Position numbers and translations under genes: made by a program
Assembly: GCA_963745035.1 (NCBI GenBank)
Contig: CAVUVW010000013.1
Coordinates: 1,472,001 to 1,536,000 of the forward strand
Source: an uncultured delta proteobacterium
GTDB taxonomy: Bacteria > Desulfobacterota > Binatia > UBA9968
Length of the DNA stretch: 64,000 nt
Reading direction: 5' to 3'
Shown: piece by piece, positions 1 to 64,000 of the stretch
Numbering within the stretch: position 1 is the stretch's first letter
How the letters are laid out: the number at the start of each line of letters is the position of its first letter
The notes under the pieces: model-generated
Databases searched by the model: none
Told to the model about the DNA's origin: nothing
Seen by the model: the letters and a program-made list of their open reading frames with translations, nothing else

Positions 1-987
1 GGCAGTTTGCTGCTCGCACGGAGCAGGTGACCGAGTCCGGGCGCTACGTCACCGGCGACATCGCCGGCGAGCCGGTGCTGATTGTCCGCGGCAGGGACAA
101 TATATTGCGCGCTTTCTTCAATGTCTGCCGTCATCATGCTGCTGCGATCCTCACACAAGCTGAAGGAACGGCTAGACAATCTTCGCTGTCCCTATCATGG
201 TTGGACCTACGATCTCGAAGGCAATCTCGTATTGGCGCCCGAATTTGGCGGCGTCACGAATTTCGACCGAGCCGCCCACGGCCTGGCTCCGATGCAGAGT
301 CGGTGTCTGGAAAAGTTGGGTGTTCGCGAAGCCGCACGCCGGCGATCCGTCTCTCGAAGATTTTCTTGGCAAAGATCTCCTTGAACGTTTTGAGCCCTTG
401 AACCTTGAGCAATTAAGATGGTTCGAGCGCCGGTCCTATTTTCTGAACTGCAATTGGAAAGTGTTCGTCGACAACTATCTCGACGGCGGTTATCACGTGC
501 CGCACATCCACGGCGGCTTGAACAGCGTGCTCGATTACAGCAATTACACGATCGAAACCGGCGAGCGCTTTTGCCTGCAATCGAGTCCCGTCGCAACCGA
601 TAACGGAGAGGCGAAAACCGCGGCGGTACGAACCGGAACACGAGCCTATTATTACTGGATCTATCCGAACTTCATGATCAACATCTACGACGGCGTGATG
701 GACACCAATCTCGTTATTCCGCGCGGCGTCGACAAAACCGAAGTCATTTTCGATTACTATTTCGCCGATGTCTCGCAACGAGGCACGGGAAAAGAATCTC
801 GCCAGTATCTCGGTAAGCGAGCAGATCCAGAGCCGAAGACGTCGCCATTTGCGAGTCGGTCCAGCGCGGACTCAACTCGCGCGCATATTCAACCGGACGC
901 CTTTCGGTTCGCCGCGAGGCCGGCGAGCATCTTTTCCACAGGCTTTTGCACGCCGATCTACAAAGAGGTCTTCAGTCGTTGCCGTAA
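1..987 (+). CDS. Rieske non-heme iron oxygenase alpha subunit (choline monooxygenase-like); 5'-truncated, frameshifted
   Basis: Rieske motifs NVCRHH and RCPYHGWTY and mononuclear Fe motif NWKVFVDNYLDGGYHVPHIH are spread over ORFs 27..401, 82..384 and 197..1141. C-terminus EDVAICESVQRG...HLFHRLL ends at TAA 985-987. Confidence 0.85.
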
Positions 988-1007
988 TATCGTCTTCAGG
1001 GGTGAAC

Positions 1008-1554
1008 ATGCAAAACAAATATCAAGAGCAATTCGGCTACCCGATTCCTCGCACGGCCGGAAAAGTCCGACCATTTATGGCCGAGTGGATTCAGGAGTTC
1101 ATTCGGCACTCGCCATTCTGTGTCATGGCAACGAGCAGTAGCGAGGGCGATTGCGACGCTTCACCCAAAGGCGGGCACGCCCGGCTTCGTGAAAGTCTTA
1201 AACGACAAGCAATTGTTCATTCCCGACGTCGCCGGCAATAAGCTCTTCCACGGCTACAGCAACATCGAGAGCAATCCGAAAGTCGGCTTGATTTTTCTTA
1301 TTCCCGGCCACAACCAAACCGTGCGGGTGAATGGCAGGGCCAAAGTGATCGGCAACGCCAAGCTAGCCGATGTAAAACTGGAAGTGCACAATCCCGACGA
1401 AAAAGCGGAAGTCCTGCAAGGATTGCTGCTCGATGTCGAGGAATCCTACAGCCACTGCCCGAGAGCGCTCAAGTTCTCCAAACTCTGGGACGTGGAAGAA
1501 ATTTCAAAAAATATCGCACAGCCGCCGCTGCCGCCCAAAGAGCCGGGAATCTAA
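1008..1554 (+). CDS. Pyridoxamine 5'-phosphate oxidase-like FMN-binding protein; frameshift near 1175
   Basis: MQNKYQ...FIRHSPFCVMATS..G.CDASPKG joins GFVKVL...IPDVAGNKLFHGYSNIESNPKVGLIFLIPG...RVNG...HCPRAL. Confidence 0.8.
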
Positions 1555-1586
1555 AAGCCTGCGATCGCAATTGACGGAATCGCGCT

Positions 1587-3326
1587 CTAAATTCGTTCCT
1601 GAATCCCGTAGCGCGAGCTGATTTTCTGCGCGATCGAGACCAGCACGATCAGCAAGCTGAACATCACCACGCCGAACGCGCTCAGCAGCGGGAACGAGCC
1701 GTTCGACCACAGATCGAAGATAATCACCGACGCCGTGCGATTGTTCGAGCGCGCGAGCATGAGCGAGATCGTCAGTTCCCGGTAGGCGTGCACCATCACC
1801 CAAAACCAACCGGCCATGAGACCCGGCCGAAGCAATGGCAGATAAATGTGATAGAAATTTCTCCACCACCCTCCGCCCGCCACTGCCGCAGCTTCCTCCA
1901 GCTCGGTGTGAATCTGCACCATCGAGGTCGAAACAAAACGCAGCGCAAACGGCAGGTATCGCGTCAGATAAGCCAAGCCAATGATGCTCAGGGTTCCGAT
2001 GACGGGCAGAGGCACAAGCAGATAAAGCCACATGAACGCCGAGCCGAGCACCACGCTCGGCAGCGCGATCGGCGCAAAGCCGAGGAAGTCGAGAATTTTC
2101 CGGCCGCCGACATGCGTCTTATGGACGAAGTAGCTGATCGCGGCGACGAGCAGCATGATGACCGACGCCGTGCTTATGCCGAGCAAGGTGCTGTTCCACA
2201 GAGGCTTTAAGGCATAGCCGCCGTCCGCGAGCAGATTGGCATAGTTCGACAGAGTCATGACGGACAGCACTTCCATGCTCGGCGGTTGAAAGCGCGGCAG
2301 CACCGACGCATAGAGCATGGTTAGAAAAGGCAGCCCGGTGATGAGAAACACGAGCAACAAACTCAGCGCACAGGTAAGGTATTTCCATCTTCCAAGATCG
2401 ATCCGGCGCGGCCGATAGTCCTTGCCGGTGATGGTCTGGTAACGCTCGCCGTGACGCACCAGGCGGAAGTAAACGTAAAGCAGCACCATGGCGAGGAGCA
2501 GCAGGATCATCGAGTAGGTGCTCGACAGTCCCCAGTCCGTCGGCATGCGCGACGTATTGAAGTAAACCTCCGTCGTGTAGACCGCGACCCGGGCGCGGCC
2601 GCCGAGCAAGAGCGGCACCTCGAAACTTTCAACGGTTTGAATAAACAGCAGCAAAGCCGAGGCGGCGGCCGCTGGCAGGAGCAGCGGCAAGGTCACGCGG
2701 CGAAACGTCGGCCAAGTACCTGCCCCGGCGATCGATGACGCTTCTTCCAGCCGCGGGTCGATGGATTTCATCGCGGCGGACATAAGCAGGTAGGCCAGAG
2801 GCGTCATTTCGAGGGCCTGCACCCACACCATCCCCCAGAACGAATAGATGTTAAAAAATCTCGGAACGCCCGTGAGCGATTGACGAGATGATTCAGGACA
2901 CCGATGCTGGGGCTCGCCATCAGAATCCAGGAGATCGTGATCATGACACCCGGGATGATGATTCGGCCCAGGGTGATCGTTCCGATGATCCGCCCTGCCG
3001 GCGTATTCGTCCGCTCGACGGTCCAGGCGAGAAAAGTTCCCCAGACGAACGAACAGAGCGTGGTCGCCGCGGCGAAATAAAATGTGTTGAGGGTCGACTC
3101 CCAAAACGCTCTGTATGCCGTAGGCCCTGGCGTAATTCGAAAGCGTGAAGCTCAGATCCAAAAACCCCGGCGCGCCGGGCCGGATTGTTTTAAGGCTGGT
3201 CCAAACGATGAGTACGAGAGGAACTACGACCTGGTAGACCAGGATCAGAACCAAAGCGATGAGAACGACGTTGGCGCCGGTCAGCAGCGGCGGCCGGACG
3301 CTCCAACGGAGCGTGTTTGTCGTCAT
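1587..3326 (-). CDS. ABC transporter permease, FbpB/AfuB type (two EAA domains); internal compensating frameshifts about 2880-3110
   Basis: Two EAA loops (LEEASSIAGAG, LEEAAAVAGGG) and many TM segments. Confidence 0.9.
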   Translation of the reverse strand: MTTNTLRWSVRPPLLTGANVVLIALVLILVYQVVVPLVLIVWTSLKTIRPGAPGFLDLSFTLSNYARAYGIQSVLGVDPQHILFRRGDHALFVRLGNFSRLDRRADEYAGRADHRNDHPGPNHHPGCHDHDLLDSDGEPQHRCPESSRQSLTGVPRFFNIYSFWGMVWVQALEMTPLAYLLMSAAMKSIDPRLEEASSIAGAGTWPTFRRVTLPLLLPAAAASALLLFIQTVESFEVPLLLGGRARVAVYTTEVYFNTSRMPTDWGLSSTYSMILLLLAMVLLYVYFRLVRHGERYQTITGKDYRPRRIDLGRWKYLTCALSLLLVFLITGLPFLTMLYASVLPRFQPPSMEVLSVMTLSNYANLLADGGYALKPLWNSTLLGISTASVIMLLVAAISYFVHKTHVGGRKILDFLGFAPIALPSVVLGSAFMWLYLLVPLPVIGTLSIIGLAYLTRYLPFALRFVSTSMVQIHTELEEAAAVAGGGWWRNFYHIYLPLLRPGLMAGWFWVMVHAYRELTISLMLARSNNRTASVIIFDLWSNGSFPLLSAFGVVMFSLLIVLVSIAQKISSRYGIQERI

Positions 3327-3344
3327 GAGCGGAGACGCCGCGCG

Positions 3345-4424
3345 TTACTTCCCCCGGCCGATGTACTGGCCCCAGGCGTCGTGCAGCCGCTTGGTGATAT
3401 CGTCGCTCACGATGTTGTAAGTTACGAGCTTCACGTCATCCGGGAGAAACGGGTGCTTCGTGGCCAGCGGCCCACGCAAGATCCATTGATCAGATTTTGG
3501 CTGTCCTGGGAGAGCGTCCAGTCGACGAACAGCGCCGAAGCGTAGGGATTGCGCGTGTTCTTGTTGATGATCATGCCACCCGCGAAGGAGAGTATCGGCG
3601 CCGTCAGCACCATCGCGAAAGGGCGCCTTGGGGTCCTTTTTCTTGGCTTCCATGCCGGTGTAAAAATAATTGTCGCCTTGCAGCGCGTGGTCGCCGGTGA
3701 GCATGAGTTCCATGCGTTGTGTGTGACCGGTTTGAATGATCGGTTGATTCTGTCCGATGCATTTCAACCACTCTTTGGTTTTCTCTTCGCCCATCATGAC
3801 GTAGAGGCCTGCTAGGAATCGTGTCTCCGACGGATCGAACGAAATCTGGCCTTTGAATTCCGGCTTACAGAGATCGAACCAGGTCTTGGGGGCGCGGTCG
3901 GGCTTGATCAGGTTCGTATTGTAAGAGATGCCGTGCTCGGCCCAATACCACGGCACCCAACGATTCTCCTTGTCGATGAAACCGTGATACTGCTTCAAGA
4001 TTTTTTTGGTCGCCGGCGTGGGATATTTCGCGACCAGGTTTTGCTTCAAGATAACCGCCATGTCCGGCACGCCCAAAGTAAGAATGTCCGTCAGGTGCCG
4101 CCCGGCGGTCTCCTCGGCGATGAAGCGTTCCGCCGCATCCTGCGAGCCCAGATCGCCCATGTCGAGCTTGATAAACGGATAGCGCTTTTCGAAAAGCCTC
4201 ACGTGATCCCGCGCATTCTTGCCGCGCCAGGTGTGAACGAAATTGAGCTTGCCTTCCTTGCGCGCGCCCTCTTCGATGCGTTTTTCGCGCTGATCATCAG
4301 GCAGCTTAGCCATAGTGGAGTAGAGCTGCTCCGGCGAAGCCTCGGCGGCAAAGCTCGAAGTCGCGGACAACATCGGCAACAATCCGATGATGACGAATGC
4401 AAAAGCTCCAACAAACGTGAACAT
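3345..4424 (-). CDS. ABC transporter substrate-binding protein, AfuA/FbpA-like; local frameshifts near the C-terminus
   Basis: GGAGG RBS before ATG 4424, signal peptide, GARKEGKL, YNTNLI..APKTWFDL..PEFKG; NPYASALFVDWTLS in the alternate frame 3431..3613. Confidence 0.85.
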   Translation of the reverse strand: MFTFVGAFAFVIIGLLPMLSATSSFAAEASPEQLYSTMAKLPDDQREKRIEEGARKEGKLNFVHTWRGKNARDHVRLFEKRYPFIKLDMGDLGSQDAAERFIAEETAGRHLTDILTLGVPDMAVILKQNLVAKYPTPATKKILKQYHGFIDKENRWVPWYWAEHGISYNTNLIKPDRAPKTWFDLCKPEFKGQISFDPSETRFLAGLYVMMGEEKTKEWLKCIGQNQPIIQTGHTQRMELMLTGDHALQGDNYFYTGMEAKKKDPKAPFRDGADGADTLLRGWHDHQQEHAQSLRFGAVRRLDALPGQPKSDQWILRGPLATKHPFLPDDVKLVTYNIVSDDITKRLHDAWGQYIGRGK

Positions 4425-4546
4425 TGCGATTACCTCCGTGCGAATGGATGCCGTCGTCTTCCTATATTCCAGTTGTGCGCGTGGTTTCAAGCAGTGTTTT
4501 GCCAACCCGTCCGGATCAAGGTAGAATTCCTCTGCAATTGTCAGAA

Positions 4547-4575
4547 TGTTATTCTGAGGCGCAGCCGAAGACTCT
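4547..4575. repeat. REP-like palindrome (TGT[C/T]ATTCTGAG...GAAGA[A/C]TCT type)
   Basis: tgttattctgaggcgcagccgaagactct, related to elements at 11839, 18627, 28444 and 40687. Confidence 0.45.
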
Positions 4576-4614
4576 GCTTTTCGTAAGCCAGTCTTGATAT
4601 CGAAGGATTTCGCG

Positions 4615-5573
4615 ATGCCACCAAAAATTTACATCGACGGCCAGGCGGGAACGACGGCGCTACGTGTTCGCGACTGGCTGGCGGGCCGGAAAGATCTCGA
4701 GGTCGTAACTCTTCCTGAAGAGCTGCGCAAAGATCCCGCCGCGCGCAAAAAAGCGCTTCAGGATGCCGCGATCGTACTTCTTTGCCTGCCGGACGACGCA
4801 TCACGCGAAGCCGCGGAGTGGCTGGCCGACTTCCCCGTCAGAATTCTCGATGCCAGCACCGCGCATCGCGTCACAGAAGGTTGGACCTATGGCCTGCCGG
4901 AGCTACTTGCCGGGCAGCGGGAGCAGATCGCTAAATCCCAACGCGTGGCGAATCCCGGCTGCTATGCCTCGGCCGTCGATTTTGCTCGTGCGGCCGCTTG
5001 GTCGACGCCGGTTTACTTTCTACGGACACGCCGCTCGCCATTCACGCGCTCTCCGGTTACTCGGGCGGTGGCCGTTCCATGATCGAGCGCTGGGAAGATC
5101 CCAAGGGTGGTTTGCCTAAGCTTCCTCACGAAGCGCCTTACAGCATCGGCAAGCTGCACAAACATATCCCGGAAATCATGCGCCATGGCGCGCTCAGCGT
5201 GGAACCACAGTTTCTACCCAACGTCGGCCCCTTTCGCTGCGGCATGCGCGTCGAGATCATGGTTCCGGCCAAGTTGCGGCTAAAATCGGGCAGCGGCAAA
5301 GCCATGTGGGAGATATTGTCGGCGCGCTACGAAAAGGAAATGTTCGTCCGAGTCGAAGAGCTAACGGACGCGGGCGAATCAGACGAATTCAGCTTCGATC
5401 CGCAGGCTCATAATAATACCAACGTAATATCGCTGCGCGTACTGCCCCATCAGTCCGGCCACATCCTGCTGATGGCCCGGCTCGATAACCTCGGCAAAGG
5501 CGCTGCCGGCGTAGCGATTCAGAACTTGAATCTCATGCTTGGCGTCCCGGAAGACACCGGCTTGCCGCGATGA
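4615..5573 (+). CDS. argC: N-acetyl-gamma-glutamyl-phosphate reductase (type 2); frameshift near 4980
   Basis: KIYIDGQAGTTAL, DASTAHR, YGLPEL, VANPGCY, SGYSGGG, LDNLGKGAAGVAIQNLNLMLG. Confidence 0.93.
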
Positions 5574-5592
5574 AGCGGCGAACGCCGAAAAG

Positions 5593-6453
5593 CTAATTTT
5601 TGCGTTCCGACTTTCTCGCGTTCGGCACGATTCGTACAAAAGCCGGCGTCACGGGCACCAGCGCACGAATCCCCTTAGCGAGCCACAGAAGCTTTTTCTG
5701 TTTTCGTTCGTTCCACTCCAGTCCATACCCGTCGCGAAGGCTTTCAGGAAGCAGGCCCGCGGTCACCAGGCGAAAAACGGGACCCGCCGGTTTTAAGATC
5801 CACGGAGCCGGATAGAGCACATCGGCCGCGAGATTCCTGGCTGTGGGACCGGGTACGATTCCACCATCTGTCAAAGCCTCGTTCATGTAACTGTCGAAGG
5901 CTTCCACGGACGATGGAATATTTGGCTCATGGACGCCGAACAAAGCCGCGAGCCTTTTCGAGTCATCGTAGTACTCGGCGCGTTCCACCGCCTTGAGCGG
6001 CGCAACGAAAAGGTCGTACGCGACCATCGCCGAATCGATCAAGGTCGCGTGCACCCACAATAGCAAGTCTTGATCCGACGCGTCGTAGGCCGCGCCGCCA
6101 TGCGACGCCTCATCTACGGGCACATGGCCGCGAACCCGCTTGTGGACCATTTCCACTTGCCGCAGTGCTTCGCGCGCTTGTGATTCTTCATCAAACACGA
6201 TCGACCACATCCGGCTCATCGTGCGGTAAAGCCGGCCCAACGGATCTTCCTGGAAGCGGCTGTGCGCCGCCACACCGGCGGCTACCTTCGGATGAGCGAG
6301 CTGCATGAGCAGCGCGCGGCCGCCGGCGAGCAGCAAAGCCATTTCTCGATTGACCGTCCAAATCTTGCTCGTCCGAGCAAAGAAGCGTTTACTTTCTTGC
6401 GCTACGATTGCGTTGGAATTATCGTGGGCGAGATAATCGTAAGTTTCCATCAC
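5593..6453 (-). CDS. MpaB/DUF2236 (rubber oxygenase-like) family protein
   Basis: GGRALLMQLAHPKVAAGVAAHS, RLYRT, HKRVRG, LLWVHATL motifs. Confidence 0.85.
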   Translation of the reverse strand: MMETYDYLAHDNSNAIVAQESKRFFARTSKIWTVNREMALLLAGGRALLMQLAHPKVAAGVAAHSRFQEDPLGRLYRTMSRMWSIVFDEESQAREALRQVEMVHKRVRGHVPVDEASHGGAAYDASDQDLLLWVHATLIDSAMVAYDLFVAPLKAVERAEYYDDSKRLAALFGVHEPNIPSSVEAFDSYMNEALTDGGIVPGPTARNLAADVLYPAPWILKPAGPVFRLVTAGLLPESLRDGYGLEWNERKQKKLLWLAKGIRALVPVTPAFVRIVPNARKSERKN

Positions 6454-6470
6454 TGATCAGCATCCGGATC

Positions 6471-6600
6471 TAGCAAGTTGCTAAAAACCCCTCTCGGAGT
6501 CCTTCGACGCGGCTCAGGACGAACGGACTTTGAAAGTCGTTGATGACTTCCGTTCATGCTGAGGTTCTCGAAGCATTCCGAACTCTTTTCACCAATGCTA
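6471..6600. mobile_element. MITE-like element: degenerate terminal inverted repeats around an imperfect internal palindrome
   Basis: Left end tagcaagttgctaaaaa resembles the reverse complement of the right end (tagcattggtgaaaag). Inner arms cttcgacgcggctcaggacgaacgg / ccgttcatgctgaggttctcgaag. The right end supplies the MFS stop codon. Confidence 0.55.
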
Positions 6601-7836
6601 AGCAACGCTATCGCCTGACAGCACAACCTCCGCGACCCTTTCGTTGCGTCGATCCACCGCGGGCAAAATCCACCAGGCGAATCCGCCCAGCACTAACAAT
6701 CCGCCGCCGCAAATGAGATAGAGCATGTCGATGCCGCTCCGGTCGATGAACCATCCCGCTGAGAGGTTCGACGCCATGCCGGCGACGCCGCTGCCCACCA
6801 TCGAAAGTACTCCCTGCGCCGTAGAGCGCAGTTTCTCCGGTGCGACTGCATCGAGGTAAAGTGGGCTCCCCAAGTTGAGCCCGACAACCGTGACGCCGTG
6901 CAATGCCTGAACGACGAACAAGATCGTCGGATCGGTGACGAGAGCGCAAAGCGACCAGCGCACGCCGCCGATCAACACGCCCAACGCTACGAGCCCGCGC
7001 GCGCCGAGCCGCTTCAAGCCGCTTCCGGTCAGCCACACGAGAGGTATCTCGACGATCAGCATAAGGATCCACATGTCGCGAATCGTGCCCAAGTCGCCGC
7101 CGCGCGAGCGCACGAAGAGCGGAAAGAGCCACATCGGACCATGCATCAAGAAATGGGCGAGCAAAGAAAATACGAGGAATCGCGCGAAGGCTCGGTTGCC
7201 GATCAGCCCGCGCCAATCACCCCGCGCGGCGCGCAGGCCGACAACACCCTTCCTCGGCAGAAAAAACGCGACAAACGCGGCTATCAGAACGAGAGCGGCG
7301 GTGATCGGAAACATCAAGCCGAGCCCAGGCTGCGAAACGCCGACTGCCGCCGCGCGGTATTCAAGCGGAGCGGGAAAATTTTGCAAAATCCAAGGGAACA
7401 CAAGAATAATGATAAAATAGCCCACGGTTCCCCAGACGCGCACCCTCCCGAATGCGTGCCGGCCCTCATCGCGCAGAATCGCCATGCTCACCGACATCAT
7501 CATCGGGAAAATTGGTGTGCCAACCAGTGCGAGAATGGAGGTTGCAAGCACGATCGGCCAGAATCCTGCCGCCATGCCCAGCATGAGATAGCCGAACGCA
7601 GTGCCAACGGTGAGAAAAGCCAAAGTGCGCGTGCGCGCGCCGGTTCGATCGGCAATCTGCCCCCAGACCGGCTGAGCGAACATGCCGACCAGCGGTGATA
7701 TCGCCAGGACCAATCCGACTTGCGTCCCGGAAAGTCCGGCATTTTCTCTTAGATAGAGGCTGAAATACGGAAAGAAAATCCCCAGCGAACCGAAGTACAC
7801 GAACCAAAACGAGGTGAGCGGAATAGAATGCCACAT
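6598..7836 (-). CDS. MFS transporter (HcaT / MFS_1_like)
   Basis: About 12 TM segments, WGQIADRTG, FGRVRVWGTVGY. Confidence 0.9.
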   Translation of the reverse strand: MWHSIPLTSFWFVYFGSLGIFFPYFSLYLRENAGLSGTQVGLVLAISPLVGMFAQPVWGQIADRTGARTRTLAFLTVGTAFGYLMLGMAAGFWPIVLATSILALVGTPIFPMMMSVSMAILRDEGRHAFGRVRVWGTVGYFIIILVFPWILQNFPAPLEYRAAAVGVSQPGLGLMFPITAALVLIAAFVAFFLPRKGVVGLRAARGDWRGLIGNRAFARFLVFSLLAHFLMHGPMWLFPLFVRSRGGDLGTIRDMWILMLIVEIPLVWLTGSGLKRLGARGLVALGVLIGGVRWSLCALVTDPTILFVVQALHGVTVVGLNLGSPLYLDAVAPEKLRSTAQGVLSMVGSGVAGMASNLSAGWFIDRSGIDMLYLICGGGLLVLGGFAWWILPAVDRRNERVAEVVLSGDSVA

Positions 7837-7875
7837 TGCGCGATGATAGCATTCATCATCGCCGTCTTCGACGGC

Positions 7876-7973
7876 GGTTCCATCCGTTTCAATTGTTCCA
7901 GAGTTCCAAGGCGTTCACGACGAGGAATTCGATTACGATTGGAACGTTTGAAACGGCTGGAACGATTGGAACG
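7876..7973. repeat. Inverted arms of 9-bp tandem units (GTTCCA-type left, TGGAAC-type right)
   Basis: Right arm gattggaac gtttgaaac ggctggaac gattggaac (7937-7972); left arm is the degenerate reverse complement. Confidence 0.75.
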
Positions 7974-7993
7974 CGAGCGAAGCGAGAGCCCCT

Positions 7994-8527
7994 GTGAACT
8001 GCGCCGCCAGCCGCACCGTCCATACTATCGGCCATTCGACGCGATCGATCGAGAACTTCATCGACCTGCTCCGAGCGCATGCGATCGAACTGCTGATCGA
8101 CGTGCGCCGCTGGCCGGCCTCCAAGCGAAATCCGCAGTTCGGCCGAGAGGCTCTCGCGGCATCGCTCAACGAAACCGGTGTTGAGTACCTGTGGCGCGGT
8201 GACCTCGGCGGCTTTCGCAAGCCCAAGCCGGATTCGGTCAATACCGCTTGGCAGGTCGGCGCCTTCCGCGCCTATGCAGATTTCATGTTGACGCCGGAAT
8301 TCGCAAACATCGTATTTGAAGTCGAAAAGCTAGCAGGCACGAAACGCGCCGCCTTCATGTGTGCCGAAGCCGTGCCTTGGCAGTGCCACCGTCAGCTGTT
8401 GGCCGACGCCTTTCTTGTGCGCGGTTGGAACGTGCGCCACATCATGGACGACGGCTGCCGCGAGCATCGGCTGCCGCCGTTTGCGCGGCCAGACGGTGAG
8501 CGGATTGTTTACAGCGGACTGATTTAA
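7994..8527 (+). CDS. DUF488 family protein
   Basis: HTIGHSTR, LIDVRRWPASKRNPQF, LGGFR, MCAEAVPWQCHRQLLAD. Confidence 0.9.
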   Translation: MNCAASRTVHTIGHSTRSIENFIDLLRAHAIELLIDVRRWPASKRNPQFGREALAASLNETGVEYLWRGDLGGFRKPKPDSVNTAWQVGAFRAYADFMLTPEFANIVFEVEKLAGTKRAAFMCAEAVPWQCHRQLLADAFLVRGWNVRHIMDDGCREHRLPPFARPDGERIVYSGLI

Positions 8528-8535
8528 GCGCAAGA

Positions 8536-8735
8536 ATGAACTACCCGCGCAGCAAGCTGCGCGGTTTCGAAGGCTCGTCATACAAACGATTCCGATTCCG
8601 TCACCCCCGAATGTTTTAGTCGGGGGTCCAGATCCGGATTAGCCTGGATTCCCGCTTAAAACATGCGGGAATGACGAACTTCTGATGGGTCGTTGCGAAA
8701 ACGCAGCAGCCCGGAATGAATCCCCCACCGATTTA
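8536..8735. repeat. Composite intergenic element: hairpin ccgcgcagc-aa-gctgcgcgg plus REP doublet 8599-8676
   Basis: Perfect 9-bp stem at 8545-8564. 8642-8676 is the exact reverse complement of 38242-38276 (35 bp). Confidence 0.75.
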
Positions 8736-8742
8736 ACGCGGT

Positions 8743-9511
8743 CTATCTGTACATGCCCGTGGGATCGAGTTCGTCACGAATCAGGCGCAGATCTTCCGCG
8801 GAAGGCGCGCTGACTTCGTCGATCTTGGCGGCGAGTCGGAGCGGCCAACCGACCTCGGCTTGCACATCGCTCACCGTCACGCCGGGATAGAGGGCGCTTA
8901 GCTGCATTTCGCGCTGGGGATTGTCGAAGCTCAAAATCGCTTTGTCGGTGATCATGAGTTCCGGACCGCCGCCGGGAAGGCCGAGCCGGGCGCGGCTATC
9001 GCCGCCCGTGAGGTGGCCCGGGCTGGTGACAAAATCAAGCTTTTCGACGAAGGCCCTGCGCTTTAGCCGCATGATCATGAACGTGCGCTGAGCGTTGGTG
9101 GCGATTTCGCAGGCGCCGCCGCTGCCCGGAAGACGCGTTTTGGGTTTGGCGTAGTCGCCGATCACGGTGGAATTGAGATTGCCATGCCGATCGACCTGAG
9201 CGCCGCCGAGAAGCGCGATCTCGACCAGGCCGCGCTGCAAATACAAACCGAACAGATCCGCCATCGAAACTACCGAGGTGGCGCCGCTGACCAGAGGTCG
9301 GATCGCCGATGGAGAGCGGCAAACGCTCCGGCCGCGCGCCGTAAACGCCCGATTCGTAGATCAGCTCCATGTCCGGCGCGACGGTACGTTGGGCAAGATT
9401 ACACGCGATGTTCGGCAGGCCGACGCCGACAAACACGGTGCGCGCTCCACTCAACGCGTGCGCCGCAGTGACGATCATCATTTCCGAGGGCGTGTAGGCG
9501 ACCTCGCTCAT
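8743..9511 (-). CDS. pcaJ: 3-oxoadipate CoA-transferase subunit B (glutaconate CoA-transferase type); frameshift near 9290
   Basis: VFVGVGLP, LIYESG (catalytic Glu), LGGAQVDRHGNLNST, RLPGSGGA, FVEKLDFVTS; pca operon context. Confidence 0.8.
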
Positions 9512-10441
9512 CGATACCTCCCGTAATCCACCGACGGCGCTAAGCAAAGGCTCCGGTTTGAGTTGGTCGAAACGCGCCTGGCCGACTTTGCGCACGTACG
9601 CAGCGTGATTTTCCAAACCGTACACCCATTCGGCGAGCCACGCTTCCACCGCCGCCTGATCCTGCGACAACTTGTCCCAGTCCAGATAGGATTCATTGTC
9701 TCGGTCATAGTAGCCTTGGACATACGACGGGTGCGCGCCGTAAGGTTCATGCACCACCGCATCGACGATCAGGCCGGGTATCAACGTGCGGTTGGGATCG
9801 GCGCGGATCACCGATTCATCGACCAACTCCTCGACCGCCACGATCACGTTCTTTGAGGCGAACGCCACTTCCTTTTGCATGCCGAGAAGTCCCCACAACT
9901 GCGTGTTCCCTTGTCGATCGGCGCGCTGCGCGTGGATGATCGCGACATCGGGACTGAGTGGCGGCACCACGGCGATCTTGCCGGTGCCGTAAGGATCGTC
10001 GATAACTTTGATTAGCGGATTGGCTTCGAGCATGTCCGAACCGACGTAGCTGCGCAGCGCAAAGAACGGCGCGCGCGCTGCGCCCGCGGCATAGCGTCCG
10101 ACCAGCCCATAGTGGGAATACTCCTCCAGCTCCAAGGCTTGGGGAATCGCTTTTTCCACGGCGCGGCGAATACAGTAGAGCGATCCGACTCCGGGATTGC
10201 CCATGTAACTGAAGATCAATTTTTTCGCCGTGCCCGCCGCGATCATCTGATCGTAGATCAGATCGGGAGTCATGCGGATCAAGGTCAGGTCGCGGCGCTT
10301 CTGGCGAATGATCTCATGGCCGGCGGCAAAGGAAATGAACCCGGTGAAGCCTTCGATGGCCAAGGAGCAGCCGTCTTTAACGTATTCGGAGACAGCTTCC
10401 CGCATCGTTACAAGCTTGTCGTTCTTGGTTGTTTCATTCAT
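9508..10441 (-). CDS. pcaI: 3-oxoadipate CoA-transferase subunit A (glutaconate CoA-transferase type); C-terminal frameshift
   Basis: EGFTGFISFAAGHEIIRQ, MTPDLIYDQMI, IIHAQRADRQGN, GAHPSYVQGYYDRDN. Confidence 0.8.
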
Positions 10442-11813
10442 GGCTGCGGCAAACTCTTTCAGGTTATGATTCGCCTCGCGTTTTTTAGAACGGCATCGAT
10501 CATCTGAGCGCTTTGCCCGAGATAATTTTCCGGCTGAGCCAGCTTGCTCCAGTCTATCGTGCCGTCGGCGACGTGTCCTTTCGCTCAATCGCTGGACGGA
10601 TTTCGATCAACGGCCTATTCTCGGTCGTAGCGGCGGCACACGCTTGCTTGACCAATTCTTCGGCCTTCGGCCGCGGCATGACGCCGGCCAGCGCAAAGAC
10701 CGCGGACTCGGCTAGAATGACATCGTTGGCCTTCGCTATGTTGGCGCGCATCGCCGCCGCGTCCACTTGCAGATTCTGCGCAAGGTAGAGCGCGTGCTTG
10801 AGCGCGCCGCCGGTGAGCAGAATCATTTGCGGCAGAGTCAGCCACTCCACCTGCCAGCCGTGCGTGGCGCGCTCGTGTTCCTGAATCTGCGCTTGGTGCA
10901 TGGCCGACAAAAGCGCCGCATTGGTCCGCGCCGCGGCGAGGATCAATTCGCTCGTGATTGGATTGGATTTCTGCGGCATCGTGCTGCTGCCGCCGCGCCC
11001 CGTCTCTGCCGATTCGCCGGCTTCACCGACTTCGGTTTGCGCCAGGAGAATGATGTCCTGCGCCATCTTGCCGAGGCTTCCGGTGACCAGGCTCAACCAG
11101 CCGGCAAACTCGGCGATGCTGTCGCGCTGCGCATGCCAGGGCATCACGGGAACATTCAATTTGAGCTCCTTCGCGAGTTCATGAGCCACGCGCAAGCCCT
11201 TGTCGCCCAGGGCCGCCAAAGTGCCGGCAGCGCCGCCGAACTGAAGGACCAGCAGGCGTGGCGAGATCTCCACGAGCCGTTCGGCGTGTCTAACCAGCGG
11301 CGCGATCCAACTCGCAACCTTCAAGCCGAACGTGATAGGGAGAGCCTGCTGCCCGTGCGTTCGTCCTGCGAGCACAGTATCCCGATGACGGTCGGCCAGA
11401 TCGCTCAAATGCCGCGCGATCTCGCCGAGCCGCGATCGCAGAACTTTTATCGCTGAGCGCACCTGCAAAACGCAGGCTGTGTCCATGATGTCCTGCGTCG
11501 TCGCGCCCCAATGAATATAGGGTGCCGCCTCGGCGCCAACCTGTTTCCGCAGCTCTTGGACCAGAGCGATGATCGGAAAGCCGGAACGCACGGTGCCGTG
11601 CGTCAATGCCGCTAGCTCGACTTTGTCTGCGTCGACTTTAGCGATCTGCTCCGCCGCTTTGGTTGGGATGACGCCCACACGCGCTTCTGCGCGTGCCAAC
11701 GCGACCTCGACTTCGACCAGAGCGCGGACCAGTGCCGCATCGCTCAGCAAAGCGGCTATTTCTTCGTCAGTGAACAGCGGCTTGAAGATCGCTGAATCGA
11801 GAGGCGTTGCCAT
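10438..11813 (-). CDS. pcaB: 3-carboxy-cis,cis-muconate cycloisomerase; C-terminal frameshift(s)
   Basis: HWGATTQDIMDT, GRTHGQQALP, LQFGGAAGTLA, GGSSTMPQKSNP, EHER; downstream of pcaHG. Confidence 0.92.
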
Positions 11814-11838
11814 CTGAATTGTGAGCTATGAAAGCAAA

Positions 11839-11886
11839 CCCTTCGCGGAGCTTAACCTGAGCACAGCCGAAGGATTCAGGATGACA
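11839..11886. repeat. REP-like element (GAGxTTAxCCTGAGC...CGAAGG...ATGACA module)
   Basis: Shares this module with 18640-18681. Confidence 0.55.
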
Positions 11887-11926
11887 GAGTTTGCCATGCT
11901 GAACACCGCGAAGCATCCGCTTTTCA

Positions 11927-11958
11927 TCACTCCATTACTCCAACGCTCCAACGCTCCA
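11927..11958. repeat. Four tandem 8-bp units (NNRCTCCA), single arm
   Basis: tcactcca ttactcca acgctcca acgctcca. Confidence 0.8.
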
Positions 11959-11969
11959 GTCCTAAGAGC

Positions 11970-12539
11970 TTACATATCAAAGAAAACCGTCTCGTCTTCT
12001 CCCTGGAGCCGGATATCAAAACTGTAAACCGTTTTGTCGTGGTCCATTCCGGGCACCGCAATCAAAGTCTGACGGCGTTTCTTGTTCTTGATTGAACTCA
12101 AAACCGGATCATTCTCGTTGGCGGCCTCATCACCGAAGTATATGCGCGTATACGCGTGCAGGAGCATGCCGCGCGCAAAGACGACCACGTTGATGTGCGG
12201 CGCCTGCACAGTCCCATCAGGGCCAGGCACTGGACCGGGCTTGATAGTTTCGAAGCTGTAAACGCAATTGTCGTCGGTGCCCGACCTTCCCCACCCGATG
12301 AACGTCACGTCGAGCGGTTTCTCCTGCTTATCGTCAGGATGATTGTAGCGCCCATAACTATTGGCTTGCCAAATCTCCACCATCGTATCCGGAATAGGCT
12401 TGCCGTCGCCGTCGAACACGCGTCCCTCGATGCGGATACGTTGGCCCTCCGTAGCATCGTTCACCAGGACATTCATGGTCTTGCTCGTAAGCCCGATGGA
12501 ATAGAACGGCCCGACTGTCTGAGAAGGAGTCTGCTTCAT
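11970..12539 (-). CDS. pcaG: Protocatechuate 3,4-dioxygenase alpha subunit
   Basis: TPSQTVGPFY, EIWQANSYG, TIKPG, QAPHINV..FARG..TRIYF, FDIRLQGEDETVFFDM. Confidence 0.97.
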   Translation of the reverse strand: MKQTPSQTVGPFYSIGLTSKTMNVLVNDATEGQRIRIEGRVFDGDGKPIPDTMVEIWQANSYGRYNHPDDKQEKPLDVTFIGWGRSGTDDNCVYSFETIKPGPVPGPDGTVQAPHINVVVFARGMLLHAYTRIYFGDEAANENDPVLSSIKNKKRRQTLIAVPGMDHDKTVYSFDIRLQGEDETVFFDM

Positions 12540-13249
12540 GCCCGCTGGTCCTCGAACGGCGTCGCCTGGCGTCCGCGCAGCACGATGTCGAAGCGATAAC
12601 CCAATGCGAATTCAGGTTCGGTGACGTCCTGCGCATAGGACGCAATCAATCTTTGCCGCCCGCTTTTGCTCGGAATCGAGTTCAGGATCGGGTCCAGCGG
12701 GATCAACGGATCGCCCGGAAAGAAAAACTGGGTCACCAGACGCGTGACAAAGCTTGGACCGAACAAAGAGAGATGAATGTGCGCCGGCCGCCACGCGTTG
12801 GCATGGTTGAGCCAGGGATAAGCCCCGGGCTTGATCGTCAGAAAGCGGTACTCACCCTGTTCGTTGGTCACGCAGCGGCCGGCGCCGATGAAATTCGGGT
12901 CGAGCGGCGCATTGTGCTGGTCCACCGGATGTCGGTAGCGACCCGCCGCGTTGGCTTGCCATATCTCAATGACGCTGTTCGGCACGGGCCGCTCATCTTC
13001 ATCCATCACTCGGCCCACGACGATGATGCGTTCCCCGAGCGCCTCCTTGCCGGCATCGTCGCGCGAAAGATCGTTCTCACCCGGTTCCAGCTTCACATCG
13101 GCAAATAGCGGACCGGTGATCTCAGAGAGCGTCTGTTTGATAGGCACGAGCCTCTTGAGCGGCCCGCGCTTCACGGACGAGCCATAAGCCGCGAAAACAT
13201 ACGGAGGATGAGATTTCCGATCCAGCGATTTGTATTGTGGTATTTGCAT
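12536..13249 (-). CDS. pcaH: Protocatechuate 3,4-dioxygenase beta subunit
   Basis: SEITGP, EIWQANAAGRYRH, TIKPGAYPW.NH.NAWRPAHIH (Fe ligands). Confidence 0.97.
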   Translation of the reverse strand: MQIPQYKSLDRKSHPPYVFAAYGSSVKRGPLKRLVPIKQTLSEITGPLFADVKLEPGENDLSRDDAGKEALGERIIVVGRVMDEDERPVPNSVIEIWQANAAGRYRHPVDQHNAPLDPNFIGAGRCVTNEQGEYRFLTIKPGAYPWLNHANAWRPAHIHLSLFGPSFVTRLVTQFFFPGDPLIPLDPILNSIPSKSGRQRLIASYAQDVTEPEFALGYRFDIVLRGRQATPFEDQRA

Positions 13250-13282
13250 GTCTCTCTCAATGCGTTTCGGTCTAGCCGCGTC

Positions 13283-13670
13283 TCACTTACTTTCCGTCTC
13301 CATTTCCTTGTACGTACGCTTGGCGACCGCAAACGCCGAATTGCCGGCCGGCGCACCGGCATAGACGGCGACCTGGAGCAGCACTTCTTTCACCTCGTCA
13401 CGGCTGACGCCCGTGTTGCGCGTAGCGCGAATATGGAGCGCAAGCTCTTCGTGCTTTCCCAAAGCTGCCAGCATAGCGATCGTGAGCATGCTGCGGGTCT
13501 TCTTATCGAGCCCCGGCCGACCCCATACCGCCGCCCATGCATGCTCGGTCACGTAGCGCTGCCAGTCGGCGTCAAAGTCCGTCTTGTTCGCTTCGGCGCG
13601 CGCGACATAGTCGGCGCCCAGAACGCTCTTGCGCGCCGGCCATGCCTCTATCGAATAGATCGTCGGACAA
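13283..13670 (-). CDS. pcaC: 4-carboxymuconolactone decarboxylase; frameshift near 13638
   Basis: GGAGG RBS then TTG-SDDLFDRGM..RKSVLGADYV...EHAWAAVWGRPGL..KTRSMLTIAML..LG..EEL..H.RA..NTG...EVLLQVAVYAGAP. Confidence 0.9.
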
Positions 13671-13910
13671 TTTACACCTCCAGAACGAGTTCACTCCAAG
13701 CGCCTAATTCACGTGAACGGAACATGCTTCAAGATCCAAAATTCTGGTCTGTCTTGAAACTATCCGAGCCCCAGAGCGAAAGTCAACTTACGTGTGACAC
13801 TTGCGAGACGTTAGGTCTTTGACTTGTGCGCACGGCGCAGCAGTAGTATTCAACACAGGAAGCGTTGGAAGAATCTTTGATTTAGCGTCTGAGTTTATGA
13901 AGTCCCCGAC

Positions 13911-13946
13911 GGTTTGAACGTTTTGAACGACTTGAACGGTTTGAAC
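13911..13946. repeat. Four tandem 9-bp units (GNNTTGAAC), single arm
   Basis: ggtttgaac gttttgaac gacttgaac ggtttgaac, just upstream of the DsbA RBS. Confidence 0.8.
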
Positions 13947-13965
13947 CTTCATGAAGGAGGAAATC

Positions 13966-14580
13966 ATGTCTGAACCATTAGTCCTCGAAGTATTCTCCGA
14001 CTTCGTTTGACCCTGGTGCTACCTCGTCACCGGGCGTGTCGAGAAACTCAGAAAAGATTACGGTCTGAAGATCAAGTTCACTCAGTTCCCGCTCCATCCG
14101 GAGACTCCGGAAGAAGGCAGCGTGCGCGGGCCTGAAATTATCGCGCGCAATCAGCGCATGAAAGCCAACATGGAGCGCGAAGGTTTGCCGTTCAATGCCG
14201 AGCGCAACATGTCTTACAATAGCCGGCTGGCGCAAGAACTTTCCAAATTTGCCGAAGAAAATGGCAAAGGCGACGAGATTCACGACGCGCTCTTTCGCGC
14301 CTATTTCGTCGATGTGAAGAATATCGGCAAAGTGGAGCCGCTCGTGGAGATCGCTCAAAGCCTGGGCTTGCCGGCCGATGAAACCACCGACGCGTTGCTC
14401 AGCCGCAAGTACAAGCCGCAAGTCGACGAGGACTGGCGCCGCTGCGCCGCCTATGGCGTTAATGCCGTGCCGACTTTTCTCGCCGGAAAGTACTTGATGG
14501 TCGGCGCTCAGCCGTACGAGGAATTGCAGCGATTGATCGAGCACGTCTTGAAAGCGCCCGCTGACTCACATCCTGAGTAG
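13966..14580 (+). CDS. DsbA/FrnE-family oxidoreductase; probable selenoprotein (UPWC, TGA at 14008-14010)
   Basis: AAGGAGG RBS; MSEPLVLEVFSDFV-TGA-PWCY continues in frame into ORF 14122..14580 (FPLHP, NSRLAQEL, LFRAYF, GVNAVPTF, GAQPY); 204 aa. Confidence 0.85.
14023..14043 (+). promoter_or_regulatory. Putative bacterial SECIS hairpin
   Basis: ctcgtcac-cgggc-gtgtcgag: stem with one mismatch and a G-rich loop about 20 nt after the UGA. Confidence 0.6.
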
Positions 14581-14707
14581 AAGATCAGCGGCCGAGTCCG
14601 ATCGAAAGGCTCGATCACACGAAGATTCGTGATCAACGGCGCGGTGATATTGGCATCACCACGGCCGAGGAGTCTTAGATTTCGCAATTCTGCACTCCGA
14701 TATCCTG

Positions 14708-15746
14708 ATGAGACGTCTCATTTTTGTATCACTTTTCTTATTATTTTCATTGAGCTCGCTCTATTATATCTCCGCGCAACCGCGTCACCTCCATAGCAGC
14801 GCCGGTGTCGGGGGTCCGCAGATGGTCCTGTGGGCAGGGAAGGACTTTGGTACATTTCGCAAATATCAGTTGGACTTCGAAAGCGTTCTGATCCTGGGAG
14901 GAGCGCGTGGAATGCAGGCGCTGCTCGGCGGAAGCATTCATTCCGCAAATATGGCGGCCATGGTGCCCATCCGCACGAGCTCTCGGCGGTGGAGACGTGG
15001 TCATCGTCGGCGGGTTTCTGAACAAGAATTTGTTGAAGTTTATCGCGCAAAAGACGATCACTAAGCCGGCGGACCTTCGCGGAAAAAAGATCGGCATCGC
15101 CAATTTCGGCGGATCGAACGAATTCGGCGTTCTGCTCGCACTTCGAGAATGGGGCATTCCGCGCGAGGCGGTAAATATCATTCCCGCCGGCGGCAGCGCT
15201 TCGCGGCTGATAGCCATGGAAGCGCGGGGCCTGGATGCCACCGTCATTTCTTATGACCATGCTATCATAGCCGCGCAAAAGGGCATGACGATTTTAGGGG
15301 ATCTGGCCGAGATCGTGCCGGAATTTCCCGATAGGCTGATCGTTACACGCCGCTCGTTCCTCGAGAAGGAACGCGATACAATGAAACGCTTTCTTCAAGC
15401 CCTCAGCGAGTCGATCTATCAGGTGGGCAGCCAGCGCGAAAAAATGCTCCCGGTGATCACCAGACACCTCAAATTGGATCGCAAGGTGGCGGAAGAGACC
15501 TATGATTTGTACCACAACGTATTTTCTTTACCTCCGCGGGTCGGCCGGAATGGTATTAGAGATGTCGCCGACGTCGTTCTGCAACAAATGGGGCGAGCAA
15601 AGGACGAAGTAAATTTAGGCCGTCTTATCGACGAGAGCCTGATCGATGAGTTGGAAAAAGAGGGTTTCTTTAAAAATTGCAGCGAGAATACACGCAGAGA
15701 TAGTAGTAAATTGGCACGCGATTCGACCGAGGCGTGCCATTGGTAA
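14708..15746 (+). CDS. SsuA/THI5-like ABC substrate-binding protein; frameshifted, true end probably near 15702
   Basis: Signal peptide, GMQALLGGS, DLRGKKIGIANFGG, LIDELEKEGFF. Confidence 0.8.
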
Positions 15747-15782
15747 TTCAAACAAACGAACCCGCGAAAGGAGCTTTGTGAA

Positions 15783-16664
15783 ATGATTGCGAAAATCAAA
15801 CACGTGGCGTTTATGAGCCACAACGCGCCCCGACTCTGTCGATTTTACGAGTGCTTGTTCGGCCTGACGCGGGCACGCGCAGATACCTCGCCGTCCTCCG
15901 AGGAAGAATTTGCCAAGCGTTTCGGCAATCCGCTTTTGTCGACCAAACGTGTCGCCAAACCTTACGATGCGACGGTGATAGCGGGCGATGGCAACGTTGG
16001 GGTGGCGTTCCTGCGCCGGCGGCCAGGATATCCGGCGGGCATAGATCACTTTGGCATCGAGGTGGATGATCTGGATCGCGTTTTCAGCCGCTACAAGGAA
16101 AAATATCCCGCGGTGGGAGTTGTGAAGAGACCAAGCAACCGGCCATTTGCGTCTTTCAGCTCACACGATCCCGAAGGCCATTTGTTCGACCTGAGCCAGC
16201 CCGGTTTGGACAACGTCCGCGGCGTTTGGGCCGAGTCGGATCGAGAGCAAGATCGTTATATCAAGCACCTGACGATACGCGCCATCAATCCGGGTGCTTT
16301 AGCGCGCTTCTATGTGGACGTCTTCGAACTAAAAGAAGAGGAAAAAGCGTTGGAAGACCCGAATTTCTACCTCACCGACGGCAAAGTAACATTGATCCTA
16401 ACACCGTGGAAAATCGAGGACTATCACGGCGCCGAACACCGGGGTCCTGGACTCGACCACGTCGGATTCAAGGTAGAAAACATGGAGATGTTTAGAAAAG
16501 ATTTCGATGTTTTGACCAGCGTGGATCCTGAGTGGATGACTCCGAAGGCTCCCAATCAGGCTTCTGAACACGACGTCGTGCTGCGACTGCTCTCGGCTTG
16601 TCGTTACGGCCGACATCAGCTGGCCGATCCGGACGGAAATTTCATAGACGTAACGGATCAATAA
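15783..16664 (+). CDS. Two-domain VOC (glyoxalase/bleomycin resistance/extradiol dioxygenase) family protein
   Basis: IKHVAF, GIDHFGIEV, HDPEGH, IKHLTIR, GLDHVGFKVE, ADPDGN. Confidence 0.85.
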   Translation: MIAKIKHVAFMSHNAPRLCRFYECLFGLTRARADTSPSSEEEFAKRFGNPLLSTKRVAKPYDATVIAGDGNVGVAFLRRRPGYPAGIDHFGIEVDDLDRVFSRYKEKYPAVGVVKRPSNRPFASFSSHDPEGHLFDLSQPGLDNVRGVWAESDREQDRYIKHLTIRAINPGALARFYVDVFELKEEEKALEDPNFYLTDGKVTLILTPWKIEDYHGAEHRGPGLDHVGFKVENMEMFRKDFDVLTSVDPEWMTPKAPNQASEHDVVLRLLSACRYGRHQLADPDGNFIDVTDQ

Positions 16665-16710
16665 ATTGTTGGCGGGAATAACGATCCGGCTCTCTTTTCG
16701 GAGGACCTGG

Positions 16711-17704
16711 ATGAGCATGGAAAGATGGATCGCTACTTTAATCGCGCTTTCAGTCACGCTGTTAAGTCCTACGGCTGAAACTGCGCTTTCTGCCGATAAA
16801 TCGGACAAACTGACGCATGTCCGCATGGGCTTGGCGGCTAGAAGCACGACTTCCATGCCGTTTTTCGTCGCCAAGGAGCGCGGCTTTTTCCGCGAGGAAG
16901 GTTTGGACGTCGAGCTGATCGTGATGCAGGCGATTCAAACCATCCAGGCGACGATGGGCAACAGCACTCAATTCGCGTCCGCCACCGGATCGGCGGTGAG
17001 CTCCGCCGTTCAGGGCGCGGATATCAGAGTGATTTTTGCCGTCACGGATCGGCCGTCGTTCGATCTCATCGTCCAGCCCAATATCACCAGCGTGCAGCAA
17101 TTGCGCGGCAAAAAGATCGGCACCGGCGGCGTCGGCTCGTTGGCGGAAATTTTGGCGCGCCGGATCTTGGTCGCTCACAACGTGCGTCCTGAAGAAGTAT
17201 CCATCCTGGCCACCGGTCCAAGCCACGTAACCTACTTGTCACTGAAAGCAAAGGTCATCGACGCCGCGCCGCTGCAAATGCCTTTGACCTTCACGGCGCA
17301 GGACGAAGGCTTTCGCAAGCTGGCGGCCGCGGGCGAATACTATCAATCGGTCCAGGGCGGTCTGGCGACGACCAAGACGATGCTGACCGAGCAACCGGAG
17401 CTGGTGACGAAAGTCGTGCGCGCCATGCTGCGCGCGACGCGCCTGATCAAATCGGACAGGAAATACGCCATAGATTTTCTCAAGGGACCCTGGGTCGATC
17501 TCGGCAAGAATGCCGGATAAGATCGCCGCGCGCGTATACGACGTCGCTGGTCCTGACTTTCTGGAGAACGGCTTGGTGAGCGAAGAGATTCAACGACAGA
17601 TGATCGCGGACGCTTCGGTGCGGGTCAAGCCCAAGCAGCCGGTGCTGCCGGAGCAAGTGTTCGACTTCAGCATCGTACGAAAAGTCGGCGAGACGTTGAA
17701 ATAG
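16711..17704 (+). CDS. SsuA/THI5-like ABC substrate-binding protein; frameshift near 17515
   Basis: VAKERGFFREEGLDVELI, QLRGKKIG, VFDFSIVRKV. Confidence 0.85.
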
Positions 17705-17709
17705 GGCAA

Positions 17710-18582
17710 TCATCGATTCAGCAGCGCCACGGCCATCGAGACCGACCGCCAAGCCCGCCGTTCTCTGCCTCGACAATCGTTCGCGGAAGATTAGCATCGC
17801 CAGGATCGCGCTGACGGCGACCACTCCGACACTGTAAATCGGAAAGAGCTGCGAGCTTTCCCAGCCCTGCAAGAGCTAAGCACTTCGAGCAGCGCGTAGA
17901 TCGCAACGTAATTGATCCCGCCCAAGACAATTCCGGCATAGATGTGCTTCATCCGGAAATCACGCGCTGAGAACACGCGTTTTGAAACGCCGATGACGAT
18001 GCTCGACGCAAACGCAAAGATAAATCCCGACATGACGTACGCATGGTACGACGGCGCGTCCAGATAGTATGCCTGCAAGTATTTGAGAATGGAGAAGTAA
18101 CAGCCGAAGGTAATGAAGACCAGAAGCGGCATCAGCTGGAATAACCGCGCACTCGAGACGCCGGAATTCTTTTCCGGCGCCGTGCACAAGTAAAGCGCCA
18201 AGAGCGCGGCGCACAAGACCGGCGATTTTCACGAGCGTCAAGGAATCTCCATAGAGCACAAAAGCTAGAAGTGAGGGAATAGCGACCGACAACCGGCTCG
18301 CCAAGGCCGCAACGGCGACCCCCGCGCGCTGCGCCGTGTAAGCGAGCAGATAAAAATTGACGGCGAGCAAGATTCCCTGCACAGCGGCAAAGCCAATCCA
18401 TGGCTGCGTCTGCAAGGTCGGCTGGACTCGAGCGATCCTCCGCCCCAGATGTTTCCGATCAAGACACAGGTCACATAATTGACCGGGATGGCCCAGAAGA
18501 GATTCACTCCCAGCTTATCGAAGGCGCGAAAAATAACCGGGATGACGCCTGAGCCGAGAATCGCAAGAAGCAAGTAGAACAA
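17710..18582 (-). CDS. DMT/EamA-family transporter; several frameshifts
   Basis: Hydrophobic fragments 18265..18582, 17960..18415, 17791..18216 and 17480..17872 (AIPVNY, SRLSVAIP, LIFRERLS). Confidence 0.7.
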
Positions 18583-18626
18583 TCGGTTTCAAGAGGCTAG
18601 AACTCGCCAGCACGATCGGATCGACC

Positions 18627-18776
18627 GGAAAGATTTCTCCCAGAGTTTACCCTGAGCCTTGTCGAAGGGGTCGAAATGACAATGCGTGAGTTTGGTCTGA
18701 GTAGTGCGGAAGGAATTGAAAGTGATCATCGCGTCGCTGTCATTTCGAAAGAGCGAAACGACTGAGAAATCTTTCC
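18627..18776. repeat. REP-like doublet (AGATTTCTC...CGAAATGACA / TGTCATTTCG...GAGAAATCT)
   Basis: Outer ggaaagatttctc / gagaaatctttcc is a perfect 13-bp inverted pair; inner tcgaaatgaca / tgtcatttcga. Confidence 0.75.
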
Positions 18777-18831
18777 GCGCTCCGATTCATGTGCTCAGCG
18801 CAACTGCCAGATGACACTCGGGCATCGCATG

Positions 18832-20182
18832 CTAAAAAGACAACTGATTGACCCGATCCATCAGATCGCGATTGGCTTCCTGCGCATCGGCCACCAGCTT
18901 GACCTCGTCATGCGCACGAGCTTTCGGTCGCGCATGAGCAATCTCGCCGTTGACCATCACGGTTTTGACATCGCTCGCCTTGGCGCAGTGCACAATCTGG
19001 CTGAAGATATCGTTCACCGGCTGGTTATGAACGGTATCGATATCGACGAGAATCAAATCAGCCCGCTTGCCGACCTCGATAGTGCCGCATAACGAGTCGA
19101 GTCCCAACGCTTTGGCCCCGCCCGCCGTCGCCATGCGCAGCACCGCATAAGGATCGATCACGCCCGCGTCTTGATGATGGACTTTCTGGAGCAGCGACGC
19201 CGCCTTCATCGTGTCGAAAAGATCCTGCGAATGGTTGCTCGCCGCCCCGTCGGTGCCGAGCGCGACGTTGACTCCCTGGCGCAGCATTTCCACTACCGGC
19301 GCGACGCCGTCGCCGAGCATCATGTTGCTTACGGGATTGTGCGACACCGAACGAGCCGGTTTGTTTCAGCAGCGCGATTTCATCTTTGGAGATATGGACC
19401 GAATGGGCAAAGATCGAGTTCGTCCCCGGGATGCCGAATTCATGCAGAAACTCCACCACGCCGTTCTTGCCATGCTCCCGTCGCACGCATTCCACCACCG
19501 ATTTCGACTCAGCGACGTGAGCGCTGATACCCAGAGCTTTGTCGTCGGCGAAGCGGCGGATTTCTTTGAGCAGGTCCGGCGTCGTGTTGATCGGCGGCGT
19601 ATTCGGTCCGGTCATGAACTGAAGCTGCTCGCTGCGCGCATGGTGCGCAAGAATTTCTTCGATGCGGCGAAATGCCTGCTCCGGTTTCTCTTTCGTACAG
19701 TCAGGGACGATTTCCCCCGTATCCATGATCGTGCGCGCGAAGACGGCGCGCAGGCCCGAATCCTTGATCGCTCGGATCGTCTCGAACGCACATTCCGGAG
19801 AGGGGTTGAGAAAATTGTGCTCGCACACAGTCGTCACGCCGCTGCGAATCGCTTCGACACAGCCGAGCAGGCTGCCCGCGTAGAAGTGTTCCGGCCTTAG
19901 CACGCGCGCGCAGCCATAGATCCGTTTGAGCCATGGCATCAATTCCAGATCTTCCCACACCGCGCGGAGCAGCACTTGATAGAGATGCGTGTGCGCGTTG
20001 ACGAGACCCGGCATGAGGGCGCAACCCGTTCCGTCGATGACCGCCTCTGTCTCGTCGCTTCCTGGCGGCGCGCCCGCCTCCACCGTCCTAATGGCGCCAT
20101 CTCGCACACGCGCGTAACCCATGAACGACTTGCGTTCGGTCATCGGAATAACCAATGCGTTTCTGATTAGCCAGTTCTTCAT
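18832..20182 (-). CDS. Amidohydrolase, MtaD/TRZ-ATZ deaminase family; frameshift near 19350
   Basis: PGLVNAHTH, HVAES, AHSVH, HNPVSN, GTDGAASN, GTIEVGKRADL. Confidence 0.88.
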
Positions 20183-20312
20183 TATTCCTCTATAAACACG
20201 CTGATTATCGTGAACCATTAGCCGTTCTGATCTCAATGTTCAATTGCGCGCCGCTTGACCACCGGACCCAATCGGGAATAAAGTCGAGGAAATTCTACCA
20301 GCGAGGTGACCC

Positions 20313-20723
20313 ATGCCACAGGAAGCCAAGGAATTCAGACATCAGACTCCGGAGTTCGAGGGCGTCAAAAAGACCTGGCAGGTCTGCAACAGCGACCTGA
20401 TGAAAGTGCAAGTGCAGGTAGTGAAGAATGGCGGCGAGAACAATTTGCACACGCACACCGGTGAGGACGCTTTCTGGTACGTCATCAGCGGCGCAGTCAA
20501 GTTCTACGGCGAAGGCGACAAGCTCGTCGGCGAATACAAAAAGGGCGAAGGGATTTTGGTGCCGCGCGGCTACAAGTACTGGTTCGAAAGCGCATCGGCA
20601 GAGCCGCTCGAAATCCTGCGGGTAACAGCCAAAGATCAAAACATCGATAATAAGCGGGTCGATCTCTCGCCGCAAAAAGACTGGATGGTCCAGCAGAACA
20701 CATTCGGCGCCCCTCGCCAGTAA
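20313..20723 (+). CDS. Cupin domain protein
   Basis: GGENNLHTHTGED.FWYVISG...GILVPRG..YWF. Confidence 0.85.
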   Translation: MPQEAKEFRHQTPEFEGVKKTWQVCNSDLMKVQVQVVKNGGENNLHTHTGEDAFWYVISGAVKFYGEGDKLVGEYKKGEGILVPRGYKYWFESASAEPLEILRVTAKDQNIDNKRVDLSPQKDWMVQQNTFGAPRQ

Positions 20724-20758
20724 TCGAGCCGATCACAACCATTCGTTTCCGCCACACT

Positions 20759-20786
20759 GTAGGGGACGGTTCCGGCCGTCCCCTAC
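20759..20786. repeat. GTAG-type REP palindrome or possible terminator of the cupin gene
   Basis: gtaggggacgg-ttccgg-ccgtcccctac, perfect 11-bp stem followed by tttc. Confidence 0.7.
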
Positions 20787-20883
20787 TTTCATAAAGCACG
20801 CCGCCGCTTTCATCTGGTAAATAGTGCTGGCGCAAAAAATCTTTTTCGACTATACCTCCGTCCATCGTCGTCAGAGGTGACTC

Positions 20884-21873
20884 ATGCGTTTCAGTCGTGC
20901 TCAGCAAATTCTCTTTTTCTGTTCTCTCATTGTCCTAATGCCCTTGCGGGTTACAGCGGCAGCCGAGCTGCTGCCGCTTCGCGCCAGTTATTCGTCCATC
21001 GGGGGCGCTTTCGCGCCGCTGTGGCTCGCGCAAGACAAAGGCCTTTTCACCAAGTACGGCTTGGCCGTGGACCTCAAGTACATCCTCTCGGCGACCGGTA
21101 CTCAGGCACTCTTTTCCGGCAGCATCGATATCGTCAATCCGGCAACCGAGATCATCGAGGCTGGTTTAGGCGGTCAGCGCGTCGCTTTTATCGTCGGAAT
21201 TTTGAATCGCGCCGTGCTTTCGGTGTACAGCAAACCGGAGTTGCGCCAATTGAGCGATCTCCGCGGCAAGGTCATGGGCGTGACTCTGCCGGGATCGACC
21301 ACTGACCTCACGGCCAAAATTCTTTTTCAGCAGGCCGGCATGGCTCCCGGCAAAGACGTTCAAGTGACTCACTTGCAGGGCATGCCGGACATCATCACCG
21401 CGCTGATTCAAGGCCGGATCGACGCCGGCGTGGTCTCCGCGCCGACGACTTTGAAGCTTCGGCAGGCGGGCTTCAAAGAGCTGGTCGATGTCGCGGCCCG
21501 CAATGTGCCGATGATTCACGCCGGCCTCGCGACCACGCGCGACTTTATCAAGAACAACCCGGACAAGGTACGCCGTTACGTGCAGGCCTACGTCGAGGGA
21601 ACCAAAATCGCGCGCACCGATCCGGAAACGGCCAAACAGGTCATCGGCAAATATACGAAGACCGAAAACAAAGAAGACTTGGACGAAACCTACAACACCT
21701 ACGCCAAGGTCTGGGAAACGGCGCCGTACGTTTCCCCAGCCGGCATGCAGACTCTGCTCAATTTTTCCGTCAACCCCGCTGGGAAAACCGCCAAGCCGGA
21801 ACAATTCATCGACAATTCGTTTGTCGCCGAGCTGGAAAAATCCGGCTTTATCGAAAAGCTCTACAAGCCGTAG
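20884..21873 (+). CDS. SsuA/THI5-like ABC substrate-binding protein
   Basis: PLWLAQDKGLFTKYGL, DLRGKVMGVT.PGSTTD, FIDNSFVAELEKSGFI. Confidence 0.9.
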   Translation: MRFSRAQQILFFCSLIVLMPLRVTAAAELLPLRASYSSIGGAFAPLWLAQDKGLFTKYGLAVDLKYILSATGTQALFSGSIDIVNPATEIIEAGLGGQRVAFIVGILNRAVLSVYSKPELRQLSDLRGKVMGVTLPGSTTDLTAKILFQQAGMAPGKDVQVTHLQGMPDIITALIQGRIDAGVVSAPTTLKLRQAGFKELVDVAARNVPMIHAGLATTRDFIKNNPDKVRRYVQAYVEGTKIARTDPETAKQVIGKYTKTENKEDLDETYNTYAKVWETAPYVSPAGMQTLLNFSVNPAGKTAKPEQFIDNSFVAELEKSGFIEKLYKP

Positions 21874-21945
21874 CCCGGCAAAACCCCCATCGATTAGAAA
21901 TGTTCTTCTGAGACACTTGCATCGCCGATCCAGGTAAGACCTTCC

Positions 21946-23085
21946 GTGGATTTCAGTTTCACCCCTGCGCAGCAAGCTCTCATCGAACGCGTCCACCGAT
22001 TGGTGGCCGAGCGCATCGCGCCACGTGCGGCCCGGTACGACGAAACCTTCGAAGCGCCGGTCGAGGATCTGCAGGATTTGCACCGCGAAGGCTGGCTGCT
22101 CGCCAATCTCGACAAGCGGCTCGGCGGTCTCGGTTTCGGTTTGTCCGGGGAAGACCCGCTCTCGTTTTTTCTGATCGACGAATACCTTGCCTACGGCAAT
22201 CCATCCACGGCGCACTGTTTTCAGGTGCACAACAATGCGCTCATGATGATCAACGCAATGGCTAGAGAGGATCAAGTTCGCCGTTGGATCGAGCCCACGA
22301 TAAAACACGCAGCGCTCATCCCGGGTGCCGGCGCCGAGCCGCACGGGAGTCCGCCGACCACAGCCAAACAAGTTGCCGGCGGCTATCGGGTAAGCGGCAC
22401 CAAGCACTACGCTACCAACGCGAGCCTGGCGGAATGGCTGTGGATCGGCCGCGTGGCGTCCGACGCGCATTCCAAGCCCATCATGTTCATGATGCACCGG
22501 GACACCCCGGGATTGAGAATTGACTGCGAGATCTGGCGTCCCACCGGCATGCGCGCGTGCGTGAGCCCCTGGCTGCATCTCGATGACTGTTTTGTCCCGG
22601 AAGAAAACCTGCTCGGCAAGCCGGGGCAGTTTCTCGAAGAAAACTGGATGGGTAAGATCAACTTCGCGTTCACCGCGAACTATCTCGGCTCGGCGCGGGC
22701 GATGTACGATTGGGCGCTCGATTACACGCGTGAGCGCGGCGGCGGCAAGGATGCCTACCGCCAACTCCGCCTGGGCGAACTCAAGAGCCTGCTCGATGGC
22801 GCGCGGCTGGTTCTCTACACTGCCGTTCGCATGTTCAAGACCGATCCCGCCGGCGCCATGGTCGCCGCCCACGAAGCCAAATGGCTGGCCAAGGAGACGT
22901 TGCAGAAGATGATGTGGAGCACGGCGGAGATTTGCGGCTCGACGGCGCTATTCGTCAAGCATCCGCTGGAACGCTTCTACCGCGACATGCACCTGCACAT
23001 GATGCACGGCCGCCACGACATCGCCGCGCAGATCGTCGGCGCCGCCGAATTGGGCGAGTCGTACGACGTCAATCGCACACATTAA
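21946..23085 (+). CDS. Acyl-CoA dehydrogenase-fold flavoprotein, possibly a group D flavin monooxygenase
   Basis: MDFSFT, SGTKHYATN, WRPTGMRA..S, LERFYRD; C-terminal MHLHMMH instead of I.EGT. Confidence 0.8.
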   Translation: MDFSFTPAQQALIERVHRLVAERIAPRAARYDETFEAPVEDLQDLHREGWLLANLDKRLGGLGFGLSGEDPLSFFLIDEYLAYGNPSTAHCFQVHNNALMMINAMAREDQVRRWIEPTIKHAALIPGAGAEPHGSPPTTAKQVAGGYRVSGTKHYATNASLAEWLWIGRVASDAHSKPIMFMMHRDTPGLRIDCEIWRPTGMRACVSPWLHLDDCFVPEENLLGKPGQFLEENWMGKINFAFTANYLGSARAMYDWALDYTRERGGGKDAYRQLRLGELKSLLDGARLVLYTAVRMFKTDPAGAMVAAHEAKWLAKETLQKMMWSTAEICGSTALFVKHPLERFYRDMHLHMMHGRHDIAAQIVGAAELGESYDVNRTH

Positions 23086-23090
23086 AGAGC

Positions 23091-23181
23091 TGGAGTGATG
23101 CGAGTACTGGAATAATGGAGTGTTGCTCGATCGGAATTGGAAAAACCCATCACTCCACTACTCCAACGCTCCATTACTCCA
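23091..23181. repeat. Palindrome of 8-bp tandem units: 4x TGGAGTNN / 4x NNRCTCCA
   Basis: tggagtga tgcgagtac tggaataa tggagtgt ... tcactcca ctactcca acgctcca ttactcca, between convergent genes. Confidence 0.85.
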
Positions 23182-23186
23182 AAGAA

Positions 23187-24142
23187 TTATCTGCCTGCTT
23201 CCAGTCTCCTTCAACGCCTGTCGCGCGAAGGAAAAATCTCTGACTTCGTCGAGGGGACGCTTTTTATCGCCGAGCCGTTCGATCAGCGAATTCAGCTCGG
23301 CGTCCGTCATCTGGCCGTCTTTGCTGAGCGTTTTCATCTCTGTTTCGTAGGAGTGCTCGGCGATGTCGGCCGGCTGGGGCAGCCATTTGAGCAGTATCTG
23401 TATCGATTCCGCCTTGTTCTCCAAAATAAAATGATGCGCGCGCAACAATGTTTTCATTGTGCGGCGAACCAGTTGGGCGATTTTCACGAATGAGGCGGTC
23501 AGAGGTAAACATTCCCGCGACCGGCAAGCCAACCTCTGGCGGACCGGCCAACGCTGGATAATTCATGCGTTTGAGCATCAAGTCATGCGGCGGCGCTACA
23601 CAGATCGCGTCCACCGCGCCGCTGATCAACGCCTGCATGCGCAGCGGCCCATCGCCGATCGCCACGGCCTGGATCTGATTTGGATTGAAGCCTTTGGCCT
23701 GCAACAACTCCTCAGCGTTCAATTGATCGGCGCCTTTGATCGTCGCCACGCCCAGCCGTTTGCCCTTGAGCTGCTGCACGTCTTTGATCTCGGGCCGTAC
23801 CATGACGTAGTACGGCCCTTTTTTTAGATGAACAAAGACGGTCTTCATCGGAAAACCCTGAAGGATACCGCGAAACGTGCTGACAAACGGCGTTGCAAAA
23901 GATACGTCGCCGTTGACCACGGCCGTGGCGCCGAGGCGCGGATTCATTTGGATGATCTCCACGTCGAGCGCCTCGGCTCTGAAAAGCCCTTTGGTTTGCG
24001 CAAGATAAAGCGGCATTGCGGAGCTGCTTCGGCTCGCGTAGGCGATGCGCACGCGAGTCGGCGCATCGGCACTCAGGGTCGGCTGGACCGCGCCAAGGAG
24101 AAATACAGCGAACGACAGATTGAAGAAAAATCGCAGCTTCAC
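23187..24142 (-). CDS. SsuA/THI5-like ABC substrate-binding protein; frameshifts near 23475 and 23205
   Basis: ORFs 23264..24142 and 23158..23532; close paralog of 63057..64000. Confidence 0.85.
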
Positions 24143-24154
24143 AGCATACCTCTT

Positions 24155-25117
24155 TTATTGGATGGCCAATTCCTTTTGCACTTCGCGCAGCAGAGTGTAA
24201 TCGACCAATCGTTCGGGTGGAAAATCGACGTTCTTGCCCACGGCGGTGCCGAGTGTCTCGATCATGTTTTTGAGACCTTTATCGGTTGCCAGCCCGTTTT
24301 CACTCATGGCCGGCAGCAGCGACGTGTAGACCTTATCAGCGATTGCCTCCTGGAGTTTATAATCCTTGGCGATGAAGCGCACGGTCTCGGCGCGGTTCTT
24401 GAGCGTGAACTGCAAGCCGCGCAAGGTGCCGCGAAGCAGGCGCTTGATAGTGTCGCGCTTGGTCTTGAGCGTTGCATCCGACACGGTGAACCCGCTTTGC
24501 GGAAATTCGAGAAAGTCGCCGACGTAGGCGAGCACGCGCAGCCCCATCTGTTCGGCATAGACGTTAAACGGCGGCGATAGGGTCGTTGCGTCCAATGAAC
24601 CGGCTTTCAAACCCTGTAAACGCGTCGATGTCGAGCCGGCGACGATCCGCTTCATGTCCTTTTCCGGATCGAGCTTGCCGCTTTGCGCAAATATCTTCAT
24701 CGACAGATCGGTGTCGCTGCCAAAGGAGCTGATGCCGATCGTTTTGCCTTTCAAATCGGCGGCGGATTTGATGTCGGGACGCGCGACGACGTAGAAGGTG
24801 GGCTTTTTGAACAGCCAGATGACCGTGCGCACGGGCACGTTCTGGCTGGCGATGAAGCGCGAGGCCGATCCTACACAGCCGCTTGCTTGCAGATCACCCG
24901 TGAGCAGCGCCATTACCGCGATGTCGCACTTGGTCGCGAGCAGCTTCACATCGAGCCCAAGCTCTTTGAAAAACCCCCGCTCGATGGCCAAGTCGAAGTG
25001 AAAAAAATTGAGGCTCTTGCCGGGATTGCCGATGAAAACTTCTTGCCCCGCCGCGATGCCACCACCCCCAGAGATAAGCGTGAAGAGCAGCGCGCTCATC
25101 AACCATTTCAGTTTCAT
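24155..25117 (-). CDS. SsuA/THI5-like ABC substrate-binding protein
   Basis: AIERGFFKELGLDV, DLKGKTIGISSFGS, LVDYTLLREVQKEL. Confidence 0.9.
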   Translation of the reverse strand: MKLKWLMSALLFTLISGGGGIAAGQEVFIGNPGKSLNFFHFDLAIERGFFKELGLDVKLLATKCDIAVMALLTGDLQASGCVGSASRFIASQNVPVRTVIWLFKKPTFYVVARPDIKSAADLKGKTIGISSFGSDTDLSMKIFAQSGKLDPEKDMKRIVAGSTSTRLQGLKAGSLDATTLSPPFNVYAEQMGLRVLAYVGDFLEFPQSGFTVSDATLKTKRDTIKRLLRGTLRGLQFTLKNRAETVRFIAKDYKLQEAIADKVYTSLLPAMSENGLATDKGLKNMIETLGTAVGKNVDFPPERLVDYTLLREVQKELAIQ

Positions 25118-25138
25118 GTAATCATCACCGCCCCGCTC

Positions 25139-25216
25139 TGGAGTAATGGAGTACTGGAGTGGTGGAGTGATGGACTCCGGACCGATACTCCCTTACTCCA
25201 ACACTCCATCACTTCA
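25139..25216. repeat. Palindrome of 8-bp tandem units: 4x TGGAGTNN / 4x NNACTCCA
   Basis: tggagtaa tggagtac tggagtgg tggagtga ... atactccc ttactcca acactcca tcacttca. Confidence 0.85.
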
Positions 25217-25217
25217 A

Positions 25218-26312
25218 CTATTTCATCCCATAGAACGCTCTCGCGTTGTCGTACAGGATCTTTTGCTTGAGCGGCGGTGGAATATCCTCTCTGATGTTGA
25301 TCGCATTGACGAACTGGTCCTCACGTGACGGATCGCTGTGCGGATAGTCCGAGCCGATGAGCAGATGATCGTCGCCGGTGTATTTCGCCAGGTAGGGAAT
25401 ATCCTCGTCGGCCTCACAGGCGACGAAAAGCCGGTACTCCTTGAACAACTCTGCGCTCGAAGCGAAGCGGAATTTTTCCTTCTGCAGACGGCGCACGATG
25501 TGGATCAGAAACGGCACCCAACCGGCCGCCGCTTCGATGAAACCGAAGCGCAGGGTTGGAAACTGCTCGGGAATCTTGTTCGCGATAATGTCGCGAAACG
25601 CGAGCAGCGGCATGACGCGGGTGTGGCCGAAAGTGTGATTGCGCGAGATGTCGAACATCTCCAAAATCGCCCTCACGCCGCAGCCTGTGTGAACGCAGAT
25701 CGACAAGTTATGCTTCTGCGCTTCCTCGTAGACCGGGAACAGATAGGGATTGTCTAGCGTGTATTCCCCTTCGATGCCGCGAAAGAATATCCCCACCGCA
25801 CCGTGTTGCTTGGCAAAGCGAATCTCATCGATGGCGTCTTTCATGGACTGAAAGGGCAGTACGGCAACCCATTTGATGCGCTCGGGCGCCTGGTCCGAGG
25901 CCTGGGCGAGAAAGCGATTGTAAGCGCGGCAAAGCGCAACCTCGAGTTCCCGATCTTTGGTGTTATAGACGAGAAAAAGCGTCGGGTAGACCACCTGCGC
26001 CACGGTACTGAGCTTGTCCATGTCCCGAAGCCGGCCGGGGATGTCAGTCATCTCCCGGGTTTCCGGCGTCGAGTCCTTGCGGCCTTCCTGGGCTTTCTGC
26101 GCCGACGGCGTGACCAAGGCGAAGCTTCCCCTGCCGCCGGCCTTAGGATAAATCTCGCCGTCGATCAGCCAGAACGCGTTGCGATTGCCAAACACCGTAT
26201 CTTCAGGAACCGAAAGCATGAGCGGCCGTCTCGGATGGACGGCTTTATCCATCAATGCCCACATTGCCTCGCCTTCCGAGATGTGCGTATCGGCGTCAAT
26301 AATTCCTTGCAT
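25218..26312 (-). CDS. Amidohydrolase_2 family protein (hydratase/decarboxylase-like)
   Basis: IIDADTH, AYNRFL, CVHTG, FGFIEAAAGWVP, GSDYPHSD, ILYDNARAFY. Confidence 0.9.
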   Translation of the reverse strand: MQGIIDADTHISEGEAMWALMDKAVHPRRPLMLSVPEDTVFGNRNAFWLIDGEIYPKAGGRGSFALVTPSAQKAQEGRKDSTPETREMTDIPGRLRDMDKLSTVAQVVYPTLFLVYNTKDRELEVALCRAYNRFLAQASDQAPERIKWVAVLPFQSMKDAIDEIRFAKQHGAVGIFFRGIEGEYTLDNPYLFPVYEEAQKHNLSICVHTGCGVRAILEMFDISRNHTFGHTRVMPLLAFRDIIANKIPEQFPTLRFGFIEAAAGWVPFLIHIVRRLQKEKFRFASSAELFKEYRLFVACEADEDIPYLAKYTGDDHLLIGSDYPHSDPSREDQFVNAINIREDIPPPLKQKILYDNARAFYGMK

Positions 26313-26336
26313 GGTTCACCTCAGCGTTATTCGTGT

Positions 26337-27275
26337 TCAATGAAGATTGTGCTCGATGGAGAGATAAAGCAATGCTCCATAATTGTTTGCTTTATGATTA
26401 AGACCGATCGGCGCCGCAGCGCCGAGTACGACTTGTAATTTTTCCTCGTTGATCACCGCAGTGCGAAACCCCGGTGAGATGATTGGCTGGAAACTTCGCT
26501 CCGCCTTGCCGGCGTCGTTGATGCTTTCCTCGGATTCAGCGATCCATTCCAGCATCAAGTGAAACCGCGGAAATAATGCGAAAATGCTACTGGCCCCCAG
26601 CTTGTAGGAAACCAGCGAATGGCGGGGTGAGAGCGGTTCGGAACTGCCGCCAAGGCGCGCTCGCACTTTCGGCAAATACGTAATTCCTAAGTTGGCATGC
26701 ATGGCGAATCGCGAGCCAAGTTTCTTGCTAAATGGCAGGCCCCATTGATAGCCGACCACGCCGTTGCCGGTGCCGCGGTCGCGGTTGCCGGTTGGCAAAA
26801 TCAGAGTGAAGCGCGGCGCGAAGGCAGGCATCACATCGGTTTCCTCAAGTGCCTGATAGCGATAATTAAGCAAAATGTCACCGATTCCATAGATGCGGTC
26901 CGTTTCATCCCGGTGATGATGGGAACGAATGGAAAACGAAAGTTGATGGTCCTGCGAAAAAAGCGGCCACTCCTGGGTAAAATCAAAACTCCAGCCGCGC
27001 TGCCTTGAATCCGCGCTGTAGAGCGCCGTCGAGATATGCTGCACTACGCCGGGCTCCTGATTGTACGCCTCTTCTATTAAGAAACTGCTGTCCTCGACCA
27101 CGTCAATAGGCCGTTTTTCCGCGGCGAGCGCTGGAACCGCGGCGCACAACCAAAAGAATAGAAAGACTGGTCTGAAAAGCAGCAGCCGATGGTTTGCGAC
27201 CTCATTGTAAGCTCGTGGAAAACCCGACTGCATCGCAACCCGCTCGCCGACCCCACTCGTCCGAGCTAATTCCAC
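26337..27275 (-). CDS. Outer-membrane beta-barrel transporter (MetA-pathway of phenol degradation family); start uncertain
   Basis: DSSFLIEEAYNQEPGVVQH, GIGDILLNYRYQ, LILPTG, amphipathic beta strands. Confidence 0.7.
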   Translation of the reverse strand: MELARTSGVGERVAMQSGFPRAYNEVANHRLLLFRPVFLFFWLCAAVPALAAEKRPIDVVEDSSFLIEEAYNQEPGVVQHISTALYSADSRQRGWSFDFTQEWPLFSQDHQLSFSIRSHHHRDETDRIYGIGDILLNYRYQALEETDVMPAFAPRFTLILPTGNRDRGTGNGVVGYQWGLPFSKKLGSRFAMHANLGITYLPKVRARLGGSSEPLSPRHSLVSYKLGASSIFALFPRFHLMLEWIAESEESINDAGKAERSFQPIISPGFRTAVINEEKLQVVLGAAAPIGLNHKANNYGALLYLSIEHNLH

Positions 27276-28321
27276 AGTGAAACCGCCATGCGCAGCTTGC
27301 CATGCTCCAGATCCGCCAGCGCTTCGTTGATCTGATCGTAGCGATAACTTTTAGTAATCAAATTCTTCAACTCGATCCGGCCGAGCTTTGCCATCTGAAA
27401 CACTTCTTCGACGTCGTTCGCCTGCCGGCTCGACACTCCGGTGATGGTGATCTCTCGCGTGACGAAGTTGCCGCTGCTGATCGTAAACGGCCCGTTCCCC
27501 AGGCCCCCTATGATCGTCGCGGTGCCGCCCGGGCGGGTCGCCTGTATGATCTGGTCCGAAGTTTTCGGATTGCCGATCGCTTCGAAGGATTTGTCGACGC
27601 CGCCGTCCGTGAGCTTGACGACCGCCTTTACCGGATCCTCGCTCGTCGCATTGATCGTGTGAGTGGCGCCGAAGTTCTTGGCGGCTTCCAACTTGTCGTC
27701 CGCAATATCGACGGCGATAATTGGATAAGCGCCGAAGCATCTCAAAAATTGAATCGTATTCAGACCGATACCGCCGCAGCCGATAACCAACGCCGAGTCG
27801 CCGGGCTCCAAGCGGCCGCGATGCTTCACCGCGTTGTAGGCTGTCGTGACGCGGCAACCCACCACACTGGCCTCCTCCATCGACATGCCCTCGGGAATTT
27901 TGAAAGCCATGTAGGCGGGCACCGACACATATTCCGCGAAGCCGCCGACGTTCCAGCGCGTTACCACCGTACCGTCCGCTCTTCTGAGCGCCGGCGGCGC
28001 CGGACGGCGCTCGCATAAATTCTCGCGCGCGCTCAAGCAGTACCGGCAGCGGCCGCACTTGTAGCGCATGCCGATGATCACCCGATCGCCGGCTTGGAAA
28101 TCCTTGCAGTGCGCCCCTACTCCCTCGACCGTGCCGGCGACCTCATGGCCGAGGATCGTCGGCGGGGTAAACCGGTTTCTGCCCTCGACGACTTTCAAGT
28201 CGGTATGACACACGCCGCACGAAGCGACCCTGATGAGCACGTCCTCGTCGCCGACCTCGGGCATCTGAAGCTCTTCGATTCTTAGCGGCTGGCGCGCTTC
28301 GTACAGTACCGCGGCTTTCAT
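27266..28321 (-). CDS. Zinc-dependent medium-chain alcohol dehydrogenase
   Basis: GVCHTD, LGHE, CGRCRYC....NLC, GCGGIG. Confidence 0.93.
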   Translation of the reverse strand: MKAAVLYEARQPLRIEELQMPEVGDEDVLIRVASCGVCHTDLKVVEGRNRFTPPTILGHEVAGTVEGVGAHCKDFQAGDRVIIGMRYKCGRCRYCLSARENLCERRPAPPALRRADGTVVTRWNVGGFAEYVSVPAYMAFKIPEGMSMEEASVVGCRVTTAYNAVKHRGRLEPGDSALVIGCGGIGLNTIQFLRCFGAYPIIAVDIADDKLEAAKNFGATHTINATSEDPVKAVVKLTDGGVDKSFEAIGNPKTSDQIIQATRPGGTATIIGGLGNGPFTISSGNFVTREITITGVSSRQANDVEEVFQMAKLGRIELKNLITKSYRYDQINEALADLEHGKLRMAVSLWN

Positions 28322-28443
28322 CGTTTTCCTTCCGCCTGGAGCGATTGTGCGAGAGTGACTTGAGGATTACTTACGTCAGCCGAATAGCGAGCGTCAAGTG
28401 ACGCCATTTAGCCTTGACCCGTCCGTCCCGCAGGGCTAAGAAG

Positions 28444-28510
28444 GATTTCTCGCTTTGCTCGAAATGACACTGTCATTCTTCTGTCATTTCGAACGGAGTG
28501 AGAAATCTTT
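28444..28510. repeat. REP-like doublet (GATTTCTC..CGAAATGACA / TGTCATTTCG..GAGAAATCT)
   Basis: 28444-28469 is the exact reverse complement of 40687-40712 (26 bp). Confidence 0.8.
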
Positions 28511-28528
28511 CCCGAATGGAGAGCGCCC

Positions 28529-29071
28529 ATGCCCAACAAACCGACTCCCCAAGAAGTCACCATTGATCCGAAAACAACCGCTTTCTTGGTCTTGGACCTC
28601 AACTGCCGCTGCGAAGACCCCAAGGAGCCTTGCTACAAGCTGATCAATCCGGTGGCTAAGTTTTTAGAGCGAGCCCGCCAGGCGAACATGTTCATCATGT
28701 ACACCGCCGCCGACCGTTATAAAGGCACGCCGGAGGGAAGAATGCCCGCCGCATTCAAGCAGCGCGACGATGAGCCGACGATTTTCCCGCCTGCGTTCGA
28801 TAAGTTTTACAGCGGCGAGATGCAGCCGATGCTGCAACAGCGCGGCATCAAGACCGTGATCGTCTGCGGAGCGTCGAGCAATCAAGCTGTCATGTACACA
28901 GCGACCGCGGCGGTCCGCCCGTTCGGCTACACTTGCGTGATTCCCGTCGATGGCCTGATCGCCCGCGGCGATTACGAGCACGACTTCACCCTGCACCAAT
29001 TCACGATCCTCCCCGGCGGCGCCGCAGAGAAATTTCGCATCACTGAGTTCGACAAGATAAAGATCAGTTGA
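28529..29071 (+). CDS. Isochorismatase-like hydrolase lacking the usual catalytic Cys
   Basis: IDPKTTAFLVLD, DKFYS, RGIKTVIVCGASSNQAVMYTA, IPVDG. Confidence 0.8.
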   Translation: MPNKPTPQEVTIDPKTTAFLVLDLNCRCEDPKEPCYKLINPVAKFLERARQANMFIMYTAADRYKGTPEGRMPAAFKQRDDEPTIFPPAFDKFYSGEMQPMLQQRGIKTVIVCGASSNQAVMYTATAAVRPFGYTCVIPVDGLIARGDYEHDFTLHQFTILPGGAAEKFRITEFDKIKIS

Positions 29072-29510
29072 GGGAGTCAGGCGTGTCCAGAAATCGCTCT
29101 TTGATTTCGGGCGTGGGAATCATGCATACCTCTTGTCGCCCAAACCAGCGGTAGCGATTCTGTGCGATGAATGAATAAATCGCATCTCGCACAGATCTCG
29201 GCACAAGCGAAAATACTCTCAAGAGTTTCCACGCGCCGCCGAAGCGCGCTACGACCTCGATGGCGGCATCGCTGCGCAGAAAAATACGCCCATCGGTGAT
29301 AAACACGAAGGTCTGTAGGTTCGCCGGATCCAACCCATGACGTTGAAAAATTTCTCGGCCAATTTCCGACTGAATGGCGGCAAAGCGGAATTTCGCCGCC
29401 GAGTCATGGCGAATGACGAATTGGACCGAGGCGTTGCAGAGATTGCATACACCGTCGAAGAGAATAAGATTGGGAACTTCGCTCACGTTCTCGCAGCTCT
29501 CTGTCATCGA
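29064..29510 (-). CDS. DCC (DUF393/YuxK) thiol-disulfide oxidoreductase
   Basis: ILFDGVCNLC, FAAIQS, RSDAAI, RDAIY..IAQNRYRWFG. Confidence 0.9.
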   Translation of the reverse strand, partial: SMTESCENVSEVPNLILFDGVCNLCNASVQFVIRHDSAAKFRFAAIQSEIGREIFQRHGLDPANLQTFVFITDGRIFLRSDAAIEVVARFGGAWKLLRVFSLVPRSVRDAIYSFIAQNRYRWFGRQEVCMIPTPEIKERFLDTPDSLN

Positions 29511-29543
29511 TCGGGAGGAATCATAAGCGATCGTGAGCATTCC

Positions 29544-30551
29544 TCATTTCGGATACAGCTCCTTGATAAACCCCTCCCTCGACAACTGCTCCAATGGTGC
29601 CGGATCGTAGAATTGGCGCGCGTCCATGCCTTTGGCTTTGGGATTGCGCGACGCGATGTCTTCGATGACCGCTTCCATTTCTGGATGCGTCACCGTGGGA
29701 ATATCCCGGATGTAGCCGAGAATGTAGCTTTTGAACGCGCTGGTTAAAAGCTTGGTATCCGTGGTCCGCGTATACTTACCGAGAATGCGAATCGTGGCAT
29801 CAGGATTGGCTTTCGCGTATTTGATGCCTTCCAGAGTCGCCTTGAGAAAGCGATTGACCGTCTGCGGCCGGCTGCGGATGAAAGAATCGGTCGTGACTAG
29901 GGCCGTTCCCGGGTAACGATATTTCAAGTTGGCCAGGTTCATGAATTCCCTGTAGCCAAGCTCTTTCGCTTTCTCCAAAGTCGGCGAAGAAATCAAGCCG
30001 CCTTTGATCACGCCCTGCTGCATGAACAGCAGATTTTCCGGCACGCCGCCGGTTTGGATCATCTTGATATCCTTCTCGGGATCGAGACCGAGTTCGGCTA
30101 CGGCGCGCTTGAGACCCAGATCCGTCAGCGAACCGAAGCGGCTTACCCCATAGGTCTTGCCCTTGAGATCCTGCGCCGTCGTGATGTCGGGTGTCGTTAC
30201 CAAGCTCATCGGAATCACGTTGATCGTTGTGCCGATCACGGTCAAATCGGAGCCGGACAAACGCGACAGCGCCGCCGCGGCGCCGGAACCTTGCACGATT
30301 TGGGTATCGCCGGAAATCAAAGTCGTGATCGCTTGCGCGCCGGCGACGTAGATGATGCGCACGTCGAGGCCGTGCTTTTTGTAGATGCCGGCTTCGTATG
30401 GCACCCAGGTGGTAATTGAAGTCGCGGCGATCGACGAGTAGCAAACGTTGATGCGTTCGGCCTCGGCGGCGCGCGCTTCTATCGTGCTAGATGCGAGCAC
30501 GAACACAAAAACCACGGCAAATGCGATTCCGATCATCTTCGATGTCCTCAT
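29544..30551 (-). CDS. SsuA/THI5-like ABC substrate-binding protein
   Basis: GIYKKHGLDV, DLKGKTYGVSRFGSLTD, LSREGFIKELY. Confidence 0.9.
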   Translation of the reverse strand: MRTSKMIGIAFAVVFVFVLASSTIEARAAEAERINVCYSSIAATSITTWVPYEAGIYKKHGLDVRIIYVAGAQAITTLISGDTQIVQGSGAAAALSRLSGSDLTVIGTTINVIPMSLVTTPDITTAQDLKGKTYGVSRFGSLTDLGLKRAVAELGLDPEKDIKMIQTGGVPENLLFMQQGVIKGGLISSPTLEKAKELGYREFMNLANLKYRYPGTALVTTDSFIRSRPQTVNRFLKATLEGIKYAKANPDATIRILGKYTRTTDTKLLTSAFKSYILGYIRDIPTVTHPEMEAVIEDIASRNPKAKGMDARQFYDPAPLEQLSREGFIKELYPK

Positions 30552-30760
30552 CCGTGCCTCCGCTTGCCGGCTTAGCTTGGCTTGGCGAAATCGGGCAGCG
30601 AGCTGAACTTAGGAAAGGCTGACGGGCAAGTCAAGAAAGCAAATGCGCAAAGGCATCGCGCCCAACAACATGGAACGACGGCGCTGTTATCGACTTCGCG
30701 CCCCGTTCGCTCATTCTTGCTCCAACCGGCATTCCAGGGTACTCTAACGAGAATTTTTCG

Positions 30761-32179
30761 ATGCCGATTCTCAATCTTTTGTCCGTTTCCGCGCGGCTGA
30801 TCTCGTTCGGAATTCTATTCGCCATCCTCTCACAGTCGGGTCACAACCCGGCTCAGGATTTGCGGCGCCAAGGTCTTTTCCCTGCGTATATTCAGCGCGG
30901 CGATGAGGTGGAGAAACTCTATATCGAGTATAGCAAGCGCCTCGCCGGCTATCGCGAGCGGCTCGGCGCAGCTTTGCGCCAAAGTGCCCCCGACTTGCTT
31001 GTGCTTCTTGGACCGCTCGATCGAATTGCTTCCGGCTACCAAATCCTGCCGAAAATAACTTCCGATCTGCCGCCGGAAGAGCATCCGCGAGCGAGCTCCA
31101 TCGCCTATAGTTGGCCCTGGACGAAGCGCCTGATCGATCGCGAAGTGCAGGCGATCGCCGTCACCCAAGCGGAGCTCCGCGGAATTGCAACCAAGGACTC
31201 GATGGAGCAGAGAGCTCTACTCGAGCGGCTTGCCCGGAACTATCGAGAGCAGCGTTTTCGCCACGGTAATATCGATGCGCACGTCCGCTACAACCGGTTG
31301 TGGCAAGCCGCTATCGCGGCTGACCGGTCAGGCTACGACCGCGAGACCGCGCTGCACGCGTTGATTCTGGAGCGGCAGAGAATCGACGACAGCCTGCGGC
31401 GTGTGCGCGGGACCTTTGAGAAATTGTCGCCTGAGAAATTGTCGATTTCCTTTGGCCGAACAGGCGAAGCGGTCAGGCTATCGGAGATTGCGCGCGACCT
31501 GAGAAGCCGCAATGCGCTGCTGGCGCGCCGGATCGATGAGGCGATGGGCACAGTGCAGAGTCCAAAGTTTATCCGGATGGAAAACTCCGCCGCCGAATGG
31601 ATCTTTCGCGTGCCGTTGTTTACCGACATCGAGGATCGAGAATTCGTCGCCGAGGTGAAACGGATCGTAGAATCGACATGGCGCCTCGTGGACGTAACCA
31701 GGGCCTACCGGGTCGAGCTTGACATTTCCTATCTGTCGGCGGATTTCCTCTACGCCGACGGCGGCAGGCCGGCGCGCGGCGATAAGCTCGATATTACCCG
31801 CCATCTGGCGCGGTTTCCTGCCGGCGGCGCGATTCTTACCACCGGCGGATTGACGACTCATGTACTAGATTATGCGATCGTTCTAGGCCCGAGTCCCGTA
31901 TCGCCGCGCGTGCTCGCGCACGAGTTCGGTCATATCCTCGGCTTTCGCGATCGCTATGTTCGAGGTTACAGGAATCTAGGCAGAAATGGCTTCCAGGTGG
32001 TAGAAGCCGTTGCCGATCCGCGGGATATCATGGGCGGCGCAATCCACGGCTCGGTGTTGTCCAACCATTTTTCCAGGCTGGTTGAGCACTACACCGGACA
32101 ACTCCCGCGCTCTGTCCCCGAGCTGAAACCGATCAAGGGAAACTCGCCCTCTCCGACCCGAAGCATTACGTCGAGCTGA
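30761..32179 (+). CDS. Exported protein with helical N-terminal region and C-terminal metzincin-type Zn-metalloprotease motif
   Basis: Hydrophobic N-terminus; VLAHEFGHILGFRDRY (HExxHxxGxxD) and Met-turn-like DIMG. Confidence 0.65.
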   Translation: MPILNLLSVSARLISFGILFAILSQSGHNPAQDLRRQGLFPAYIQRGDEVEKLYIEYSKRLAGYRERLGAALRQSAPDLLVLLGPLDRIASGYQILPKITSDLPPEEHPRASSIAYSWPWTKRLIDREVQAIAVTQAELRGIATKDSMEQRALLERLARNYREQRFRHGNIDAHVRYNRLWQAAIAADRSGYDRETALHALILERQRIDDSLRRVRGTFEKLSPEKLSISFGRTGEAVRLSEIARDLRSRNALLARRIDEAMGTVQSPKFIRMENSAAEWIFRVPLFTDIEDREFVAEVKRIVESTWRLVDVTRAYRVELDISYLSADFLYADGGRPARGDKLDITRHLARFPAGGAILTTGGLTTHVLDYAIVLGPSPVSPRVLAHEFGHILGFRDRYVRGYRNLGRNGFQVVEAVADPRDIMGGAIHGSVLSNHFSRLVEHYTGQLPRSVPELKPIKGNSPSPTRSITSS

Positions 32180-32277
32180 TTCTACAAACGGCTCGGCGGA
32201 TCCTCCGCGCGTGCTTGCGCCGCCGTCGAAAGATCCGCCGAGACTTAGCGGTTTAAAACTAACTAATGATTCACACG

Positions 32278-32664
32278 CTACTCGCGACTACGCGAGGCGG
32301 CGACGATGGCAACGATCACCACTGCCAGCACGCCCAATCCAACTAGGAGCGCGATGGTCGGGTCCATGCCCATCACCTCTCCGCCCGAAGGACCCGACGG
32401 TCCTGCAGGCCCTCGCGGACCCGGCTCGCCAGCAGGCCCTGCCGGCCCCTGAACGCCCTCTCGCCCCTCCGGTCCTGGCCGCGCCCGCTCCTGATTTTTC
32501 TCCTGACCTTGGACGCGTATGTCAAAGTTGCTATCTCCCGCGCGGCCTTCGACCGACGCCTTTCCTTCATTCTTTTGCGGCGAATCTTGCGCACCGACTA
32601 AATAGGCAGATCCAAACGCAAAGAAAAGAAGTAAAACACCGATCAGATATCCTCGTGTTTTCAT
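32278..32664 (-). CDS. Small membrane-anchored collagen-like protein
   Basis: AGGAGG RBS; signal peptide; 11 G-X-Y triplets (GPE GRE GVQ GPA GPA GEP GPR GPA GPS GPS GGE); C-terminal TM plus basic tail. Confidence 0.75.
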   Translation of the reverse strand: MKTRGYLIGVLLLFFAFGSAYLVGAQDSPQKNEGKASVEGRAGDSNFDIRVQGQEKNQERARPGPEGREGVQGPAGPAGEPGPRGPAGPSGPSGGEVMGMDPTIALLVGLGVLAVVIVAIVAASRSRE

Positions 32665-32881
32665 GATACACCCTCCTTTTGCGAACAATTCAGATCTTGT
32701 AGGCAATTGGAGCAAAAGGTGTGCCCTTAGTAGGACAACGACGTGAATTCAAAGACTTAGAGGTGGTATAAAAGTGTCCTTCCGCAAATTCGCTGCGGCT
32801 CAATCGCACCTGTTCAGTGAATTCAGACTTACTGTTGAAGCCAAAACCATACGGTGGAAATGTCGCTAAAAACCGGAAGCC

Positions 32882-32919
32882 TTGCCACTGATCGAACAAT
32901 TTAATACACTTGTTTTAAA
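32882..32919 (+). promoter_or_regulatory. Sigma70-type promoter overlapped by a palindromic operator (probable TetR autoregulatory site)
   Basis: TTGCCA(32882)-17 nt-TACACT(32905); inverted repeat TTTAA-t-ACA-ct-TGT-t-TTAAA at 32900-32919. Confidence 0.7.
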
Positions 32920-32922
32920 CAT

Positions 32923-33576
32923 ATGTCTAAACTTGAACCGGTAACGTCAGATACAGAGGATCGTCTCCTTCAAGCCGCTGGTGAAGTATTTGCCGAGCAT
33001 GGCTACAGAGCGGCAACCGTACGGCAAATCTGCGAGGCGGCGGGAGCAAATATAGCAGCGGTGAACTATTACTTCGGGGACAAAGAAGGACTGTACATGG
33101 CAGTTCTGCGCTCGGTCTCCAAAGTCAATGCAGAAAAATATCCGCCACACGCGATCTCGGGCCGCGAGACCGCGCCGGAGCAGGAATTGCACGCTTATAT
33201 TCGTTCCCTGCTACAGCGCATTTTTGACGAAGGGCGTCCCGGCTGGCACATTAAAATCATGGGGCGCGAGTTGATCGAGCCGACGCACGGCATCGATATG
33301 ATTGTGGAAGAAGGAGCCCGTCCTTATCACCAGGCGCTGACAGCAACCGTCCGCGCCCTGCTCGGGCCGGGCGCAAACCCAAACGCTGTCCGTCTTTGTA
33401 CGTTAAGTATTTTAGGACAGTGCGCCTACTACCACCATGCTCGGCAGGTGATCCGCCGGCTTTACCCCGAACAGCGGTACGGCGAGGAAGATATTGAACA
33501 ATTGGCGGAACACATAACGACCTTTTCTCTCGAGGGACTAAGACAATTTACGCAAAGGAGACCCGACTCGCCGTGA
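32923..33576 (+). CDS. TetR-family regulator (CecR/YbiH-like)
   Basis: RLLQAAGEVFAEHGY.AATVRQIC..AGANIAAVNYYFGDKEGLY; RELIEPT; HITTFSL. Confidence 0.92.
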   Translation: MSKLEPVTSDTEDRLLQAAGEVFAEHGYRAATVRQICEAAGANIAAVNYYFGDKEGLYMAVLRSVSKVNAEKYPPHAISGRETAPEQELHAYIRSLLQRIFDEGRPGWHIKIMGRELIEPTHGIDMIVEEGARPYHQALTATVRALLGPGANPNAVRLCTLSILGQCAYYHHARQVIRRLYPEQRYGEEDIEQLAEHITTFSLEGLRQFTQRRPDSP

Positions 33577-33752
33577 AAGTCGTGGCTGTCCGGCAAGCGC
33601 CGAGCACGGGACGGATTTGTAACGGATGCGACAAGAAACGACTTCAAGGAACCTGCGGCTGAACCAGCGCGTGAGACGCCATCGATGATCTCACGCGATC
33701 CAACATCTCGCGAACGCAGGATCGATACGATCGACGAGCAAGAGGCTAACCA

Positions 33753-35009
33753 GTGAGAGAATTTTTCCGTCTAGTGTGCGAGAAACCAACGCTCTCGGCA
33801 AAGAATTCTTTGACCTGGACGTGTCAAAAGTTTTTGCTTCCCGTTGCAATCACGGCACTCTTGGCTACAGGCTGCGGGGATCGCTCAGCGACAGCCCTCC
33901 CAGGAAATGACGATGCGCCGCGCCAGGTAAAAGTCGCTGAAGCGGTCACCGCCAAGGCAGCGCGCGTGGTGAGCGCCACCGGAACGCTCGCCGCAGACGA
34001 TCAGTTCGTGCTGGGCACGAAAGTCATCGGGCGCGTGAGCGAAATCGCGGTCGATCTAGGCAGCCGCGTGCGCAAGGGGCAGGTAATCGCGCGCATCGAT
34101 CCCAGCGATTATCGGCTCCGCGTCGATCAAGCAGAAGCCGCTCTCCAGCAGGCGCGGGTGCGCCTCGGACTACCGGCCGAAGGAACCAGCGATCGGATCG
34201 ATCCCGAGCAAACCTCGCTGGCGCGCCAAGCAGCGGCCACGATGAAGGAAGCGCGCTTGTCCCACGATCGAATGGCGGAGTTGTGGAAAGGGGATTATAT
34301 CGCGCGCGCCGAGCTCGACGCGGCGGTCTCGAAGCTCGCGGTGGCGGAGGGCCAGTATCAGGCCGCGCTCGAGGAGATTCGCAATCGTCAAGGAATGCTC
34401 GTCCAGCGTCGTTCGGAGCTCGAAATCGCACGTCAGCAGCTCGCCGATACCGCTATCGTGTCTCCCACCGACGGCGCGGTGAGCGAGCGGCAAGTTTCTG
34501 TGGGTCAATACCTGGCGGCGGGAGCGCCCGTGGTCACACTCGTGCGCATCGATCCGCTGCGCTTGCGGCTCGCGGTTCCCGAACGTGAGGCTGGAGCCGT
34601 GCGTGTCGGGCAGCCGGTGGAGCTTACCGTCGAAGGCGATTCCGCCAAGTACCCGGGTCGGGTGGCGCGCCTGTCTCCGGCCTTCGCTGAGAACAATAGA
34701 ACCTTACTGATCGAGTCTGAAGTGCCGAATGAAAAAGGCATACTTCGCCCCGGATCGTTCGCCAAAGCGGACATTGTTATCGAGGCCGGCCAGGAGATCG
34801 TCACCGTGCCGCGCGACTCAATCATCACGTTTGCCGGAATCGAAAAAGTGCTCATGGCGGTGGACGGAAAAACTGTCGAAAAGCGCGTGCGTACCGGACG
34901 CCGGATCGGCGAGCAGGTGGAAATCACCGAGGGCATCGTTGCCGGCAATCAAGTCATCGTTCGCCCCGGCAACCTCGTCGCAGGCGCTGCCGTGACGGTC
35001 GTGAACTGA
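33753..35009 (+). CDS. RND efflux periplasmic adaptor (MFP) lipoprotein
   Basis: Lipobox LATGC, VDLGSRVRKGQVIARID, SPTDGAV, LRPGSFA. Confidence 0.92.
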   Translation: MREFFRLVCEKPTLSAKNSLTWTCQKFLLPVAITALLATGCGDRSATALPGNDDAPRQVKVAEAVTAKAARVVSATGTLAADDQFVLGTKVIGRVSEIAVDLGSRVRKGQVIARIDPSDYRLRVDQAEAALQQARVRLGLPAEGTSDRIDPEQTSLARQAAATMKEARLSHDRMAELWKGDYIARAELDAAVSKLAVAEGQYQAALEEIRNRQGMLVQRRSELEIARQQLADTAIVSPTDGAVSERQVSVGQYLAAGAPVVTLVRIDPLRLRLAVPEREAGAVRVGQPVELTVEGDSAKYPGRVARLSPAFAENNRTLLIESEVPNEKGILRPGSFAKADIVIEAGQEIVTVPRDSIITFAGIEKVLMAVDGKTVEKRVRTGRRIGEQVEITEGIVAGNQVIVRPGNLVAGAAVTVVN

Positions 35010-38000
35010 TGCAAAAGCTCGCAGAAGTTTCCATCCGGCGTCCGGTTTTCGCCTCGATGATCATTCTGGCGCTCGTGGTCGTCGGCGTGGCGAGTTATTT
35101 CCGCCTCGGCGTAGACCGCTTTCCGTCGGTCGATTTGCCCAACGTCTCGGTCCGCACTACCTTGCCCGGCGCCTCTCCCGAAGAAATCGAAACCATAATT
35201 TCCCAACCGATTGAAGAGGTAGTCAACACCGTCGAAGGAATCGACGAGCTGCGCTCCGTGGCCGGCCGGGGAACCTCGTTCGTCATGGCGACGTTCAACC
35301 TCGACCGCGACATCGACGTCGCCGCCCAGGATGTGCGCGATCGGGTCGCTACGGTTCTCAATCGTTTGCCGGATGAAGTCGACCCTCCGGTCATTTCGAA
35401 GTTCAACAACGAAGATTCGCCGATCCTCACCCTAGCGGTTTCCGGCGACCGGTCGCTGCGCGAGTTGACGGAGATCGCCGACAAGATCGTCAAGGTGCAG
35501 CTCGAGCGTTCCGTCGGCGTGGGCGAGGTTCGCCTCGTCGGCGGCTTGGAACGCGCCATCAACGTTTGGATAGACGCGGACCGATTGGCCGCTTATCAGA
35601 TCCCCATCACTGCGGTGCGAGACGCCATCCAGCGGCAGAATGCTGATATCCCTGGCGGTAATGTGACGAGCGGCGCGCGCGAGCAAGTGCTGCGCACCAT
35701 GGGAAGGATCACCGACCCGGAAGCTTTCAATGATTTGGTCATCACCACCGTGAACGGATCGCCAATTCGCGTCCGCGACATCGGCCGCGCCGAAGACGGC
35801 ACGAAGGAACAGCGCTCTCTTTCGCGGCTGGACGGCGTGCCCACCGTCCAGCTTCAAGTACGGCGCCAATCGGGCGCCAATACGATCGCCGTCATCGAAT
35901 CCGTGAAAGAAAACCTTGCGCGGGTCAGTCGACAGCTTCCCGGGGACGTGAAAACCGAAATCATCCGGGACCAGTCGCGTTATATCTACGCCGCGCTGCA
36001 CGAAATCAATCTGCATCTGATCTTGGGCAGTATCCTCGCGACCTTGGTCGTGCTGGCCTTCATGCGCAATTGGCGTTCTACAGTGATCAGCGCGGTTGCC
36101 ATTCCCGCTTCGGTGATCTCGACCTTCGGCATGATGTGGGCGCTCGGCTTTACCCTGAACAGCGTCACGATGCTGGCGCTCGTCTTGATGGTCGGGATCG
36201 TCATCGACGACGCCATCGTCGTACTGGAAAACATCTTCCGCTTTGTCGAAGAAAAGCGCATGAGCCCGTTCGAGGCCGCGCGCGCGGCGACCGCCGAGAT
36301 CGGCTTGGCGGTCATGGCGACGACGTTCAGCCTCGTCGTCATCTTCGTTCCTGTCGCCTTCATGTCCAGCATCTCCGGACGGTTTCTCTATCAATTCGGT
36401 CTCACCGCCGCCGTCGCGGTGCTGGTCAGTCTCTTAGTCTCGTTTACGCTCACGCCAATGATGAGCGCGCGCATGCTCCGCGCCGAGGACGCGGCGGAGG
36501 GCGAGGAATCTCATTCCCGAAAGGGATTTTACGCCTGGATCGACCGGCACTACGAGCGCATGCTGCAGTGGTCTATGGCCCATCGCGTAGTCGTTATGGT
36601 GTTCGCGGCGCTCGTGGTGCTGTCCTCTCTTCCTCTCTATACGCTGGTTCGGCAGGAATATATTCCCAGCGACGTCGACGAAGCGGAGTTCGAGCTCAAT
36701 ATCACCGCGCCCCAAGGGACCAGCCTGGCGTCCATGGACGAGATCATGCGCGCCGTGGAGGGCGAATTGCGGGCTGTTCCATTAGTGCGGCTAATGCTCT
36801 GCGATGCCGGCGGCGGCTTCGTGAGCGGCGTCGGCACCGGTGGCTGTTATGTGCGCATCGCGCCCCACGATGAGCGCATATTTTCCTTTACCCGCCTTTG
36901 GCGCGAGACCCTCAACGGTCAACCCTGGGTCGCCTTCCGCAGCACTTCGCAGCGCGACGTGATGCAGCAAGTCCGCGCCGGCCTCGGTAAATTCACGGAT
37001 CTTCGGATTTCTGTGCGCAACCTACCGTCGTTCAATATCGGCGGCGGCAACTGGGATATCGATTTCGTTCTGCGCGGTCCGAACCTCGAAGCGCTCGCGG
37101 CCTACGGAGAAGAACTGCGCGTCCGCTCGCAAAAGCTCGGCATCATCGATGCCGATACCACTCTCAAGCTCGACAATCCGGAATTGCGCGTGGTGATCGA
37201 TCGCAAGCGCGCCGCCGATCTAAACGTGGACACCGAGCACATCGCCTCAGCGTTGCGTCTGATGGTCGGCGGCGATGAGGAAGTGTCGCGCTTTATCGAT
37301 CCGTCGGTCAACGAGGAATATGACGTGCAATTACGCTTGTCGCAGCACGATCGAGAAGATATCGGCGCCATCTCCCACCTCTACGTTCCGCGCGCGGGCG
37401 CCGGTCTGGTGCGGCTCGACAATCTGGTGTCGGTCGCGCCGGCCATGAGCGCGTCCCGGATCGACCGCCTGGACCGCCAACGCCAGGTGAGCCTACGCGC
37501 TCAAATCGCGCCGGGATTCGCGCTCGCCGATCGCCTCGAAGCGCTTCATCAAGCAGTGCGCGAAATGAATTTACCTCCCGAATACACCACCAGCGTCTCC
37601 GGTCGGGGGCGAGAGCTCACGCGCACCTATAGCCAATTTCTCTGGGCCTTTTTGCTTTCGATCATCTTCATGTACATGATTCTCGCTTCCCAATATGAGA
37701 GCACGATCCACCCATTTACCATTTTGCTCTCATTGCCGCTGTCGATCCCGTTTGCGCTTTTCTCGCTCTGGGCTACGGGAAACACGCTGAATCTCTATTC
37801 CGCGCTCGGCATCCTGGTGCTCTTCGGCGTGGTCAAGAAAAACTCGATCTTGCAGATCGATCATATGAACAGACTCCGCGAGCAAGGCATGGAGCGGCTC
37901 GCCGCGATCATGCGCGCCAACCGCGACCGGTTGCGTCCGATACTGATGACCACACTCGCTCTGGTCGCAGGGATGCTGCCCTTGGCGCTTGGATCCGGTC

Positions 38001-38209
38001 CCGGTGCCGAAGAAAGGCGGGCCGTTGCAGTCGTCGTGATCGGTGGGCAAACCCTGTGCTTGCTCCTTACATTGCTCGTCACGCCCGTGGCGTATTCGAT
38101 GTTCGAAGATTGGGCGAAAAGTATCGATCTCAAACGCGCGCGCCGCGCCGGCCGCTTGTGGGCCGAGCGCTTGCGTCCGTCGTTCGCTCGGCGAAAATCC
38201 GTGGAATAG
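35009..38209 (+). CDS. RND efflux permease (AcrB/MdtB/SwrC family)
   Basis: IRRPV, GIVIDDAIVVLENI, KNSIL, RLRPILMTT; 1066 aa. Confidence 0.96.
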   Translation: MQKLAEVSIRRPVFASMIILALVVVGVASYFRLGVDRFPSVDLPNVSVRTTLPGASPEEIETIISQPIEEVVNTVEGIDELRSVAGRGTSFVMATFNLDRDIDVAAQDVRDRVATVLNRLPDEVDPPVISKFNNEDSPILTLAVSGDRSLRELTEIADKIVKVQLERSVGVGEVRLVGGLERAINVWIDADRLAAYQIPITAVRDAIQRQNADIPGGNVTSGAREQVLRTMGRITDPEAFNDLVITTVNGSPIRVRDIGRAEDGTKEQRSLSRLDGVPTVQLQVRRQSGANTIAVIESVKENLARVSRQLPGDVKTEIIRDQSRYIYAALHEINLHLILGSILATLVVLAFMRNWRSTVISAVAIPASVISTFGMMWALGFTLNSVTMLALVLMVGIVIDDAIVVLENIFRFVEEKRMSPFEAARAATAEIGLAVMATTFSLVVIFVPVAFMSSISGRFLYQFGLTAAVAVLVSLLVSFTLTPMMSARMLRAEDAAEGEESHSRKGFYAWIDRHYERMLQWSMAHRVVVMVFAALVVLSSLPLYTLVRQEYIPSDVDEAEFELNITAPQGTSLASMDEIMRAVEGELRAVPLVRLMLCDAGGGFVSGVGTGGCYVRIAPHDERIFSFTRLWRETLNGQPWVAFRSTSQRDVMQQVRAGLGKFTDLRISVRNLPSFNIGGGNWDIDFVLRGPNLEALAAYGEELRVRSQKLGIIDADTTLKLDNPELRVVIDRKRAADLNVDTEHIASALRLMVGGDEEVSRFIDPSVNEEYDVQLRLSQHDREDIGAISHLYVPRAGAGLVRLDNLVSVAPAMSASRIDRLDRQRQVSLRAQIAPGFALADRLEALHQAVREMNLPPEYTTSVSGRGRELTRTYSQFLWAFLLSIIFMYMILASQYESTIHPFTILLSLPLSIPFALFSLWATGNTLNLYSALGILVLFGVVKKNSILQIDHMNRLREQGMERLAAIMRANRDRLRPILMTTLALVAGMLPLALGSGPGAEERRAVAVVVIGGQTLCLLLTLLVTPVAYSMFEDWAKSIDLKRARRAGRLWAERLRPSFARRKSVE

Positions 38210-38241
38210 GAACTTCCTGCAGTAAGCTGCCGTCCGAAATC

Positions 38242-38276
38242 CGTCATTCCCGCATGTTTTAAGCGGGAATCCAGGC
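38242..38276. repeat. GTCATTCCCGC-type REP palindrome
   Basis: cgtcattcccgcatgttttaagcgggaatccaggc, exact inverted copy of 8642-8676. Confidence 0.85.
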
Positions 38277-38346
38277 GGCTCCGGAAATGAATCCCGATAA
38301 CAGCAGGTCTAAGGAATCAACCCACCGGGATGGAAGCAAACCAAAC

Positions 38347-39390
38347 TTACCGTCCTGGCAAAGGATCGGCCCCCGCGAGCTTGTTGAAGATCTCCACCGC
38401 CGCGGCGTCGCGCGGCAGCTCGCGCACCACTTTTTCCAGGGCCTCAGGCATCAGCGGCGTCGGGGGCTCGCCGGAAACTTTCTGATACTCCTTCGAAAAC
38501 TCCGGATCGCTCAGCGTCTTGCGCATGGCTTCGCGCAAAATCTGCACGCGCTCCGCGGGCACGCCGGGCGGCAGGAAGAAGTTTTGCCCCGCGAGGCGAA
38601 AGGCGCGGAACATCTGCAATATTCTTTTCTCACGGTCCGACTTCGCGAAAGTTTCCAGTTCGGGCGCCTGGGCAAATTTCGGATGGCGCTCGCCCTTAGG
38701 AATCTCGATGCCGGCGTGGATGTCGATCAACCCTTTTTCGAGCCACTCGCGGTTGCGCCGGATCATTGAGTCGCCGGTATTCACCCGCGCGTCGGCTTCG
38801 CGCCGATCGATCGCGACATCGATCTCCGGGCCGGTAAAGCCAACAACGAATTTGGGATCTTTCAACCCGAGTATATAAGCAAAGAGCCGCCCGGTGATGT
38901 AGACCGGATGGCCGACGGATTGGCCGCCGATCCGCACTCCGGTCGCCGCGCGAAGTTTGTCCATGGTGTCGAGCCCGGCGTGCCGATGGGTGATGAACAG
39001 ATAGTGCTGCGCGCTGTCGGGCGTGCCTAGATAGATGAGCTTGTCGATATCGTACTGCACTCCGGTCGCGCCCAGCACCGCGTTGGTGACCAACGCCGCG
39101 CCCATGCTGCCGACGGTGAGTCCGTCGGGCTTGGCAACGCCGTAGATGTGGTTGGCCGCCTGCCGTCCGCCGCCGGCGCCCATGTATTGCATCACGATCG
39201 TCGGGTTGCCGGGGATATGCTTGCGGAAAACGTTGATCACGCCGCGCGTTCGCAAGTCCGCCGATCCCGCCGGCGGCCCGCCGAGAATGACCGTGATCGT
39301 CTTGTCCTGATAGAAGGGAGTCTGGGCTCGGCTCGATTCACCGAAGAATAGACCCAGGATAAATACAGCAGTGACAATGATAACCTTCAT
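38347..39390 (-). CDS. Bug/TctC tripartite tricarboxylate transporter substrate-binding protein
   Basis: FYQDKTITVI, HIPGNPTIV..MGAGG..AAN..Y..AKPDGLT, PPGVPAERV. Confidence 0.88.
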   Translation of the reverse strand: MKVIIVTAVFILGLFFGESSRAQTPFYQDKTITVILGGPPAGSADLRTRGVINVFRKHIPGNPTIVMQYMGAGGGRQAANHIYGVAKPDGLTVGSMGAALVTNAVLGATGVQYDIDKLIYLGTPDSAQHYLFITHRHAGLDTMDKLRAATGVRIGGQSVGHPVYITGRLFAYILGLKDPKFVVGFTGPEIDVAIDRREADARVNTGDSMIRRNREWLEKGLIDIHAGIEIPKGERHPKFAQAPELETFAKSDREKRILQMFRAFRLAGQNFFLPPGVPAERVQILREAMRKTLSDPEFSKEYQKVSGEPPTPLMPEALEKVVRELPRDAAAVEIFNKLAGADPLPGR

Positions 39391-39473
39391 TCGGTTCGCT
39401 CCTTCGCTGTAAGAAATTCCCCCACGCCGCGTGGCGATGGCGTACCTCGCTCATAACACTCGATTTTAGGAAA

Positions 39474-39551
39474 TCACCGCGGAGTCGCGGAGCACGCAGA
39501 GGAATGCCACTGTAAAATTAGTTCTCTGCGTTCTCAGCGTCTCAGCGGTGA
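39474..39551. repeat. Palindrome TCACCGCGGAG.../...CTCAGCGGTGA built of three 8-9-bp units per arm
   Basis: tcaccgcggag tcgcggag cacgcagag ... ctctgcgtt ctcagcgt ctcagcggtga. Confidence 0.8.
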
Positions 39552-39585
39552 ATGATTTGTCTTTCGGTTGCCTCCGCCCGCTGAA

Positions 39586-40560
39586 TTATTGCCCCCGCGC
39601 GCCGCCCAACTCACGCCGAGCCTTCTCGAGAAAGCTGAAGTCGCTGATCTGCGCGACTGTAAAGGGTTGGGCCACCTTCGAATCCTCGCGCACCAGATCG
39701 ATCATGAGCTGCAGCCCTTCGGGCTTGATCGTCATGTCGCGCAGCACGCCGCGGTTGAGTTGGCGGAGCATCTCGCCGGCGAGCTTTCGATCGGTGAGCC
39801 GCCACTGCTTCATGATGATGTTCACCACTTCTTCGCGGTTGCGCGGATCGAGGCTGAAATAGAACCCGCGCAAGGTGGCCCGCACCATGCCGTAGACTTC
39901 TTCGGGACTCTCCTGGATCTTTTTCACCGATGCGCCGAAGCCGTTTTGCGGAAAGCTCAGCACGTCGCCCAAAAACAACAGCTCGCTAAAGCCTTTTTCC
40001 GTGGCGAGAATATTTTCCGGCACGCCGAGCAGCGCGGCGTCCACCGCGCCCGACTCGAGAGCGGCCAAGCGGTTGTCCCGAAGCGGCACGACCGTGACGT
40101 CGCGGCCCGGCTCGAGGCCGAAGTGCTTGAGCGCGGCGTCCGCCATCAAGGTCGCCGTGCCGCCCGCGGTGCTGCCGCCGACTTTCTTCCCTTTCAGATC
40201 CCGGGCCGCGCGAATATCTTTTCTGACGATGAAGAATTGCAGAGGCCGGTCGACGGCGCAGGCAAGAATTTTGGCCGGCGCGCCGCGCACGATGCCCTGA
40301 ATGATGCCGTTCACCGCCGCGCTGTAATCGAGATCACCGCGCACGAACGCCGCGTTGACGGCTTGGGTGGACATGAAAATCGTTTCGAGATCGATGCCCT
40401 GATCTCGATAAAATCCCTTGTGAAAAGCGGCGTGAAAAGGCAGGAAGCCGATGTTGGTCGATTGGATGCCCATCCTGACTTTCTTGGCCGGCGTTTGCGC
40501 GAACCCATTCGCGCCGGCGACTACCAGCCAAAAAATCAGAAACGGCAACACAAGAAGCAT
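39586..40560 (-). CDS. SsuA/THI5-like ABC substrate-binding protein
   Basis: KGFYRDQGIDLE, DLKGKKVG, FPQNG, ISDFSFLEKARREL. Confidence 0.9.
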   Translation of the reverse strand: MLLVLPFLIFWLVVAGANGFAQTPAKKVRMGIQSTNIGFLPFHAAFHKGFYRDQGIDLETIFMSTQAVNAAFVRGDLDYSAAVNGIIQGIVRGAPAKILACAVDRPLQFFIVRKDIRAARDLKGKKVGGSTAGGTATLMADAALKHFGLEPGRDVTVVPLRDNRLAALESGAVDAALLGVPENILATEKGFSELLFLGDVLSFPQNGFGASVKKIQESPEEVYGMVRATLRGFYFSLDPRNREEVVNIIMKQWRLTDRKLAGEMLRQLNRGVLRDMTIKPEGLQLMIDLVREDSKVAQPFTVAQISDFSFLEKARRELGGARGQ

Positions 40561-40686
40561 TATCGAAACCTCGAAGCGACGCCATTCTTACAATAACTCT
40601 CGTGTTCCAGCAAGGTTGGGTGCTGGCTCATCTGATCTATCTAAACGAGGTGCTAAGCCGAAGAGTTCAAGATGGCGCAGCTTATC

Positions 40687-40715
40687 TGTCATTTCGAGCA
40701 AAGCGAGAAATCTTT
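40687..40715. repeat. TGTCATTTCG-type REP palindrome
   Basis: tgtcatttcgagcaaagcgagaaatcttt. Confidence 0.75.
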
Positions 40716-40894
40716 CCTAGTGAGACCTGAAGGAGCATAGTCAGCACAGAACTAATCCCATGTGCATCGAAGAACTTTCTACGGCTGCGCGGTAATCTGA
40801 TCTGGACATCCTATCGTGCGTGGAGTATCAGAGCGGAGCCGCCCGGGTAAAGTTTTATCTACTGGCGCAAGTCCACTTTTGGGAGCAAACCGCG

Positions 40895-41887
40895 ATGAAA
40901 ACATGGCTGTTGACACTGGCTCTTCTGTTTTCGCTTTCGATCTTCTCCGTTGCATCGGCCCAGGACAAAAAACTCACGACCGTAAATCTCGGGTACTCCG
41001 CAATCAGCGGCAGCTTCGCGCCGCTCTGGGTCGGCTTCGACCAAGGCTTATTCGCCAAGCACGGCATCGATCTAAAAATGGCCTACATCCAGGGCAACCG
41101 CGTCATGCTGTCGGCGTTGACCGCCGGCGAGATTCATATTTATCAAGGCGGCGCCGAAGGGTTGATCCGGCTCGTCTCGGGCGGCGGCGACGGCATTTTC
41201 GTCGCCACGCAGTACAACTTCGTCGGCCATTACGTGCTCATGACCGATCCGAGCATCACTCGCCTCGAAGATCTGCGCGGCAAAAGACTCGCGCTCGATC
41301 CCACCAGCCCAACTTACGGCTACATGCTCAAAGTGCTGGAAACGGTGGGATTGAAGAAAGAAGACGTGAGCTTCGTGCAATTCGGCACCGTCGGGCAACC
41401 GGAGCGCGCCATGGCAGTCATGCGCAAACAGGCGGCGGCAACCATTCTCACCGCGCCGAATACCTACGCCGCCGAGAAACAGGGCTTGAGAAAATTTTCG
41501 ATCATTCGCGACCTCGGCATCCGCCAGTTGATCACCGTCAGCGCGACGACGAAAAGATTTCTCCGCGAAAGACGCGAAGTCACGGATGCGTATCTGCGCG
41601 CCTATGTCGAAGCGCTCGCCTACGTCAAGGCCAACCGCGATGTCACGATGAAAGTCATCGCCAAATACACCCGCCAGCGCGACCCGGAAGTGCTCACTAA
41701 ATTCTACGAAGACCTCGTGCCGGACCTGCCGCGCATCCCCTACGTCGACGACGTCTCGGCCCGCGCCACCGTCGACGCGATGCAGGCCCAAGGCCCGCCG
41801 CTACCGAAGGTCGATGTGAAAGCGCTTTACGACAATGGCCTATTGAAAATAATCGAGGCGGATTTAGACCGCGATAAGCGGCGGTAG
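40895..41887 (+). CDS. SsuA/THI5-like ABC substrate-binding protein
   Basis: Signal peptide MKTWLL, YSAISGSFAPLWV..DQGLFAKHG, DLRGKRL. Confidence 0.9.
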   Translation: MKTWLLTLALLFSLSIFSVASAQDKKLTTVNLGYSAISGSFAPLWVGFDQGLFAKHGIDLKMAYIQGNRVMLSALTAGEIHIYQGGAEGLIRLVSGGGDGIFVATQYNFVGHYVLMTDPSITRLEDLRGKRLALDPTSPTYGYMLKVLETVGLKKEDVSFVQFGTVGQPERAMAVMRKQAAATILTAPNTYAAEKQGLRKFSIIRDLGIRQLITVSATTKRFLRERREVTDAYLRAYVEALAYVKANRDVTMKVIAKYTRQRDPEVLTKFYEDLVPDLPRIPYVDDVSARATVDAMQAQGPPLPKVDVKALYDNGLLKIIEADLDRDKRR

Positions 41888-41933
41888 CTGCTGAGAGTGA
41901 AAACCCGGATGCAACGTTTTTGTTTCAGCCGAC

Positions 41934-42335
41934 CTATAAATGAGAAAAGAACGCGGGGGCTTCCTGCCACCTGTCGTTCAACCCGTCAACATAGGTAATT
42001 GGTAATTTGGAAAGTTCTTCTTCCGTGACGCCCTCGAGGCATCCAACGTTGACGCCGTACATCTTTCCGATCGGTGTCTCGTTTCCGACGCCGAAGGCGC
42101 GGACGCCACAGTGCTTACAGAAGAAGTGCTGGTTCTTCCTCGTGTTGAAGAGGTACTCGGTCATCTCGTGCTCGCCCGCCAGCAACCGGAAACCGTCGGG
42201 CCTGGCAACTGCTACCCAAAATCTGTTTCTTCTGCAGATGGAGCAGTTACACCTGTAGGTGCTCGCCGTAAGGTCGAGATCAGCTTCGAACCGAACTGTT
42301 CCGCAGTGGCAACTCCCCTGATATGTTTTCATCAT
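41934..42335 (-). CDS. GFA/CENP-V family protein
   Basis: YQGSCHCG, CNCSIC, HFFCKHCG, VNVGCL. Confidence 0.92.
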   Translation of the reverse strand: MMKTYQGSCHCGTVRFEADLDLTASTYRCNCSICRRNRFWVAVARPDGFRLLAGEHEMTEYLFNTRKNQHFFCKHCGVRAFGVGNETPIGKMYGVNVGCLEGVTEEELSKLPITYVDGLNDRWQEAPAFFSHL

Positions 42336-42573
42336 CTCCCTCGGCCCATGTGTGAAATAGTATTGATCCGTGGCCGGCCTAACGTATCGGTTGAGAGGGG
42401 CGAGACCAGCGAGCAAGTAGCGGCCGTAATCGAGGCAACTCCGCCCAAAGGAATATTTGCCACGCAAACCCATGCGAAGGAAGGATCATCGTCAGTCCGA
42501 ACATTAAACTAACGCCTCAAAAGCCCACTGACTTATCTCGCTAACGATTTGAGCCATTGCCCCACGTGAGAGA

Positions 42574-43686
42574 TCAAGAGGAGTGTGCTTCGGCCCGACG
42601 CTGCTCGATGGAGTAGCGCACGAGCGCAGCGTAGCGGTAGATCACGTGGGCGAATTTGCCGTAGGGCGCGGTTATGAAAAATCCGGCGACGAAGCCCAAG
42701 TGGATGACCAGCAGTGTTCCCATGGCGGAAGTTTCGCGGAATGCCAACAGCAAAAGTCCGGTGAGGCTGGTCGAAAATAGCAGCACGAGAAACGCCACGT
42801 CCATGTTGAGCATGGTCGAATCGGCGGGCGCGCGGTCGCTTTGCCATTTTAGATAGAGCAATCCGGCCGGACCGATCAACAGGCCGATGCCGCCGAGAGT
42901 GCCGAGAACCACCGGTGCGCTGAAGTAGGGATAAGGTGCCTGCCAGCCGAGGAAGTGATCGTAGAAAGCCGCGATCGTAGTTGCGGCCAGGTCGAGCAGA
43001 AATCCGAAGAAGGTCAGGTGGTGATACCACATCCGCGAAAGTGAAAAGCTCTCACCGGGATAGTTGCAGCCGGCGCCGCCACCTTTCATGTAAGCCAAAC
43101 CGAAAGCGTCTTTGGTCGCGCGCCAAAAAGCCGAAAAGTCGACCAGCTCTGTCGGCCGTCCGCCGGTTTCGCGCCAGAAACGTATCGTCCCTATCGCAAA
43201 AACTCCAAAACCGTAGAGCGCGATGAGCGATGGCGGCACGGTCATCGCGACAAACGGTACGACGCGGTAGAACGCGCCTTCGCCTAGATGTATCGCGAAC
43301 AGCGCATCCGGACCTTGGAACGCGAGCACAAGTCCAAGAATCAGCACGATGGAAGCGGCGGTGATCAGAGTCACTGCCATGGCGTTATGTTTAAAGAGGC
43401 TCGACAAGATCGCCGGCCAGGTGAACTCGCGATAGGTATCGGTGCGCAGCTCGGCCATCAGCTTGGGAATATTCACGCCGAACTCGTGCGGCGGCGCGTA
43501 CTGGCAGGCGTAGTAACAGTCGCGGCAATCGAAACAGAGATTGGCGAGATAAGTGAGATCGGCTTTGGTGAAGATCCGCCGCTGCTCCATCGCCGGAAAA
43601 ACCGCGCAGTACCCTTCGCAGTAGCGGCAAGCGTTGCAGATCGTCATCTGCCGCGCGCCATCTTTGATAAGATCAGAATCCGGCAC
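42574..43686 (-). CDS. tcuB: Tricarballylate utilization 4Fe-4S membrane protein
   Basis: ICNACRYCEGYCAVFPAM, LANLCFDCRDCYYACQYAPPHEF, PYGKFAH. Confidence 0.93.
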   Translation of the reverse strand: MPDSDLIKDGARQMTICNACRYCEGYCAVFPAMEQRRIFTKADLTYLANLCFDCRDCYYACQYAPPHEFGVNIPKLMAELRTDTYREFTWPAILSSLFKHNAMAVTLITAASIVLILGLVLAFQGPDALFAIHLGEGAFYRVVPFVAMTVPPSLIALYGFGVFAIGTIRFWRETGGRPTELVDFSAFWRATKDAFGLAYMKGGGAGCNYPGESFSLSRMWYHHLTFFGFLLDLAATTIAAFYDHFLGWQAPYPYFSAPVVLGTLGGIGLLIGPAGLLYLKWQSDRAPADSTMLNMDVAFLVLLFSTSLTGLLLLAFRETSAMGTLLVIHLGFVAGFFITAPYGKFAHVIYRYAALVRYSIEQRRAEAHSS

Positions 43687-45071
43687 AGCGCGCCGCCTCC
43701 CGCCCGGCGATTCTACCGAACACCGAGCCGATGGTGAGACCGAAGCCTGCGAGATAGCCCCGGCCCAGAATGTTTCCGGCCATCACTTCGCCCGCCGCGA
43801 AGACATTTTTCGCCGGCCGATCGTCCTGCATGATCACCTGTGCTTGCTCGTTCACCGTTACGCCTAAATAAGTAAAAGTAATTCCCGGCCGGAGCGGATA
43901 GCCGTAGTACGGCGGCGTATCGATCGGGCGGGCCCAATGACTCTTCGGCGGCGTGAGCCCTTCCGTGCGGCATTCATCCAAACTCCCAGGATCGAACTTC
44001 CCGGTTCGCACGGAACGATTGAATGCATCGACGACTTCCGAAAGTTTGCCCGAATCGATTTCCAACGCCTTGGCAAGGTCAGATATCGAACCCGCTTCGA
44101 CCGGCGGAAACACCGACGGCATGAAGTGCGGCAATCCTTTGGCATCGACGATGGAATAAGCGATCTGCCCGGGCTGTTCGGCGATGAGCTTCCCCCAGAT
44201 CGCGTAGCGCTTCGGCCAGAAATCTTCGCCCTCGTCGTAAAACCGCTTTACTTCCTTGTTGACGACGATGCCGAACGGCACGCTGTCCAAGCGCGTCACG
44301 ATGCCGCCGTCGAATTTCGGCGCGCGCGCATCGAGCGCCACGGCGTGGCAGCCGCGCGGATCGCCCTCCGGTTTGGCGCCGTGTTTGAGCAACTCCTTCA
44401 GCATGCCTCCCTTATTGTGCGGCGTGCCCCGGATGATGAAATTGTCCGCGGCGTCGCCCCAGTATTCCTTCAGCCAGGGAATATTTGCTTCAAAGCCACC
44501 GCTGGCGACGACGAGCGTCTTCGCCCCGTATTCATTTGACGCGCCATTCCGACTCGCCACAGCAGAGGCAAATTGGCCATCGATCATTTTCAATTCACGC
44601 ACCTCGGTTTCATAGGCGACCTTCACGCCCAGCTTTGTCGCCGTGTCATAGTAGGCGTTCATCATCGCCTTGCCGCCGCCGAGCATGAACAGATTGCTGC
44701 GCGTGAGATGGAGCGTGCCGCGCAGCGGCTTTTGCCAACGCACTCCGTTGGCCGGCATCCAATCGCCCAGCGTTTCGGATTCACGAATGGTCAAGCGGGC
44801 CAGGCGCTCGTTGGTCGCTCCGCCGGTAACACCGAGAAGATCTCGCCAAAATTCTTCTTCAGTCGTAAGCGGCGGTGACGAACTCGGTGGCGGCGCGATG
44901 CATGTATCGGATATCGCGCGTGTGGCGGCTATTGCCGCCGCGAAAATCTTTGGTCGCGCATTCGAGCACGAGCACGCTGGCCCCGGCGCGCCGCGCCGTG
45001 ATCGCCGCGCACAACGCCGCGTTGCCGCCGCCGACGACGAGCACGTCGTAATGATGATTTGGATCCGGCAT
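43673..45071 (-). CDS. tcuA: FAD-dependent tricarballylate dehydrogenase; frameshift near 44820-44865
   Basis: YDVLVVGGGNAALCAA, RGGNSRHTR, LRGTLHL, HAVALDARAPKFDGGIVTRLD, EDFWPKRYAIWG, GNILGRGYLAG. Confidence 0.93.
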
Positions 45072-45098
45072 CGAAGAATTCGTTTCCTTAAAGCGCAT

Positions 45099-45403
45099 TC
45101 ACCACGAAGTAAATCATGACCTTACGCTCGCCCACAGAGAATCAAAATGGGGAGTTCCCACGGACGATTCTCTCCGCCACTCGTCATTCCCGCGCACGCG
45201 GGAATCCGCTTTGTTTTGTCAAATCGGCCTGGATACCCGCTTTCGCGGGTATGACGGAACCCAACCGCTACCCCATCATCTGCTGCAATTCCGCACCCGT
45301 ACTTTTCGAAGGAGCGCACAAAGGGCACGAAGAATTGGATCAGCGGGTTTAAATGCCGCCTCCTCCAGTCGAGACCTTCGTGTTCTTCGTGCCTTCGTGG
45401 TGA
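45099..45403. repeat. Nested composite element: outer TCACCACGAAG / CTTCGTGGTGA palindrome with an internal GTCATTCCCGC REP doublet (45182-45256)
   Basis: 11-bp inverted ends; right arm cttcgtgtt cttcgtgc cttcgtggtga; inner cgtcattcccgcgcacgcgggaatcc ... ggatacccgctttcgcgggtatgacg. Confidence 0.7.
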
Positions 45404-45497
45404 GTTATAACTTAGTCGATGGCGCATTCACAACGAGGCGCTTTGACTTACGCTCGCCTTCTACGCTATGCAAACTGCAGCGAACGGGAGGAGATTC

Positions 45498-46616
45498 ATG
45501 ATGAACCGCCATTCGAAACGACTATGGGCGGCATTATTTGTCGCGGCATTTCTTATCATTCCAAGCGTAGTCCATTCGGCCGAGGCGCCGGAAGATTGGA
45601 AGAGAACCATTGAAGCGGCCAAGCGCGAAGGCAAGGTCGTTGTCGGCGGTCCGCCCACCAGCGTGCTACGGCAAAAATTCAAAGAGACTTTCGAGAAGCG
45701 CTTTGGCATCGAGATGGAGCTCCTCTCCGCGCCGGGGCCGCAGAACGCGTCGCGCGCCATGTCCGAGTTCAAAGCCGGCGTTAAGTATTTCGACGCGCTG
45801 CACGGCGGCTCCGGCACGCTCGAGCCGCTGATGCGCGAGAACGCCCTCGCGCCGTTCATGGATTTCGTCATTCTCCCGGAAGTCAAAGACCCCCGCCAGT
45901 GGTGGGGCGGGCACATGTGGGAAGACAACATCAAAACCAATCGCTTCATTTACTCGTACTCCGCGGATTTCTCGACTCCACCCTTCTACAACGCGGATCT
46001 CGTCAAGCCCGACGAAGTCAAATCGTACGACGACTTTCTAAATCCCAAATGGAAAAACAAGATCGGGTTTTTCGAGCCGCGCATTCCCAGCGCCGGCCAG
46101 GGGTTGTGGGGATTCTTGATGAAGATCAAGGGCAAGGAGTTTTTACAGAAGCTTGTCAATCAGGAATTATTCATCAGCCGCGACGGAAAGCAGCTCGCCG
46201 ATTCCATGTCCAAGGGGAACCTCGCTTTCAACCTCGGCCAATCGCAGCGCTTCATCGAGCCTTATTTGAAAGCTGGAATTCCGATCAAGCCGCTCAACAA
46301 CATCAAAGAGGGTCTGAGCGGCAGCAACGGCTTCGGCACGGTCGCGATCATGAAGAACGCCGCGCAACCGAACGCGGCGAAGGTCTACATCAACTGGTTG
46401 CTCGGGAAAGAAGGCCAGGATCTCTACAGCCAGGCGCTCACCCAAGGCACGCGCCGCCTCGATGTCGACACCAAATGGCTGGCTAAGTTCGATTCATCGG
46501 CCGCCAAGGACGTCATGACGCCGGAAGAGTTCGAGAAAGTCCGTTTCTACGGCGAAGACATCATCAAGAACTGGCGCGAGCCCGGCGGCGAATTCGCGCG
46601 TCAGATCATCAAGTAA
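45498..46616 (+). CDS. AfuA/FbpA-like ABC substrate-binding protein
   Basis: GGAGGAG RBS; W..TIEAAKREGKVVV, DFLNPKWKNKI, AQPNAAKVYINWLL.KEGQ. Confidence 0.9.
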   Translation: MMNRHSKRLWAALFVAAFLIIPSVVHSAEAPEDWKRTIEAAKREGKVVVGGPPTSVLRQKFKETFEKRFGIEMELLSAPGPQNASRAMSEFKAGVKYFDALHGGSGTLEPLMRENALAPFMDFVILPEVKDPRQWWGGHMWEDNIKTNRFIYSYSADFSTPPFYNADLVKPDEVKSYDDFLNPKWKNKIGFFEPRIPSAGQGLWGFLMKIKGKEFLQKLVNQELFISRDGKQLADSMSKGNLAFNLGQSQRFIEPYLKAGIPIKPLNNIKEGLSGSNGFGTVAIMKNAAQPNAAKVYINWLLGKEGQDLYSQALTQGTRRLDVDTKWLAKFDSSAAKDVMTPEEFEKVRFYGEDIIKNWREPGGEFARQIIK

Positions 46617-46667
46617 GCAGATCAAAAAGCGGCCCGGGCGTGGTGGCACAATAATGCCCGGGTGACT

Positions 46668-46696
46668 TTGAAATATAGCCATATTCTAGATATATT
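46668..46696 (+). promoter_or_regulatory. Sigma70-type promoter of the TA operon, probably giving a leaderless mRNA
   Basis: TTGAAA(46668)-17 nt-TATATT(46691); ATG at 46703 with no SD. Confidence 0.65.
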
Positions 46697-46702
46697 GTGT
46701 CC

Positions 46703-46954
46703 ATGAACATAGTCAATGTCGCCACCTTAAAGGAAAAACTTAGTTATTATCTCCGCTTGGTTAAGAAGGGAGAAGAAGTTATCATCATCTCCCATCGCCA
46801 TCCGGTTGGCCGCATACTTCCCGCGGCGGCCGAAACGCTTCAAATTCGCCAGCCTCGCCGGCCGGTGAGTAACCTGTCGTTGATCAAAGGCATACGGCTA
46901 AAGCGGTCATCCTCCGCCGTAAAAACATTGTTGGAAGATCGCCGGCGACGATGA
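46703..46954 (+). CDS. Phd/YefM-family antitoxin
   Basis: VNVATLKEKLSYYLRLVKKGEEVII..HRHPVGRI; overlaps the toxin start (ATGA). Confidence 0.88.
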   Translation: MNIVNVATLKEKLSYYLRLVKKGEEVIIISHRHPVGRILPAAAETLQIRQPRRPVSNLSLIKGIRLKRSSSAVKTLLEDRRRR

Positions 46955-47367
46955 CTGTTTATCTGGATACCTCCGTTATTCTCAGGATCCTATTCCGCGA
47001 AGGCAACCCCGTTTCCGTCTGGAAAAAATGGGACAAAGCATACAGCAGCGCTTTGTGGCGCGTCGAGGCGCTAAGAACCACAGATCGCTTGCGCCTCACT
47101 CAGGAGATCACAGATATCGAAGTGGCGGCTCTCGTGCGCGAGATTCAAGTCATCGACGACACTTTGGCCATCTGCGCCATCGATGAAAAAATTCTGCAAC
47201 GCGCGGGCGAAACCTTTCCTACTGTGGTTGGAACGCTCGACGCGATTCATCTGGCCAGTGCGCTTAAAATCCGTGAGATCGACGCCTTGGATGCGCTACT
47301 AACTCACGACCTTCAGCTCGCCACAGCAGCGAGAAGCCTTGGATTCAATGTCATTGGCGCTGCGTAA
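46951..47367 (+). CDS. vapC: VapC PIN-domain toxin
   Basis: VYLDTSVI, VE, GTLDAIHLASA, LTHD.QL..AARSLG. Confidence 0.88.
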   Translation: MTVYLDTSVILRILFREGNPVSVWKKWDKAYSSALWRVEALRTTDRLRLTQEITDIEVAALVREIQVIDDTLAICAIDEKILQRAGETFPTVVGTLDAIHLASALKIREIDALDALLTHDLQLATAARSLGFNVIGAA

Positions 47368-47414
47368 AAAAGAATCGCTGCCATGACCGTGCTTCTCATA
47401 GAGGGAGATTTCCG

Positions 47415-48133
47415 ATGCGCTACGAGCTTTACTATTGGCCGTCGATCCAGGGCCGCGGCGAGTTTGTTCGTCTCGCGCTCGAAGACGCGGGCGCCGACTA
47501 TGTCGATGTCGCGCGCAAACCGAAAGGCATGGCGGCGATGGAGCGGCTGATGGAGAGCCGCTCCATCGACCATCCGCCTTACGCGCCCCCGTTCTTGAAA
47601 GCCGGCAAGCTTCTCATCGCGCAGACCGCGAACATCCTTTTGTATCTTGGACCGCGGCTGGGTCTGGTTCCAAACAGTGATCCGATCAGGTTGTGGGCGC
47701 ACCAGCTCCAACTCACGATCGCCGATTGGGTCGCCGAGGCCCATGACACGCATCATCCGATCGCGAGCAGTCTTTACTACGAGGATCAGAGAGACGAAGC
47801 CAAGCGGCGCGCCGCTGATTTCACCGCCGAGCGCATGCCGAAATATCTCGGTTACTTCGAAAGAATACTCAAGCGCAATCCGAAAGGAGGCGAGCTATCT
47901 TCTTGGGAAAAAGGTTTCCTATGTCGATCTCTCGTTGTTTCAAGTGATCGAAGGCTTACGCTACGCGTTCCCGCGCGCCATGGAGCGGCTCGAAGCCAAA
48001 CATCCGACTGTCGATCGCACTGCGCGATCGCATCGCTGCGCGGCCGCGATTGGCTGCGTATCTCTCATCGGAACGTCGCATCGCTTTCAATCAAGATGGC
48101 ATCTTTCGCCACTACCCCGAGCTCGATGATTGA
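47415..48133 (+). CDS. Glutathione S-transferase; frameshifts near 47895 and 48015
   Basis: YELYYWPSIQGRGEFVRLALE, APPFL, IAQTANILLYL, SYVDLSLFQ..EGLRYAFP, FNQDGIFRHYPELD. Confidence 0.88.
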
Positions 48134-48190
48134 GGATTGCCAAAGCCGCTGATTGGTTTACATTGAAAAACTAATCAAGGAGGTCCAATC

Positions 48191-48850
48191 ATGGCAATCG
48201 AACTTTACTGGGGCAGCGGCAGTCCGTTCGCGTGGCGCGTGATGTTGACCCTCGAAGTGAAAGGGCTCGCGTACGAATCGAAGTTGCTGGAGTTCTCCAA
48301 AGGCGACCACAAAACGCCGTCCTATCTACAGCTCAATCCGCGCGGCAAAGTACCGACGCTCAAAGACGGCGAGTTCGTTGTCTACGAATCGCTTGCCATG
48401 ATGGCTTATCTCGATCGCAAATATCCCGATCCGCCGCTCTTCGGTAAAACTCCCGAAGAGACAGGTCTCATTTGGCAAGCGCTATCGGAATGTGAGTCGT
48501 ATCTCGTTAGCGCCGGCGACAAGGTCGTCCGGCCGCTCTTCTTCGGCAAGGGCTTGGACAAGGTCGATGAAATTCAACAAGCGGCGCAAACGATTCGCCA
48601 GGAGTGGAAATCCATCGATGCGCGCCTCGCCCGATCGAATTGGCTGGTCGGCACGCAGATTTCCGCGGCGGATATCACCGTCTTTCCCGTGGTGCAATTG
48701 CTTTTACGCGCAGCGTCCAAAGAGGCGGCCCAGCCGCTTGATCTGGGGTTGATGCCTTTGTCGCAAACTTATCCGAATCTCGCCCGTTGGGTTCGGCAAA
48801 TCGAAGCCCTGCCCGGCTACGAGCGCACCTATCCACCCCACTGGCGATAA
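48191..48850 (+). CDS. Glutathione S-transferase family protein
   Basis: LYWGSGSPFAWRV, LNPRGKVPTL, YESLAM, SAADI, YPPHW. Confidence 0.92.
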   Translation: MAIELYWGSGSPFAWRVMLTLEVKGLAYESKLLEFSKGDHKTPSYLQLNPRGKVPTLKDGEFVVYESLAMMAYLDRKYPDPPLFGKTPEETGLIWQALSECESYLVSAGDKVVRPLFFGKGLDKVDEIQQAAQTIRQEWKSIDARLARSNWLVGTQISAADITVFPVVQLLLRAASKEAAQPLDLGLMPLSQTYPNLARWVRQIEALPGYERTYPPHWR

Positions 48851-48889
48851 TCGATTCGTCCTCGATTTCGCAGACCTCGCGGAGGTCCA

Positions 48890-49866
48890 ATGCACCATCT
48901 GGCGGAATTTATCAAGCGAATCCTTCTCGTCTTGATCATATTGATCGCGGCGCCAAGGCGACGCCGCGGAACGCGCCAAGCTCACTCTTGGCTATTCCAG
49001 CACCGGACCGACCGGCGTTGGATTGTGGGTGGCAAAGGACATCGGCGCTTTCGACAAATACGGCGTCGACCCCAATCTTGTTTTCATTTCTTCCGGTCCG
49101 GTGATGGTTCCCGCGCTGATCGGCGGCGACGTCCAGGCCGCCGTCGCCGGAGCGAACGCGGTGATCGCCGCGGTGCTCGGCGGCGCGCCGATCGTATCGG
49201 TAGCGAGCCTCGCCAATCGTCCCTATCTACGACTTTGGGTTCACCCCGAGGTTACTCGCGTCGAAGAGCTGCGCGGCAAGACTTTCGGGGTGTCCCGCTT
49301 CGGCGCGACGACGGATAATTTGACGAGAATTCTTCTGCGCCGGGTCGGCCTGGAAAACGCCGTGACCATCCGCCAGCTCGGCGGCACGCTCGAAGTCGGA
49401 CTCGCTTTTCGCCACCGGCAGATCGACGGCGCGGTTCTCGCGACTCTCCGCACCGACGTGCCGCATCGAATTTTGATCGAGCTCGCCGAATCGGGCATTC
49501 AATATTCCATGGGGCAGCTCGCTGTCTCGCGTGACTTTCAACGCCGCTCTCCGGACACGCTCGAGAAAATCATGCGCGCCTACCTCGAAGGCGTTGCGGT
49601 AGTGCGCGACCCCAACCAGAAAGAGCGCGTGCTCAAGACATTAGTGCGTTATACGCGGCTCAAGGAAAGCAAGGCGATCGAAGAGATCTACAGCGACGCT
49701 TTCAAGTACGTCGATCGCGTTCCACGCGTCGAAGCTGAAGCTGTTTCCGCGACGTTGGAATTCATGGGCAAAAAAGGCCTGCCGGTCGAAACCTTCGCGG
49801 ACAATTCCATCATCGACCGCTTGGTAAAGGAAGGGTTTCGTCGATCAGCTGTACAAAAAAAGGTAG
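48890..49866 (+). CDS. SsuA/THI5-like ABC substrate-binding protein; frameshifts near 48960-49020 and 49835
   Basis: WVAKDIGAFDKYG, ELRGKTFGVSRFGATTD, DNSIIDRLVKEG. Confidence 0.85.
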
Positions 49867-49871
49867 TCGGC

Positions 49872-50753
49872 CTAGCAATTACAGCGCAGTGAAAATTCGT
49901 TTTCTCTATCGAGCAGCGACTCGCCGATCGCTTGATGATCGGCGACATGGCGCGAGACCGTGCTCAATCCTCTGCGATAGAGATCCTTGACCTCTTCTTC
50001 CCAGTCGCGCCGGCCGTTGCCGGACCACTGAAACGGCAGCTCGAGGATTTTCCAGGGAGGGACAAACGCCGGGGCGGAGGCCAGCGCCGCGCGCAAGATT
50101 TCACGCTGGAGCTCCGGCTCATTGGGTTTTCCCGCAGGACAGCCTAGCGGAAAGTCCAGAAACACCGTGCGCGGCGGCTTGAAGGCCATGCTGACCTCCC
50201 ACAGCGTGCTCATCGAGAGCGTGGGCAAACCTCGCGCTTCGAGAGCCCGCGCGATCAGTCCGACGGACCGATGACAGGCGGGTCAGAACGGGAAGAGAAA
50301 AACCAGGTCGACGCCTTGGCGGTCAAATTCGTCCTTGATAGCGGGAACGGTGGTCTTTAGCAGCTCGGTAAATTTGCTGATCGATCCCACCATCGAAACG
50401 GCTCGCGGAGCGAGCCCGCCGATAACGCCTTCGGCTTCCAGCTCGACCAGCCGGTCGCGCGGAAACGCAACGTTCATATCTTCGAGAGCCCAGCGTCGAA
50501 CCGGCGTCTGATGGGCGATCGTGAGCTCCGAGTAGGGCGTCCGGCGATCGATCAGGCGGTAGGACAGATCATTGGTTTCATTCAGAGGAGCGTCGTCGCG
50601 CAATTGAACGCCTGCGCTCGTGAAGATACCGATGGTCGATTGAGAAATGGGCTTGCGCAGCGGCGTGAGCCGGGGCGGCGCAAAATTGGGCTGCCGGGGA
50701 TAAGGCTGCGGCGCCATGAGCTCGGTCATGAATTGGACGTAGCTGAACGGCAA
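49872..50753 (-). CDS. PrdB/GrdB (D-proline/glycine reductase selenoprotein B)-like protein; probable selenoprotein (UPAC, TGA at 50283-50285)
   Basis: ORF 50283..50753 (TSAGV, DLSYR, DMNVAFP.DRL.EL..EG.IG, GVDLVFL) reads through TGA in frame to PACHRSVGLIARALEARGLPT...PPR...FPLG and ORF 49872..50228; 293 aa. Confidence 0.85.
50246..50282 (-). promoter_or_regulatory. Putative bacterial SECIS hairpin
   Basis: mRNA after UGA: CCCGC-cuguc-AUCGGUCC-guc-GGACUGAU-cgc-GCGGG (lower and upper stems, G in loop). Confidence 0.7.
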
Positions 50754-50943
50754 AGCGTTCCCTCCTCACAAGGTGGAACGATTCATCAATACGTCCATCG
50801 CAAGACCGCAGTCAATCGATCTTCTCAGGACTTGCTCCAAGCCTCCTCTTGACTCACCGTTTGCGCTTGTCTTACCTTGCGCTTGGCTGTCGTCTGTCTA
50901 TGATGGTCTGGAAATTCCGCCGGCGAACGGGAGAGGAAAACAC

Positions 50944-52080
50944 ATGATGGAGAACACGCTGCTCGATGCCGACTCGCACGTGAGCGAGCCGTTGAATCTT
51001 TGGCGGGAACGTCTGCCGGCAAAGTACCGGGACATCGCTCCGCACATGGAGACGGAGTATCAGGGCCGTCCCGGCGCCTGGTGGTTCATCGAGCAAGATC
51101 GCCAGCCGCACAACGTGATCTTGGGCTTTGGGGCGAACAAATCGCTCGAAGAGCTGCAGCAGCTATTGAAAAGTTTTTCCTACGCCGGAGCACATCGCGG
51201 CGGTTGGGACCCGGCGCAGCGAGTCAAAGACATGGACCAGGACGGCGTCGCAGGCGACATTCTCTACACGACCTTGGGCTTTCGCATGTTCTGGATCCGG
51301 GACGCTGGATTTCAAAGAGCCTGCTTCCAGGTTTACAACGACTGGCTCGCGGAATTCTGCGCCCATTCGCCCAAACGTCTCAAAGGCTTGGCGCTCATCT
51401 CGCTCTATGATCCGAAGCAGGCGGCCGAAGATTTAGCGGCCTGCGCCAAAAAAGGCTTGGCCGGCGCGCTGGTTTGGGCTTCCCCGCCGGAAGAGCTGCC
51501 ATTCTATTCGGAGGACTACGATCCCTTCTGGGCAGCCGCCCAGGAGCTGTCGATGCCTCTCAGCCTGCACGAATTCGCCGGCTTTCAGTGGGTCGATTGG
51601 GATTCGAGCGCGAAGAAACGAACCATAGCCGCCGGCATCAATTCGCAGGAAGTGGAAAAGACTTTTTCCACTCTGATACTCTCCGGCGTACTCGAGAGAT
51701 TTCCCCGCCTCAACGTGGTCTCGGCGGAGTTGAACTGCGGTTGGCTGCCCTACTTTCTCCGCCGCCTGGACGAGCGCTTCGAGGCGCGCGGCGTTCGCGT
51801 TCACGGCAGCGCCTTCGCTACGAAATTGACGCTCAAGCCGAGCGAATATTTTCGCCGCCAGCTTTACGCGACATTCATCGACGACCGCTTCGGCATCGCG
51901 CATCGAAATGACATCGGCGTGGAGAACTTGCTCTGGTCATCGGACTTTCCCCACAGCGCGACGTTCTGGCCCCATTCGCGGGAAAAAATCGCGAAAGACT
52001 TCCAGGATGTCGGCGCCGAGGACAAACAAAAAATTCTCTGGCAAAACACCGCAAAACTGTACCGCTTCGACGTGGAATGA
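50944..52080 (+). CDS. Amidohydrolase_2 family protein
   Basis: LDADSHVSEP, DMDQDGV, YNDWLAEFC, SGVLERFP, AELNCGWLP, WSSDFPH. Confidence 0.9.
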   Translation: MMENTLLDADSHVSEPLNLWRERLPAKYRDIAPHMETEYQGRPGAWWFIEQDRQPHNVILGFGANKSLEELQQLLKSFSYAGAHRGGWDPAQRVKDMDQDGVAGDILYTTLGFRMFWIRDAGFQRACFQVYNDWLAEFCAHSPKRLKGLALISLYDPKQAAEDLAACAKKGLAGALVWASPPEELPFYSEDYDPFWAAAQELSMPLSLHEFAGFQWVDWDSSAKKRTIAAGINSQEVEKTFSTLILSGVLERFPRLNVVSAELNCGWLPYFLRRLDERFEARGVRVHGSAFATKLTLKPSEYFRRQLYATFIDDRFGIAHRNDIGVENLLWSSDFPHSATFWPHSREKIAKDFQDVGAEDKQKILWQNTAKLYRFDVE

Positions 52081-52110
52081 CGGCGACGCGTTGTTGATCT
52101 CAGCCGTTGG

Positions 52111-52271
52111 AAATTCCTCTGTCTCCCCCTTTTTGGGGAAAAACTGCGGACCATTCCGAAATATTGAGTTGTGTTCTTGCGCGGGAGGATTTTAGTCCGT
52201 GGGTTATTACCCCTCTTTGACAAAGAGGGGTGAGGGGAGATTTCTCACTGATCACCAAAAATCCCCCTCAA
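52111..52271. repeat. CCCCTCTTTG-N-CAAAGAGGGG-type REP-like element
   Basis: Perfect palindrome at 52210-52230, followed by gaggggagattt and a partial inverse aaatccccctc. Confidence 0.6.
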
Positions 52272-52312
52272 TCCGGCCTCGTGCCCTTTTTACTGAAGCT
52301 CGCACAGATGCT

Positions 52313-52342
52313 TTGACAATTACTGAACGCAAGACTAAGAAT
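52313..52342 (+). promoter_or_regulatory. Possible sigma70 promoter of the LLM-VOC-SBP operon
   Basis: TTGACA(52313)-17 nt-TAAGAAT. Confidence 0.45.
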
Positions 52343-52371
52343 CGAACGATCACCACAACGAGGGAACCCGC

Positions 52372-53460
52372 ATGCAGTTCGGGCTTTTTTCCAACGGCGA
52401 AAGACACAATCAAGTCGCCAAGGTCACCTACGACGAGGATTTGGCCGAAGTCATTCTGGCCGATGAGCTCGGCTTACAGGAGGCATGGATCAGCGAGCAC
52501 GGAACGTTCGTCAGCTTCCACGCGCCGGACCAACTTCCCTGCGCCGATCCGTTTATTTGCAAGGCCGCGGCTCTGACCAAGCAGATCCGCATGGGGCCGG
52601 GCATCCGCCCGCTTCCCTACTTTCATCCTTTGCAGGTCGCCACCGACGCAGCGGTCTGCGATCACCTGACCAACGGCCGCTACATGGCCGGCTTCGGCGT
52701 CGGCCTCCCGGGCAAGACACCGCAGCGCGGCAAGCTTCCCGGCGATACCCGCGCCATGACCCGCGAAGCGATCGAGCTGATTCTCACCGCTTGGACCGCG
52801 ACCGAACCGTTCGACTGGCACGGCGAATTCTGGCAAGGCGAGCAACTGCACATCATCCCCCAGCCCTTGACCAAGCCGCACATGGAAGTCGGCATGGCTT
52901 GCTCGCGCAGCGAGGGAACCCTCGAGCTGACCGCGCAAAAGGGCTTCATTCCGCTCATGAGCTGGACGCCGCAATCCGGACAACTCAAAAACATGATCGA
53001 AATCTACCAGCGCGCCGGCGAGGAAGCGCAACGCCCCGCGCCGCGGAGCCGCGTGCGCGTCGCGCGCATGATCTACGTCACCGACTCGGTGGCGCAAGCC
53101 AAGCGCGATCTCAGCGGCATCGACCTCGGCGCCGCCAAAGTGACGCGCCGCCTCGATCAATACATTCCCGCAGGCGGCGCGCGTGACGACTTGACGATGG
53201 ATTACATGATCGATCGCGGCGCATTTTTCTGCGGCGATCCCGACACGGTCTATAACCAAATCAAAGAGCTGTACGACGAAACCGGCGGCTTCGGTGTTTT
53301 GCTTCTGCTCGCCGGCAAAGATTGGGGCAGCCACGAGCAGCGGCTGCGCTCAATGCGGCTTTTCATGTCCGAAGTTGCGCCACGGCTGACGCGGCTGAAT
53401 CCGGCCGCGGCGGCACAGAAGCAGTCCCCGATAGAATCGCATAGCTCACGGAGGTCATGA
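52372..53460 (+). CDS. LLM-class (luciferase-like) flavin-dependent monooxygenase
   Basis: MQFGLF, ADELG..EAWISEH, LPYFHPLQVA...A..DHLTNGR, GDPDTV, GGFGVLL. Confidence 0.92.
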   Translation: MQFGLFSNGERHNQVAKVTYDEDLAEVILADELGLQEAWISEHGTFVSFHAPDQLPCADPFICKAAALTKQIRMGPGIRPLPYFHPLQVATDAAVCDHLTNGRYMAGFGVGLPGKTPQRGKLPGDTRAMTREAIELILTAWTATEPFDWHGEFWQGEQLHIIPQPLTKPHMEVGMACSRSEGTLELTAQKGFIPLMSWTPQSGQLKNMIEIYQRAGEEAQRPAPRSRVRVARMIYVTDSVAQAKRDLSGIDLGAAKVTRRLDQYIPAGGARDDLTMDYMIDRGAFFCGDPDTVYNQIKELYDETGGFGVLLLLAGKDWGSHEQRLRSMRLFMSEVAPRLTRLNPAAAAQKQSPIESHSSRRS

Positions 53461-54257
53461 TGTTCGCTCACATCAAACACGCAGCGATTTATACCCAGAA
53501 CCCGGGCGCGATGATCGCCTTCTATGAAAAGATTCTAGGCATGAAGCGAATCACCACCGCGGTGACCGAAGCCAATCGCGGCCACATCAGCGACGGGCTC
53601 ATCGGGCTGGCCGTGCTCGCAAGACGGCCGGGAATTCCGGGAGGCTTGGATCATTTCGGCTTTGAAGTCGACGATATCGAGACGGTGCTGCAAAGAATCA
53701 GAGACAAGTATCCGAAGACGATCATTACAAAAGGGCTTGAGAGAGTTCCGTTCGCGGTTTTTCGCAGCCACGACCCGGCCGGGGCACAGTTCGATATCTC
53801 CGAGCGCACCCACGAGAAAGTTCGCGAGGGTTACAAGGAAGACGGTTGGGATCAACCGCGCCAGTTCAACCACGTTGTGATTCGCGCCGCCGAGCCGAGG
53901 CAAATCGCGGAGTTCTACCAGGAAGTTTTCGAGCTCTTCGAAGTCAAGGAACCGCCGCTCGGCGATGCCGTCTGCCTGAGCGACGGCAAGGTTCGCCTGC
54001 TTATCCTGCCGACGAACAACAGCTCCTATATCAGCATGCGCCAGGGCCTCGATCACATCGGCTTCAAGGTCGAGAGCATCGAGCAAGCCAAGAAGGATCT
54101 CGATGCGCTGGCCGGTTCTGTGCCCGCGTCGGCAGCCAAGGATATCGGCGCCGGCATTTTCGGACATTTCACGAAGGCGGACATGGCAGCGTGCAAGATC
54201 GGCCAGTACGCCCTGGCCGATCCCGACGGCGTCCTGCTGGACTTTTCAGAAAACTGA
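53457..54257 (+). CDS. Two-domain VOC family protein, paralog of 15783..16664
   Basis: IKHAAI, GLDHFGFEV, HDPAG, GLDHIGFKVE, ADPDG. Confidence 0.85.
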   Translation: MMFAHIKHAAIYTQNPGAMIAFYEKILGMKRITTAVTEANRGHISDGLIGLAVLARRPGIPGGLDHFGFEVDDIETVLQRIRDKYPKTIITKGLERVPFAVFRSHDPAGAQFDISERTHEKVREGYKEDGWDQPRQFNHVVIRAAEPRQIAEFYQEVFELFEVKEPPLGDAVCLSDGKVRLLILPTNNSSYISMRQGLDHIGFKVESIEQAKKDLDALAGSVPASAAKDIGAGIFGHFTKADMAACKIGQYALADPDGVLLDFSEN

Positions 54258-54264
54258 TTGCGAC

Positions 54265-55222
54265 ATGGCGAATCCGAATCGAATCCGGATACTGTGTATC
54301 CTCGTCGGCGCTCTTTTGATCTGCGTTCCCGCGCCGGCGATTGCGCAGCAGCTCAACCCAGATTCATATCGGCGTGCCGACCAACACGGTGACTTGGTTC
54401 CCGCTCTACGTGGCGTGGAAGAAGGGAATTTTTCAGGAACAGGGCATCGAGATGCTGCCGGTCACGATGTCGGTGCGCGCTTCCCTTGGGGCTTTGGCGT
54501 CACGGCATATTTCCTACATCACGCCTCTCGGTTCCTCGATGACGGCGATCGCCAACGGCCTTCCCGCCAAAGTGATCATGATCTTCGCGGTGCGATCGCA
54601 TCACGTCCTCGTCTCCAAACGTGAGATCGTTGCGCCGAGCGCACTGCGCGGTCACGGCGTCGCTATCAGCCAACCCGGCGGCACGGTCCACCGGCAGTTC
54701 CTCAAAATTCTCGAGCACTACAAGGTCGATCCCAAAGACGTGAAGATGATCAACTTGGGGGAAATGCCGAACCGCGCTCTCGCTCTCAAAGCCGGCACCA
54801 TCGACGCGGCGATGTTGAGCGTGCCCTACGATCTGTTCATGGAGAAGGACGGTTTTAGACCGATCGCCTATCTGAAGGATATCCTGGAGTTTCCGCTTCT
54901 CGGATTGATCGCCCATGACGAGCGCATAAGAGAAAGACCGGACGAGGTCAAAAAAGTTTTGACCGCCGCGCTCAAGGGCATCGCTTATACCAAGACTCAT
55001 CGCGAAGAGGTGCTGCCACTGCTGAAACAGTTTGTCGGCCTGCCGACGGTCGACATGACCCGCAAAACCTATGACGTGATCAAAGAACTTTGGCCGGATA
55101 ATGGAATTCCGTCCGACAAGGGACTGGCGATCGCTCTGAGCATGGCCGACGTGCCGCCAAACTTTCCTCCTGCAAAGATGGTCGATTGGTCGCTCGTCAG
55201 GGAGGCGGCGAAAAGCCGCTGA
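54265..55222 (+). CDS. SsuA/THI5-like ABC substrate-binding protein; frameshift near 54355
   Basis: Signal peptide MANPNRIRILC..., PLYVAWKKGIFQEQG, MVDWSLVREA. Confidence 0.85.
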
Positions 55223-55266
55223 AGCAAACCGTTACGCCGTCGCACTCCACGGAAACTCGCTCGCAT

Positions 55267-55797
55267 TTATTTCTCCGCCGGAAACCAGCCCTGCTGTTTG
55301 ATCAAGCCACGCAGATATTCGATTTGTCCCGCGTGGCGCGTGTTGCAGTTGACGACGCTGGCCAGGCGAATGCTCAACGTCGGCAGCGGTTGATACTGCG
55401 GTTCGTCGAGCACGCGATTCAGATCGGCGTTCGAGACGCTCGCCAGATAGCTCTTGGTTTGGGCGAACACCGCGTCGAGATAGTCGAGCAGCAGCGGCTT
55501 GTCAGAGACCGTAAACGCCTCCACCTGCGCTCGCGTCTGCCTGTGGCCTGAGCCGTAATCTTTCGGATCCGCCGGCATGTGGAAGCGCGCATGCCAACCC
55601 TCGGCGATCCACAACTGCGGGCGATCCAACAGTCCGGAAAAGTTGGCATCTTGGACACGCGAAAGGTGCCAGACGAGCCAGGCGATATGCGGCCTGGGCG
55701 GGGCGAGCAACTCTTCCGGCGACAGATCCTTCAGCGCCTCGCGCACCATGTCGCGCACGCGCCCTAACGCATCTAGAACCAATCCGGCGGCTTCCAT
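55267..55797 (-). CDS. DinB/YfiT-family (S-transferase-like) protein
   Basis: IAWLVWHLSRVQD, W...F, RHAGQIEYLRG. Confidence 0.85.
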   Translation of the reverse strand: MEAAGLVLDALGRVRDMVREALKDLSPEELLAPPRPHIAWLVWHLSRVQDANFSGLLDRPQLWIAEGWHARFHMPADPKDYGSGHRQTRAQVEAFTVSDKPLLLDYLDAVFAQTKSYLASVSNADLNRVLDEPQYQPLPTLSIRLASVVNCNTRHAGQIEYLRGLIKQQGWFPAEK

Positions 55798-55982
55798 CCG
55801 TGACTTCCTCAAAGGCTATTATCGGTTTCACACTATCAGATGCCGGGTGGGTGCGGCGAGATGCAAGATCGCTTTTCAGTTAGCCATTCAAGGAACATCC
55901 CCCACTTGACGGCCATGATGCACCTGCCCTATCGTGCCGCTAGGTCGCCGGTCGCCCACCAACCCATCACAAGGAGGCAGTT

Positions 55983-57503
55983 ATGGGATTTCTTACCGCC
56001 GAGGAGCTGAATCAGTTATCGCCCGCCGAGACTTCCGCCTATCCATCGCCCATACCGACGCAATCGGTTTCGAGCGACGAATTCATGCCCGCGCCACAGA
56101 GCGAAAAGCAGCGCGAGTTCGAGGCGCGTATCAAAGAATTCGGCGGCAAGCTGGCGCGCCGGCAAGGCATGTCGCGGCGCGCCTTCTTCAAGACCGCCGC
56201 GGGCATGGCGGCGGCATTCGTGGCGATGAACGAAACCTACGGCCGCCTTTATGACGCGAGCCGGGCCGAGGCGGCGATTCCTGAGATGGCCGGCGAGCGC
56301 GCCAAGGCGCTGGCCAATCAATTCGTCATGGACATGCATACTCACTTTCTGCGCGACGATACGCGCATCACCAACTTCGTGCGCCAGCGCGAAGCCGTGG
56401 GAAAAGCCGGTTGGAACCCAGCGCTGCAAGGCAAGCCGCAGACCATCGAAGATCTGAAGTTCGCCAATTATTTTAAAGAAGTGTTTCTCGACAGCGACAC
56501 CAAAGTCGCGTGCATCAGCGGCTCGGCGTCGGAGGATCCGCGCGACTGGTTTTTGACCAACGAAATGAAGTTCGACGCGCGCGCCAAGGTCAACAAGGAA
56601 GCAGGAACGAAGCGCATGTTTTCTCACGCGATCATGACGCCGGGCCGGCCGGGCTGGCTCGACAAGGTCGATGAGGAGATGGAAAGGCTCAAGCCCGATT
56701 CGTGGAAGGGCTACACCATCGGCGACAACACCAACAAGCATTTGTCCAAGCATCCCTATCGCCTCGACGACGAAAAGATCATGTATCCGTTCTATGAACG
56801 GCTGGTGAAGTGGAGCAAAGACCATCCCGGCGTGGTCAACGTCTGCATCCACAAGGGACTTTTCCCGCCGTCGGTCGAAGGAAAATTCCCCCATCTGGTC
56901 GGCTACTGTCACGTCGGCGACGTCGGCAAGGCGGCAAAGGATTGGCCGCAGCTCAATTTCATTATTTACCATTCGGCTTATCGTTGGGCCGGTGGCGGCA
57001 CCGCCGAGGACGCCTGGGGCCAACTCAACCGCACCGGCCGTATCGAGTGGGTAAACGATCTCGCCGAAATCCCGGCGCAGTACGGCGTGAAGAACGTCTA
57101 CGGCGACTTGGGGCAGATTTTCGCCCAAAGCACCATGGCCGATCCGCGCGTGTGCGCGTTCATGATGGGAACACTCGTCAAAGGACTCGGATCCGACCAC
57201 GTCGTGTGGGGCTCGGATTCGGTCTGGACCGGTTCGCCGCAGTGGCAGATCGAAGCGCTGCGCCGGCTGGAGATCCCCGAAGAGATGCAGAAGAAGCACG
57301 GCTTTAAGCCGCTCGGCGCGGCGGACGGCCCGGTCAAGCGCGCTATTCTCGGCGAGAACAACGCGCGGCTCTACCAATTCAACCCGCAGCAGCGCACGTC
57401 GTTGGAAAACGACCGCTTTGCGCAGCTCAAAGCCGATTACGAAACCAACGGCGCGGCGCGCAGCAATCTGACCTACGGTTACATTTACAGGCCCAGGGTC
57501 TGA
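55983..57503 (+). CDS. Amidohydrolase family protein with an internal twin-arginine motif
   Basis: SRRAFFK at about residue 64; DMHTHF, SWKGYT, CIHKG, IYHS, WGSDSVWTGSPQWQIEA, ILGENNARLY. Confidence 0.85.
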   Translation: MGFLTAEELNQLSPAETSAYPSPIPTQSVSSDEFMPAPQSEKQREFEARIKEFGGKLARRQGMSRRAFFKTAAGMAAAFVAMNETYGRLYDASRAEAAIPEMAGERAKALANQFVMDMHTHFLRDDTRITNFVRQREAVGKAGWNPALQGKPQTIEDLKFANYFKEVFLDSDTKVACISGSASEDPRDWFLTNEMKFDARAKVNKEAGTKRMFSHAIMTPGRPGWLDKVDEEMERLKPDSWKGYTIGDNTNKHLSKHPYRLDDEKIMYPFYERLVKWSKDHPGVVNVCIHKGLFPPSVEGKFPHLVGYCHVGDVGKAAKDWPQLNFIIYHSAYRWAGGGTAEDAWGQLNRTGRIEWVNDLAEIPAQYGVKNVYGDLGQIFAQSTMADPRVCAFMMGTLVKGLGSDHVVWGSDSVWTGSPQWQIEALRRLEIPEEMQKKHGFKPLGAADGPVKRAILGENNARLYQFNPQQRTSLENDRFAQLKADYETNGAARSNLTYGYIYRPRV

Positions 57504-57515
57504 GGAGTTGGAGCT

Positions 57516-57546
57516 TGGCGGCGCCGCGATTCAGGGGGCGCCGCCA
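57516..57546 (+). terminator. GC-rich hairpin after the amidohydrolase gene
   Basis: tggcggcgcc ... ggcgccgcca 10-bp stem with a weak U-tract. Confidence 0.5.
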
Positions 57547-57592
57547 TTCAACCCGGCGCGCAGGTCAAGCAATCAGTTTCTATGCGAACACC

Positions 57593-58285
57593 GTGGCAGA
57601 TGAATTAAAAATCCTCAGCGCGGGCGCGGTAAAACCGGGACTGACCAAAGTCATTGACGCCTTTCAGCGCGATCGCGCGGTAAGAGTTCAAGTCTCGTTC
57701 GCAACCGCGCCGGCGATCCGCAAGCAGATCGGCGCAGGCGAAATACCCGACGTCGTGATTGCGCCGGCAGACGTGGTCGCGGAAATCACTCGATCGGGAA
57801 AATGCGTCGCGGGCGCCACTGTAGTTATCGGTCAAATCGGCGTCGGCGTTTTCGTCCGAGACGGCGAGCGGCTGCCGGGAATCGCCACGGTCGAAAGCTT
57901 CAAGGAGTCTCTGCTCAGCGTAGAATCCGTCGTTTACAACCAGGCTTCGACAGGGACTTATCTTGAGGCGCTTTTCGAATCGCTCGGCATCGGCGCTGCG
58001 ATCAGGGGCAAATCGACACGCTATCCCGATTTCGCCACCGTCCTCGATCACGTCAGCAAAGGCATGGGCCGAGAAATCGGTCTAGGCGCGACCACCGTGA
58101 TTATCGAAAACGAGAAGCATGGAGTAAGATTCGCCGGGCCGCTGCCGGCTGAGATTCAGAACTACACATCTTACGTCGCGGCGATCACCGCCGAGAGCGA
58201 CGCAAGAGGGACCGCCCAGCAGTTCATGCGTTACATCGCATCTCCGGCGGCAAAATCTCTTCTAACCGCCGCCGGCATTCAGTAG
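57593..58285 (+). CDS. ModA-like (SBP_bac_11) protein without an evident signal peptide
   Basis: LKILSAGAV, GVGVFVR.G...P.I.T...FK..LL, ASTGTY, GPLPAEIQNYTSY. Confidence 0.75.
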   Translation: MADELKILSAGAVKPGLTKVIDAFQRDRAVRVQVSFATAPAIRKQIGAGEIPDVVIAPADVVAEITRSGKCVAGATVVIGQIGVGVFVRDGERLPGIATVESFKESLLSVESVVYNQASTGTYLEALFESLGIGAAIRGKSTRYPDFATVLDHVSKGMGREIGLGATTVIIENEKHGVRFAGPLPAEIQNYTSYVAAITAESDARGTAQQFMRYIASPAAKSLLTAAGIQ

Positions 58286-58352
58286 CGGAGCTCGCCAACT
58301 CGACTCGCAATCTTGCGCGGTTAAACAACGGCACCGATGATCTCGGATAAGT

Positions 58353-58425
58353 TCACCGCGGAGGCGCGGAGGACGGCGAGGAAAAGAGTAAAAAGATCTC
58401 TGCGAACTCTGCGCCTCTGCGGTGA
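58353..58425. repeat. Palindrome TCACCGCGGAG.../...CTCTGCGGTGA (same family as 39474)
   Basis: tcaccgcggag gcgcggag gacggcgag ... ctctgcgaa ctctgcgc ctctgcggtga. Confidence 0.8.
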
Positions 58426-58431
58426 GCGGTA

Positions 58432-58947
58432 TTACCCAGCCGTTTCAAACGACAGCGTTGCGTAGCGCATGAAGACGCCGCCGCGCGGCTCTCCGAGCGG
58501 GCCGTTCGCCACCAGGCAGGCGATGACATGCTTGGTTCCCGGCGCAGCCTTGGTGTCTACTTCTACGCGCTGCGGTGCATTGATGCCCACGATCGCGCCG
58601 GTGGCGCGGTCGATCCTGCCGTCGATCCACACCTCGCCGTAGTTATCGACGTTGGTCTCGAACCAGACGCGGAACCCGGCTACATCGACCCCGTTCACTT
58701 TTTCCGGCAGCTCGACCGTAATGCGGTACCAGGCGAAGGTGAATCCTTTGGAGATGCTTTTGCGGATGTTGGCGCACACCTCCCACTTGGAGTCGTCGTA
58801 GTCCGGCAAGCGGGCCGGAGTGTTCGTTAGCTGCGCGGTAAGACCTTCGTTCGGTTGGCCCGGCACCAGTCCCTGGCCGACGCGCCACTGCCCTTTGATT
58901 TTGCGGCGGTCTTCGGCATTGTTGAGATCCAGAGTGATTCTCGGCAT
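58432..58947 (-). CDS. Hypothetical protein with a galactose-binding/jelly-roll (GH2 sugar-binding-like) domain
   Basis: AGGAGG RBS; PDYDDSKW, AWYR..V.LP, VDNYGEVWIDG. Confidence 0.65.
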   Translation of the reverse strand: MPRITLDLNNAEDRRKIKGQWRVGQGLVPGQPNEGLTAQLTNTPARLPDYDDSKWEVCANIRKSISKGFTFAWYRITVELPEKVNGVDVAGFRVWFETNVDNYGEVWIDGRIDRATGAIVGINAPQRVEVDTKAAPGTKHVIACLVANGPLGEPRGGVFMRYATLSFETAG

Positions 58948-59092
58948 AACGCCCTCCTATCGCTCGATGATTTCTTCCTGCCGCAAGCACTGCCCGTTGC
59001 GAAATTGACTGGTTCCGCAACTCCGCGCCGCTGCGACAAAATCCAATTGTCTTTCGTCGCCGGGAGCCGGAGTGCCCGGAAAAGATATTCGG

Positions 59093-59719
59093 TCAGATGC
59101 CGCTCTTCCGGATAAGATTCTTCTCTTGCAATGTTTTCATGACGGCTTCGACGTAAGACTTGATCGCCGAACGCACGTTCTCCGGTTCCGTCGTTTTGAT
59201 CGTAGCGGTCCAGACAACGTCGTTTTTGCCCATGTCATGAAGCGTCGTTTCGGAAACATACTCGTTGTAACGGTAGACGCTCGGCGCGCCGCCGAGGCCG
59301 TGCCACGAGGCGCCGACGTTGGAGCCGAAAATTCCGAAGGAGGTGTACGGGAAATAGCCCGGCCCGTATTGAGTTTTTTCCTCGACTTGAATCAGCCGGA
59401 CGAAGAGCGCCGCGTCCGCGCTCGCCGTTTTCGCGGCCTCTTTGATCTTGTTTTCATCGATCTTCTCGTTCTCCGGGACAAATCGATAACTCGGCAGCGC
59501 ATCGACGCCAGCCGCGCGAAGCTGCGCGACAAACTCATCTTCAAAGTTGCGCCGCACGCTGGTGTCATCGCCCAAACCGCCGATCATGACGCGCTGAAAT
59601 GAGCCCGATGAGTATGCGGGATTGCGCCACTCGCTGACGATGGGAGTGGCGGCGGAGCAGCCGGCCAAAAGCAGCAAAAGCAACACATTCGCGATACTCC
59701 ACGACGAGGCTTTCATCAA
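59093..59719 (-). CDS. Lipoprotein, DUF4136-like
   Basis: Lipobox LLAGC; RRNFEDEFV, Gly/aromatic-rich loop, VVWTA. Confidence 0.65.
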   Translation of the reverse strand: MMKASSWSIANVLLLLLLAGCSAATPIVSEWRNPAYSSGSFQRVMIGGLGDDTSVRRNFEDEFVAQLRAAGVDALPSYRFVPENEKIDENKIKEAAKTASADAALFVRLIQVEEKTQYGPGYFPYTSFGIFGSNVGASWHGLGGAPSVYRYNEYVSETTLHDMGKNDVVWTATIKTTEPENVRSAIKSYVEAVMKTLQEKNLIRKSGI

Positions 59720-59764
59720 TCTTTCACCTTCCGATCGTATTTTATCGCGTGAGAATGCGAAGCG

Positions 59765-60749
59765 CTACGGCTTCCAGCCGCTCGTTTTCAATTCCTCGTT
59801 GGCTTTTTTCACGAAACTCAACTCGAAGATATCGGCGACTTTGATATCGCGCTGCACTTTGGTCGTGCGTTTCATATCGTCGATCATCGATTGCAACATC
59901 TTGTCGTCGCTGAATCCTTCCTTGAGTGTCAGCCGGGTTTGAATATCATAGATCGAGCCGACCAGCTCGCGATCTTTCATGCGCAGGTTGTCCATCATGT
60001 ATTTGATGGCCGCCTCCCGCCTCGTGACAAAATAATTCAGTCCCTTCAGTGACGCGCGCACGAAGCGAAAAATCTTTTCCGGGTTCTGCTTGATCTTGTC
60101 CTGGGACGTGGCCAAGCCGCCTTCGACCAGGTTGGCGTACTCGCTCGCGTTCGCGAGTTTGCTGAAGCCTTCCTTTTGCGCCCGCAGGCTCATCGCTGTA
60201 TTGAAAAGGGTCGCTGAAATCGCCTTGGTCTGGAGCGCCGGGAAGCGCACCTCGTCTCCGCCCATCACGACGAGGTTGACATCCTTGGTCGGATCGATGC
60301 CGTTTTTGCGCAAGATCTCGCGCGCCACCACGGCGAGGGATCCTTCGGGCGACATGATCGCGATGTTCTTGCCGCGCAGTTGGGAGACCGATTTGATCTC
60401 CGGCGACGCGATCAGATCCCATCCCGGCTTGTCCTGAAACACCGTAACCAGGCGCACCGAAACTCCCCTGACCGCCGCTGCCAGCGCGCTGCCGGCGTTG
60501 GTGAAAAAGTCGACGTCACCGGCGAGCGTCGTTCGAATGGCGATTTCTCCGCGAATGCTGAGCAACTCGACATTCAGCCCTTCTTCTTTGAAGTAGCCTT
60601 CCTTCTGCGCGATGATGAGGGAAAATACCGAGGTGTTGAGCGAGGGATAAGCAACACGCAGGTTGTCGATCGCGAACGCGGGTGTCGTTACACTCGCGGA
60701 TAAGACAATGCTCAAGAAGAACCGCTCTAGTTATCTTCATGCGCTTCAT
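59765..60749 (-). CDS. SsuA/THI5-like ABC substrate-binding protein; frameshift in the signal peptide
   Basis: IAQKEGYFKEEGLNVE, QLRGKNIA, FELSFVKKANEEL. Confidence 0.88.
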
Positions 60750-60933
60750 ACCAATCTCCTCTCACACTGAGTCGCTAAGCGCCGCAACTGTCCTGCCTTT
60801 TAGCTCGCAGATACGCTTCGGTCAAACGAAACAGCGCGCCGCGCGCGGAAAAAGCGTCTTGTCCCCGGCGCCGAAGTAGTCAAAGCAAGTGCCAGCCCGC
60901 AACCCACGGATTATCGAATCGTCCGATAGCATC

Positions 60934-60978
60934 TCCGGAAACGTTTTGAACGGCTTGAACGATTGGAACGGTTGGAAC
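60934..60978. repeat. Four to five tandem 9-bp units (GNNT[T/G]GAAC)
   Basis: gttttgaac ggcttgaac gattggaac ggttggaac. Confidence 0.8.
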
Positions 60979-60981
60979 AGT

Positions 60982-61680
60982 TCAGCCGATTGTCACCGCC
61001 ACCCGAAACCCATAGTCCGCATACTGCAGATGAGGAAGCAGAGAGCTGCGCGCCGCGCAGCGGCTGAATTGCACGCGATGCCGCCACGAGCCGCCGCGCG
61101 ATGCGCGTCGCTTGCCGGACGGGGCGCCGCGCGGATTACGCTCGGGCGAATACCGATAATAGTTGTAATCGTACCAGTCGCTGCACCATTCGTGCACCCC
61201 TTCGCTCAGATCGTAAAGATCGAAATCATTCGGTCCATTGGCTCCCACCGGAAGCGGGCCGCCTGTTTCCTGGTTGCATCCTCTGAGACTCTTTTCCCAC
61301 GGCGGCTCGTCGCCCCATGGATACGCCGCGCCTTCGCGACCGCCGCGCGCGGCGCGCTCCCATTCAGCCTCGGTCGGAAGTCGAAATTCCTGTTGGTAGC
61401 GCTCGCACAGCCAGCGGCAATAAGCCACCGCATCGTTCCAGCTCACCCCAACCACCGGCTGATCCGCTCCGGAAAATACCGGATCACGCCAGAACGGCGG
61501 CGCGGGATAGCTCACCGCTCCGAGGAATTTCGCATACTCGCGATTCGTCACGGGATACTTGCCGATGGCGAAGCGATCGACCCACACACGATGGAGCGGG
61601 CGCTCATTGGCCTGGCCGCTCTCGCTACCCATGAGAAACCAGCCGCCTGGAATCGTCGCGATGCCCGGCGGCGCAGTCAT
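60982..61680 (-). CDS. Formylglycine-generating enzyme (SUMF1/EgtB/PvdO) domain protein
   Basis: PGGWFLMGS, YPVTN, PVVGVSWNDAVAYC, RLPTEAEWE.AARGG, YPWG, EWCSD, RGGSW, GFR. Confidence 0.9.
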   Translation of the reverse strand: MTAPPGIATIPGGWFLMGSESGQANERPLHRVWVDRFAIGKYPVTNREYAKFLGAVSYPAPPFWRDPVFSGADQPVVGVSWNDAVAYCRWLCERYQQEFRLPTEAEWERAARGGREGAAYPWGDEPPWEKSLRGCNQETGGPLPVGANGPNDFDLYDLSEGVHEWCSDWYDYNYYRYSPERNPRGAPSGKRRASRGGSWRHRVQFSRCAARSSLLPHLQYADYGFRVAVTIG

Positions 61681-61781
61681 TTTTCACGTTGTTCAGTTAA
61701 TGGCGCGGCCAAAGCACTGTCAAGCCGACGATTGCAGTCGCCGGCAAGATTGCCGTATAAGCGACAGGAACGGAGGTAGCG

Positions 61782-62850
61782 ATGACGAAAGTTTTCTTGA
61801 TCGAAAGCGGCAAGGCGGCGGTGATTGTTCTGGTCGCCGTGCTCGCGGCGGTAAGCTTCGGCGGCGCGGCGCGAGCACAGCAAGCGCCTTTTTACAAAGA
61901 TAAGACCATTCGCATCATCGTCGGCTTCACTTCCGGCGGGCTTTACGATCAGTATGCGCGTTTGCTCGCGCGCCATATGGGGAAATACATTCCGGGCAAT
62001 CCGAATATCATTGTACAGAACATGCCCGGCGCCGGTTCACTCACTTCGACGAATTATGTTTACAGCGTCGCTAAACCTGACGGCTTGACCCTCGGCATGC
62101 CCGGCAGCGGTATCTATTTGGATCAACTCCTCGGCCGCAAGGAAGCGAGTTTCGACGTGGCGAAATTGGCGTGGCTCGGCAGCATCGACCAGCGCGATCT
62201 GGTGCTTTACATGAGAGCCGACGCGCCGTGGAAATCGCATCGAAGACGTAGTGAACGCGAAAGAGCAGCCGAAATGCGGCGCCACCGGCACTTCCGATCT
62301 CACTTCCATTCTGACCAGCATCATGGATGAAACCCTTGGGGTGAAATTTCAGGAAGTGCGCGGCTATCCGGGCGGAGTCGAGATCGATCTCGCGCTCGAA
62401 AAAGGCGAGATTCATTGCCGCGGCACCGGCATCACCACTCACTTCGCGCGCGAGCCGTATTTTACCTGGCACAAGACCGGCTTCGATCGCCACATCATCC
62501 AGACCGGCGCGAAGAAGGATCCGCGTATGCTTGACGCGCCGACGTTGATCGAGCTCATGGACAAGAGAAAAACTTCCGCGTTCAGCCGGAGCGTCGCGAA
62601 GGTCATGCTGGTATCGGCGACTCTGGGACGGCCGATGATGACTACGCCCGGCACGCCGCCCGACCGCGTCAAGATCCTGCGGGAGGCCTACCTCAAAGCG
62701 TTCAACGATCCCGAAGGCATTCAGGAAGCCAAGAAGAGCCGCCTCGATCTCCAAGCACTTGCCGGCGCCGAAGTGGAAACACAGATACGTGAGGTCATGA
62801 ACCAGCCGAAGGACGTCATCGAGCGGGTAAAAAAACTTTCGGCCGAATAG
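61782..62850 (+). CDS. Bug/TctC substrate-binding protein; frameshift near 62238
   Basis: FYKDKTIRIIVGFTSGGLYD.YAR, IPGNP.IIVQNMPGAGS, AKPDGLT, GYPGG.E..LA.E.GE, PGTPPDRV. Confidence 0.9.
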
Positions 62851-63033
62851 CTAAACCGCCCTTGGCTTCAAGCAGAGGGAATTCTGAATTTGTTGACTGG
62901 AAGTAGACTCATAATTCCGTCATTCCGGCGGAAGCCGGAATCCAGACGGGTTTGAACTTGAACTGAAACCAACTTGGATGCCGGCCTTCGCCGGCATGAC
63001 GAACTCTCATTTCGCCTAAAGGCGAGGGGCTTT
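62851..63033. repeat. Composite element: GTCATTCCGGC REP doublet (62918-63001) flanked by IS200/IS605-end-like hairpins
   Basis: cgtcattccggcggaagccggaatccag ... ttggatgccggccttcgccggcatgacg; flanks cccttggcttcaagcagaggg and tcgcctaaaggcgaggggcttt. Confidence 0.65.
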
Positions 63034-63056
63034 AGTTTTATAGCAGCTTGTTAGAA

Positions 63057-64000
63057 TTATCTGCCCGCCGCCAATTCCTTCACCGCCTGCCGAGCAAAGG
63101 AGAAGTCGCGGACCTCGTCGAGCGGCCGTTTTTTCTCGGCGAGGCGATCCATCTGAAACTCGATTTCCGCATCCGTCATCTGCCCGTCTTTCGCGAGCGC
63201 CTTGAGCTCGACATCATAGGACCGCCCGGCGATCTCGGCTGACTGCGGCACGAACTTGTTCATGATGCGGATCGTTTCGTCCCGGTTCTCCTCGATAAAC
63301 CGATTCGCCTTCAATGTGGCGCGGATCGTGCGGCGCAGCACCTGTGGGTTTTCTTTGATCAAACGATCCGCTGCAAAGAGGCCCGACGATGGCACGCCGG
63401 TTTCCGGCGGTCCGGAAATCGGCCTGAGGCCCATTTTCTGCAAGGTCAAATCGTAGGGCGGCGGCACCGAAACAGCCTGCACCGCGCCGGTGACAACCGC
63501 CTGAAACCTCAGCGAGGGATCGCCCACGGCTACGGCCTGAACCAGATTCGGATCGAGCCCTTTCATGCGCATCAACTCTCTCCCGATGATATGATCGCCG
63601 CCGTTGACCGCCGTCACGCCCAATTTCTTGCCTTTCAAATCTTGAATGTCCTTGATGATCTCCGGGCGCACCATCAAGTAGTAGACGCCTTTCTTGAGCA
63701 GGATGAAGACCGTCTTCATCGGCAGACCCTGCACCACGCCGCGAAACGTACTGACGAACGAGGTAGTGAAAGTCACGTCGCCGTTCAGCACCGCCATGGC
63801 GCCGAGGCGGGGATTGATCTGGATGAATTCGACTTCCAAGCCCTCCTCTTTGAAGAAGCCGCGCTCCTGAGCGACGTAATAGGAAGTATTCGTATTGCTC
63901 CGGCTCGAGAGCGAAATGCGGACCTTCTGCGTTTGCGCGTGGAGCAAACCGCCGATGCCAAGCAGCGTACACACCAGACAAACGCCAGCGATAATTTTCG
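63057..64000 (-). CDS. SsuA/THI5-like ABC substrate-binding protein; start at or beyond the window edge
   Basis: VAQERGFFKEEGLEVE, DLKGKKLGV, KKRPLDEVRDFSFARQA. Confidence 0.9.
   Translation of the reverse strand, partial: KIIAGVCLVCTLLGIGGLLHAQTQKVRISLSSRSNTNTSYYVAQERGFFKEEGLEVEFIQINPRLGAMAVLNGDVTFTTSFVSTFRGVVQGLPMKTVFILLKKGVYYLMVRPEIIKDIQDLKGKKLGVTAVNGGDHIIGRELMRMKGLDPNLVQAVAVGDPSLRFQAVVTGAVQAVSVPPPYDLTLQKMGLRPISGPPETGVPSSGLFAADRLIKENPQVLRRTIRATLKANRFIEENRDETIRIMNKFVPQSAEIAGRSYDVELKALAKDGQMTDAEIEFQMDRLAEKKRPLDEVRDFSFARQAVKELAAGR

Follow-up and report, generated by a model that had tools for sequence, protein, structure and literature searches.

We analyzed a 64,000-nucleotide stretch of Binatia DNA (the window) that holds a gene split by table-11 ORF calling at an in-frame TGA. 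The gene, its main features and its neighbors are as follows.

49872..50753, minus strand: PrdB-like selenoprotein gene, one frame of 293 codons plus a TAG stop, with a TTG start at 50753-50751
50761..50765, minus strand: Shine-Dalgarno sequence GGAGG, 7 nt 5' of the TTG start, from a reading of the sequence
50283..50285, minus strand: UGA read as selenocysteine U157, the first residue of U-P-A-C; the codon is conserved and aligns with the C-x-x-C-H of model-passing PrdB
50274-50276, minus strand: C160, the last residue of U-P-A-C
50251..50275, minus strand: SECIS-like hairpin with a 2-bp lower stem, an 8-bp upper stem (50254-50272) and the apical loop GUC (50262-50264)
50139..50141, minus strand: Cys205 in FLDFPLGCPAGKP, clade-specific and invariant in 18/18
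49875..49883, minus strand: C291-N-C293 (CxC), closing a clade-specific extension of ~50 residues
49023..49892, plus strand: NMT1/THI5-like binding-protein gene, convergent; its listed ORF shares 21 nt with the 3' end of the selenoprotein gene
50944..52080, plus strand: Amidohydro_2 (ACMSD-like superfamily) gene, divergent (PF04909, E 4.8e-27)
52372-53460, plus strand: luciferase-like monooxygenase gene, 3' of Amidohydro_2
53457-54257, plus strand: two-domain VOC/glyoxalase-type gene, 3' of the luciferase-like monooxygenase gene
54341-55222, plus strand: NMT1-type binding-protein gene, 3' of the VOC/glyoxalase-type gene

The table-11 ORFs at 50283..50753 and 49872..50228 are the two halves of the selenoprotein frame. 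The original prediction held that they join in frame across one TGA (50283-50285) to give a 293-residue protein ending in LRCNC, and re-reading the frame confirmed this. The minus-strand frame 50753..49872 contains a single in-frame TGA, at 50285-50283. Its 293-residue product reads ...VDLVFLFPF-U-PACHRSVGLIARALE... around the Sec site (FPF-U-PACHRS) and ...EFSLRCNC at the C-terminal end, where the next codon is TAG. Orthologues begin at the same residue, M-P-F-S-Y. Scanning 49600-51100 for promoters and terminators returned 0 of each. A metatranscriptome contig (run X15) spans 50074-50218 with one difference; it is too short to indicate expression or read-through, and DNA carry-over is possible.

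We compared codon 157 across related genomes and public sequences. Of 41 related genomes, 8 encode full-length orthologues (63-87% identity), all with TGA at the same codon. The original prediction had called for a search for homologues with TGA or Cys at this position; among 78 public loci from several phyla, 16 carry TGA and 62 carry TGC or TGT; related genomes do not contribute independent loci to these counts. Database homologues have Cys at the Sec position in 17 of 17 cases, and the Cys homologues are full-length. Public contigs from two other studies span the TGA, with no difference listed at that codon. A related contig (run X5, depth about 4) has a 1-base deletion at 50227.

Bacterial SECIS elements are stem-loops located shortly 3' of the UGA, with a G in the apical loop and a set spacing. 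A two-stem hairpin had been predicted directly after the UGA, and we recovered it as a 2-bp and an 8-bp stem that begin 7 nt and 10 nt past the UGA, respectively, and are conserved in Sec forms. All 20 distinct Sec forms have CAUC(G/A)GUCC-GUN-GGACUGAUCGC, which gives 10 pairs and a GUN loop. Pair changes among these 20 sequences include one compensatory change (UA>CG) and one-sided changes (GU>AU and CG>UG). The 10-pair core is conserved, but the longer outer stem obtained by folding the window sequence alone is not. Cys forms lack the hairpin sequence and have unrelated letters there, which encode HRAT.VIA rather than the HRSVGLIA of Sec forms. The mean folding energy is -12.4 kcal/mol for Sec forms (n=20) versus -6.6 for Cys forms (n=60), with the best Cys forms reaching -12.5. 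Because these ranges overlap, it is the conserved sequence and pairing, not energy, that carry the argument for Sec. An Rfam scan of 50100-50400 found no matching family; its sole match was a chance one to CRISPR-DR (E 6.6).

The Sec machinery is present in the genome. selA, selB and selD all score above cut-off and are clustered on contig C17, selD itself carries a TGA, and there is a tRNA-Sec with anticodon tca. The conserved TGA, the Cys homologues, the hairpin and the machinery bear out the original view that a selenoprotein gene lies hidden here. Judged from these sequence comparisons, the UGA at 50285-50283 is a genuine Sec codon, decoded with the help of the downstream hairpin, and the gene is intact.

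We compared the window protein to PrdB and GrdB, to which it had been likened for the U in its catalytic UxxC. Kinship to PrdB was borne out by a match to TIGR04483 (E 3.8e-40, model positions 16-234 of 238), though the score of 137.8 bits falls below the equivalog cut-off of 300 bits; the control P0172 scores 453 bits. The homology to PrdB (Clostridium sticklandii / Clostridioides difficile) is full-length, and the Sec/Cys-x-x-Cys-His motif sits at the homologous place, with FPFUPACHRS aligned to GGCGTCHRS of P0172. R66, D92, P98, G123, D149, R195, P202, G204 and G208 do not vary among PrdB, the clade of the window protein and the other PrdB-like clades. The HGG(F/Y)D segment of PrdB is not kept. 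The window protein has HQTPV where P0172 has HGGFD, sharing only H81, and the by-eye placement of HQTPV in the original prediction was correct. Matches to the GrdB family indicate superfamily kinship: PF07355 scores 19.5 (cut-off 22, E 6.5e-4) and TIGR01918 scores 34.7 (cut-off 65.45, E 9.5e-9). A GrdF match covers only the C-terminal half (positions 223-421 of 435, E 1.1e-11). GrdB, GrdF and GrdH, the protein B of glycine, sarcosine and betaine reductases, share with the window protein homology in this half and Sec at the same site, but the window protein lacks their N-terminal half. Searching the ESM Atlas with the natural homologue P0002 returned only GRDB-labelled clusters.

The window protein shares the features that define a clade: a length of ~294 aa, U/C157-x-x-C160-H, FLDFPLGC205 and an extension ending in CxC. 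U/C157, C160, H161, C205, C291 and C293 are invariant within the clade. The position of C205 is Ser in true PrdB and is not conserved in other PrdB-like clades. True PrdB also lacks the C-terminal extension, and the clade occurs without PrdA, PrdC or PrdH context. The CxC tail named in the original prediction proved to be family-wide, forming the C-terminal end in 76 of 78 loci. Cys forms are found in soil Acidobacteriota, Eremiobacterota/Vulcanimicrobiota and Actinomycetota, including the cultured genera Amycolatopsis, Catenulispora, Nocardia, Saccharopolyspora and Streptomyces, and Sec forms in Binatia-type genomes such as that of the window. We take the hosts to be aerobic soil bacteria. 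The window protein is no one-off; a large family stands behind it. Its sequence features place it, as a Sec form, in a distinct PrdB/GrdB superfamily clade in which most members carry Cys. In C. difficile, PrdB U151C is described as inactive (PMC11229817). Together with the majority of Cys forms in the clade, this suggests that its chemistry differs from that of PrdB.

We searched for structural relatives of the protein and for parallels to its tail. Foldseek found no PDB match with E ≤0.001, and comparison with solved structures by sequence gave only a chance match (E 0.54). The best hits in a wide VIA-align search (Z 8.1) were to generic Rossmann, flavodoxin and periplasmic-binding-like folds, with Z about 8 being the stated noise level. 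Residues 273-293 have pLDDT <50 in the predicted structure and are predicted to be disordered. Mobile C-terminal redox tails are known from high-Mr thioredoxin reductase, class I ribonucleotide reductase R1 and MerA. These are the GCUG end of high-Mr thioredoxin reductase, the tail Cys of R1 and the C-terminal CC of MerA. By analogy with them, the window protein ends in an invariant Cys pair within a predicted disordered segment, alongside an internal redox center, but there is no homology, and its CxC spacing differs from CU, CC and CxxC. The five invariant Cys and the His could also form a metal site.

The genes around the PrdB-like gene are catabolic in character. The divergent amidohydrolase-LLM-VOC-SBP cluster of the original prediction was found as Amidohydro_2, luciferase-like monooxygenase, VOC/glyoxalase and NMT1 genes. 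The listed Amidohydro_2 ORF opens at 50773, but the protein probably starts at Met58 of that frame; its orthologues start M..LLDADSHV. Four close loci share the divergent gene at 83-89% identity, and the three close loci L031-L033 each have a convergent NMT1 gene at <200 bp. The window also carries GST and DinB/MST genes at a distance of a few kb. Other loci have further catabolic genes within 500 bp, namely FAH (7/79), FAD aromatic hydroxylase (5/79) and SDR (5/79); at up to 8 kb, 13 of 81 loci carry a VOC dioxygenase-type gene. In loci from cultured actinomycetes (L098-L104), a FAH-family gene follows the PrdB-like gene by 0-11 bp; in the Binatia locus L063, such a gene comes immediately before it. 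Operons with these FAH-adjoining genes also hold VOC dioxygenase and FAD hydroxylase genes. These neighbors suggest a role in the aerobic breakdown of an aromatic or heterocyclic acid.

Neighborhoods vary: of 79 loci, 22 have an Amidohydro_2 gene no more than 500 bp from the PrdB-like gene and 57 do not. These 22 are among 35 loci with any Amidohydro_2 within 8 kb, and they represent three arrangements in three phyla; in locus L082, the Amidohydro_2 stop codon overlaps the PrdB-like start codon. Between phyla, the adjoining amidohydrolases share only 24-35% identity. Since this genome has about 153 Amidohydro_2 matches, we put the probability of a chance neighbor in Binatia alone at a few percent; common ancestry may account for the 5 cases in Binatia. 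A complex prediction for the natural Cys-form pair from L082 (Amidohydro_2 L082:6994-7977 and PrdB-like L082:7977-8879, alignments A4 and A5) scored 0.00 (mark 0.32), which speaks neither for nor against binding. The idea that Amidohydro_2 is an obligate substitute for PrdA was not adopted because it adjoins in only 22 of 79 loci and because the acidobacterial proteins begin with ...RR(K/N/E), which looks like a possible export signal.

The original prediction also stated that the usual reductase partners are absent. This stood for the locus and the family. No prdA/grdE, grdA or thioredoxin gene lies beside the window gene, none of 81 loci has a PrdA/GrdE gene within 8 kb of the PrdB-like gene, and PF09338 had no match in the 5 further host genomes searched, which include one with a Sec form. 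It did not stand for the genome as a whole, where the same PF09338 search returned 5 matches as a positive control. Elsewhere in this genome, one GrdA gene (with a TGA), four GrdB genes and five GrdE genes are encoded. All five GrdE-like genes adjoin GrdB genes, forming true GrdB-GrdE pairs, and a paralogue of the neighboring Amidohydro_2 is divergent from one such grdE-grdB pair.

We propose that the window protein is likely a selenol/thiol reductase that needs no partner and is served by a dithiol relay in its tail, a reading in which our confidence is slightly better than even. The enzyme would work without the pyruvoyl subunit PrdA/GrdE. The U157 selenolate would attack an electrophilic center of a small, carboxylate-bearing catabolic intermediate, and C160 would resolve the adduct to give a selenenyl-sulfide. 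The flexible C291-x-C293 dithiol, possibly with C205, would re-reduce this center and in turn be reduced by a cellular disulfide reductant. We infer all of the catalytic steps, as well as the substrate class. A broader version, which we put forward tentatively, is that the clade represents self-sufficient Stickland 'protein B' chemistry moved into aerobic catabolism. A single polypeptide might then attack a carbon adjacent to a carboxylate with its Sec or Cys, causing reductive cleavage or saturation of a bond without a pyruvoyl subunit, while the CxC arm regenerates the site and brings thioredoxin-type reducing power to one step in the breakdown of aromatic or heterocyclic acids in soil bacteria.

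Other functions would account for some of the same features. UxxC, C205 and CxC could be a redox or ligand set rather than parts of a carbon-attacking catalyst, making the protein a general thiol-disulfide oxidoreductase, a peroxide or electrophile detoxifier, or a metal or cluster binder. UxxC is a thioredoxin-like redox motif, five Cys and H161 are invariant, Cys forms are common, and GST and DinB/MST genes are not far off in the window. PrdB also appears among thiol-dependent redox selenoproteins in Table 3 of Zhang and Gladyshev (PMC1088965). We nevertheless regard this explanation as unlikely, since R66, D92, D149, R195 and other residues invariant across true PrdB and the clade suggest a conserved small-molecule pocket, and the gene recurs in catabolic operons and not by stress genes. 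The FAH-adjoining loci, with their VOC dioxygenase and FAD hydroxylase genes, would suit a non-redox isomerase or lyase that uses its thiol or selenol on a ring-fission product and feeds the FAH-family hydrolase. Thiol-dependent maleylpyruvate and maleylacetoacetate isomerases do attack the carbon next to a carboxylate. The invariant C160 and CxC speak against this, because such an isomerase would need neither a resolving Cys nor a terminal dithiol; with FAH adjoining in only 7 of 79 loci as well, we consider a maleylpyruvate-isomerase-like role improbable.

The GrdA, GrdB and GrdE genes elsewhere in the genome, and the Amidohydro_2 paralogue beside one grdE-grdB pair, allow for a B-type subunit of a Grd/Prd-like complex that borrows GrdA and a GrdE-like pyruvoyl partner. 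The existing pairing of every GrdE-like gene with a GrdB gene, the partnerless loci and host genomes, and the replacement of the PrdB HGGFD segment make this quite improbable. Finally, the TGA might be a true stop, with the locus being a pseudogene, a pair of separate small genes or a product of misassembly, as the split ORF call and the deletion in the low-depth X5 contig could suggest. We find this highly improbable: orthologues at 63-87% identity retain both halves in a single frame together with the TGA, Cys homologues run the full length, the hairpin is specific to TGA forms, Sec machinery is present and independent contigs keep the TGA.

PrdB-type selenoproteins have been listed in aerobes since 2005 (PMC1088965). 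Under the name 'Proline reductase PrdB', Zhang and Gladyshev (2005, 2008) described 42 genes from the Sargasso Sea and 235 Sec plus 110 Cys forms in GOS (PMC1088965, PMC2398784). These ocean proteins resemble the window protein in having a PrdB-type UxxC, Cys homologues and abundance in oxic environments. The likeness is one of description under a family label, and the passages in question mention no tail or gene context (PMC1088965, PMC2398784). A literature search, with subscription journals outside its scope, yielded no use of 'PrdB-like', 'proline reductase-like' or 'PrdB homolog(s)' and nothing related on Binatota and selenocysteine; within the same scope, we did not find the CxC-tailed clade, its tail or its context in print. 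'GrdB-like' is reportedly a term in work on fluoroacetate dehalorespiration (PMC10838667, PMC12366334).

By published counts since 2005, PrdB-type selenoproteins are among the commonest in oxic environments, and the only known function of PrdB is with PrdA in anaerobic Stickland metabolism. The clade described here is well defined and testable, and offers natural Sec/Cys pairs. Annotation pipelines split or truncate its Sec forms and name its Cys forms 'D-proline reductase PrdB' or 'hypothetical protein', errors that a dedicated family model would correct. Cultured hosts of Cys forms (Amycolatopsis, Catenulispora, Streptomyces) make genetics and enzymology feasible, and the invariant terminal CxC and recurring catabolic neighbors narrow the search for a substrate.

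The PrdB-like selenoprotein gene occupies a minus-strand frame whose sole interruption is a TGA at 50285-50283. Table-11 ORF calling divides this frame into two pieces, 50283..50753 (156 aa) and 49872..50228. The read-through product contains ...VDLVFLFPF-U-PACHRSVGLIARALE... and has the C-terminus ...NEFSLRCNC, followed by TAG. Re-reading the sequence showed that the original prediction, two ORFs joined in frame over one TGA with an LRCNC end, was correct. Orthologues begin at the same residue (MPFSY...).

Features of the selenoprotein gene
50753..49872, minus strand: PrdB-like selenoprotein gene, one frame, 293 sense codons, TAG stop
50753-50751, minus strand: start codon TTG, GGAGG upstream with a 7-nt spacer (read from sequence)
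50275-50251, minus strand: conserved hairpin, RNAalifold consensus mapped onto the window

We searched 41 related genomes, including the window's own (G000), in six frames. Full-length matches (residues 1-293, 63-100% identity) were found in 8 of the 41, each with one in-frame TGA; the orthologue from G005, an unpublished genome, has a TAA besides. All eight place U at the same codon (FPFUP[AQS]CHRSVGL) and end in RC[NQD]C. From 5140 scored candidates in a protein database, 312 relatives emerged with E 1e-5 or below. Among the 120 listed, almost all are 292-294 aa long and 56-65% identical to the window protein, and the 17 of them aligned with it have Cys at the U position. In a scan of public loci, one genome per species, 310 candidate stretches were examined and 269 proved to encode a relative; 80 loci were retained, and a motif search located the Sec/Cys site in all except L089 and L107. 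As anticipated for a genuine Sec codon, these 78 loci carry either TGA (16) or a Cys codon (62; TGC 35, TGT 27). TGA occurs in loci of Binatia-type or 'delta proteobacterium' MAGs, of Acidobacteriota and of one Lustribacter chromosome. The TGA itself was upheld in independent sequence, since contigs from two other studies span it with no difference listed at 50283-50285.

Public-run contigs spanning the TGA
49788-50393: contig X1 record 2
50065-50367: contig X5 record 6

The expected Sec machinery is present in the genome: selA, selB and selD are clustered on contig C17, which also carries a tRNA-SeC gene. The selD gene of this cluster (G000:C17:318816-319742) has one in-frame TGA of its own (selenoprotein SelD). 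In a rhizosphere metatranscriptome run (X15), a 160-nt contig aligns to window 50074-50218, 3' of the TGA, with a single difference, and offers no more than a hint that the selenoprotein gene is transcribed.

The sequence CAUC(G/A)GUCC-GUN-GGACUGAUCGC follows the codon in 20/20 distinct TGA-form sequences. RNAalifold analysis of these Sec forms gave 10 pairs, a 2-bp lower stem and an 8-bp upper stem with the loop GUN. One change is compensatory (UA to CG), and pairing also survives one-sided changes, from GU to AU in 4 of the sequences and from CG to UG in 9. In Cys forms the nucleotides at this place are unrelated and the peptide reads HRAT.VIA, whereas Sec forms have HRSVGLIA, so the RNA constraint leaves its mark on the protein in TGA forms alone. 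Over positions +10 to +37, Sec forms (n=20) have a mean folding energy of -12.4 kcal/mol and Cys forms (n=60) one of -6.6; because these distributions overlap, energy by itself does not separate the two. The longer outer stem of the single-sequence fold (z = -1.0) showed no conservation among Sec forms. We predict a real selenoprotein gene here, and consider it very likely that the window TGA is a genuine Sec codon. That it is a true stop, as the ORF calls treat it, is extremely improbable.

The NCBIfam PrdB model matches nearly the whole length of the window protein (E 3.8e-40), at 137.8 bits against a cut-off of 300. Matches to the GrdF, GrdB and GrdH models are confined to their C-terminal halves, and the Pfam GRDB score is slightly below threshold. 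We aligned the window protein with P0172, a representative that passes the PrdB model (453 bits), and with several other PrdB-like clades. The U/C-x-x-C-H site and R66, D92, P98, G123, D149, R195, P202, G204 and G208 are common to PrdB, the other clades and the window clade. The alignment puts HQTPV of the window clade opposite HGGFD of PrdB, bearing out the pairing first made by eye. The window clade also has Cys205 in FLDFPLGCPAGKP, where PrdB has Ser, and, unlike PrdB, a helical C-terminal extension of ~50 residues ending in CxC. This terminus is found in 76/78 loci (CNC 54, CAC 19, CQC 2, CDC 1); the other two, L069 and L106, look truncated or shifted. In a 50%-clustered library, 40 representatives scored E 1e-30 or below and 1349 reached E 1e-3 or below, indicating a sizeable clade within a larger PrdB-like superfamily. 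We hold these identity claims with high confidence.

A quick maximum-likelihood tree of 80 members, rooted only at the midpoint, left out L037 and L106 for length and L089 and L107 for want of the motif. The 19 Sec forms make up a grade that encloses two nested all-Cys clades, one from Eremiobacterota (8) and one from Acidobacteriota (24), and Actinomycetota Cys forms lie outside it. At least three Sec/Cys changes are needed, versus a shuffled mean of 17.2 (0/500 shuffles as low). The midpoint-rooted tree and the common hairpin fit a single origin of the Sec form with at least two reversions to Cys. Two public MAG contigs, L053 (labelled Saccharimonadales) and L065 ('Patescibacteria group'), fall inside or beside Acidobacteriota branches, and L053 has acidobacterial gene order; both may be mis-binned.

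The genome encodes a second stand-alone PrdB-like selenoprotein outside the window (G000:C13:1804681-1805448; L117:8682-9449, + strand). It is 33% identical and about 256 aa long, with VPY-U-PFCHE, one in-frame TGA and no CxC tail in the stretch read; two TctC-family binding-protein genes follow. Most of the 41 related genomes have similar matches (30-37% identity, one TGA).

The window selenoprotein gene is monocistronic. An Amidohydro_2 gene is divergent from it, followed by genes for a luciferase-like monooxygenase (LLM), a two-domain VOC/glyoxalase protein and an NMT1-type binding protein; another NMT1 gene is convergent. The listed Amidohydro_2 ORF (435 aa), whose first part covers window 50773-50943, begins at a GTG overlapping the ribosome-binding region of the selenoprotein gene. 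Because orthologues of 378-379 aa begin M..LLDADSHV, translation probably starts close to 50944, with ~190 bp between the two genes. We counted neighbours in 79 loci (the 78 plus the window) with profiles from clusters of the same loci (E 1e-10); the counts include related loci and are non-independent.

Gene families within 500 bp of the PrdB-like gene
Amidohydro_2: 22/79 loci
unnamed acidobacterial protein: 13/79 loci
FAH-family hydrolase: 7/79 loci
FAD aromatic-ring hydroxylase: 5/79 loci
SDR: 5/79 loci
NMT1 binding protein: 5/79 loci
molybdenum hydroxylase: 3/79 loci

Amidohydro_2 occurs within 8 kb in 35 loci, including those 22. It is divergent from the PrdB-like gene in Binatia, directly upstream in Actinomycetota, and directly downstream in Acidobacteriota, followed there by cytochrome c and PQQ dehydrogenase genes. 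In the Actinomycetota locus L082 its stop overlaps the PrdB-like start (GTGA), in an operon that includes an HMGL-like gene (by eye) and an ABC uptake system. In cultured actinomycetes the operon runs PrdB-like, FAH, VOC dioxygenase-type, ..., FAD hydroxylase, SDR, FAH. Homologues of the window VOC and LLM genes lie within 8 kb in 13/81 and 9/81 loci. Amidohydro_2 proteins are only 24-35% identical across phyla, and G000 (7.4 Mb) has ~153 PF04909 matches, a very large expansion that weakens the argument from simple adjacency within Binatia. Overall the context points to aerobic breakdown of an aromatic or heterocyclic acid rather than to Stickland fermentation.

Acidobacterial Amidohydro_2 proteins encoded downstream of Cys-form genes (L042:9097-10185 and similar) begin MK.K....G(V/I)(A/E/P)RR(K/N/E), which looks like a twin-arginine export signal; these proteins, whose genes precede those for cytochrome c and PQQ dehydrogenase, may be periplasmic. 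Within 8 kb of the window gene are two GST genes, a DinB/mycothiol-S-transferase-like gene and a glutathione-dependent formaldehyde-activating (GFA) gene (window 47415-48850, 55267-55812, 41934-42473). Such thiol-chemistry genes are absent among the recurrent neighbour clusters of other loci.

As the original prediction had it, no prdA/grdE, grdA or thioredoxin gene lies near the selenoprotein gene in the window. Long ORFs from three G000 GrdE loci were searched against 81 loci (8 kb each side). GrdE queries gave no match, and the only matching query was an Amidohydro_2 ORF present by chance in one of the GrdE loci. PF09338, the PrdA/GrdE family, had no match genome-wide in five other hosts (two complete Amycolatopsis chromosomes, two Lustribacter chromosomes, one of them Sec-form, and a Terriglobia MAG), against five in G000; selA is present in four of the five, the Sec-form host among them. 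These results indicate that the clade works without PrdA/GrdE. G000 does encode candidate partners, and all five of its PF09338 matches adjoin four GrdB loci; that the selenoprotein borrows one of them is very doubtful.

Apparently soil-dwelling, this Binatia-type bacterium has a full glycine/betaine-reductase-type set: four GrdB(Sec) loci, five GrdE-like genes and one GrdA gene with a TGA (C27:167-172k, C11:122-125k, C13:702-705k, C15:301-303k, C13:1654710-1655141). Such sets are usually associated with anaerobes. An Amidohydro_2 paralogue of the window neighbour (phmmer E 5e-49; G000:C13:705147-706226; L114:2964-4133, + strand) is divergent from a grdE-grdB(Sec) pair, which mirrors the window, where an amidohydrolase gene and a B-type selenoprotein gene likewise diverge.

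Sequence and structure searches found no relative among solved structures. The AlphaFold2 model (18-row alignment; pLDDT 79, pTM 0.83) shows residues 34-257 as an alpha/beta core and has a long C-terminal helix, with residues 273-293 below pLDDT 50. By homology with PrdB, whose mechanism is summarised in PMC11229817, U157 would be the nucleophile and C160 the resolving thiol. Two observations argue for a reaction that differs from D-proline cleavage and is less demanding: no pyruvoyl subunit is present by which an amine could be activated, and natural Cys forms predominate, whereas PrdB U151C was inactive (PMC11229817). The likely target would be a carbon or heteroatom that is electrophilic in its own right, in a substrate bearing a carboxylate. 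For the invariant CxC terminus on its disordered arm, together with C205, the best reading is an internal dithiol relay that connects to a reductant of the cell. Such a relay has analogues in thioredoxin reductase, ribonucleotide reductase R1 and MerA, and it is by likeness to them that the C-terminal dithiol is so read.

We offer this relay-reductase mechanism tentatively. A general redox or metal-binding protein is an unlikely alternative reading of the same thiols, and a non-redox thiol-dependent isomerase working with FAH, a neighbour in some loci, is quite improbable. The original prediction, confirmed as an observation, is borne out in part as an interpretation: the lack of partner genes stood, and the relay reductase stays tentative.

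Papers of 2005 and 2008 already placed 'proline reductase PrdB' (UxxC) among the selenoprotein families that are most abundant in oxic ocean metagenomes (PMC1088965, PMC2398784), so an orphan PrdB-type selenoprotein is not new in kind. Passages of a 2026 review give D-proline reductase/TIGR04483 as the only such entry (PMC13188914). Our search of the open literature (main texts, non-subscription) found no paper separating this clade or noting its CxC tail, PrdA independence or catabolic context. The cultured hosts of Cys forms make the role of orphan PrdB-like selenoproteins approachable by experiment.
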